A stretch of 64,000 nucleotides of DNA, from positions 15,872,001 to 15,936,000 of the forward strand of contig OZ281497.1 of assembly GCA_965637545.1 (NCBI GenBank). Reading direction: 5' to 3'. Below, in pieces: positions 1 through 64,000 of the stretch. Source of the DNA: Phallusia mammillata (lineage: Eukaryota). Position numbers and translations under genes: made by a program. The notes under the pieces are model-generated. The model did not search any database and was not told the DNA's origin. It was given only the letters and a program-made list of their open reading frames with translations. Every line of letters starts with the position of its first letter. The stretch's first letter is position 1.

Positions 1-44
1 TTTACGTTACAAACAAAAACAACGCTGTCAGTTGTTGTGTAGAG

Positions 45-842
45 CAGTGCTCCGCAACCGGTGTGCCGCAATACGTTGCTGGGTGTGCCGCCGCAAAAGC
101 GTACCTTTTTGTTTTTAATTTGTTTTTTTGTATTTTATCATTATAGCAAATGATACAGTACACAACACCAAACCAAAGCTACACTACTCACGACACATTC
201 ATGTTTTATTACATTATAAAATACTTTATATTGGCTTAATGCAGGGGTTTCAAAACACGCGGCCTGGTGTGGCCCTTAGAGGGTTTTATAACTAACTTTT
301 AAATTTTAGGTGTTTACCTCAGGTGGAATACCCTGTCAGACCACCGATTTTAAGTAACGATTATTCTTTATTAGTGATGGCTAGAAATAAATGCGATGTT
401 TTAATCCTGTGATGGAAATATTCCCTCCAGTGGAAAATCTGCAATTCCAATTGTTGCGTCATATTTTTCAATTGTTTCGTCATTGTATGCCATTGGTTTC
501 GCACATAGTAGTTTAATTCACTTGTTTTTTTAGTTTGCTAAACTGTACATATGTTTCTTGTTTATTGCATCGCAAATGTTTTGTGCACATAAAATGACGT
601 AAACGCACAACATTTTTAAGCACATGATATTTGTATTCATATTACTTTTTTAAAAAAGTTACAATAGCACGCTCTTTACTAACGTAAAAAATGTTTTTGG
701 CCCTCAAAACGTTTAAGACCCCTGGCTTAATGCTCTTTTAGTCTTTCAAAAAATTTCAAATCGCATCTTCGGTTCGGGTGTGCCGCCCAACATTTAAAGC
801 TTGTATGGTGTGACGTGCGTGAAAAAAGGTTGCGGAGCACTG
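45..842. mobile_element. Non-autonomous hAT-like MITE (outer element of a nest)
   Basis: Perfect 15-bp TIRs CAGTGCTCCGCAACC (45-59) / GGTTGCGGAGCACTG (828-842). The flanks (gtgtagag / gcctaagg) do not form a clean TSD. Confidence 0.75.
242..724. mobile_element. hAT/Charlie-type MITE nested in the 45-842 element
   Basis: Imperfect TIRs CAGGGGTTTCAAAAC / GTTTAAGACCCCTG; exact 8-bp TSD GCTTAATG (234-241 and 725-732). Confidence 0.85.
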
Positions 843-1074
843 GCCTAAGGGAATGGCTCCCAACTCATTTTAGGGCATAGACTAATTTAACAAATAAAAA
901 ACAAAAGAACTGGGCACCACATTCCTCCCCTTCATTGTTTTTAAAGTATGTAAACTAGTAACTACATCTGGGGTGGATCTTTAATTTTCGAAGACTTAAT
1001 TGTTTTCACAAAATGCTAATTATTGCCTTGTATTACGCATATTTGGTAAGCAACGAAGTAAAATCACCTGATGT

Positions 1075-1256
1075 CAGTGGCGGCTCGTGCCTAAAATTTC
1101 TGGGGGTGCTGCTCCAATTTTTAGCCTTTATTGAACAAATATAAGTTGGCAACATATAGAAAAGCCACATTTCTAGTTTTCTAGTCATTGTTTTGAGTAG
1201 AAAAACAAGTAATACAAATCTTAAGCTCCGCAGCACCCTAGCACGAGCCGCCCCTG
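1075..1256. mobile_element. Short non-autonomous DNA transposon with GC-rich TIRs
   Basis: TIRs CAGTGGCGGCTCGTGC / GCACGAGCCGCCCCTG (1 mismatch in 16); exact 8-bp TSD CCTGATGT (1067-1074, 1257-1264). Confidence 0.85.
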
Positions 1257-1370
1257 CCTGATGTTATATGCAGGTGCGACCCGCGAGCTAACTTTGGCTT
1301 TTGTTTTTGGCCCCACAGTAACAAAGGTTACCCACCCCAAGTATTTGGATTTAACTTGAAGCGTTTGGAC

Positions 1371-1804
1371 TTGTGGTTCTCAACCGGGGGTCCGCGACAA
1401 CTTCTTAATTCCCGCAAAACGAGATTAATAAATCGCGATTTGAAAAAAAACGCTTTGGTGTTTAAAAAATAGCATGGAACTTATTTGAAAGCATTCTTCG
1501 TAGGCGACAAACCACAGTGCATTATGACATCTAAACCCCATTGTGATGCAACAGACGTAAATTGTCAGTGGACAACAACGTCACATTACACTGTAATGGC
1601 TCTTTCTTGTTGATTCCCGATGTCGCAACCCAGAAAAAGGGATTAAAATTTTGGTCCTGGACCGAATGTGGTTGTAACTTTATGCACCATGTTTTGGTTG
1701 CTTGTTAATAAAAAGGACGAAAATACCTAAAACTTCTAAGGGGTCCGCAATTAGATTACAGCACCGAAAAGGGTCCTCGAAGGCAAAAAGGTTGAGAACC
1801 ACTG
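1371..1804. mobile_element. Degenerate hAT/Charlie-type MITE
   Basis: TIR-like ends TTGTGGTTCTCAACC / GGTTGAGAACCACTG and internal GGGGTCCGC motifs near both ends; TSD not conserved. Confidence 0.6.
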
Positions 1805-1998
1805 TACTAGACCGAGAAGCAATAATTAATAAACCGGCAAATATAAGTCTAACTAATTAGAACTGATACATAGAGTTGCAAGTTAATACTTAACCGTGTT
1901 TGTAAAATAGTACCTGTACCATTAAATATTTAAATCAAGTTTTGGATTCTTTTATACTTTGGTGTTAATTGCTAATTGCTGTTTTCTCTTTAATTGCA

Positions 1999-2127
1999 AT
2001 TCTATTTGAATAAGACTTCTTGAAATATTTCTGTCGCTGATAACCAAATAAACCAACAATGTAGTCAACGGATTATACAAGTGGTGTTTATCTCCAAGGA
2101 ATCTTGAGGCAGCAGTTTGAACCATAA
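1999..2127 (+). pseudogene. Spliced-leader-containing relic: probable retrocopy of the 5' end of a trans-spliced mRNA
   Basis: ATTCTATTTGAATAAG at 1999-2014 is identical to the Ciona 16-nt SL as I recall it. It is not followed by a GT donor. A 44-nt UTR-like segment follows, then aacaATG (2059), an immediate TAG, and 20 more open codons to TAA (2125-2127). Confidence 0.5.
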
Positions 2128-3089
2128 ACTTAGTAGCCTAAGGCTTAAACCTATTGCGTTGTTAATTCGTGAGAGTAGCAGTACTTTGAAGCCCGCGTGA
2201 ACCTCCGCAGACCCCTAAAGGACCGCGGACAGCAGTTTAAGAACCGCTGTTCAGCAATTTAGCGACATAAAAACAGATTGACTGTCGGCCCTAACGAAGG
2301 TTCTCGAGTTTAAGGTCGACCTCCTCAACATCTACGTTAAAGGGTAGTTGAAAAAAAATCCCCATCACAGTAAAAAAAGTTGCCACTAACGATTATACAG
2401 CTTGTCTGATTTGCTCTCTATTTGATTTACAGTTTCGGCTATTTACTGCCAACCCAATCATATTTAACTGGGCAGGAATATAAATCGTTTACTTTACTTC
2501 TATAAGCTTTTAAAATTAAAAACAAACAAGTCCTTTCCACATCGAGGAAAACAAGTAATCTATACGATTGACGCTGAAAACAATCCACGCCAGAATATAA
2601 TAATCAAAATTACACAACTTAAAACGCTGATATTCATCGCAAAACATGAAAAACGGTTTTGTCGAATTACTATACTACTAGAAAAAGAATCTTAGAACAT
2701 TAACAGAACGACATTTAATAGGCAGAAACGGTTACTTTTTCGTCACTTTTTACAAATCGCCAGTTTTTGCAAACTTTCATTACAGGATTAAATTACACAA
2801 ACATTTTCTTGGCGTTGTGATTAATAGATTACATAAGTAAATAGATGCACAAGGACACAGTAAAAACATTTTTCCACAAACCATGCAAATTTTGACTATA
2901 TTTGTGTGTGAATTAGCCTAAAATTTGAATTACAGCATTTGTTTCATACATGCGTTTATCATCACAAAAGTGTGTAGCCACTACATTAAACCCCAAAATG
3001 AAACCTGCCTATAAACCAATCAAAACCACAAAGCTGAAAAAGCGAAAATGAGCTACACGAAAGAACTGGGTAGTAGACAAACACACACA

Positions 3090-6000
3090 TCATGCATAGT
3101 AACTGGGCGACACAAGAAGATCTGTGAGGGTTGCCAGCTCATCACTGCTGAACTTCAATTTATCCTCATGCCAGTTGTCATGATGTGTTCGCTTGAACTC
3201 AGACAATGTCTTTTGCACTGTACCCTGTATGGGCTGTGGGTCATGCAAATGTTCGCTTAGTTTCATCAACACCTGGGGCATCCAGTCAGTAACAGAGTAA
3301 GGGGACGATAGCACACAGGCACTTAAAATCAAAACCCCAGAGTGACGCTTCAACAGTCTTTTCTGCAATTCACCTTCTGGAACACTTTCAGGAGCAGCTT
3401 GCTTCTTCGACTTCAACCTTGTTCGACATAAGGAATAAGCATGTTTAAGCAAGTCATCAGAGCACTTCATAACCCCACACTGGATCAAGCCACTGAGTGT
3501 TACACTTGCCATTTGACAAACCTCATATTGTTCGTCTTTAAGCAAATAAAATATAACACTTTCAAGGGACTTCACATGCTGTTGACTCTGTTGTATAGCA
3601 AACAAATTGCTGTAAACAAAGACCTGAATATAAGGCAGAATGGAATATCTAGCATGCCAAGATGTAGTTGTAGAAATGTTTTCCACGGCTTGTAAAACAT
3701 CTGGTATATCCTCCGCTTGAACTAGACTTTGTGCAAAGCATGAAAGACACAAACGAGTGTCTCTATGCAACTCCTCATCAACAGCTTGGACTGCTTGCTG
3801 TTCCACTGGGTACATTTTGCAAATCACTGGAAGCAACTTCAACAATGGGGTTCTGAAAGGCTGCAGCATACTTCTTTGTGCACTGACTATCCACTTTAGA
3901 ATGCTTTTGAAGATTCTGATATTCTCACTTCGTTCATTGTCTGTATCAACAGACATTGCCATTGAGTCATCCACTGGCTCTCTGACATCATCAGCATTTT
4001 TGGATTCTTTTGCCAGGGAAGACAATAAATCTCTTGGCAAAACATTCTGCATGTGTGACAGGTTTGATATGTCCGGTATTGGTGAACCAGGAGGCAACAG
4101 CTTCTTAAGACCATTTTGTATTTGCTCAATCAAAGCAGGGGGTAAGTTGGAAACGCCACCTTCTTGCACAGCCATTGCTACCGGCATGCTGAATTCCTCC
4201 AATGATTCCAGGATACTGCTTGTAGAAGGGTAACTGTGAACAGACGACTCCGATGAGGCAGAACTAAGTGGTGGTGTATCTTCTGAGAGCAAGCTTTCTA
4301 ATTTCGGTAGCAATGATGCTATAAGAGTTTCAATTTCAGGTGTTCTTTTGGCAGACTGCTTTCCAAGTAATTTTATGTCATACAAAAATACACTTGCAAC
4401 AAAACAACCAACACGGTTTCGTATGTTTTTGTATGGGTGTCCAAGTCTACATTCAACAAGCTTCAAAATTCTATGCATTAGCTCTGGAACACGCCACTCT
4501 TGTTGATGAATGCCTCCCTGCAACACATACAATTTGCTACCTTCAACCAAAGCTGTTGGACTAGCAGTTTCAGATTCCTCAACCAAAAACCTCAGGACCC
4601 AGTGGATTCTCCTAGGATCTCTGTTTTGTACTAGGTGACCAAAAGCTTGATCCCAGTCCTTCATTGTTTCAGAACTAATGTTAGCAACAGCCGTTCGTAA
4701 AACAGGTATAACCCACTGCCACATGCTTTCCACCTTTTCAAAGTCCCAGTGCTTGGAACCCATCACCATTCCAGTAATAATCTCAGCTGCACATCTTTGG
4801 TGAGTTTCTTGTTTTTCCTGCACTAACCTTTCAATGTGGGGACGAAACAGTGGCACAAACACATCCCCAAAATTTCTAAACAAACCTCGGAATAGATCCA
4901 TTCTTTTGCTGTCAAACTTGTCTTTACCTTTTTCATTCTCAAGACAGAAATATTCAATCAACTTTTCCACAAACTCTGGGTCCATGAAATAGTTTTGTAC
5001 TTCAACTTCATCATCATCCAACTCTGCCAAACTGCGGTTGAGTTTTGGTTGTTTGTCGAATGGAGCATATGTTTTAAGATGCTTGGGCCAGCAGTAGTAA
5101 CCCCAGTGAGTCTTATCAATAAACACTGTGTTTTCAAATTTCTCTTTCGTCAAGGGTAAATCACTGCTGTTAAACTGGTGCCAAGCATTGTCTGGTCTAT
5201 CACCAGGGCACATGGTACTGGAAAGTGAGAGTGATGTAATTTCTGTCACAGTTTTCCACAAAACAACATGGTTTCGTTTTAGTTGCTTCATGATGGAAGC
5301 AACACAAGCAACTGCTAATCGGCGTATAGATAGTGTATCATCCAACAGCAGTGTGATGTATAGCTTTATAATGCGTGTTGGTGGCCTAATATCGTACCTC
5401 AGCAGGAGTGACAGCATGCCAAGAACCAGTTGTGCATGTTTCCAAGTTAGTTTTCCACCATCATACAAGTCAGCCAAGTCATTTACCAATGTCAAATATA
5501 CTTTCCTGTTTTGTGCATTCTGTTGTTCACAGTAAGTAATTCCCCTCACAGTTGCTTCAGAAGTGTTAAAATCTTTAACTTTTGGAAGTGAGTCTGAATT
5601 AAACAAGTTCACTGCAGCTTGCATGCAAGAATCTGTAAAGTGAACATCAATGGCCATCATGTTAAAGGAGGTTTGAATTTTCGCAGCCAGTTTCTCATAC
5701 AACTTAGCAACCGAAAGCTTATCCGAATGTGGAGCATCAATGAGGGCTGGCCAAGTCTGCCTAATAACATCCCAGTTATGTAAATAGCCCAAGAATTGTC
5801 GACTTTTCATCTTGCCAAGGAGTAGATACAATGATCCTTTGAACTTTTGGTGTGAAACTGCTTGATTTTTATCAAGATTTTTCAAAATTACTGGCAAATA
5901 ATGCTTGTATGCATTAGATGGCATCAGACCCAGTCCATGAAAAAACAATGACTGTGCACTCTGTCGTACCTTCATGTAATGTGAAGTAGACATGTCAATA

Positions 6001-8927
6001 AGATCCATCATTATTGAGTGATGCATATTTGTGTAAAAGGACCTTTCGACAGCAAGCACCCGCATAGAGTGTTGCAATGAAGTTCGGTCAACCAAACAAT
6101 GACGTGTTCGCCTCTTATTTTTATGCAAGGGGTCACTCATCAGGGTTTTGTAGGTGGAAAAAACTTTCCAGTTTTGATCAAACAAAGCCTTTTGTCCCTC
6201 ATGCATTAGAGCACATTGACTGTATACATGCACAATCTGGCAAATAGCTTTCACATCATCCTCATGTTCTTTTAATGTGGTCTGAAGAGTTTTTCTGACC
6301 ACTTCAAATATACGGTGTCTCCAACCTACCCGATCATCCTGTTGCATCACTGTTTTGTAGTAGGGCAGACTCTCTACAATGGATACAGGCCAACTGGTAA
6401 AGTCAATAGGTGAATCGTTGGGTACATCTACCAGATCTTTTTTCTCAACAGGAAGGAGCTGGTAACAGCCAGCAAGAACATCATGTAGCAACTTCAAGAT
6501 TTTTCGCAAATCCTCTTTTGACAAGTCTTCCAACCCTCCATTGTATTTCTTCAATTTGTCCAAGTGTGGTGAAATAAATCTGTCAAGAATGTCAAAGCAA
6601 GCTTCCAGTTCCATTTTACTTGGCACATGCCAGGATATTTCCAATTTCCATGGATCAGTTGTGGCTCCCCAATCATCAAGTGCAAGATATGTCTTTGGGT
6701 CCTCATCAAAGCTATGGGAAACACTGCGATGTTCAGTGATATAAAATGTGCTCCACCCAATAAGGCAGTTCTTCAACAGGTGTGTGGCCAACATATAACC
6801 CTGTTTGACTTTCATGTCATAGACTAGCTGCACAACCTCTAGCAAACTGTTATTGTATGTCAACAAATGCTCTGTACCAACATAACAAATTTCACATAAA
6901 ATTGTTACATCCCATAACAGTTTTTTGTCCATTTTTTCTTCAGTTTTGGCATCAACATTCTCTTGGAAATGGTCAATTATAAGTTCACAGAAATGAGGAA
7001 TAAACAAGGCATATGCCTTTGAGGGGTTTGCTTTCACAGTAGCAGCGAACAAGCTAGATGCAGTTGATAGTGCTGCATTGCCTTCAAGAAGATTGTTGGT
7101 GGAAAATTCAAATACCCTTTTCAGACAGCTTGAGTAGATATCCAAGGATGATTGCTGTAAAAGCAAGGATGCAGAGGTGACTAGTAATTTCTTTGTCAAA
7201 TTTTCTGTTGTTGTGGTGTGATGCTCAGTATCCTCTGTATGTTCATGTGACTGTGCCCCATGTTCCTGACTCAAACTCTCCAAAAACATAAAACAGCGGT
7301 CGAGAAATTGTAGGGCAAAATCTTTGAAACCAGATGTGGAGTAGCACAGCCTTTTCTCATCTTCTGACAAACCAGGTTTGTATTCAACTGCTTCACTACA
7401 ATCTACAACTGGTATCAATGACATGCAAGTGCTTATAAACTGAAAAGCATACATGGACTTGGGAAGGTCATTGGGATCAATTGCTGGAAGACATTGCAAC
7501 AACAGAGGAATAATATGGTTTCTTATTTCAGGGTAACCATGGATACCAGGGCCAAGGGTGGAAGAAAGAGCAGAAAGACAAGCCCTAGCCTGATGAGGTT
7601 CGGTAAGTGTTTCCAAAGCAATGTATGTCTTTTCAAGTAGTAAAGGGACAATGCTTTCTGGTTTCAAAAATGCAAGGATTTGTAAAACCCTCGACCCGAC
7701 AAGAGATCCGAGTTTGCCATACAACATTAATACAGTAACTGGCTTCAAAATCTCCACAAATGCTTCTATGTCCTCATCTCGAATTAAGTGGGATTCTGGT
7801 ATCTTTGGCTCCCAAAATTTCTTTTTGTGTCTCTCCCTGAAGAGTCTTGCCGAAAACTTAACTGTTAGTTGCTGTAGGAAACTGCTTAAATTTGTAACCC
7901 ATCGTCCATGGTTTGAGGGGTGAAAATAGGACTCAGAAGCATCAATGAGGCATTTTAAATTTTTAAGGATACATTCTGTGGCAGGTCCACCAAACATAGA
8001 CACAATCCAAAGACAACAGGTATCCATAGGCAGAGCTTGTGCAAGTGCAGTTGTGTGCTGGAGTTTGCCAACAGGTAGCTGAAAGGATCGAAGAACACGA
8101 GTAAACAGGGTGTCAATGACTGGCCTCCAGTCAATTAGTCCAATATTGTTGTGGGCCAAACGAGCAAAGAGATTAACAAAATGCTTTTCCCAACTAGGAC
8201 CATTTCTCACATTCTTCCACAGTGTAAGAAACTCCTCGATCCACAGCTTCCAAGAGGCATTTTGCTGACTTTCATCAAACACAAGTGTGGGCAAAAACAA
8301 ATCCAAGTAAAGACATCCTTTTCCCATCACAATGTCATATGGACAGAGTAATGGTCTCCATTCATCCAACATATCCCTGGTTGTTTCAGGTGGGAAAAGT
8401 GACCTGCAGTTGCGAATCAAGCTGCGTAATTTACTGTCCATATTCTGTGGAATCCACTCTAAGCCCATGGGTTCCATTTTAGAATAAGACAATCTTTCTG
8501 AGAGCTTATGCAAAGGTTTCCAATCAAGTGTTACATCAGACCGGGTTAACAGTTCCCTTTTCTTCAAAAGTTTGACAAGAATGTTTGCAAATTGTTCAAC
8601 CAGGACACCTTCCAGGTGGGGTAGGGTGATCAACTCATAAAACAGCTTAACAAATAAAACATGATCTTCTTTTGTAAACTTTAAGCCATACAGACGGATG
8701 TATCTTGTCAACTGAGAAGTCCAATAAATTACACCGGGCCTCAAATCTCTCAGAAAAACTGCTTTTAACAAATTGGTCTTAATAGCAGACAAGGCATGGT
8801 TGGATTCCTCAATAATGCAATCAGAATAGGGCAAGTGTTTGTTATAAACAACTTCAGTCTGGGGTGTGGATTCGCATCTTTCCATGTTGAAAGATTGCAG
8901 TCCCTTGTTATCATTCATGTTTAACAT
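3090..8927 (-). CDS. PSME4: Proteasome activator complex subunit 4 (PA200/Blm10), 1945 aa, single coding exon
   Basis: N-terminal VYNKHLPY..LLKAVFLRDLRPGVIYW, HEAT-like body, C-terminal RHSGVLILSACVLSSPYSVTDWMP..FKRTHHDNW and terminal SPSYYA HbYX motif all match PA200. A splice acceptor (ttactttttag) lies 2 nt before the ATG; a possible 5' UTR donor GTAGGT is at 9440. Confidence 0.97.
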   Translation of the reverse strand: MLNMNDNKGLQSFNMERCESTPQTEVVYNKHLPYSDCIIEESNHALSAIKTNLLKAVFLRDLRPGVIYWTSQLTRYIRLYGLKFTKEDHVLFVKLFYELITLPHLEGVLVEQFANILVKLLKKRELLTRSDVTLDWKPLHKLSERLSYSKMEPMGLEWIPQNMDSKLRSLIRNCRSLFPPETTRDMLDEWRPLLCPYDIVMGKGCLYLDLFLPTLVFDESQQNASWKLWIEEFLTLWKNVRNGPSWEKHFVNLFARLAHNNIGLIDWRPVIDTLFTRVLRSFQLPVGKLQHTTALAQALPMDTCCLWIVSMFGGPATECILKNLKCLIDASESYFHPSNHGRWVTNLSSFLQQLTVKFSARLFRERHKKKFWEPKIPESHLIRDEDIEAFVEILKPVTVLMLYGKLGSLVGSRVLQILAFLKPESIVPLLLEKTYIALETLTEPHQARACLSALSSTLGPGIHGYPEIRNHIIPLLLQCLPAIDPNDLPKSMYAFQFISTCMSLIPVVDCSEAVEYKPGLSEDEKRLCYSTSGFKDFALQFLDRCFMFLESLSQEHGAQSHEHTEDTEHHTTTTENLTKKLLVTSASLLLQQSSLDIYSSCLKRVFEFSTNNLLEGNAALSTASSLFAATVKANPSKAYALFIPHFCELIIDHFQENVDAKTEEKMDKKLLWDVTILCEICYVGTEHLLTYNNSLLEVVQLVYDMKVKQGYMLATHLLKNCLIGWSTFYITEHRSVSHSFDEDPKTYLALDDWGATTDPWKLEISWHVPSKMELEACFDILDRFISPHLDKLKKYNGGLEDLSKEDLRKILKLLHDVLAGCYQLLPVEKKDLVDVPNDSPIDFTSWPVSIVESLPYYKTVMQQDDRVGWRHRIFEVVRKTLQTTLKEHEDDVKAICQIVHVYSQCALMHEGQKALFDQNWKVFSTYKTLMSDPLHKNKRRTRHCLVDRTSLQHSMRVLAVERSFYTNMHHSIMMDLIDMSTSHYMKVRQSAQSLFFHGLGLMPSNAYKHYLPVILKNLDKNQAVSHQKFKGSLYLLLGKMKSRQFLGYLHNWDVIRQTWPALIDAPHSDKLSVAKLYEKLAAKIQTSFNMMAIDVHFTDSCMQAAVNLFNSDSLPKVKDFNTSEATVRGITYCEQQNAQNRKVYLTLVNDLADLYDGGKLTWKHAQLVLGMLSLLLRYDIRPPTRIIKLYITLLLDDTLSIRRLAVACVASIMKQLKRNHVVLWKTVTEITSLSLSSTMCPGDRPDNAWHQFNSSDLPLTKEKFENTVFIDKTHWGYYCWPKHLKTYAPFDKQPKLNRSLAELDDDEVEVQNYFMDPEFVEKLIEYFCLENEKGKDKFDSKRMDLFRGLFRNFGDVFVPLFRPHIERLVQEKQETHQRCAAEIITGMVMGSKHWDFEKVESMWQWVIPVLRTAVANISSETMKDWDQAFGHLVQNRDPRRIHWVLRFLVEESETASPTALVEGSKLYVLQGGIHQQEWRVPELMHRILKLVECRLGHPYKNIRNRVGCFVASVFLYDIKLLGKQSAKRTPEIETLIASLLPKLESLLSEDTPPLSSASSESSVHSYPSTSSILESLEEFSMPVAMAVQEGGVSNLPPALIEQIQNGLKKLLPPGSPIPDISNLSHMQNVLPRDLLSSLAKESKNADDVREPVDDSMAMSVDTDNERSENIRIFKSILKWIVSAQRSMLQPFRTPLLKLLPVICKMYPVEQQAVQAVDEELHRDTRLCLSCFAQSLVQAEDIPDVLQAVENISTTTSWHARYSILPYIQVFVYSNLFAIQQSQQHVKSLESVIFYLLKDEQYEVCQMASVTLSGLIQCGVMKCSDDLLKHAYSLCRTRLKSKKQAAPESVPEGELQKRLLKRHSGVLILSACVLSSPYSVTDWMPQVLMKLSEHLHDPQPIQGTVQKTLSEFKRTHHDNWHEDKLKFSSDELATLTDLLVSPSYYA

Positions 8928-10527
8928 GCCTAAAAAGTAACAATAAAACTGATAGCTGTAAAATAATATTAATACATTTTTGCTACAGGTGAAAGGCTAG
9001 GAACCAAAACATAGATTTTAGCGTCTTAATTGTGTAAAAAAAATAAAAAAAGAACCAAATTTACAATTTTGCTCTACAATGTCAGACTGTCAGTTTTTAT
9101 TTGTCATTTTAGAAAGTCTATCCAATCCATGCAGCGGATGTACGTAAATAACAAATTTACAGCATATCTGTAGAAATCTGTTTGAAAGTGCGCCGCTTAC
9201 AAGAAAAAATCTATAATTTAAACAAATCCTTAGCAAGGCCATGCTTTCGAATCTGAACACATACCCAACATTACTATTATCATACTTACATAAAATGACT
9301 TCCTAGATGGATTAACCAAAGTGGTTGACTCTAAAAACAAAAGATACATTTGTTAGTTACTGATTTTCAAATTCATTAATTGACTTTTATTCACTTTGGC
9401 TTAGTAACAAAAACAGAAATCTAATCCATTTGCAACCTACCTTGTATGATCCAGCGAAAACAACATTAAAGTAGAATTCTTACACCCAAGTTGAGAACAA
9501 AACGCATTGTTTGTTTTTACATCAGTTTTATACTGTGGAATAGAAGAAAAATTATTAACAAAAATTAATATATTTTGTTTTAAATACATATATTAGACAG
9601 ATTTAAGACGTTAACTTGTCTCTAACATGACTCAAACAAACTATAATTGCCCGTCGCCTGTTATAAAGACGTTCTGAAATAATCTTTTCACGTGATGTTG
9701 TACAAAATCATTATGACTTGAGTACTTCAATTTTTCTCAAATCGAGCCATTGTCGGGAAACTTTGACGGTACCACAGGAAACTGTATGAATTTTGTTGCA
9801 ACATTTCATATTTGTAAGGAGGCTATATGTGGACGGGAGTTTATATAGATATAGGCGGACGCGGTAGCACTTTGTTTTTCTTGGATGGCGTTAAATTTTC
9901 TGAATACATCCCACTGCCACATAAATTTCCACCGTACATAGCAATTTGACTTAATTTTCCACGCAGATTAAAAACAATTTCTGTTTACAAACAAGGGCAA
10001 TTCTGAGAACATTTGTCATTCTGCAAAACATACCATAACCATTTGCAAATACTGTACACATTCATTTATGTTGTTTATTAAACACAAACTTTTCAAATGT
10101 CTTTTAGTTTGCGGAAATGCAAGAGAACGCAGATACCGTACATATGGGAATTCCCCGCTTTTGTTATTGTTGTTTTGTAATTTTGTTCCTTTGTCGCAAA
10201 TGGATGTTGTGGTGTCGTTTTTAAAGCTTTTTCTATCGTTATCGAGCAGCTAAAGATTTATAATTTCGATGAACTGCTGTAGACAAATTGTTGATGCACT
10301 GTGGAGAGTGATGGGAAACTGTTTTCGCACCGAAACCACTGATGATGACATTTCTTTACTACATGACGAAAACAGCGATCAAGGTGAAAGCCCATCCCCA
10401 CCTCCTTATCGTCAATATGCTCAGGTACCATTATAAGAGTAGTGATACGGTCAGATGTGAATATTACATTTTGTTTATGTATTGAAAACTGAAGTAGCAT
10501 TCAATTGGAGAACTGTACAGTTGTACG

Positions 10528-11219
10528 CCAGATTGGAAAGAATGGCCTGCGATTTCCCCCTGTAATCCGCGCAAATTTAGGCTTTTTACGTGTAAATTTT
10601 GTCCGCGCAACTTAGCACAGCTTTCGTAGGTAACTATAATAAACTTTCTTTAAAATTTTATATTTTCGTTGCACAATGAAGTTCTATGTCGTCACACGCC
10701 TTATTTCGCGAACAATCCACGTAAATCAGTCAAGCACATCGAAACTTACCGATCGTCACGCTTGAAATCTCATTTCTATTTCGGTAAAGTAGTCGTTAAA
10801 AGTACATTTATCTGTATTTTTAGGACGTAGTTTAAGCTATTATAGTGGCTGTCGGCTAGGCAAGTTACATAAAACAAATAATTAAAAACAGTTTAGAGCA
10901 GTTTGGCAATTATAACTTATCCCCACGAAACAAATCAGCAAAATGTTTGAACCGTTATGAAAATGAAAAATTGTAGAATCTAGCAGAACAGCTGCGTGCG
11001 CAATAGAGCAAAACTGAAAAATCGTCGTGTTTATTACTTTATTTAGTTGTTCTTTTTGTCGGCTGGATAGTCTTGCAGGCGTTGCGTTAATCGTTAAATC
11101 CACCTGTCAATCAAAAGTCTATCAATCTGCGCAGAAAATTGTAATTCCGCGCAAAAATCCGCGCAATTATTTTGACGAAAAAAATATCCTCCGCGCAAAA
11201 ACAAAACTTTCCAATCTGG
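10528..11219. mobile_element. Non-autonomous hAT-like element, 692 bp
   Basis: Perfect 13-bp TIRs CCAGATTGGAAAG / CTTTCCAATCTGG; exact 8-bp TSD GTTGTACG (10520-10527, 11220-11227); repeated subterminal CCGCGCAA motifs at both ends. Confidence 0.88.
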
Positions 11220-11503
11220 GTTGTACGATTGTTGGAAAGAATTCTAAATAAATATTTACATTTAAAATAACACAAGTTATTACTTTTCGGTAAATCTATT
11301 CACTGTAAGCCAACTATAGTTTAACAGTAGATTTTAAAAACAACCTAGTGCTTGCTTCAACCTCAAACAGTAATTCTGTACTTTCCATCATTATCAAACA
11401 AAGACGATCACTTGCAAAAGCATATTTTATGAAAACATTTCATACGTTTAATCATAAACATTACTGCCAAGGTAGTGGTGTATATAGAATACATCGTGTA
11501 GAC

Positions 11504-11720
11504 CAGGGGTTCTTAACCTGGGGTGCACGCACCCCCAAGGGGTGCGAGAACTGTTTCTAGGGGGTGCGGGGATGCTGAATCATTAAGGTTGGTTAGGTCT
11601 ATTCTATTTAGGCAATTACAGAAGGGGGAGCGAAAATTGGTTAGTGATTTGAAAGGGGGTGCGAAAATTGGTTGGTGATTTGAAAGGGGTGCAGCAAGGA
11701 AAAAAGGTTAAGAACCACTG
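11504..11720. mobile_element. hAT/Charlie-type MITE with an internal tandem repeat
   Basis: TIRs CAGGGGTTCTTAACCT / AGGTTAAGAACCACTG (1 mismatch); GTAGAC on both flanks; internal repeat of about 30 bp (GCGAAAATTGGTTrGTGATTTGAAAGGGG) at about 11620-11692. Confidence 0.8.
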
Positions 11721-12529
11721 GTAGACGTTTCGACAATTTCATACGTTGATGTCTAACTCTGAACTTTGTGTAACAATCGTACTCAATAAGGTAGGAGTTT
11801 GTTTGAAGGGAAGATTGTATTTATCGGAGGAAATGTGACTTTTAATTAAGGTAGGATTCGGGAATATAATAAAAATAGATTGAGAAACACTGATTCAATT
11901 AGGGCACATGCATACATACACACTTAACTCATTCCTTTTTTCAACTACACACCAGAAATGCAATATGTTTGTGTATGTGGTTGTAAACCAATTTTTAAAA
12001 CTTTTTTCCGACAAAATATTGTACAATGTAAATTTGCAACTTTTATGTTTATCCTATGTGCCATTATTGAAAATCATAGCCTAAAAAATAAACAAACAAT
12101 GCCAAAGAAACATGAACTGCTCAGCTGATTAAATCAGTTTAATGCCTATTAATACTACTACCGTGTATGAATTGGGACCTAAACATGCTTTTTCAAATTT
12201 CATGCTGATATTATGACCAAATCTTTTGTAGGGTTATTTTTTTGCAGTGACAGATGACCAACACAGTTGTTTGTTTGCAAGCTTGATGTGACATGTTTGT
12301 CCAGGCTGATTTTGTTCCACTCTCATTTTTGACTTTGCTTTGGTGTTATTTGGAATTTGTAGTAAATGAGTATTAATGTAATATAATGGTCATTTACAAC
12401 ATGAGATCTTTTGCACCAAGAGTGCACAACTGCTCATCTTCATAGCTATTGGCAGAAGCATCACAGTTCCTTATTTATCAAACATCCATGTTGTTTTAAC
12501 AGAATTTTTAGCTCTTCCGGCAGTTTTTT

Positions 12530-12594
12530 ATTGTAATATGCCAACGTTTCGATGTCCCATACGAAACACCTTCATCAGGGTAATGACATACAAT
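12530..12594 (-). ncRNA. Second identical hammerhead motif in the inverted pLTR copy
   Basis: Exact reverse complement of 12904-12968. Confidence 0.65.
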
Positions 12595-12903
12595 GCAAAC
12601 ACAAGTTATTATAAAGCGAAAAGGGCGGCGAAACACACATAAAAAAGGCGATAGAAAAAAAATCTAGCTAATTTAGAGAAACCGATTTTCACAAGCGAGG
12701 TTTCCTGGAGTCGTGGAACATACATTCTCACACCAACACGATGAACGTTAAAACGGACGTTCTAATGCCGATAACTTATCGGTCACTTTTGCACCATTGA
12801 GCCAGGTGTTATCACACGACCATTGGTGCGCACTGCGTTATTTCTATCGCCTTTTTTATGTGTGTTTCGCCGCCCTTTTCGCTTTATAATAACTTGTGTT
12901 TGC

Positions 12904-12968
12904 ATTGTATGTCATTACCCTGATGAAGGTGTTTCGTATGGGACATCGAAACGTTGGCATATTACAAT
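12904..12968 (+). ncRNA. Type I minimal hammerhead ribozyme motif in the pLTR
   Basis: CTGATGA (12920-12926); helix II GGTGTTTC-gtat-GGGACATC (8 bp with G.U pairs); GAAA (12948-12951) followed by CGTT (palindromic AACGTT helix III). Helix I arms ATTGTATGTC / GGCATATTACAAT are complementary. Confidence 0.7.
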
Positions 12969-13931
12969 AAAAAACTGCCGGAAGAGCTAAAAATTCTGTT
13001 AATACGTTATGCCTGGCAGCAACAGTGTATTCATCCATGTTGTTTATAAATTTCAGCCAAAAAAGAACTCAAAAAAAAGAAAAGTTCTGGGTGATTTTTG
13101 TTCCCCCATTGTTACAGTTTAATGCTTCCTGTTTGTTTTACGTTGTTTACACATTGAGTTTACAAAAGCATTGTGTTTAGACTAGTTTTTGACACCAAAC
13201 AGTTTCAATCCATGTATGGCCACTGGCAACAGGTTGTGTTCTACACAGTGTGTCTAGTAATGAAAATATTAACAAACACCAATATTACCAGGTATAAGTT
13301 TTGGCTCTTTGAATGGCATAAAGTATGTCTCCTTTTGTAGTTTATAATATTCTGACAAGTTCTAGCATATTGGGTTTGCAGACAGTTTTTAAAACAATGT
13401 GGTGGAAATACCTGACCTCACAGCCATTTTTAGTCAAATGAAGACTAGGTTATAGATCATGTAGTATAAGTAATAAAAAAAAAAATTTTCTTCTCCTTAG
13501 TGCATTTTTTTCCAACTTGATTTTCCTAATTCAAGCACATGAATAGTATTTGCTAACCACCAAGACAAAACTGTTGGTGTATATATACTACGGAACGTGT
13601 TATGGGATTGTTTTTGGAAACACCATACACAAGTCAGTGACTTTATAAGTGCCACATCAGTCCCTGATAACAGAGGGAAAGGAGCTTAAGAGTGCCTACT
13701 AGAGATAAAATGGCCTTGTCTTTTGTGGCTGCTAACTAAAATTGGGCATTGGAAGTTCACAAAAATATACACATGCCAATGTGTGCAGTTCAATTCTTAT
13801 AGTTGATGTTTGTGACTTTTAAGGATACTGTTGTTAGAAACCAGAGTATCAGCTGTGGTGGCGTTTGCATACAAGCAACAGACATAAGAAACTAGCAACG
13901 AACCGTCGGTCTAACAAACAATGTAGCAGGC

Positions 13932-14189
13932 ATGGGCGCCGGCAGAAAATTTTGCAAGAGGGGGCAAATTTTGGCTGATACTTTACCGCATCAAGAATTT
14001 GTTACATATGAAGCCATAAATCGTGTACTTCACAATTGAGTTGCCTAAAAGTTAAAGCATTGAACGATGTCACGAATCCCCGCGCTGCCACTTTAATTAG
14101 GTTTGCTGCTAAATATGTTAAATTGGGGTACACTGAAATTCCAAGGGGGGGCAAATGCCCTCTCTTGCCCCTACGTGGCGGCGCCCATG
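13932..14189. mobile_element. Short non-autonomous DNA transposon with GC-rich TIRs
   Basis: TIRs CATGGGCGCCG / CGGCGCCCATG; flanking 8-bp repeat GTAGCAGG (13923-13930, 14190-14197) with a 1-nt ambiguity at the left end; subterminal GGGGGCAAATGCCC..TTGCCCC hairpin. Confidence 0.8.
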
Positions 14190-15356
14190 GTAGCAGGATG
14201 TTTGCTAAGTACGTGCACATGGCGCTGTGATTAATCGTATGATTCGTTGTGTTGTGATGATGTAACCCGTGTCCCAATACGAAGCGAAGTGGGCGAGTGT
14301 GTCAGTTGAAAGGAATTATACTGTTTACAAGAATATGTTTTAGCATTAAGGTGTAATAAATTGGGTCCGTCAATAGTAACGAAATAGATTATTTCCTGCG
14401 CATTCTTCAAACGAATTTAGTAATGTGTGTTTAGTGTAATATAAACGGTGTTATAAAATTATACGTTTGTACTGGTCCGGCTTGATTTTGTGAAACTATC
14501 GTGACGAGATTTAACTAATAAACCGCAGCACCGTAAACGGCGATAAGCAATGAATCAAAATTTGTAGACCTTTCGTTCGGAATCCGAACCCGCCTGTTTC
14601 ACTTTCGTCACACCCAAATCGCTGTACCAAACAAAAACAATTATGAAACAAACCTGAACCGGCATATGCAAGCAGTTTCCTCTGGTAAAATTCAGAATGT
14701 TCGCAATTTGTAGAAATTTAGCAAAGTTGCAGGCAACAAAGTCGGTGCCAAACGGATAGAGGGCGCTCCGGACATTAGCACTGGGGCGGAAAGCGTTTGT
14801 CTGCTTGCACAAGCTGTTGTTTGTCTCGACCCGTGATGAGCTTTTTTCGTGAACTGCCGTTATCACAAAGGCTTGGCGTCAGTCAGCTGATGAGCGCAAC
14901 CCACATGATAGATTAGTCGCTAAGAGGCTAGGACGTACTGTGTTTGGATAAATTGAAAGATTGGGACGAATCCCTTTTAAATAGAAGTCTAGTTTTACCC
15001 TTTATACAAGTTGTGAGTATTGTGTTTTGGCAGTTTCGTATAACTTGGAGTGAGTTAATAATTAACTGAATTACATGTATGTGGCTTGATGATGCTTAGT
15101 CATCACATTAAACAGATTACCACCCAAAAGATTCTCTATGTACTTCAATTTTAACTGAGATCAGGTAGATAAACCTGATAACTTCTTGCTGTTGTTTGTG
15201 TTTTAAGTGTATATGTATTAGCTAACAGGTTTAGATTCATTCTCTTAATACTGATGGTTTGACCTTGATCAAAACTTGTTTGTTGGTTGCTAGAGATTCA
15301 TTCAGTGTTATTGCCAAAGCAACACCCGTTGCCAATATATCTCAAGTAAAGTTTCA

Positions 15357-17005
15357 ATGGGAAATCAAATAGCCTCTGATTATGAACTAAATGAAGATGA
15401 AGTGGAAGTTAGCAGTCAATCAGATGGAACACTGAGTGTGACGAACAGTAGAGACATACCGCAACACAGTCGACCTCACCATTCCCGCAACAAAAACAGT
15501 AGAAAACATAAGTCACATGTACGACTTGTGCCACTTTCAGGAAGCCCAAAAACTGTTGTCAGCACATCATTGCCAAACATGCCTATTTCAAGGGACCCTG
15601 TAAGTGGTTGAACCTTGCTTGCTCAAATCAGTTTGGGATGAAGCAAAAATGAAACATGCTTTAAGTATTCGAACACTGCTTTATCATTTTAAAGCCACCA
15701 ACATACTGATCCGTGTATGAAGTTGGTTTATCAAACTTAAAACTGCCTATATAATCTGTCACAAACTAGTATACAACGTTTTGCATTTTCAATTGAAAGT
15801 GTATGGGCACTAAATTTACAAGTAGACAACAAACAAACCTTTAATCTTGAGTACCAACTCAAATTAATAAAACTATAAGAAAATTTGTTCCAAACATTTT
15901 TGGATGAAGCCTTAGTTTCTAATGTCAAAGTGTAACGAAATAAATGTTTAAAAGGGTGAAGCTGCCAACCAAAGAATGTACCATCTAAGCCCAGGTCAGT
16001 CCTGCACTGCTGAAGAGCTAACAGAAGATGAACAGGTCAAATTAGCTCAACGGATAGGTTTTATCCACCACTTGCCAAGAAGTACATGGGATGAAAGTAA
16101 TATTTCAGGAAAAAAGATTAGAGAGTAAGTGCTTTTCTATACTTCTTTAAGTCATGCAAACTGGTGGTGCTTGTGGAGACTAATACCATGACATAAACAC
16201 AATATATTCTCTGATCTAGTACACACCCAAAATTTTAAACTGCTTGTTGAGTAGGTGATTAAGTGCAACTGACTGCAGTTTTCTAAATGGAATTGATTAA
16301 GTTTTCACACAATCTATGTATTTGTAATTGTATGATTAGTGGCTGGGGCATCTTGGAGCAATAAAAGAAACTTAAAAAAAAACAATTGACAGTGTTTTTT
16401 ACACTCTTTTGCCAAAAACTAAACCAGCTTTTAAAAGTGGGTTCCAGCATTAGTGTTGTACTGTGTGTAGACAATTTGTGAAAATAACACTTCTGAAACA
16501 GGCTTGACAGACAAATGGGCTCATTCTTGAGTTTGTATGCTGCAAACTGATAATGCATAAATTTAGCCAATAATTGCCTTGAACCTTTTATTCCACTAAA
16601 TAGCAAAATGTAGGACAACTACTGACTCTCTGAATAACATGTCTCTGTTTTAGAGCGAGCAGCAGATTTTTAGGTCAAGCACCAGCAATTTTTTCTAACA
16701 AATTCTGTCGATTATTATTTTTGTTTTGTACATAAAAAAATTTCTCATCTTTTTTCGGCAACTTCAGTGATATAATATGTTCTTTAAAACAAGGTTAAAA
16801 TTTGTTACATTTCAGGTGTTGTATATGCATGATTGATTTTGAACAAGATGAACCTATCCGGTACCTGCCCTGTATGCATTACTATCACCTTGACTGCATT
16901 GATGATTGGCTAATGAGGTCATTCACATGCCCAACTTGCATGGAACCAGTTGATGCAGCACTTCTTTCTACTTATGACAGCCCTGAATTAGACAACATTG
17001 GTTAA
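15357..17005 (+). CDS. RNF11: RING finger protein 11 (RING-H2 E3 ligase), 3 coding exons: 15357-15599, 15955-16124, 16816-17005
   Basis: The spliced product contains ELTEDEQVKLAQRIGFIHHLP..KKIRECCICMIDF..PIRYLPCMHYYHLDCIDDWLMRSFTCPTCMEPVDAALLSTY, closely matching vertebrate RNF11. GT-AG sites keep the frame; N-terminal MG. Confidence 0.95.
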
Positions 17006-17769
17006 ATTAGAGTGCAAACATTCATGAAATGTTCTGAATAGTTCAAGGCTTGTAACATTGGTCTAACACAAGAGCTCACTATCAGTGTACCAAGCACAGC
17101 ACTTCCAATTTCGCAATATATGTTTACTTTTAGTGTCTCCCTTGTTTGTTACATTTCTTACCTTCTTTGTTGACCTGTTTTAAATTTCTTTTTAGCCCTC
17201 AAAAGAGCTCCACTTGGTTTGTTAGTCATGTCACATAATTTATGAATTGTGTTTAGTTCAAATCCTTGTCATGGCTTTGTTGAAACTGTTTTTGTTTTGT
17301 TCTATGGTGGACTAGTAGCAAAGTTTTGTTGGTAAATGGAAATGTATGTCTGTCTTTGCTAGTGTTCTTCACTAATATTTGCTGTGCTGTTTGTGTTTTT
17401 TGCTTATTTGCACATGACAAGATCTTTAATTTGTTTTGAAGCTAAATCAAAAGTCATTGTCAAACACTTAAAATTGGCTTTTTCTCTGATTTCTATGGAA
17501 TGTTGTTCGGTTTTTTTATTGCCAATGCGCTATTGCCCTGATTAATCGTTTGTGCTTACCTTTCATTGTTTCATCAGTTGTTTTTCTGTAGCAGAACTGA
17601 TGACAAATGTTGTTTTTCCCTTTCTTATTTTGCTGTACTGACCAGAAATGACTGCCGGCAGTTCTCTGGTTGACCAAATTACAAACCTTCTCCATTTGTA
17701 TTGCTTTTGTGCTGTTGAATGACTAATATATCCGAATACATTGCAAAATCCAAGGATGAGTTTAGCTGG

Positions 17770-17806
17770 ATTGGCAAATTGGCTGGCGTTATTGGGTGGT
17801 GATTGG
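17770..17806. promoter_or_regulatory. Cluster of four ATTGG (reverse CCAAT) boxes
   Basis: ATTGG at 17770, 17778, 17791 and 17802, between the RNF11 3' end and the DOT1L 5' region. Confidence 0.35.
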
Positions 17807-19356
17807 GGCTTTACATAAGTAACGTATTTATTACGTAGAATGCTAATCCAACAGCTTGTTCAGTCGTGAAATGTAAACAACCAAAGCAACAAACTCTTCA
17901 GGTGCCAAATAAAAATATTGACACATGCGGCAGATTTTCTTCACAGGCCTTTTGACAAAGCAAGTAACAATTCTTTTAGATATGTGGAAGAGTAGTGTAC
18001 GTAAGCGAACGCCGAAGATTAATGGAGTTTTGTTACCCGTTGAAAATCCACAATAGTACAAATTTAAACCCAGGCAGAAAAGCACAACCACAGCATGGAA
18101 AGTAGGATGGCTAGTTTATAAGCCATAAAGATAAAATAAAGACAAATAATTAAACCTGACGTTACCGGAACCAGTTTTCGTTGTTTTAAATAAATTTTAT
18201 CGAAAAAGGATTAGGGACAAAGACAACACAGTAACAGTTGACCTGAAGAGGTACTTAATAAAAATTTACACCAACAAAAGATAAAAACATGGCGATCATC
18301 CGTATATTCACACCGATTCGAAAAATAGAAAGGGTCAGTGGGCGTAAATCCAGCAACGGCAATAATCCCGCGTTTCGTAGTATCACCTTTGAAACAGATT
18401 TTGTATTTGCAGGCCGACAAGAGCAGTAAAACATTTAGCAATGATCTATCATAATAACAGATTTGTAATGTAGTCGGACAGGCTTCTAAAGTTTGGTTTT
18501 TGTGATTGATGTGTAGTTCTTATTCTCTGTTACATACATACATTTAATATAACTGTTTCTTAACTAACTATTATACTGATAGACCAAACGTAAGATATTT
18601 TACACGTAACCTGAACGTGTACTTATCTTATATGCAGTGGCCCTCAATGCAAAACAAATTGTGTAGTAACTATAGCCAGAGACTTTAAACCAGAAGTGTA
18701 TAAATTTGAAAGTGTTTTTGATGTGTTTTAGGTGGATATTTGTACATTTATACATATTCAGTTCAGGCAAATGTACAAATGTGTGATTATGTAAGTTTTT
18801 CTCAATGAAAAATGCAATGAGTTCTTACCTGCTACAAGAGATATTTTTTGGATACTGTGTTTATTAAGCTGGTAAGTTGTGTGTTGTAACTTTTACAACT
18901 CCATGCTTATTATAGCAAAATTTGCATGGTTATAACCAAAGTATAAAAAGTATACTTTTTGTGCAAAAAAATAAATTGTGCCGAGTTGATGTAACTTGCT
19001 TCTGCCATAGATTTCACCAGTGCACATTTTATCAGACTGAATATTAATAACAAGTCAGATTGTTGGTCAAATAATAGTAAACTATAATTGCAGTAAGTCA
19101 TAAAGTTTGCTTTTAGACAGTTCAATAGGAAGGTGTTTGTGAAAAAAGATACCTAAGTGGAATATCAAACACAAATTGAATGAGACAATGTTACTTTTAT
19201 TGGTGCAGTAACCAAATTTCCATAACTTGTAAAAAAATACCAGTTCCTCTAACTTGTACTTTAGATATAAATTGAAAACTTATAAACAATCTGTTTGTCA
19301 CTACAAACCATTTAAATCTTATGTGTAAACATTTTTAGATGTAACACAACAGAAAC

Positions 19357-30830
<11,474 letters not shown>

Positions 30831-32308
30831 TTCTAGTAGCAAGCCTCTATCAAACAGTTCAAGTTCATCGTGCGAATTGCCAATCGTCATCTGCTACTGC
30901 TTTTTCAATGCAGCTGTTGCCCACTATACTTTGAACATTTGTTCCAGGTCTTCTACGATAACGAAAAATTTGTGCACTCGTACAGCGAAAACAACTCGCC
31001 TCTATGCAACGCTGATTTGTTTCTAGGAAAATCGACGAAATTAGATCCTGTAGGAAAGCAAAAGCCCGACCTCAAAAACCGTTTGCCTACGTTCCTTCGG
31101 TGTCCTCGTTATGCAAAGGCTGCACGAACTTCCCACTTGCTTTGGTAGCGACTGTCGGCCAATGAAACAAAACTGTGTCTTTCTTTAGCGTTTTTACAAG
31201 ATGTAATCGGCGTTGACGATGTTGCGCCGGTTTGACATTCGCGTGCCAACATACGCAGATTGCATATTCGTGTTGTTGATTTGACCTAGCCCTAGATCGG
31301 TAACTCGATATGCGGTTCAGGAAGCGTTGTGTGTAAACGGAGGCGCCGAACCTTGTTGTTTTTGATTTGTGTAGACGGTAAGGTAATATTGCGCGAAATA
31401 CGTCGGTCCAATTGATATGTCGCCTTTTTTATACAACACTGGATAGGAAATGCTTATCACTTAATTGCGGCCTTAAAATTTGACTTTAATACTTCCTTTG
31501 CAAATTATTTCGTCCCCGTCGAGGTCTGACGCCGACAAAGCAGCATAATCTCCGTTTTACTGTTGCTTTTAGTTTTTATTATTTATTAACCAGCCTCGTT
31601 TTTTGTACGAACATTGGTATTCAGGTGTCGATATGTGGGAGCGTTGTTTGTCTTTGATATTCGGCGATCCATTCACGGACTGGGTTTGGGTTCCGGATTC
31701 TGATCGCCGTGTACATATTTGTTAATACTCTTCAATTAGTATTTGATTTCCTTTTACATGTGCTGTATTTTTTCAGTTTAAAAGAAGTCGCAACTGAATG
31801 TGTTTTTGACTGTTTGTTTGCCACAGTGAAGATGCAGCCCATGGTCATCGGTCGAACTCAACTACACAGCAAAGCATAATACTGATTTATCTTTGCTTAC
31901 ATGCAAGTAGACTGTTACAAGTTGACTCTGTTTGCAGAAATTCTTATTAGTTTCACGGGGTGACAGTGAACAAATATGCATATCATGTCAACGGTGACCA
32001 AATAAAAGTAAATTAAAAGTTTAAACAACCGCCAAACTGCGGCATTTGTCAGTGTTGGAAAATAATGGCATAAATGCAAATACGGCCACAATGAAAACAG
32101 AGAAATCATGTTTGTTCTTTACAAAGGCGTGGAACGATGCGCAAAAACGATAATACTCAACACAAATGAAAAATCGATTAACGGGCGCTGAACAGTAGAA
32201 AAATCGTTTAGGTAAAAACGTCATTGCACAATGATTGAATTAAAAACAAATCGTACCAACGGCGACGAATTCACGCTTCACGGAACCCTCGACACGCTCC
32301 GAAGAACA

Positions 32309-35300
32309 TCAGAGAATAACGCACATTTTCGACCTTGTCGTGTGCGAGTTTCCGCTCGGGCTGACCCTTCTGGAATGGCGACCGACGCCGTTAGTCCTTG
32401 GCACACCATCGGCCGCAAAGGTAGCGTCCAGCCAACGCTTGGGAGGCCCGGTGCTGCGATGGCCTGAATCGTCTCTCGAATCCCCATCCGGCGATGAAGG
32501 CGAACTGTTGCCGGTCGAACCGCTGGAAAAAGTCATGTGCCCGTTGGCAGGGGTCACGTCACACAGCGAGCAAGTCCATGGAGTTGTCGAACCGTCGCTT
32601 CCAGGATCGCGGATTTTGGCTAGAGCGTGCTCAGTAAGTGCCCGAAGTTTGCGCAGCTCCTCGTTGCCCGACGGCCCGTAGAGTCGCTTGTGCGCGCGCA
32701 GCAGTAGGATCCTGTAGGTTCCCACCAAAGCGCTGAACTCGTTTATTTGGAAATCGTCATTTAGGGTGATTTGCGACGCACGCGATGATCCGAAAATCGG
32801 ACGGCGCGCGATCAAACGATATTCGGCGGCATCGACGTTCTGAAAAAGTTAGTGGAGTGCGTAAACAAATAATTTGCAGTCGTGTGTGGGAAAGCGGGTG
32901 TGGTGAGATCAAAGGATCACCTGCTGGATTTAGATTTCGAACATGCCCCGATAAATTTGGTTGTTACTGAGTGGATCGATTCAAGGCAGTAATGAACTTA
33001 ACTTAACGATGGAAGTGTTTTTACTTTGTGCCCAATACCACGTTATTCAAATTCCCAATGCCACATTAATCGTGTAATAAACCCCACTTTTCTTTATTGT
33101 GCAAAATGGTTTATGTGTTGTGGTTATGAAATGTGATTGAACGCATACTTCTCTGAACAGTTTCAGTATACTATAAGACAGGGATCAAGACTTTTTGGTG
33201 CGATCAACAAAAATTATAGTCCCATCGCTTCGCGGGGAAGCAACTAATTCCATTTACTTTGTGAGTATTATATATAAGCTAGGTGTTATAAACTCAAAAA
33301 AATATCGCCTTTGAATTACGACAAAGCTAAACCTACACCGTCAATCTTCTGCTTCTATTAATAGCTGTTAAATGCAACTCTAAGCATTGACAAAGCCGTT
33401 GTGTGACAACACAGCAATGCCAAAAGGGCAAAGTGTGACACCAAAATAACCCCCTGTTACGTTGATTTTTTTGGTTTATATTACAGTTTTTGTGCGCAAA
33501 AAAAAACTAAAAAAAATATGTCGTTTTATCGGTGGTTCCAAGGTGGTGCAAAAATGCTAAATCATTTAGGTTGTGTTCGTTACTATGTGGAAATATAACA
33601 TGCCATAACTAGTTTGTGACTTCAAGTGGGTACAAACAAACAAAAAATGTAAACAGAAAACCTTTAAAGAACCCAATATATCACAAAGACACATATTAAC
33701 GCCACGGTTTGTGTATTCGCTGTCAGGAAAAAAAACTCTCGAGTGTCATGTGCTTAAGAGAGGCCAACGTAGTTACAATGACAAACAAAAGAATATTAGT
33801 TCAACTTCACGTTTCGACAACAAAGCGAGGCCTGGACCGTTCTGTTTTTAGCGCGTTCCCGTGAGAGCCCACACATCGACCTGCATCATCACGAGTACCC
33901 TCTTGACTGTCACGTTCCCCACAGTGCATCTCCCTTGTTGTGGAGACCGATATATAGACCCTGAGTAAGCGAGCCAGGTACGGAAGGTAAACGGTCGAGG
34001 GTTTTGAACTTGAATGTACGGAAAGTCCCAAAGTTTCCAACTCCCGCTGACATACGCCACTAAATAAATTTACCTATAGTGCGCGCGTCGCCGTTTTGCC
34101 AAAGTTTACTTTTTATGGTGCATGAATCTGTAACGCTTTGACAAGGGTGGGATGACTTGGCACATATTTTATGCGCACTTTTTACTCCACTGTTGCTTTG
34201 TTTACGATTCAAGAGACACAAATAGATTACTCTCATCTAGGAAATAATCTACTGCTGCCAGGCATAATGTACAAACGAGAATTGGTCTTTCAGCAGAAGT
34301 TTTAAAAACTGCGGGAAGAGCAATACTCGTTTATACTTTCGTCTAGTTTCGGCAATGATAACAGTTTTGACAAGAATGGCAAAACTGGACAGCATTCTAG
34401 GCTATAGTTAATTTTTTTATCAGGCTTTAATTGTACTTAAAATTCCAAAACATACACTTACGTTCTTTGCGTGCCATGAAAACGGCGAGTGGCTTTCTTG
34501 TGATGAAAACTTAAAACTCTTTAAATGTTCTTGGTCGATTCCGAGCTTCTCCAAGTAACACAGGGCGTAAGCTTCTTCAGGCTTGCATTGCTTCAAGTCA
34601 ATTTGCGTTGGTTCAAGTCTGGAAACAAAAATCCAACATATTAAAACGAGAATCAAAATGGCCGAAGCCGATATAGTCATGTACGCAATTCAGTCGGCTC
34701 ACACCATACATATACATACAGATCGTCAATCATGGTTTCGTTGACACACGGAGTCTCTATTAAAAACAACAAGCCCGTGGATTAAGAACACAAACCCGAT
34801 ACATCGGCATGATATCAACACGACGGGAAAGTGATGTTCAGTGAACCTTGACGTTATAAAAAACGCTGCGTCATTTCTATTGCCTTGCACCGTTCCGTGC
34901 ATGTATTTATAGTTTTCATAACGATTTAAAGCAACTTAACCATCATAAGTATTCACAACTATTTACAAAGAACCTAGTTTCCTTGAGTATAACTCAGTGT
35001 AGACTGCCATTTTAAAGTAAAACTGCAAGAAAAATACATCTTCTTTGTTTTGATTAGCATCAAAACAATGTGTTCAATAAAAAAAGTTTCGTAGTGGCAT
35101 CATACAAAAGCAAATTTGCCTTGAGCTGTCGGTTTGTAGCAAAACTTAGGCGTAGCTGTTAAAACCGCATCAAGAGGCGCTGTGGTTGTACAAGTTCGCA
35201 CAAGTCCCTCGTTAAATACATACGGAGAGGAAACTTGAGAAAATGTTTCCACACTGCGATGGAAATAAAACCTCCGGAAATATCGTCGCCGTAAATTTTA

Positions 35301-38300
35301 TTCAGCTTTTTTGTTACGACTCAATATTTTCATCACGAAACCGACAATTACACTGAACAAAGTCGGTGATAATTTAGCCACAAGCGTTTTTGAATTGTTC
35401 TTGTCCGAGATTGTACATACAGTTCAGGTAATATTAAATGCATTTACTTAACGATCCCCGTATGCCTTATTTTGTTCAAAGTTTAAGATACGGAATTGAA
35501 ATAGTTTTTTTTTTAAATACGAATGTTCTGAGATGTGGTATTTTTCCCCAAAGTTTCCGCAATATTGCCGTTTTTCTTCAACTTGGGTCTTGATGTATTG
35601 TAAAGTAACTAGGTCGCAAATTCATGTAAAGTAACTAGGTTTAAGAATAAGTGTTAATCACCAATCACTCTCCTGATATCCCCACACGGCTTAGCAACAC
35701 GCTGCACGCCCAGTTGGATTTATTTGCAAAGTGAGCCATTCCATGATGGGAAACAGCATGGGTTGAAGCCGGACGTGATTGTGTAAACAAATCGTGTCTA
35801 GAGAATATCGATTTTTTGAGATTTTTGCCCGAGTGGTCACCAAAGCCTTGGAAAACAATAAGATGGCATTCTGGCTCGCCGTCCAACGACGCACTCAAGA
35901 CAAAAGGGTAAAATACCTTGAACTGTACAACTCTGCTGTACATACCTAGAGGTCTATTGTCGAGGCCACATTGACCACCCTTGACTCCCCGTATTGATTA
36001 TAAGTTCAACCATAGAGCTTTAAGTCTTTGTTCCGGCGGAATAAATAATTGAATGACCGAGCAGGCGGCCTTAGCAACCGACACCCACATTTCTTTACCT
36101 GTAATACCCCATTGGCTGGGGATAAGCTGTCCGGGAGAGCCAATCAGAACAACGGATCTCACGAATCGTGAACCTTTCCGAGGGTACTGGCTTCAGGATT
36201 CCACGTATAAGGGCTTTGCATTCGGATGATACGTGAGAGGGAATTGCAAACTGACCGGACAAAATGCGTTTCTTCAGCTTTCCGACTGTCTCCGCGCGAA
36301 ATGGCATGGTTCCTACAAAATGCATGTATTTGCAGATTTTTGTTCCCATGATATTTATTTTTAAATCTGGTTCAATAAGGTAACGATGTCGATTACCGTG
36401 GGGGCACAATGTACATAAATTTGCCTGACAAAACAGCAACACCAACTGTCGTTATTGATCAACTAACGTTCATCCAACACATAAATCGCATGCATTGTTA
36501 CGTAAAAGAGTCTGGCAATTTGGATATTAAACTACTATTATTTCTGGGTACTTACCAGTCACGGTAAAGAAGAGAAGAATGCCAAGCGCCCAAATGTCCA
36601 CGCTCTCGCCAAAGTAAAAGGAATCTCGAAAGAGTTCAGGGGCGGCGTAGGGCGGGGATCCGCAAAAAGTGTTCAGTGCTTCCGTGGATCCGTTAGCTTC
36701 CGTGCTGAAGCCAAAATCGCCGACCTAAAAGCAGGTGTGATACCGAATAAGTGTTGAGTGGCCGCTTACCCGTTTCAAGTGTGTGTATGTGGATATCACG
36801 AGGGTTTTGAGAGTGGTACTCAAATGTGCACGGATCGATCGTATCACAACCCGAAAACATAAGGTTTAAATCATTATAATTGTCCACCGAAGAGCTACGT
36901 GTGTTCTGAGTGCACGACCATCAAGGAACAGGTTAAACTGGTGCCCGCGCCCAGTATGCTTAACAAATGGTCAGAAACCTAAGTAATTATGAAACATACA
37001 CAATGGTGCATTTTGTAGGCCAGACACTGGGCACGCCGCATACCACATCATATCAACGACCCTCAACAATATTAATCGCGTCGTACGTGAAGGGTTCACC
37101 TCAAGCGACGCTTAACTCTGGCGCCAAAGAATACAAAGCCCAGCCGAAACTTGATCTGACGATAATTCGTGTCTTTTGCAACAACTAAACACACGAATCG
37201 GCACTTGAACCGAAACAAATACGCCGAAATCGGGTGACCCCGGTTTAACGGATTATCTGTGATTACCTTTACGTGACGTTTCTCAGAGTAAAACACGTTC
37301 TCCGCCTTCAGGTCTCGGTGAATAACGTGATGTTGATGCTGCAAAAAAAGCACGCGCACATGTTAAAATATCTATGTTTATGTTTTGTCGAGCGCGTGGC
37401 GTGATGACGTCGCACGCCAGTTAATGTATAATGCAAATACGCACCATGTGCTGTAGGGCGGAAACAATTTGCGCAAAGACGATTTTCGCTTCGCTCTCTG
37501 GCATTTTGCCTTGCGTAGATAACCGAGTAAATAGCTCGCCACCGCTGGCGTATTCCATCACCAGGTTCAGCTTTGTCTCTGTATGTATCACCTGTGTTGC
37601 GCAAAAAGACAACATTATCCACCCCCGGTAACCAAACCAATGCAGTGAAATATCGAAAAGCCGTTCCCACAGCATTTGTTTGCTTATGGTAAAATCAAAC
37701 TAAGCAAACAACCTGTGACATATTAACTTCCGTTCTCGGCAAACATTAATTTAATAAAGGGTCAGGAGTCGTTTGTACCTCATAAAGATGTACGATATGT
37801 GGGTGATGCAATTTTTCCATGCTTGATATTTCCCGAGAAAGAAGACGCTTGGTCTTTTTGTCCATCTTCCGTTTGTCCAAGATTTTTATCGCCACTCGTT
37901 CTACGTAATGTCGTTAAAGGTTTATGATTATGTTTGCACAAACACTGTTGCCATAATAGACTCAAAGCACATAATTTGATTAAACATTGTTCAAACATTT
38001 CAGTGCGTTTTCAAGGCTTCAATAACAAGTCTGTAAAATTTCGGGAATTTCAGCTAAAAGCAGAAAAACAAAGATAAAAATAACTACATGGCAAATACCA
38101 GTTACTTTTTTAATTTCTGTGGAAATTGAATTTAAATTATAGCTTGCACTAGTACAGAAGTCTAGTTTGACAAAGAGTTCTATTTTTATCACAATAACTT
38201 GTAACTACAACAAACGCTCACACTACAATGAATGTTTTCGATGACATTTATTGAGATGAAATAGTGTCTGGAACAGAAGGCTTCACTTATACTTGTCTGA

Positions 38301-38777
38301 CAAACCACACAATAGACATTGAAATGTCAACAAAACAGTATTGGCATTATGGGTTTAAAAGTTATCAAAAAAGCACAAAAGTAGTCAACCCACCTTTTGT
38401 CAGTGTATGAATTCCAGCTCTTACACGAGAAAAATTTCCACTGCCAAGTTCTCCCCTTAAAGTATAAAATCCTATGCGTTTTCCAAGTGCTAATTCCCAT
38501 TGAACACGATGATCACAGCGCAATGAATGAAGAAACTTATCATATGGAGTGACCTTTACATTTTGGTGGTCTTCTACACCATTTGGGTGTGTTAGTGAGC
38601 CTGTACCAAAACACAACAGTCAGTTTTGATTAGACATTCAATAAATGACCAAGTATGATACATACCTATATCAAGGTTAGTTGGTCTAAACTCTGATGGT
38701 TTTCTAACACCATTTAGAGAATTTGGATGAGATTCTGCCACAGTTTCAGCATCAGGCTGCAGCTCTCCTGCCTTCAT
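32309..38777 (-). CDS. NIM1K: Serine/threonine kinase NIM1 (AMPK-related/CAMKL) with a C-terminal CaaX box
   Basis: Exons 38777-38666, 38600-38394, 37900-37779, 37591-37445, 37338-37267, 36724-36556, 36312-36099, 34618-34462 and 32839-32309 join in frame. They give [86 protein letters not shown] and terminal KMCVIL, paralleling human NIM1K (..KFCSIL). Confidence 0.93.
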
Positions 38778-41419
38778 AATTTCTAGATTTACATTTGGTC
38801 ATTGACGCTTCTTCTCAAGTAGCTCATTGATTGCTTTTTTACACAACAGAAACATGCGACCAGCTAGGGCAAGCCGTTTAATCAAATATTGTTAAGTTCC
38901 CTGTAACCATAAAATAGCACATGGGTTACATCAAAATAGTCCATGCCCCACTTACACTGTTTGACATTAGTCACTGCACCAACAGCGCAATACAACCTCA
39001 ATGAGAAACACGCCATGCCAATAAAGGAAGTCATTCATGTTACACATTCATGAAGTTAGACAGCAACAGTGTTTTCGTGGTAACATTCAAATCTCTATGA
39101 CTATTTCTGTACTGCACAAAAGCACTGTTAATATAAACACATTTTGTTTCTGTGAATCAAGGGTGTAGTAGTTTCAAAGAAAAACATTGACATTTAGTTT
39201 TATGAACAACAAGCTCCTGCAAAAACAGCGCACTTATTAGTCTGTAGGTAAAATCATTATGTTTACACTTTAAATAGATTCTCAATTCCCACAGTCCTGT
39301 GAATGACGTGACATGTCTGCATGTAACTGGAGAAAGCTTAAGATATCAGTTTCTTCCTTTATTTGAAACAAAGTAGACATGGCTGGTTTAGAATTAATGT
39401 TGGCCATTGTTGACAACACAAACACAATTATGGCTGTTCAACCAAAATGACCCCATCTTTAGCACTTTGCCCACACAATCTTGCAACATGTTTACAATGC
39501 TCATTGTAAATAGCTTTCTTTTCTTTTAGTGCGTCATCAAACATTATGAAATTGCCAACAAAAATTTTTTGACAACAGTACTTAAACATCCAAACCAACG
39601 AAACCCAGAAGTAAAAAACAAACATTTTTTATCAATATAAGTCATGATTTTAAAGGTGCAATTATGAAAGGAATTTAGACAGCAACTTTAGAAGTAAACA
39701 ATTAGATATTTTAATCACTATTAACGGAGCATATATTGTCTATAGACAATAAATCTGAATAACAATTTTGAGTAAAATAAATTGCTTTTCACAGAAAATG
39801 TATGAGCAAATATACAAACACAAAATATAAAACTTTCTATCTCAGTGACAACTGACAATCCAAAACAACTCTGTCAGCAGTTGTAAGTTTTTCCACAAAC
39901 CCAAAATAATTAACGATCAAATGCTCGTCAGTTTTTGAGCAGGTCTGTCACCCCTCCACAACTCAAAAAACAAGTTCGAAAAGCAGCAAAATTTTGATTT
40001 GGTATAGTGACTAGTCACTTGCAGACTTGCGAAGTTTCAACTTGCAACGCCCTTGCTATATGCGCGCTAGCATGTTATTAAGAAGAGTTGTCCAATTGCT
40101 TCCTATTAGCATTGCTAGAAATTTGCCGACAAACGCTTAGCGCAAAAAAGTTCACAGTTCACACGTTCACTCTTCCAGCAGCTCGTCTCGCAAGTTCAGC
40201 TTGACCCCATCAAACTCACTGTCGTAATGACGTCACAGGCCCAATTGTAAACGGTTGTGTATCTCAGCAGCGCCCACTGGCGATCATGCAAAAACATCCC
40301 CTGAGATCATAGTATGCCAATAGCTGAGATTTCATAGTCAAGATGTTTTCCCGGTTAAACGTGGTACTTTAAACACAACAGGTCTGATCAATAACCGGAT
40401 TGTTTGTTAGAATCTTTAGGTTTGAATAGGGTTTGAGGCAAAACTTCGCCTATAAGTCCGAGTGATTATAGCGCAACAGCGCAACCGCCTTGTGTTTACA
40501 ATATCCAATTCTTGGTGTTCAAGCCCGTCGTAAGTTTTGCGGACATTTTAGGCCTGAAAGTGCGCAACAACCGGTTTCGTTTTCATGTAATTACATTCAA
40601 GATCTAGCCTAATTCAAGTCCACTTGTACCTAGCTGAATTTGAATTGCTTTTATCCAAGCTCAAACATTCGATCGTCTTGACCAGCAACTCTTTTCAATT
40701 CACTGGATCTAATTAAAATACATTAAAGTAGACTTCATGACTGGGCAAATCTGTTAAAAATAGTAAAACCTCCAAGCAAATCGATGCAAACTCTACTTAA
40801 AGCGAAGTTTCTTGTTTAATCTCGCAACAACAGAAGGCTATGCAATTAGATCTTCGGCGCGCTTTTATTTATATTTTCACGTTTGCCTCCTATTGCTAAG
40901 TTATTTTTTTACACAACACAGGGGTATCAGGGACCACTTGTAGCCTATCTAGGTTAGACTTGGTCCACTATAGACAGTCTATCGGCACCGTGGTCGACGG
41001 GCAGATCGCAACATTACAGGCTACCAGTGTAGCAAAACACATTTCTTCTGTGAACGTTATACGTTCTGCTGTTTCGTTCTTGGAATTTGTGCTATACTGT
41101 TAAATGTGAATGTAAATTGATCCAATTTCAAATAATGTCAATCGAATAATGGTTGAAAAGATGGCTAACCAACTTCAACTCGTAAATTAAAACTTTGTAA
41201 AATTACAACATTTGAGGCCATGCAAGATCGTACGTTTTTGGTCAGTTTTATATGGAACAGAGACTATACGTTTCGTACTCTTTGGTTATATTAGCCCAGT
41301 ATTTAAGTTAAGTTTGCGATGTTGTCATTGATCTAATCAAATCTCGTAATAGTTATTTGGTCAAACGATCTAACAACTCAGCTGGTCTGGGAGACGTTTT
41401 GCGTAGAGCGCTGGGTAGA

Positions 41420-41684
41420 GCTACTAACACCATGACGAGAATCACACCCCAAATTTGGTTGGTTATATCTCCAAAAATGCTCACGGTTAGGGCTATTAGG
41501 GCCGGGGTAAGGTATTAGCACTTAAAATTCAATAAAACTAACCAAAAAAATTAGTTAATAATGTAAAAAATTTATGTAAATATTTCCCAACCCAACCCAT
41601 TTATAGCCGCTAAATAAAAAAAATTCAGCTCTTTACGTCCTCTTGTGAAACCGAAGTTGTGATTCTCGTTATGGTGTTAGTAGC
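41420..41684. mobile_element. MITE-like element bounded by long inverted repeats
   Basis: GCTACTAACACCATGACGAGAATCACA (41420-41446) vs TGTGATTCTCGTTATGGTGTTAGTAGC (41658-41684), 1 mismatch in 27, extending imperfectly outward; no clear TSD. Confidence 0.6.
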
Positions 41685-42960
41685 TGTACCAGAGCGCTGA
41701 TTGACGTAAATTTACGTTAAAAGTTTTTGATCAATGCAGCTGACCGTTAATGTACGTCGAGACCAAACAGCCCATGCAGCAAGTGCGGTATCGGCGCGTG
41801 CCGTGCCTGGGCGCCGCTTGGCGGGCATTCAATTTGATTATGTATTGTAAATGGAGTCTTGTTTCATAACAATGTAATAAAGGCGACTTTCCAGCAAAGG
41901 CTTGAGGTAGTTATAACGTAGGCCTACCATACGTCCTCTTTTTGGAGGACACATCCTCCTTTTTAACAAAGACCAAGTTGTCCTCCGAGGACAAGAAAAA
42001 GTACACAGATGTCCTTTTTAAAGAAGTTCTGATTTACCTACTATACATATGTGGCAATTATGCCTTTGAAAACAGCCAAATATACATATTCAGCTTATTT
42101 TTTGAAGAACACAGGCGAACTTTAATTTTTTTTTCAAAAAAGTAAGTTGTTTTAGTGTGGAATCTATATATATTCTATATTCAATACCGTCTAATTTCTA
42201 AGGCTTTTTTGAGGGGCCCTTAAGTTCTTTTTCATGTTCTTTACAACAATGTGTCCTCCTTTTTGTGGATGGAAATATGGTAGATCTATATATTATAACG
42301 TATAATAGTATGAAAACGTACAGTTTATATTGTGCGTAAGTTGTAACATTACTTTCATTGTAATTCGTTATTGATGCTGATAAGACCTTACAGCAGACAA
42401 GACAATGCAATTGTGTGCAATAATTAAAACAATTAACAAAATCCCACATTGCGTTCAAAACAAACAAGCCCACACGTCACATTAAATAATATGAGAGCGA
42501 AAAAATATGCCGGTGCAAGTCAATTGATGGGCCTTTCAACCCTTTCAACACTATAGTCATTTTCAGAATAGTTTATGCGCTGGTGATCAAACATTTAATA
42601 GGTTCATTTTTAAATAGGTTTAATAGGTTGCAAGTTGGCCAATGGACCATTTTTCACCCAATAAACAGTTTGGACAAGGACGCCAAACCTTAAGAGTTTT
42701 AAAAACCTAAAATTCCTATGCTTTGACTTCCGCGCTAGAGCAGGGGTGGGGAACCTGCGGCCTAAAGGCCACATGCGGCCTTGTATGTCAAAATACATTT
42801 TTGGAATGTTGATATTACAGACTGCACTGAAATTCTAAGGCATTTCAGTAGGATTACCAAGAGGCAGGAGCCCAAGGTTCTTTGAGTTGCAAAAGAACAA
42901 TTGTTTGAGCATAATCGAATGTCTTAAACTCGTCTGTGGTGTCACAAGCTGCTCTTAGAT

Positions 42961-43261
42961 CAGGGGTGGGCAACCTACGCCCCGCGAGCAACTTTTGAGC
43001 GGGCCGCGATTAGTATTTTATTTTGATCGACCCGGTGGAATGTGTGTGTTAAATCCCATTTTTGTACTATAGAATTGTTACATTACACGTTAATAGTTTT
43101 TAGTTTATTACTAAGAATAGGCATTGTTACGTACAAAGACAATCATTAGGTGTTTGATTTGCCTTGCACTGCCATGTTATTGCATGACCAACGTTGCGGC
43201 CCGACTCCTCAATATATCACTGAATTTTGGCCCGCACATGCAAAAATGTTACCCACTCTTG
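42961..43261. mobile_element. hAT/Charlie-type MITE, immediately followed by the left end of a second copy
   Basis: Left TIR CAGGGGTGGGCAACC, degenerate right TIR GTTACCCACTCTTG; exact TSD TCTTAGAT (42953-42960, 43262-43269). CAAAGGTGGGCAACC starts at 43270; another left end CAGGGGTGGGGAACC is at 42741. Confidence 0.8.
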
Positions 43262-44008
43262 TCTTAGATCAAAGGTGGGCAACCTTTTAGCATGCGCGGG
43301 CCAGAAAAGTAATGATATTGTGGGTGCGGGCCGCCATAGGCGCCGAGTATAAAAATGCAAGGTGGCGGACGTAAAATATGACGTCACTTCAAGTGACGTC
43401 ACTAATGCGTGCAACCACATGTATCAAATTGGAAAATAATAATAATGCGGAACACGAACGTTTATCATGGTTCGGAAACATTTAAAAATGTTTCGTCAAG
43501 TTGCTTTATATCACATGGGGTTGTTGCTATATTACGACACATTTCCATTGAATATTGAGCCGTAAGTCTTACAACTCTACAAGGGAAATATATGAGAACA
43601 TAGCTCGGAAGATAAGACTAACTTTCAAAATCAACAGTCGCATCACCACACTTCGAATAGTTTTGCAGAAAGATCTCTTGGCGGTAACGATACAAATCGC
43701 CTCGCGGGTTAGGGCTTGTTAAGGCAAGACTAGGTTAAGGCTTGTAACCTATGCGACACAACAGTGGCACAAAAAATAGGAACAAAATCATAAAATCATA
43801 ATCATAAAACTTGTTGCATATAGTTGCACTACAAACAAGTCCATATTCAGAAATCAGCATCAATATTTTTTCAGTTCTAAAACAATTTTGAAAGAACATA
43901 CACATTTTACCCTGTAATTTTTAAGCTAAGCATAATTATGGGCCCCTTAGATTCTCATGGGCCCTGGTGCGGCACACCGGCTGCACCCCCTCTCGTGGGG
44001 CCTGGTTG

Positions 44009-44367
44009 CAGTGGCGTAGCCAGGGAGGGGCCAAAGGGGCCATGGCCCCTCCCAAATTTTCAAACTTGTACATTGATAAACTTTAATTTAGTGTAGTTTC
44101 GTCCCTCATCATTATGGTTTCCTTTCTCAACTATCAAAGGAATATATAAATTACTAAAAATGAATTTTGTCACCAAGTTGTAAGCCGAAATCCATGCTTT
44201 TTTATTTATGCAGACATGAAATAAATCAATAAAGCGTCTGGCTGTCCCATCGAACCACAGTTTGACAAGTCACGTGTTTGGTAAAGCCCGCCGAGAGTTA
44301 GCAAAAAGTTGTACTGGACAACAAATTATTTGGCCCCTCCCAAAATTTTTGGCTGCCTACGCTACTG
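44009..44367. mobile_element. Non-autonomous DNA transposon with GC-rich TIRs
   Basis: TIRs CAGTGGCGTAGCCAG / CTGCCTACGCTACTG (2 mismatches); exact 8-bp TSD CCTGGTTG (44001-44008, 44368-44375). Confidence 0.85.
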
Positions 44368-44804
44368 CCTGGTTGTATCAATAAACACATCTTTAATAGC
44401 ATATCGTTTTATACCGAAAACGATCTCGTGTAAACACTTTACTTCACATTGGGCTACGTAGGCAAAATGAGTCGTCCAAAGAAATTAATTTGCAACTTTA
44501 ATGTGAAATGTGCGTAAGTCTGCTTGGTGGTACAAATTTAATCAATTTGGGTCTCAGCGTTGCCATACAAACCAGCATTTCGTCCTCAAGTCCTTAAGAC
44601 TACATAAGATTTTTACAAAAATACGCGGTATATACCGGTACCTGGAAATTTATTTGCCGCAAGCTTAAAAAAAATATCGCGGCACTTACGCACTCGTGTT
44701 TTGCAGCACCAGGTTTAATATTAATTGTGGAAGACTACAAATTAGAAACCTTGTGATGTAGTTTGATGTTAAAAATTTAACTGGTATTGCACAAGGATGA
44801 GTCA

Positions 44805-44931
44805 TTTTTTTTTTTTTTTTTTTCACGGGGTTCGAACCCAGGACACTCCCGGGGACGAATCCCGATTAAGGTTTTTTTTTATGTCTGTATGTGGGTCAGG
44901 CGCGCCAGACCATTCGGCCAAGTTCCTGCCC
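44805..44931 (-). mobile_element. tRNA-derived SINE with poly(A) tail and TSD
   Basis: On the - strand: A box TGGCCGAATGG (44920-44910), B box GGTTCGAACCC (about 44839-44829), 19-nt A tail (44823-44805). A direct repeat ATGAGTCATTTTTTTT (+ strand, starting at 44797 and 44932) flanks it. Confidence 0.8.
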
Positions 44932-45024
44932 ATGAGTCATTTTTTTTGAAAAGTGATGTTTAAGGTGGTGCTTGCGTCACCTACCGGACACCAACGACTT
45001 GCCAAAATGTACAGCGGTCAAGTT

Positions 45025-45695
45025 CAGTGTTGCCAGGTTGCGCTTTTGTCGCCGAATTGGGCTACTTTTGACATCGAGTTGCGGGCTTGTTTCGTGAGTT
45101 GCGGGTTGCGCCTTTTTGGGCGGGTTTGTAAATGACATTTTTTACTGCATGACGAGTGATGATTGCATTATTATTGTGATTTTGTGACATCAAAAACGTT
45201 GTAAGTTCAATTTTGACAAAAGAACTAGTGAAACTGCCCAGAGTGTCGGAGATTTAACATCCAGCTGAGCAAAAGAATGCTTTCAGTCCACGCAACGTAA
45301 CGTTCATTTTTCAAACAAAGAAATTTAATAAACGCTTTTGTTGTTACCACGTAAGAGGAATTGTCTCTTGGCAAAAATCATTGTTTCAAAGGTCATCTTA
45401 CTTTGGTATTAATCCGAAACATTTTTGTTTTAAAGTGGAGTTGAATTTTTTTTTAAAACGGTAGTGAGAGAGGCCGCTACAGTGTGTTCAATACAGTGTT
45501 ACTGGAAACAGCTCAAATTCAATTTTAAAATGCACAAAAATTAGATCTAACACGGATAAACCTAAATAATTGTAACCCTAACAGGTGAAAGTAGTGAAAA
45601 TCATTTGTATTTCAGGTGTTTGTAAATTGGGCTCCTTTTGGGCTACTTTTGACGGGTAAAGTTGCGCTTTTCCACAATTTGACCTGGCAACACTG
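45025..45695. mobile_element. Non-autonomous hAT-like element, 671 bp
   Basis: Perfect 14-bp TIRs CAGTGTTGCCAGGT / ACCTGGCAACACTG; exact 8-bp TSD GTCAAGTT (45017-45024, 45696-45703); subterminal TTGGGCTACTTTTGA and GTTGCGCTTTT motifs at both ends. Confidence 0.9.
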
Positions 45696-45850
45696 GTCAA
45701 GTTGTTGCCAGTTGTTAAGACTGACGAAGGTAAGCTGTTCTGTTGTAGGCGGAAGCTTGGCTACCTGATAACAGTTTCGCCGTAAAAATGGACCTTGTAT
45801 ATTTCTGCTGTGTATATGAAATTGTGCCCATATTTTTTAAATCACTTGTG

Positions 45851-46045
45851 CAGGGTTTTTTTAAGGTTTGGTTTGGGTGACCGCTAAGTAGTTTTAAGAG
45901 ACCGCAAGTGTTTCATTTAAATACCAAAAAATAACCATATTTGCTTAAACGAATTATTTATTAGGCTACTGGCAAATTTTGGAAAACCGCTGGAGAAATT
46001 TGGGGGACCGTTTCGGTCCCCAAAAACACCTTAAGAAAAACACTG
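45851..46045. mobile_element. Short hAT-like MITE, 195 bp
   Basis: Imperfect TIRs CAGGGTTTTTTTAAGG / CCTTAAGAAAAACACTG; exact 8-bp TSD CACTTGTG (45843-45850, 46046-46053). Confidence 0.82.
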
Positions 46046-48458
46046 CACTTGTGTGTAGTGTGTTTACGTTATGTTGATTGCTTAGTTGCTGCAACGTAAG
46101 AAATTGTAAAAATGGTCTTTTTTTACAGCGAAGAAATTGTAGAAAAGTTTGCTGAAATATATATACTGTATATTTACTCTATTAAGCATGGAAACGTGAC
46201 ACATATGTTATTCGGCGCATTATTCTTATTGTTACATTAAGCCAAATGACAATCATTTACATGTGTAAAAGTTAATGAAGTTGTTGGTAGGGTTCCTTTA
46301 TTTCTCGACTTCTTCATTTGTTGAGAAACGAGAAATTGAAAATTCATATCTCGAGAGTCTTGAATTTTTTATTTAAGCCGATTTTCTAACAAAAACAAAC
46401 AAAACATTTCCGAGACAAGGAAGAAAGTAATCTGCCCAGTGCGCTGTGGTACTGAATGCCACATGTTAGCGCATGTTACGTAACAAGAGATGTCGCATAT
46501 ACTTTTTGTTTATGATATGTGACATAATTTCTTCCGAGAAATTTGTATTTATTACTCAGGAATCATGACTCGATTTTTTTGAGAATTTTATGCAGAGAAG
46601 TAACTCTAGTTGTTGGTCTTCAATGCAAAAAAATGCCAAACAGCAAAACTGATTTTGTATTAATCCTTTTTTTAAACTTAAAGATACTGCTTAGGCTCAG
46701 TTAAGTACAAAAATGATTGGTCATCAGTCATCACTTGTAAAATTGATAGTCTCTATGAAATTTGGCAGGCCGAGAAAAGTTCATTTTTGAGAAAATATAT
46801 ATACATGTAAAATATATATAAATATGAATATATAAATAGTTACTCTTTCCCTGCACCATTTAAGAAGAAATAAAGAATATTCAAGAAATATAGATTTGGC
46901 TTTTTATCATTTTTGGTTGTATTCTGCAAAATTGTTGTGTCTAGATTCCCTTTTTGTAATATTGTTTGTAAAAATGTGATTTTATCCCTAAGTTATGTCT
47001 TTAAATTACACCAAAGAAAAGTGAGGTTTTAGTATGTCAGCTGATACGTAAAATTATTATGCTTAAGTTTTTAAGATCAAAATTAAGCTGACATGCTTTA
47101 ATCTTCTAAATTGTTTTCTTTCAACAGCATTTGCACATGTTTAAACCTGGCAATATTGAATGTGAATTAAGTGTTTTGTTCAAACCCCACCTAATATGTT
47201 TTCAAGGGTGGTAACTTTTTATGGACGACTGCCTTTAACATATCGTAGGTTTATTAGACTAGGTTAAAACTCTTTGAAGGTAATACTCAATTTCTTGAGA
47301 TTTTTTTACACAAAATTCAAGTGATATTTGGTTGGTTATAAAGTGATTTTATCACACCAGTTTGTTGCTGATTGGTCTTTTTTCATGCCTGTTTAAAATA
47401 GGCTGTAAAACAACAAGTTAAATATAACATAACAGTCCTTATTATAACCTGTGGACAGTCAGTAGTCTACGAAAAAAATATAAAAACTAAATCTGAAAAA
47501 ATATCATAAACTTCTGTTAACATTTTAAGCTATAATTTGCCTTTTTATGAAACTTATTAATGATCTTTTTTAAAATTGTAGGACGCATTAGATCTGCTGT
47601 CTCTTGGTAAAGTAATGACAGGACCTGTCAACAGTTTTAATGTTGCATGACATGTGTGCTGCTGTGAAGTTATGGAGTTTAGTTTAATAGTTGTATACTG
47701 TGTTGCATATTTAAGATTTCCAATGTATTGAGGTTGTATTCCTACCACAATGTAAATCGAAAGCAGGAAAAACAGTTTTTATTGAAAGTTGTTCTCTGTC
47801 CCCCGTTATTTCCCGTGAACCTGCGCCGGTTTGATTATTAAACCCAGTGGTGACGATTGCAATGTACTGTGCATGGTATAGACTGGCACTTAAGCAAACA
47901 CTGCAGTGTATGTTGCCTTGGAGGGCAATAGGGATTTGTTGACCTAATCTTTTCGCTGTTTTAGTCTTACTGCTGCTGTTAATCATCAATGTTTAACTTT
48001 ATTGCTCAATTCTCTGTAGCCTGTGTTCTGGTCTGTAAATTGGTGCCGTTGATTTGGGCATTAAAACTAAAGCATGTTGTTTTATGTTTTAAACCAATTG
48101 CATTTTGTAAAAGCAGGTAAATCTACTTTAATTTTACTGCATTTTATGTGTTATTGTTTTTGGCATATGTTTTGGCATAATTATATGCAGGGTTATTTTA
48201 AAACTTAAAAAGAGCCTTTATTTGTACATGACCTACAAACAAACCTGATTCACAGAGAGTAAATGAATGCCAGGTCTTGATTGAAATATTGCATGTCTTG
48301 ACATTTGGTTGACGTAGACATTGTGATTGATGATATATTTTAAGAAGTTTAACTTTCATGTTCAGCATGTCATGGACCAAGTATAAACTTTTGTTTTTCT
48401 CATGACAGTGCTTCTACCTAATTGCTCAAAATCATATGCATAAATTAAGGTAGGCATA

Positions 48459-51400
48459 ATGGAAACTGATACCAATCAAAATGCCCCAACAACACCCACC
48501 ACAGAGGGAACAGAAATTGGAGTCGAAAAACCTACAAGTTAGTATATATGCGATGTTTTTCAAAAATCCTGTTCTAATGTATTGCAACACAAAACTGTTT
48601 TAAAGTATTCCTGCTAATAAAAGTAAAAAATACACTTTTTCTTGTTTGAAATGAATTTTTGCGACTAAATACAGTGGTTAAGTTATGCTGCATGTTTTAC
48701 TAAAATGTTTGTCTTGTCATCTCAAAATATGTGAAATGTTTCTTAGTTTTCTATTTCCATTGATAATTTCTGTTCATATGCTTAAATATAAATGCTGTTG
48801 AACTTATGCCGGTTGTATTGACACGCCCTTGACATTTTTTTGAGGGATTCGGATTTTGAGGATGCATGTTGCAGTTTGGCTGTGGTAGTCAAATTGTTAA
48901 ATAAGGGGCAAGGTTTTACTTGCATTTTATCTTTTTTTTGCTTGACACTTGATTGCCCCACTAGTCCCCCTAAAATGTTTTCAAACAATCAGGTCTCAGT
49001 TGAATAAAATTTAGACCGGTAGTAGTCTTTTGTATGCCACATGAAATCTGTGCAATATCATGGTCCAAACAGCCTCCATTAATCTATAAAATCGTGTATG
49101 ATATATAACAAAGATCCAAGCATTTCTGCTGTGGAAATAATCATGTCAAAAACTTTATCGTCATAAAGAAAAAGTTATACATGCAAAATGTTACCTAAAT
49201 TCTTTGAATTTTTTTGCTCTCAGCAATTGAAGTAAAAGACCCTGCTGCTCGATTTCGTGGACACGGTACTAGTTTTAAAGCCAAACTGATTGGCATTGAT
49301 GATGTTCTAGAATCTAGAGGGGACAAAATGTGCCAAGAATCTATTCTCAAGTTAAAGGTAACTAAAATTCTGAAAAATTTATGTGATTCTGCATTTGTTT
49401 ACAGGGGTTTGTAAAATTGTTCTTGTGAAAAATGCAATGAAAACTCTGCAACTAAAAAAATTCAGCGTGAAAACCACTAAAGCGGTTGCTGTATTTTATT
49501 TGTTTTACAAAAACAAATGCATTTTGCTTTTATAAGCACGATCAGTGTCTAAAAACAATATAAAAATGGAATAAAACCAATAAATAAAATCAAAACAAAT
49601 AAAATACAGCGACCGATTTAATGGATTTCACACTGAAATTTGTTGATCTGATTTTAATGACCCTGAATCATCGCAGTTGCTTGATTTCATTAATCAGAAA
49701 ACATTTAATACGGAACTCTTCAACTAAAGTTTTTTTGTCCGTGTAAAATTGACAGGCCGCTGTAAAGGCATCAGGTCAACACAAACAGAAGATTATTGTC
49801 AATGTGTCATTAAAAGGCTTGAGAATTATCAACTTACTAAATGGGGTAAGTGCTTTGTCTTTGTATACTTTTGAGTTCTTACAAAAAAAGACGAAATCAA
49901 AGATTATTTTAATCATGCTGCACGTTTTATGACCTCATGAGTCATGCATTGAAAAGTAATGGATTACATTCATGTCGGCTGCATTCTCAGGAAGTGGAGC
50001 ACGAGCACCCTGTGCATAGAATATCTTTCATTGCACGCGACCTCACAGACAGGCGGGCTTTTGGATACATCTTTGGAGCTGGCGAGGGGAAGCATAAGTT
50101 CTTTGGGATCAAAACAGCTAAGATCGCCGAACACCTTGTGTTGGCACTAAGAGACCTGTTTCAGGTTGTGTATGACTTGAAAAAGCAGGAAATGGAGCAA
50201 GCAAAGCAAGAATCCGAGGTTCATATCATTTACTACACAAACATTTAAATCTTGTGTTTTTTATTTAAAAATATGTACAAAATTTTTTGTTTGGTATTTA
50301 AGTGACTGGTAATTTCACATAAATGTGTTGTAAAAGAATGGTGCTAAAGGATACAAAAAACATAAAATATGTCTTTATATGACATGCAAAAGAGTTGATT
50401 ACTAACATTTATCTTTATATGTACCATTGTTTCAGAATGGTCCAGGAGGTAACGAAGAAGAGACATATGCTGTTCCGAACAACAAGCCTGCACCCCAGGC
50501 ACAGGGAAACAGTTTGTTCGACATTGAACAGCAACTACAGGACATACAACAGGTATTATGTGTCATAAAACTTTATAGGGTGGGCTTTACTAGTATAGCA
50601 TGGCTAGCATGTATGTATACAACTCTTAACTTGCCCTCAAGTGGAATACTGTTAAGCCTGTTTGGTACTAACACATGTTTATGTTTGGTACTAATACATG
50701 TAATAAAAATGAAAGGCTTTAACTTAAAATCGGGCTATGACAGAACAAAATAATAATTAAATTTGTAAAACTTATATAATTATTCTAGATTTTGTTTCAA
50801 TATCTATGCTCTCTTTAGACACACAAACTGCTTATAAAGTGTTGTATTTTATTCTTTCTGTAAAAGTTTCAAATAAATTGTAGTTGTTACTCTCTCGTAG
50901 CCAAATGAACTGTAGTCAACATGTTGCTGTTGACATGTTTCCAAAGGAAATGTGACATTTAAGTAGGAAACCACATGACACATGATTAATTGTGGTTCTT
51001 GTTTTTGTCATTATGTTTGATAAAATGAACCACAAAAAATTTTCTTTTGCGATTTTAATCACATGTAAAATATTTTACAGATCACAGATTCAAATGCTTT
51101 TAATCCATGGCCAGAAAATGCTCCAACGTCTCCAGACACACCTGGGAATGATATGAGCAATTCTATGTTTGGAATGCCGGTAAACTTATTTACATGTTCA
51201 AAAGAAATCAAAATTGTATATATAGCTGGTGTATGCAAAAATGCAATTTTCCAGTTGTGTATTGTTTGTATTAGAATCTGAGTGATATATCGAGCTTAAG
51301 CAGCGAATTTAGCCTGGCGAGTGCAACAAGCTCTGTGGCTGAAAGTAAACTTCCATTGTCCGAACCAAAGACTCCACAAAGTGACCAATTTCACAGGACT

Positions 51401-54400
51401 CTCAGTGGCAAAAGTGCCACATCCTGGCATGGACACAGTGGCAGCCACCACTGGCCAAGCTTCAAGTCAGACAAGAAAAAACGCCATGGCTCAATGAGTG
51501 GACAATCTGGTAACAATAATACAAATGAAAAACCTCCAACAGGAAAGATTCTGACAAAATCCAACAGCGTAGGTAGGGGTGACCTTACTTTGGATCATAA
51601 AACTCATGATAAGCAACATGATGAAAAAACAGACTCAAATCATGATTCTTCATTTTTTGAAGAAGTCATGGTTGCTACAGGTTTCAAGGCCAGTTCAGAG
51701 ACACTTGAAGATCAGAAATCTTTGGATACGCCTGAAGAAAAACACAAACCTGTAGAAAATAGTGTAGACACATCTGAAAATGTGTCAGATTCTATGTCTT
51801 CAATATCGAGCACCAACAGTAAAACGTCAACCCCACGGAAATCCTTGTCGATAACGAACTTGTTTTTCTCATCAAAATCTGACAAAAACAAAAATTCATT
51901 AAAGCGAAAACACAAACACCTAAACTCACAAAAGAGTGCATCAAGTGGTGCAATTCTGTCGGAAAACACAGCACACTCTCCAGTAGCACCAAATACACAA
52001 ACCCCATCCAGTAGACTACAGAGGACTTCAAGCAGTTCTTCCACTACCAGCAGTGAAAGAAATCCAGTTTCGAAGCTAAGCAGAGGTTATTCTTCTGCAT
52101 CGATATCATCAGCACCGGATACAACGAAAAACGACATGCGAACAAATGAAAGAGTTCCACCTCCACTCGCGCATGCCCGTGCAAGACCCCGGGCACAATC
52201 CAGTATGTCATTGCGTGTTGCAAACAAAGACTCTCACAATCCGCCCATGTTTAAATCCAAACAGGCGGGTTTGCAAAAACAAAGTTCAATGTCTTCAATT
52301 GACTCCAACACTTCTACCTCCAGTCGAAAGGCCTTGTCTACTGTGCCAGATGACAATGATGATGCCAATAGTTTAAGCGCAGAATCCTGGGCAAAGTTTG
52401 ATGAAATGCCAAATGCAGAAGACACAAAATCTGTTACTGATGATCAAACCAGTAAAAAAACTGATAGTGCGTGGACATCTTCTGAACCTGAAGCGCATGA
52501 TGTTCAATTTTCCAGTACAGGTGACTGTTTCAATGACTCGTTTTCTCCTGATTCTGGGGCTACAAAAACTATTTCAGAGGAATCTAAATCTACCAAAACA
52601 GATATTTTTGAAAACTGTGATCCATTTGGGGACATTATGTTGGATGATCCTTTTAAAGACCCTTTTAACAATGTTGAAGAGATGTTCGGAAACATGCTCT
52701 CTGACAATGATTGTACAGAAACAAAAAGTAACTCCAATGTGGCGGAAGAATCAAAACCAATTGATCAAATGCCAAGGCCGGACTCTCCTGAATTATTTTC
52801 CCAAAACAGTGATTCCCCATTTAATGTTACTGATACAGCCCTCAGTGAGCACTCAACTCAGGAGTCACCTGTGCTGCATGTGACATCTTCATTAGATGAT
52901 CTGCACTCATCACAACATTCCAGTTCTGATTCAAACTCCTCAGATTCAGAATCACCAGCGGAAGCACCAGAAATTAAGATACCTCCTCCACCACCACCAT
53001 TGCCACCACGACTTCCAAAGCGAGTAATTGTGTCCAATGATGAAGAAATCACTCTTCCGCCTGCAATTCCACCCCCTCCTCTTCCACCATGCATTGTATC
53101 TGAGACACCAAATGATACTTATGAAGGACATAGTGAAACGTCAAGCGATGGGGAAGAGTTATCTGGGCCACCAGATTGCAAACCTCCAGATTTACCTCCA
53201 ATTGAAAACACATTCTGGCCAGACACTAACTTATGTCCACCTATTCCAAGTCGTAATCCACCAAAATCACATGATTCAAACCTACGAGCTGACGAGGTGT
53301 CTGCAAACCTTCAAGTACTTTCCTCTATGAGCTCCTCTTCAATGAACTCCAGTGATTCAGAAGCAAAGGTTTACCATGTGCTGCTAGCTTGGCATGTGCA
53401 TCTTCGCATGGACTAACTTTTATGTTGCATTTCTGAGATTCTTTTGACAACAGTTGATTGCTTATGTTTCATCTACCAGCTTTTTGTATTAACTAAAACA
53501 GCAGTGACCCAAAATCACACCTGTTGCCATACACATTGACCACTTGATTTAAAGGTAAAAATACATTTCAATATACAGTACTTCCATTTCTAGGATATAA
53601 AGAACAAGGGATGCAACATACCAAAACTTAAGCAGCCTCCACGGGTAGTGAAACGAAATAGAGCCCAACGCAAAGTTGAAAAAATGCAATTAGGCAATGC
53701 TGATGATAATAGCTCAAGCAGCTCATACAGTTTTGCATCCAATCGTTCTGACCCTGATGGTTACCTAGCTGGCAGTAGTAGCAGTCCGGTAACTGGTTTG
53801 AATTGGTTTCATCCAGCACTTCATACAGTTACTGCTGCACCATTACTTATACTAAACACTTCTATGTTGTCCCTTTTTGCTTGAAACTTGGGTTAGTTTG
53901 TTTACTGCATGTCTTTTGTTTTACTTACAGCATGAAACTATGTTTTTATTTTGTTTGAATGTGTTGTGTTTTTACTCATTTTTTTATATTTGGCTTTTAA
54001 TCTCCTTTTGTATTTCACTTAATGTATTAAATACCAATTACTGATACACTGACTTAAACATGAAAATTGCTTGACAGAGCGAGCCAGCTGATGGTGGAAT
54101 GACGAAAAATTCGTCGTATTCTGATCAGTTGAGCAATGCATTCAGCATGCCTGCAGAACAACCAGCACCCGTTCCTGGTGGAAAGTTAACCAAAGATCAA
54201 ATTATTGCTTCGTTCAACGGTAAATGGGGCTTCTATTTTATATGACAACATTTTACCACAGAAAAAATAGCAACTCTGCTGTTTTTATAGTAGGTGCCCA
54301 GGTGCCTCAAGGTATGCCCGGCCAAGCTATGGGTGGCTATTATGGCCAACAAGGCCAGCCACAACAAGCAATGTACCAACAACCCTCCGTTCCAGGCATG

Positions 54401-55288
54401 GGAGGTGCTTATGGCGCACGACCCAATATGCCCCAACAAAACCCCTTTGGTCAGGGTTATCCAGTATCCCAACCGTCATTAGGTGTTGCATTCCCATCTG
54501 GTCCTAGTCCTGCTGTCCCAGCCCGTCCTGGAGCCATGCGTCCACCAGCCCCAGTAGCTGCGCAAACTGGTGCGGCTCAAAATCCGTTTGGCGACGCGTT
54601 GAGTCCAACTAGCGGCCTGCTGGCACCAGTTTCCAACAATCCTGTTCAGCAAAACGGTACAGAAGAAGAGAAGAAGAAGACCGACCCGTTCGCCAGCCTT
54701 GTTCCCGGCCTTGGCGGTGGGTCTGCCCCGACAAATAAGAAAGACATGTTTAAGAACTTTCAAATGGCAAAACCGACGCCTCCGCCGCGTTCTGGTGGTG
54801 GTGGTGGCGATTCAGTGTCGGCTAATTTCGAAAACTACATGATGCAGTCGGTAGGAGGTGTCCCATTGGACGATGCCAACAATAACGCAGCTATAAAGCC
54901 CGCAGCACCGAGTCCAGCTCCTCGATCTATGAGCCAGGATGCTTTCGGCGGAACACCAGCGAATGGAGCAAACAGCGGCAGTGGCAGCGGCGCTGAAGAC
55001 CCCTTTGCGATGTTCGGTAGCGTTGGGGGATCAAGTTTCGACCAACCCTTTAATTTTGCGAGCCCGGTAAGGAAATATACTTGTTGCTGACTATTTTGCT
55101 TCGTGCCGTATAGCATGAATAATACATTGAAAAGGCATATTAAATAACATGACTATGAGACATTGCGAACGTGCATTATTCATACAGCGACGACTTTAGT
55201 GTGTAAACATTTATTTCATACATTTGCATTACAGCAACAGCAGCCACCACCACAACAAAGCAGCATGTCGGATTCGCTTTTTGGATAG
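48459..55288 (+). CDS. DAB2: Disabled homolog (DAB1/DAB2 co-orthologue), PTB-domain endocytic/signalling adaptor
   Basis: PTB exons [54 protein letters not shown] and [43 protein letters not shown] match the Dab PTB domain. Downstream exons 50436-50552, 51081-51179, 51275-53368, 53594-53788, 54078-54219, 54294-55066 and 55235-55288 join in frame and carry DPF/NPF motifs. The start exon 48459-48538 is less certain. Confidence 0.9.
49467..49631. repeat. Intronic inverted repeat (40-bp arms, 4 mismatches), probable MITE
   Basis: GTGAAAACCACTAAAGCGGTTGCTGTATTTTATTTGTTTT (49467-49506) vs the reverse complement of 49592-49631. Confidence 0.7.
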
Positions 55289-57339
55289 AATTCTCTTGGC
55301 CTTTCTTGTTCTTTGCACTGTATCTTCAGGCTTCGGCGGCGCAGGTCCGGATTAATTGCAGCGCGACCCTTGCAGTTTGGTCGTGGCGCCTCTGACCCCA
55401 CCGATTTGTGCAATATGTGTACACTTTGATTTACGCACTCGTTAGCAAAGACCTAAGTCTTCGTTGTATCAATCCTTGCCGACACTGTTCATGCAATAAC
55501 AACTAGTACCGTTTCTTGATGTATATTGTTAAAAATAGTTACGTTTTGTGATTCACTGGTTGCAAGATGTATATCTATCTTTACAGGAGTGCATTACGCA
55601 TATTTTGCTTTCGGTCGAGTACTTTGTGATATAATTACGCAGTAAGCGCGTTGCAACGTATAAATTTATTTTTCTGTGCAATTTTTCTTTGTTTTTAAAT
55701 TATGTTGTGCTTGCCTTGATTTGCAAAATGTTCCTCTTCTCGAAACGAAACGTTTTTGATTTAATTTGTATATTTTCAAATGCAGTGGTATGATTGGTTT
55801 CAGTCTTGCATACATATTGCTACGGAACTATTGTCGAAAGACCTTTCTTAATTTGTATTGTTTTGCGTTTCCTAATTTTTCATTGAAATACTCTTGCCTA
55901 ATTTATGCTTTGCCAGTGTTCACCTTCGTTCGGGCTTGTGATTGCATTTCATATAGGCCTATAAATACATTTTGTACATGTTTCTGATTACTGTTGCAGT
56001 GGGCTGTGCCACTTCTGTACTAAGCATTCATTTTCTATTGCCAAATAAAAACCATTGATCAATTTAAACTTTTGTTTAGCAATGCTGTCTTGATTGACTG
56101 CAACGTTTATTGAACATCTTTCGGACTAAAAATGCATTTGGTCTGTTTTTTAGTCACCGAATGTTAGATAATTAGGTTAGTGTTGGGTGAAAAGCAACAA
56201 CATATTCATTATCATTGTACCAGTTTTTGTGTAATGAACGATGATGTATAGCCTACCCTGCTTGAAAATGTTGCAACGATCTTCAACGTTGATGTGGCCT
56301 CCAGGATCAAGCTAATTCGGTAAACGGTGCTATTGTCTCAATGTAAATTGGTAAAACCCATCTAAAGTTGCCTCGAAGGGCATATATTCGTCCTCGGTAT
56401 TAGGCTGTCTTTATACCTAGTTATGTATATATTATTCTCACTAGTATTTAGACCCGAGCTTTATAAAGTAAGTTTTTTGGCTATATGGGCTACCTATAGT
56501 CCTGCTAACCTTAGTAAAATCCCCTTACGGACAAGCCAATATCTTACTACAGTAGTTTTTTTTGGCAAAAAAAGCATGACTGAAGCACAAATAAATCTAC
56601 AATTATCGAATTTGGGGTAATGGCACATCAGGAGCTTGAAATTATGTTGCAAAACAATCCAATCGACAAACCAACGACAGCTGATAGATTTAAGATAAAG
56701 GGAGTAGCCAAAACCTTGTGATTGGAAATAGGCGTAGTAGCCTAAACACCGAAAACGTGTGATCACCAAGCACATGATTAACGTTCAACTTCCGTGAAGC
56801 TACAATGATTAAACAAACATCGTGTACGCTCCCGTGTCACCTTTTCACCGGTGAGATTTACAGCTCCGGCGGAAAGCGTTCTCGCAAAGGGGGCGTGTGC
56901 ATCGTCGCGTAACGTATGGCTAATACCATTACATCACTTGGTTTGCAGGCCGCATCTGTCCACTGCTTGAGTGCGGTAAAGATGCGCAGCTGCAAAGCAA
57001 TATTGCGGGTTAGCGACTTTCCTGCAACAACATTGGAAATCAAATTTGTATGCGTAGAGTGGTTAGAATCTGACAAAAAGTAGCAATTTTATCGTGTGTT
57101 CAAAACCAGACCAGAAACATGTGCATGTTTGTCGTAAAAGTATGCGTATGCGGTGCAACTATTTTTTAGAAAACAACAGCACAGCAAAGACTATAGTGCA
57201 GTCTGCAGTGCCTAACGTCACAACTAATTGATTTCTTTCCACATCGAGAATAAACCATATTGTTAGATTGAAAAATGTCATTTGTCTAAAATTAAATATA
57301 AACCATCAGAGGTGAATAAGGAAAACACTAACAATCAAG

Positions 57340-60300
57340 ATGGTGTTTGAGTCCCTCGTTGTGGAGTTGATGAACAAATATCTTGGGGAGTATATTGAGA
57401 ATCTTGATGCATCACAGCTAAAACTTGGAATATGGGGAGGTCCGTGAATTTGTTGTTAATGTCGTTTTCAATTGTTTTTGTTGTTATGCCTGAGGCAGTT
57501 TCTGTCAATGTATATTACATAAAGTGTAACTGTGCAAACTTGCAATTCCAATGCACTTGCACGAAGCTGAACTTAATGTTTTTCGGTTTAGTTAAAACTT
57601 GTAAATTCAAGAAACCGTGGTCAATAAAGTTGATGTTTGTATTAAAGTTGTTGTATTTGTTTGTATTGAAGCTTTATGCCTTTGATTAGGTGATGCTGTG
57701 TTGGAAAATCTTCATGTTAAAGGCGATGCATTGGTAAGCCCATTTAGTATATGAACTTGCTTTCCTAAAAACAAATTGTACATCAACCGTCAACAACATA
57801 AGCTTGTTCCGTAACACTAAAGTTTGACTTTTTTGATACAGAAAGACTTGAATCTTCCTGTGCAAATCAAGTCTGGACATATTGGTATGTGTGCATTATT
57901 TAAAAAAAAATCAGTGTCAGCTTTAATACATAGCATTTTATTTCCAAAAGGAAAGTTAACCTTAAAAATTCCCTGGAAGAATCTGTACAAAGAGGCAGTT
58001 GAGGCTACTCTAGATGGATTGTTTTTGCTTGCTGTTCCCAATAGCAGTAAGTGTATTAACAGTTTCCTCACATATGTTAATCCTTGATTATATTCGTTTC
58101 ATTACCAGGCATGGAATATGATGCTGAAAAAGAAAAGATTAGGGAACAAGAAAGCAAACAGGCCCAACTGCAAGCAATTGAAGAACAACAATTGCAAAAG
58201 CTGAAATGTAAGCTGATGAGCAATGCCTCATTTTCTTTTACTTGCTGCAAGTTAAACAATTTATTTTTGTATGTTTATACACGTAAAGTGCAGAGTTATG
58301 TGTAAAGACATCGCTCAAATGTTAATATCATTTTAAGTCACTGAAAAATACATACAAAAAGTATGTCTTGATGCCTGATTGAAATAGGCCTGTTTACTGG
58401 TTTAAATGTTGTTTCATTTTGTGACAGCGAAAGAAGAAAAAAAGGATGGTTTTGTGGAAAAACTTGCAACACAAATTATTAAGAACCTCCAAATACATGT
58501 GAGAAACATCCATGTCAGATATGAAGACAAAGTAAGAACTACTAGTCAAAATGTTAGACTAGACAAAATATTACCCTGCAGATATTTTTTAAGCCCTGCA
58601 CTCAGTTAAATAGCAAATCTCTTAAGTGCAATAAATGGTATGTTTAAAACTAGATGATTTCACGTCAATTACCACAAGTTACAACAAGAAATTGTAACTA
58701 TATTTACAACCTTCTGATCTCGGTGAAATGTCATTTCATGATGTTAAAGTCCAGACATGATAGGTCATATAATTTACTAAAAACAATGGTAATGTTCCAA
58801 TCTGCATGCCATTTTGCTAATGACATTTTTGTGGTGTAGTGCACAACCTTTGTAAGGCACAGTCGATCTAAAATTTAAACTTATTTACACATAACAAGCA
58901 ACTTAGATATTATTTTGAACCATGTTGATTAATATTTGTGTGATCATTGTTTGTTTTTGCTTAAAATGCCAACATCTTTGTGTCATTGATTTGTATATTT
59001 TTTGCAGAATACAATTAAAGATCATCCTTTTGCCATGGGAGTGACCCTACATAGTCTAAGCTTTGAGGTAACAACTATTTAGTAGGCCTACTAACAACCA
59101 ATTACTGTGCTACATCAATTATGTATGCAGACGACTAATGAGAATTGGATACCCTGCCTTCTGGATGAATCTGTTAAAATTATTTACAAGATGGTCGACC
59201 TTGACTGCTTGTCAGTTTATTGGAATCCAGCCCCAGATGTGTTTGTAGCAGGTACATAATGCATTGCTGGGGTATCACCTTGGACACCATTACTGAATGT
59301 TACAAATTGTTTTGTTTTTTCTTGCCAAGATGCACCAAGAGCCCAACAGTTGGACATATTTCTCAACACAATTGCAAATAAAACTTTCACTCCATCTGAA
59401 TTCCTGTACAGTGAGTTTTGTTTTCAAATTAAACAAAGTAGATACTGTAGAAAACTATGAATTCATTATTTTCTTTGTAACAGTTATTAAGCCTATTAAT
59501 CTACAAGCTCGCCTGCGGTTAAATCCCAATCCTCACAGCGACTTGGCAAAACCAAAAGTGATGCTCTCTTTGGTTCTTGAGGAAATTGGAATGAGACTTT
59601 TACACAAACAGTACCATGGTGTCATGGAACTTGTGGAAAGCATGGACAGAATGGCACTGAATGCACCTTTTCGCAAGTTCAAGCCTAATGTGCCCATCAA
59701 AAACAATGGAAAGCTCTGGTTAGTTGTACATTTTAGGAAGGTAGTAGGTTGTTATAGGGGGAGAACATGTTTTGAATAGATCAATCTGCCACGCCTGTTT
59801 GCCAAATGATCATGTCATCTTCCTGTGTGCGCAGCTTGTGTCTAACTTCTTCAGGGAAATTCCCTTTCTGTAGTGTTTAATTTCTCAGGAAATAATTGGC
59901 TTGACGCAAAACATAATTTGTTACTGATAATTTGTAAACATAATTTGTAAAAAGCTTTTGCTGTTTCTACAGTAAAGCACAATTTCTTGAATGTCTGATG
60001 AAAGTGACATTAATGCATTTTTGTTTGTTTTTACCAAATATAATTTAATAACCTTGTTTCATTGGAATAGTGTAACATTTTATTGTGTAACGTTTTAATT
60101 TTATTCTGTAGGTGGCAATATGCCTACAATAGTGTTCTGGAAACTGGGATTGTATCTCGTCCAATGTACTGGTCATGGTCATACATAAAAGAACACAGAA
60201 GAAAAGTTCGAGAGTACAAAATTAAGTACAAGGAAAAGTTGCAACAGAAAAAGCCACCCAAGGTATATTATGCAAAGAATATGAATGCAAATAAAAACAT

Positions 60301-63300
60301 AAAATACTGATCTTGTTTCGATTTAGGCCTTGTTGGATCAGCTTACTGAAATGGAAAATGAACTGAATATTTTGAACATTACTTTGGCACGTCAAACTTC
60401 GGAAGTTGAGGTATATATGTATTTTGATATTTTTCCTTAATTTGGCAAAAAATAGACAAATCAATATCCTTGTAAAAAAACATACTATTTCAACAATTTT
60501 TACGTCATACTCAAAAATTCGCTTCAATTCATGAACATGTTAATTTTGATAAAGTTGCTTCCAGTGTACAGATTTAGGAAAATTATTGTTTACAAAGTTC
60601 CATGATTAAACATCTATACATTTTTTACAATAAAATTATAATTTCGCTTTGTGCATGGCTTGGTGTTACATTTACTTCGCTTTGTAATGTTTAAGCTTGC
60701 AAGGGCCGGAAGACAAATAAAAAGCAAACCATCAGTACATCAACCGAAAAAAGAAAATAGCTCAACAGGGGGTTGGTTTGGTGGATTTTTCGGGCGTAAA
60801 TCAGCACCTGCCAGTGAAAAAGAGGAAGATGAATCTAAGACAGGTGCTTATGTCATTACCATTTGAAGCAAATGTCCATTGTTATAAATTATTGCCTTGC
60901 TTTTTTAGGTCTTGACTCGGTTATGTCAGATGATGAAAAAGCCAATCTATATTCAGCCATTGGTTACTCCGATGGGGAAATTGTTGATGTTAGCGGGTTT
61001 GAAAAGTCGTATATTGGCACCAAGTTAAATGTCGATCTAAAAAAGGTAAACATACAAAAACAAAAAAATGCTTTTTGAACAAAAATGACACTGGTGTGTG
61101 GATCTAGGTGTCTGTGGAGTTGTCAGACGAATCCATTTCTAAGCATGATTTAATAAGTCTTCGGTTGATTAATGTTTCTACTATTGTTGAGCAACGACCT
61201 TCAGCTAATGGATTGGGGTGAGTGCACTGGGTAAATATTAGGGCTATCGCTGCTTTTAACAAAAGATTTTTTTACATTATAGCGTTTTTCAAAATCTTTA
61301 TCTATTGTGCCCTGTAAGTTTTATGTACAGTGTCCCAAGCATGCTTGGCTGACCATGAAATATTACACAAATAAAATATAACGGCAGTTTCAGTTTATCC
61401 CAAATGAGTCCTAAAAATACACACTGCTATTTGCACTACCAAGGGTTATATGACAGACATACAATAACACTCAATTAAAAACATAAATAACAGTCATACA
61501 TTTGTCACTTGAATTTGTTTCTGGAGTTTACACAGCTGATTCCTTGATTTTACATATGTAGTCAACAAGTTATGCTGCACCATTTTGCAGGGTGACAGCA
61601 CATATGAGTTCGTTTGAAGTTGATGGAATGAAGCAGGAAGCTATTGTTCCGTGCATCGTGTCATCTGATATTGACAATTTAAACAAGTATACTTACCTGT
61701 ACTATATATCTATTTTATTCATTGTGTTTTCAGTACGACAGTGTATACCTGGTTTAGGTGGTTTCCATACTACATGTAGTAAAAACTAATAGTTTGTTTG
61801 TAAAAAGAACATGTGTATGTGTAATTGATTTTAAACATAAATATACGATACTGCATACCAACATTCAGGCAACTGCTGTTTATCATGGAAATTTTAAATT
61901 TTCTAAGTTCTTGTTGGTTGATTGCACCAAGAACATTAAAACATTATAGATAAGTTTACTCTTTATAGTTAACTCATAGGTCATTATGGACAAGTTAATT
62001 TTTTGATACTAGGTTTAACCATATTGTTGTTTAACAGTCTCGACAAACAACATCTCCTCACAGTTTTATTTGAAACAAATCCCTTGGATGAGTGCTGCGA
62101 TCAGAGGATTATTGTGAACTCTCAGCCACTACAGATAATCTATGATGCTGTATGTTGCCTGGGTTCTTATCAAAAATTGATTTTTTTCAATACCTTTGAG
62201 TTTTTTGCAAGAATAGTACAAAGAATGAAACACATGTAGTAAAGTAGAAACTATAAACTACTACAAACATTTTTCTGCATGTCTGTATTATGAAAAATCC
62301 TTTTTTGTTATTTTACGTTTATCTTTTAATCCATAACTCTCACCAAATGTTTTTGAACTATTGCCTCTATGTACTCTTGTGCTTTATCAGATTACGATCA
62401 ACAATCTACTAACGTTCTTCAAACCCCCAGAGAATGTGCAGTTGCAACAGTTGAGTTTTGTATTTCATTTCAGCAGCTCTTTGCTTGCCCCCCACATTTT
62501 CCCTTGAATTTCTCCATTGCCAATAAATTAACCTATAATTTCCTGTTTCCATTTACTTCAGCCTGTATTATATTTGAATGTCATTGCTAAATGTATACAG
62601 TGTAGCATATTTAACATATCTGTCTATCTCACAAAAATGAAAAATTTAAATACTATTACTCACTAGATTTGTTACTTTCTATTTTTACCATTTTCAAGTT
62701 ACAGTCTCAAGTACTTGCTTAAATACTGTGAAACTTCGGTATGTAAACATATGTATTTTAGATTAAGGGCAGTTGCAGCATCTGCATATGATGATGTAAA
62801 GGAACAAACGGCCACCGGTCTTCAACATGTAATGGAAAACAGAAGTGTGCTTGAAGTTGGTATCAGACTTTCATCATCATACATTGTTATTCCCCGAAAT
62901 GGAATATTTCAGGAGTGAGTCATTTTTTTGGTCTTTGTCCAAATCCAGTGTTTGCCTTTGGTCTGCACTAAATTTTGCAGTTGAATTTGTAATGTACAGT
63001 TTATAGTGGGTTGATCATTTGACATTGAAATAAATTAGTGAATCCCATTTTTGATTGTATTCCTGCTTATAGTATGTATTTTGGTGCTGAATTGTATTTA
63101 TTTGAGCCCTGTTTCATGAAGGGGACAACAGTTTGTTTTTTATCAGTTTGTTATATAGTTTACAAAAGCTGAAGCATGTATTTAACCCAAAGCCTTTTTA
63201 ATGTTTGTGTTACCATTCAAACATGTTTGGGTTACCATTCTGTTTTACATGAACCTGTTTGGTTAAGTCTCGTTGCAATGTAGTTTGAATGCAATTATTT

Positions 63301-64000
63301 TTATTCATTATTTAATGTGTTTTGCAGTGATTCAGATGTTTTAGTTCTTGATCTTGGTGAGCTTTGTCTGGAAAGTGACAACCAGGGCAGAACGCCGATG
63401 ATGAAAAAGAAGGTATGGAAATGTGCATGATTTTTTTGCATGGTGTCTGATGTAGTGCTTTCTAAAAACAGGATTGTCAACCTGCATTAACGCACTTCTC
63501 ATTTCCTGTTACTGTGTTAGAAACAGAAAATGTGAACACTGCCTGGTAGTTTACATGCAACCAAGACATTTGAAATGATATTTTACTGTTTTTTTTCCTA
63601 GTTTGTGCCAACTGACATTTATATTTCTCTATGTAAGCATGTCCAGCCTGCTATGCACTGTATTATCCAGCATGTCGTGTATTACATTTCTTGATTTTCA
63701 GAAGGTTGCCAAATTTGCATGGACTCAACAAATTAAGGAGGTACAGCATGTTTTGTTTGGTATGGTATGTTTGAACGACAAGACTTTACTGCACTTTTGT
63801 AGTATACACCTATGATAGTCAAACTAATTAAAGTAAATGTTATAACAGAGCTTGTATCAATGAATGCAGTGTTTTTTGTAAACATACTTGCCCACAACAA
63901 TTAAACTAATGAAAAGAGGCAACACGATCATTGTTATGCACTTATGGTTCTGAAATAGTTTTTTGCCATTTAGAATGAAGCTCTTGACCTTGAAGAGATG
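57340..64000 (+). CDS. VPS13C: VPS13A/C lipid-transfer protein, N-terminal chorein region (partial; continues beyond the window)
   Basis: [121 protein letters not shown]. First exons 57340-57439, 57690-57733, 57842-57884, 57951-58046, 58109-58207. The ascidian gene is probably co-orthologous to VPS13A and VPS13C. Confidence 0.95.

What the first reader, a model, noticed from the sequence alone, without database searches (positions are those of the whole stretch)
1999..2127. Exact Ciona-type spliced leader in genomic DNA, fused to a UTR-like segment and an ATG
Seen: ATTCTATTTGAATAAG followed by ACTTC, not GT, so this is not an SL-RNA gene. It continues with 44 nt of AT-rich leader, aacaATG, an immediate TAG and a frame open for 20 more codons (STDYTSGVYLQGILRQQFEP*). 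Established: this 16-mer is the Ciona trans-spliced leader, and SL relics mark retroposed mRNAs in dinoflagellates. My rough chance expectation, assuming about 36% GC and both strands of 64 kb, is around 3e-4. Inference: a trans-spliced mRNA was reverse-transcribed to its capped 5' end and inserted here. To my knowledge this route is little documented in ascidians.
Basis: partly seen in the sequence, partly recalled or inferred. Interest (0 to 1): 0.72.

Follow-up and report, generated by a model that had tools for sequence, protein, structure and literature searches.

The report
Host spliced leader inside an LTR
The 16-base spliced leader here does not head a copied mRNA: it is a built-in part of a decayed retrotransposon LTR present in dozens of copies, so the element probably took the leader from its own trans-spliced RNA long ago.

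Summary
The exact 16-mer sits at 1999-2014, is followed by ACTTC, then a 44-nt leader, ATG-TAG and 20 open codons. About 2e-4 exact matches are expected by chance in the window.

Window 1805-2209 is the 3' 405 bp of a ~950-bp Ty3/gypsy-type LTR. The LTR has TG...CA ends and 4-bp target duplications. One degraded provirus shows a PBS-like site, a gag-like ORF and a purine tract. The leader lies about 727 nt inside this LTR in every copy examined.

All ~41 genomic occurrences of the downstream sequence are preceded by the leader or a decayed leader. There is therefore no leader-less parent gene, and no mRNA was inserted here. The window copy is an old, 5'-degraded copy split by a 432-bp hAT-like MITE (1373-1804). 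RNA-like contigs do not cover it.

Best reading (inferred): the element's RNA was trans-spliced, reverse transcription fixed the leader in the LTR, and the leader now marks the start of R. Support: AATAAA 33 nt downstream, a conservation step at the leader's 5' end, G at -1, tandem leaders in some copies, and a second related LTR family that also carries the leader.

The scan noted the same LTR family before on other DNA (s1-395747).

The parts
1339..1372 (+). Short remnant of the LTR's internal repeat region (LTR positions ~333-366), left of the MITE
   Evidence: 91% match over 34 nt to the full-length LTR of L043, and matches to the same unit in about 10 other copies
1373..1804 (.). 432-bp hAT-like MITE interrupting the LTR. 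Its left end reads GTGGTTCTCAACC and its right end GGTTGAGAACCACTG
   Evidence: Inverted ends read. Contigs from other copies cover exactly 1373-1804. A related MITE with an 8-bp target duplication sits inside the LTR of L036
1805..2209 (+). 3' 405 bp of the LTR (LTR positions ~533-956), ending in ...CCTCCGCA
   Evidence: 80-90% identity to 20 or more copies. The 3' boundary is sharp at 2209, after which the flanks of all copies differ
1973..1998 (+). T-rich tract just upstream of the leader. With the leader's final AG it looks like a 3' splice-acceptor context
   Evidence: Read. Present in all copies. A similar tract precedes the leader in the second LTR family. Its function is inferred
1999..2014 (+). 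Exact host spliced leader, internal to the LTR; proposed first 16 nt of R
   Evidence: At the same column in all 33 copies aligned, exact in 22
2047..2052 (+). AATAAA, starting 33 nt after the leader's end; proposed polyadenylation signal that would close a short R
   Evidence: Read. This stretch of the alignment (LTR 744-783) shows 96% mean column agreement over 32 copies, and the motif reads the same in nearly all copies shown. Its use is not shown
2059..2127 (+).
   Evidence: ATG is followed at once by a stop in the window and most copies, and indels among copies break the frame
2210..2249 (.). Flank just outside the LTR: a ~40-nt fragment resembling a MITE end (…AGAACCGCTG)
   Evidence: Short repeated contigs cover 2210/2213-2249 only. 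Not part of the LTR

Best explanation
Window 1805-2209, plus a scrap at 1339-1372, is an old, 5'-degraded copy of the LTR of a Ty3/gypsy-type LTR retrotransposon, split by a MITE. The host spliced leader is a fixed internal component of that LTR in the whole family. These points are shown. The following steps are inferred. (1) An ancestral element RNA, transcribed from the LTR promoter, was SL trans-spliced at an acceptor inside the LTR. (2) Reverse transcriptase copied this capped RNA to its end, so the minus-strand strong-stop DNA ended with the leader's complement, probably plus a cap-derived base. (3) After first-strand transfer to the 3' R, the leader was built into the new LTRs in place of the bases just upstream of the acceptor. 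(4) Since then the encoded leader ends in AG behind a T-rich tract, so trans-splicing at that AG yields an RNA colinear with the DNA. (5) The leader is therefore the first 16 nt of R, AATAAA 33 nt downstream closes R, and leader-capped genomic RNA stays competent for strand transfer. The window copy arrived by ordinary integration of the element and is now inert. Confidence by part: about 0.95 that this is an LTR copy with a family-wide internal leader; about 0.55 for the full inferred route with the leader as the start of R.
For: LTR identity:
- Full copies start TGTAGCGG and end CCTCCGCA, with 4-bp target duplications AGGT, AATT, AAGT, GACT, AATC and CGTT.
- One degraded provirus (L077, also seen in L078, L080 and L081) has the order target duplication TATA/TATC, 5' LTR, AAT, TGGTGCTGTAAAAG (PBS-like), gag-like ORF (Pfam DUF7041, above cutoff), GGGTGGGGGA tract, 3' LTR. 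Both LTRs carry the leader.
- Gag relatives are joined to RVT_1, and the RT of a related element matches Ty3 RT best, at 2e-49.

The leader is family-wide and internal:
- It sits at the same column in 33 copies of two subfamilies.
- All ~41 genomic occurrences of the downstream 19-mer follow a leader or a decayed leader.

The leader as the start of R:
- Mean column agreement is 82% in the 40 nt upstream, 96% in the leader and 94-96% downstream, as at a U3/R border.
- AATAAA starts 33 nt after the leader.
- Most copies have G just before the leader, and 16 of 32 dispersed leaders on C1 do so against a 19% base frequency, p = 8e-5. This fits a reverse-transcribed cap.
- Some copies carry 2 to 4 tandem leaders (L068, L073, L075).
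- A second related LTR family has the leader behind a similar T-rich tract, followed by AATAAA and an ATG-headed ORF.
Against: - No RNA evidence. RNA-like contigs of three runs give zero cover over 1941-2088, and contigs cannot show 5' ends in any case.
- The R borders are inferred from motifs only.
- The leader is no better conserved than the sequence downstream of it, so there is no leader-specific selection signal.
- The only TATA-like box noted lies about 530 nt upstream, which requires a long outron.
- No leader-less ancestral LTR state was found for comparison.
- The family is old (copies 75-90% alike) and only one decayed provirus was seen, so any function would be past, not present.
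- I have no worked-out route for the tandem leaders.
Confidence: 0.55

Rival explanations
1. Passive capture. At the family's origin, reverse transcriptase switched templates onto a host trans-spliced RNA, or an SL-headed retrocopy landed in the ancestral LTR. The leader and some downstream sequence became a functionless passenger that all later copies inherited.
For: The leader is conserved no more than its neighbours. There is no ORF behind it. The genome holds 681 non-GT leaders in many contexts, so leader-tagged cDNAs were plentiful. A TTAATT-CG-like word occurs both just before the leader and about 150 nt after it, which could be a nested target duplication (weak, in AT-rich sequence).
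Against: No host parent of the downstream sequence exists in this genome. A second related LTR family carries the leader in a similar context with AATAAA close behind. The conservation step falls at the leader's 5' end. There is no poly(A) or LINE-type tail inside the LTR.
Confidence: 0.27
2. One reading: a host trans-spliced mRNA was reverse-transcribed to its cap and inserted at this locus.
For: The leader is exact and followed by a UTR-like stretch and an ATG. Such retrocopies are reported elsewhere in this genome by earlier notes of the scan (not tested here).
Against: Homology with 30 or more other copies runs through and far upstream of the leader. Target duplications flank the whole LTR. 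There is no poly(A), no ORF and no parent gene.
Confidence: 0.02
3. DNA-level capture. The element picked up a piece of an SL-RNA gene, for example by inserting into or transducing part of the SL gene array.
For: SL-RNA genes are very numerous (3179 copies). Earlier notes report LINEs that target or transduce SL genes in this genome (not tested here).
Against: The captured piece is exactly the 16-nt exon. It lacks the GT and any intron-like part of an SL-RNA gene, and carries a G at -1 typical of cap read-through. A DNA event would not stop precisely at the splice donor.
Confidence: 0.04
4. Chance or convergence. An AT-rich acceptor-like sequence in the LTR happens to equal the leader.
For: The LTR is AT-rich around this site.
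Against: About 0.8 exact matches are expected in the whole genome. The reversed control gives 0. The match is 16 of 16 in 22 copies and is ancestral to the family.
Confidence: 0.01

Closest known systems
Relic DinoSL at the 5' end of dinoflagellate retrogenes (PMC6050394, PMC12014239, PMC5585692)
   Same: In both, a leader that is normally added only to RNA is encoded in DNA because a trans-spliced RNA was reverse-transcribed. Tandem leader copies occur in both.
   Different: There the leader heads retroposed host genes. Here it lies about 727 nt inside the LTR of a retrotransposon, no host gene is involved, and the host is a chordate-lineage animal.
Ty3/gypsy LTR retrotransposons, e.g. Ty3 and C. 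elegans Cer1 (PMC3315495)
   Same: Both have the LTR, PBS, gag, RT, purine tract, LTR layout with TG...CA ends and 4-bp target duplications, and the RT is closest to Ty3. Cer1 shows that LTR-element RNAs can receive a host leader.
   Different: In Cer1 only a spliced 2.4-kb RNA takes SL1, the full-length RNA is not trans-spliced, and SL1 is not encoded in the LTR. Here the leader is part of the LTR DNA itself.
SL-RNA genes of ascidians (leader as in PMC1488885)
   Same: Identical 16-nt leader.
   Different: There is no GT donor, no intron-like part and no tandem array. The sequence is embedded in a mobile element.
LINE families headed by the host leader, noted earlier by this scan in the same genome (s1-368968, s1-375379 and others)
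   Same: Same principle: leader-tagged retroelement RNA copied back into DNA.
   Different: In those the leader is the element's 5' terminus, as target-primed reverse transcription would give. In an LTR element strand transfer places it inside the LTR. I did not test those notes.

Membership tests
SL-RNA gene | Leader followed directly by a GT splice donor and an intron-like part | tested here: not met
   ACTTC follows the leader in the window and in the family
SL-RNA gene | Tandem array organisation | tested here: not met
   Single copy in the window. The genuine arrays have a 553-bp period on another chromosome
Processed retrocopy of a trans-spliced mRNA (dinoflagellate-type) | Leader at the 5' boundary of the inserted unit | tested here: not met
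   Copies share 194-727 nt upstream of the leader
Processed retrocopy of a trans-spliced mRNA (dinoflagellate-type) | Parent gene with an AG acceptor before the downstream sequence | tested here: not met
   All occurrences of the downstream 19-mer follow a leader or a decayed leader
Processed retrocopy of a trans-spliced mRNA (dinoflagellate-type) | Poly(A) tail and a target duplication around the leader-to-tail unit | tested here: not met
   The unit ends in CCTCCGCA without an A-tract, and the duplications flank the whole LTR
LTR of an LTR retrotransposon (Ty3/gypsy type) | TG...CA termini and a 4-6 bp target-site duplication | tested here: met
   TGTAGCGG...CCTCCGCA, with six copies showing 4-bp duplications and the provirus TATA/TATC. 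The window copy lacks its 5' end, so it has no duplication of its own to check
LTR of an LTR retrotransposon (Ty3/gypsy type) | Two LTRs flanking an internal region, with a PBS after the 5' LTR and a purine tract before the 3' LTR | tested here: met
   In L077, L078 and L080, TGG... starts 3 nt after the LTR and GGGTGGGGGA lies 5 nt before the 3' LTR. The LTRs are 95% alike over 279 nt. The matching tRNA was not identified
LTR of an LTR retrotransposon (Ty3/gypsy type) | Internal gag and pol genes | tested here: inconclusive
   A gag-like DUF7041 ORF is present. The family's own pol is decayed. RT is seen only in relatives (RVT_1; closest to Ty3 RT at 2e-49)
LTR of an LTR retrotransposon (Ty3/gypsy type) | U3-R-U5 organisation with a mapped transcript start and poly(A) site | not testable with these tools
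   Only motifs are available: a TATAAA about 530 nt upstream of the leader in full copies and AATAAA 33 nt after it. No raw RNA reads were on hand
hAT-type MITE (window 1373-1804) | Terminal inverted repeats and an 8-bp target duplication | tested here: inconclusive
   The inverted ends are present. An 8-bp duplication was seen for a related MITE in L036, but not in the window, where about 165 nt of LTR are missing at the junction

The most novel reading that the evidence does not exclude
A lineage of Ty3/gypsy-type retrotransposons in this ascidian-type genome has adapted to its host's SL trans-splicing by making the host leader the first 16 nt of R. The leader-capped, outron-free RNA then serves both as the translated message and as a strand-transfer-competent genomic RNA. 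This state is kept or re-acquired in at least two LTR families, and repeated cycles leave tandem leaders.
Probability: 0.4. Interest if true: 0.75.

Novelty: new variant of a known kind. Interest (0 to 1): 0.55.

Why it matters
DNA-encoded leaders are an accepted mark of retroposition in dinoflagellates. I found no paper in the held library describing them in tunicates, or inside an LTR in any organism. That search is limited and does not prove absence.

A leader fixed inside an LTR records that LTR-retrotransposon genomic RNA, not only host mRNA, was trans-spliced and then reverse-transcribed in a close relative of vertebrates. It also gives a concrete, testable prediction for where R begins.

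With about 680 non-gene leader copies, this genome is a natural register of which RNAs were copied back into DNA. For annotation, leader 16-mers here should not be read as SL genes or as retrogene heads without checking the repeat context.

Tried and rejected
- **Parent gene.** Pattern searches for the downstream 19-mer with any 16 nt upstream found only leader-bearing LTR copies.
- **RNA support.** The only runs offered are contigs with a guessed RNA label. X1-X3 give no cover over 1941-2088. Long contigs start only at about 2473-2640 and belong to the downstream gene. This says nothing firm about expression or 5' ends.
- **More intact proviruses.** A whole-LTR search showed no close LTR pairs apart from one locus seen three times on C3. 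My first query there was offset by 186 nt, which I allowed for when reading the result.
- **Other internal ORFs of the provirus.** No Pfam match.
Rfam gave no hammerhead in seven such loci, either at gathering level or at E up to 1. I leave that reading untested rather than refuted.
- **Position of the leader in the second LTR family.** I first placed it about 200 nt from the LTR end, but an ORF runs through that point and the real LTR/PBS border is further on. I dropped that argument.

Full report
**Observation.** The 16-mer ATTCTATTTGAATAAG is exact at 1999-2014 on the + strand. It is the only match in the window even when 2 mismatches are allowed. ACTTC follows it. From the window's composition I expect 2.1e-4 exact matches in the window and about 0.8 in the whole 240-Mb genome.

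The genome in fact holds 3860 copies, against none for the reversed control. Of these, 3179 are followed by GT, many in 553-bp tandem arrays. The species therefore uses this leader, and 681 copies are not SL-RNA genes.

**What the locus is.** A genome search with 1900-2500 showed that the leader lies inside a dispersed repeat. Aligning about 20 copies with their flanks gave a sharp common 3' end at window 2209 (...CCTCCGCA), after which all flanks differ. Homology runs through the leader and well upstream of it.

Full-length copies are about 950 bp. They start TGTAGCGG, end CCTCCGCA, and are flanked by 4-bp target duplications: AGGT, AATT, AAGT, GACT, AATC and CGTT. The leader starts at about position 728 of 956.

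One decayed provirus on C3 is present in three duplicated places. It has the following order:
- target duplication TATA/TATC;
- a 5' LTR;
- AAT, then a PBS-like TGGTGCTGTAAAAG;
- a gag-like ORF that matches Pfam DUF7041 above its cutoff;
- a GGGTGGGGGA tract;
- a 3' LTR.

Both LTRs carry the leader, and they are 95% alike over their last 279 nt. Relatives of the gag-like ORF are joined to RVT_1. The RT of a related element is closest to Ty3 RT, at 2e-49. I therefore file the repeat as the LTR of a Ty3/gypsy-type retrotransposon, found mostly as solo LTRs.

**The window copy.** LTR positions ~533-956 lie at 1805-2209, at 85-90% identity to the closest copies. A 34-nt scrap of the LTR's internal repeat region lies at 1339-1372. 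Between the two sits a 432-bp hAT-like MITE (1373-1804) with inverted ends GTGGTTCTCAACC and GGTTGAGAACCACTG. The first third of the LTR is gone, so this copy has no promoter region and no checkable target duplication.

RNA-like contigs of three runs give zero cover over 1941-2088. Long contigs begin only at about 2473-2640 and belong to the downstream gene. These are contigs with a guessed RNA label, so this is weak evidence of silence and no evidence about transcript ends.

None is present.
- The pattern made of any 16 nt followed by the downstream 19-mer, with up to one mismatch, finds about 41 places.
- All 41 have the leader or a decayed leader upstream.
- All copies I inspected are LTR copies of two subfamilies.

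So nothing was retroposed here as an mRNA. The ATG-TAG is a shared non-coding feature of the LTR.

**How the leader got into the LTR (inference).** A DNA-level capture from an SL gene would not stop exactly at the splice donor, so an RNA origin is far more likely. The mechanics of LTR reverse transcription give a specific route:
- If element RNA is trans-spliced inside the 5' LTR, strong-stop DNA ends with the leader's complement.
- After transfer to the 3' R, the leader is built into both new LTRs.
- From then on the encoded leader ends in AG behind a T-rich tract, so it recreates its own acceptor and becomes the start of R.

Five observations fit this route.
1. Mean column agreement over 32 copies rises from 82% in the 40 nt upstream to 96% in the leader and 94-96% downstream, as at a U3/R border.
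2. AATAAA starts 33 nt after the leader, which would give a short R.
3. Most copies have G just before the leader. Among 32 dispersed leaders on C1, 16 have G at -1 against a 19% base frequency (p = 8e-5). This is the known signature of reverse transcription through a cap. The cap origin is established knowledge from LINE and pseudogene 5' ends, not something tested here.
4. Some copies carry tandem leaders: four in L073, three in L075 and two in L068.
5. A second LTR family whose gag is about 40% identical also carries the leader behind a similar T-rich tract, followed by AATAAA and then an ATG-headed ORF.

**Limits of this reading.** There is no RNA evidence. The leader shows no extra conservation beyond the sequence downstream of it. 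The only TATA-like box I noted is about 530 nt upstream. I found no leader-less ancestral LTR. I have no worked-out route for the tandem leaders. A passive, one-off capture that merely hitch-hiked remains a serious rival.

**Comparison with what is known.** Relic leaders are well known in dinoflagellate retrogenes (PMC6050394, PMC12014239). C. elegans Cer1 shows SL1 on a spliced subgenomic RNA, but not on the full-length RNA and not in the LTR DNA (PMC3315495). Four searches of the held library gave no report of DNA-encoded leaders in tunicates or in any LTR.

Earlier notes of this scan on other DNA of the same genome describe the same LTR family with four tandem leaders (s1-395747), as well as LINEs and retrocopies headed by the leader. 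I reached the LTR reading before seeing them, and I re-observed the four-leader copy myself in L073. I did not test the LINE notes.

**Verdict.** The local mRNA-retroposition reading is rejected. The leader is an inherited part of a Ty3/gypsy-type LTR, of which the window holds a dead, MITE-split remnant. The family-level phenomenon is a new variant of a known kind and is of moderate to good interest. This particular copy adds one more decayed member.

Noticed in passing
whole genome (G000); sample L001-L030 on C1: 681 leader 16-mers are not followed by GT. Of the first 30 leader sites on C1, 26 are of this kind, in at least 17 unrelated contexts. Even the dispersed leader+GT copies (L051-L062) all differ downstream, so many of those may not be SL genes either.
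   Followed up: partly
L001-L030, L051-L062 (position -1 of the leader): G precedes the leader in 16 of 32 distinct dispersed copies (p = 8e-5 against 19% G). This fits an extra base copied from the RNA cap.
   Followed up: partly
L073:1444-1516, L075:1469-1516 (-), L068 (-): LTR copies of the second subfamily carry tandem leaders: four separated by TGG (L073), three directly abutting (L075), and two separated by TTAATTGG (L068).
   Followed up: partly
L004-L006, L084 (-) 3217, L086:413-428: A second LTR family with a related gag also encodes the leader, sometimes with partial extra leaders. AATAAA follows, then an ATG-headed ORF of about 205 aa that runs across the LTR/PBS border into the element.
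   Followed up: partly
L002, L007, L009-L016, L025, L027 (from position 1501): A short family of about 50-80 nt begins exactly at the leader (leader, about 8 nt, GATG..., ...AAATAT). L007 is a head-to-head palindrome.
   Followed up: partly
window 2473-3400: Long RNA-like contigs at 100% identity start between about 2473 and 2640 and run into the intronless PSME4-like CDS that another first-reader note reports at 3090-8927. They are not joined to the leader at 1999.
   Followed up: no
L036 (LTR position ~100) and window 1373-1804; L038: hAT-like MITEs with CAGTGGTTCTCAA-type ends have hit this LTR family repeatedly. L036 shows an 8-bp duplication. The window and L038 have a MITE end at the same LTR position (…ACTG|TACTAGACC) but different MITE interiors.
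   Followed up: partly
L083, L085, L087 versus L086 (position ~898): Elements with 88-97% identical internal regions carry unrelated LTR types upstream of a shared TGGTGC primer-binding-like site. This suggests LTR swapping by recombination in this clade.
   Followed up: no
L043 flank; C7:13125269-13126024 and other places: A 285-bp tandem repeat family lies next to the L043 LTR copy and is unrelated to the finding.
   Followed up: no
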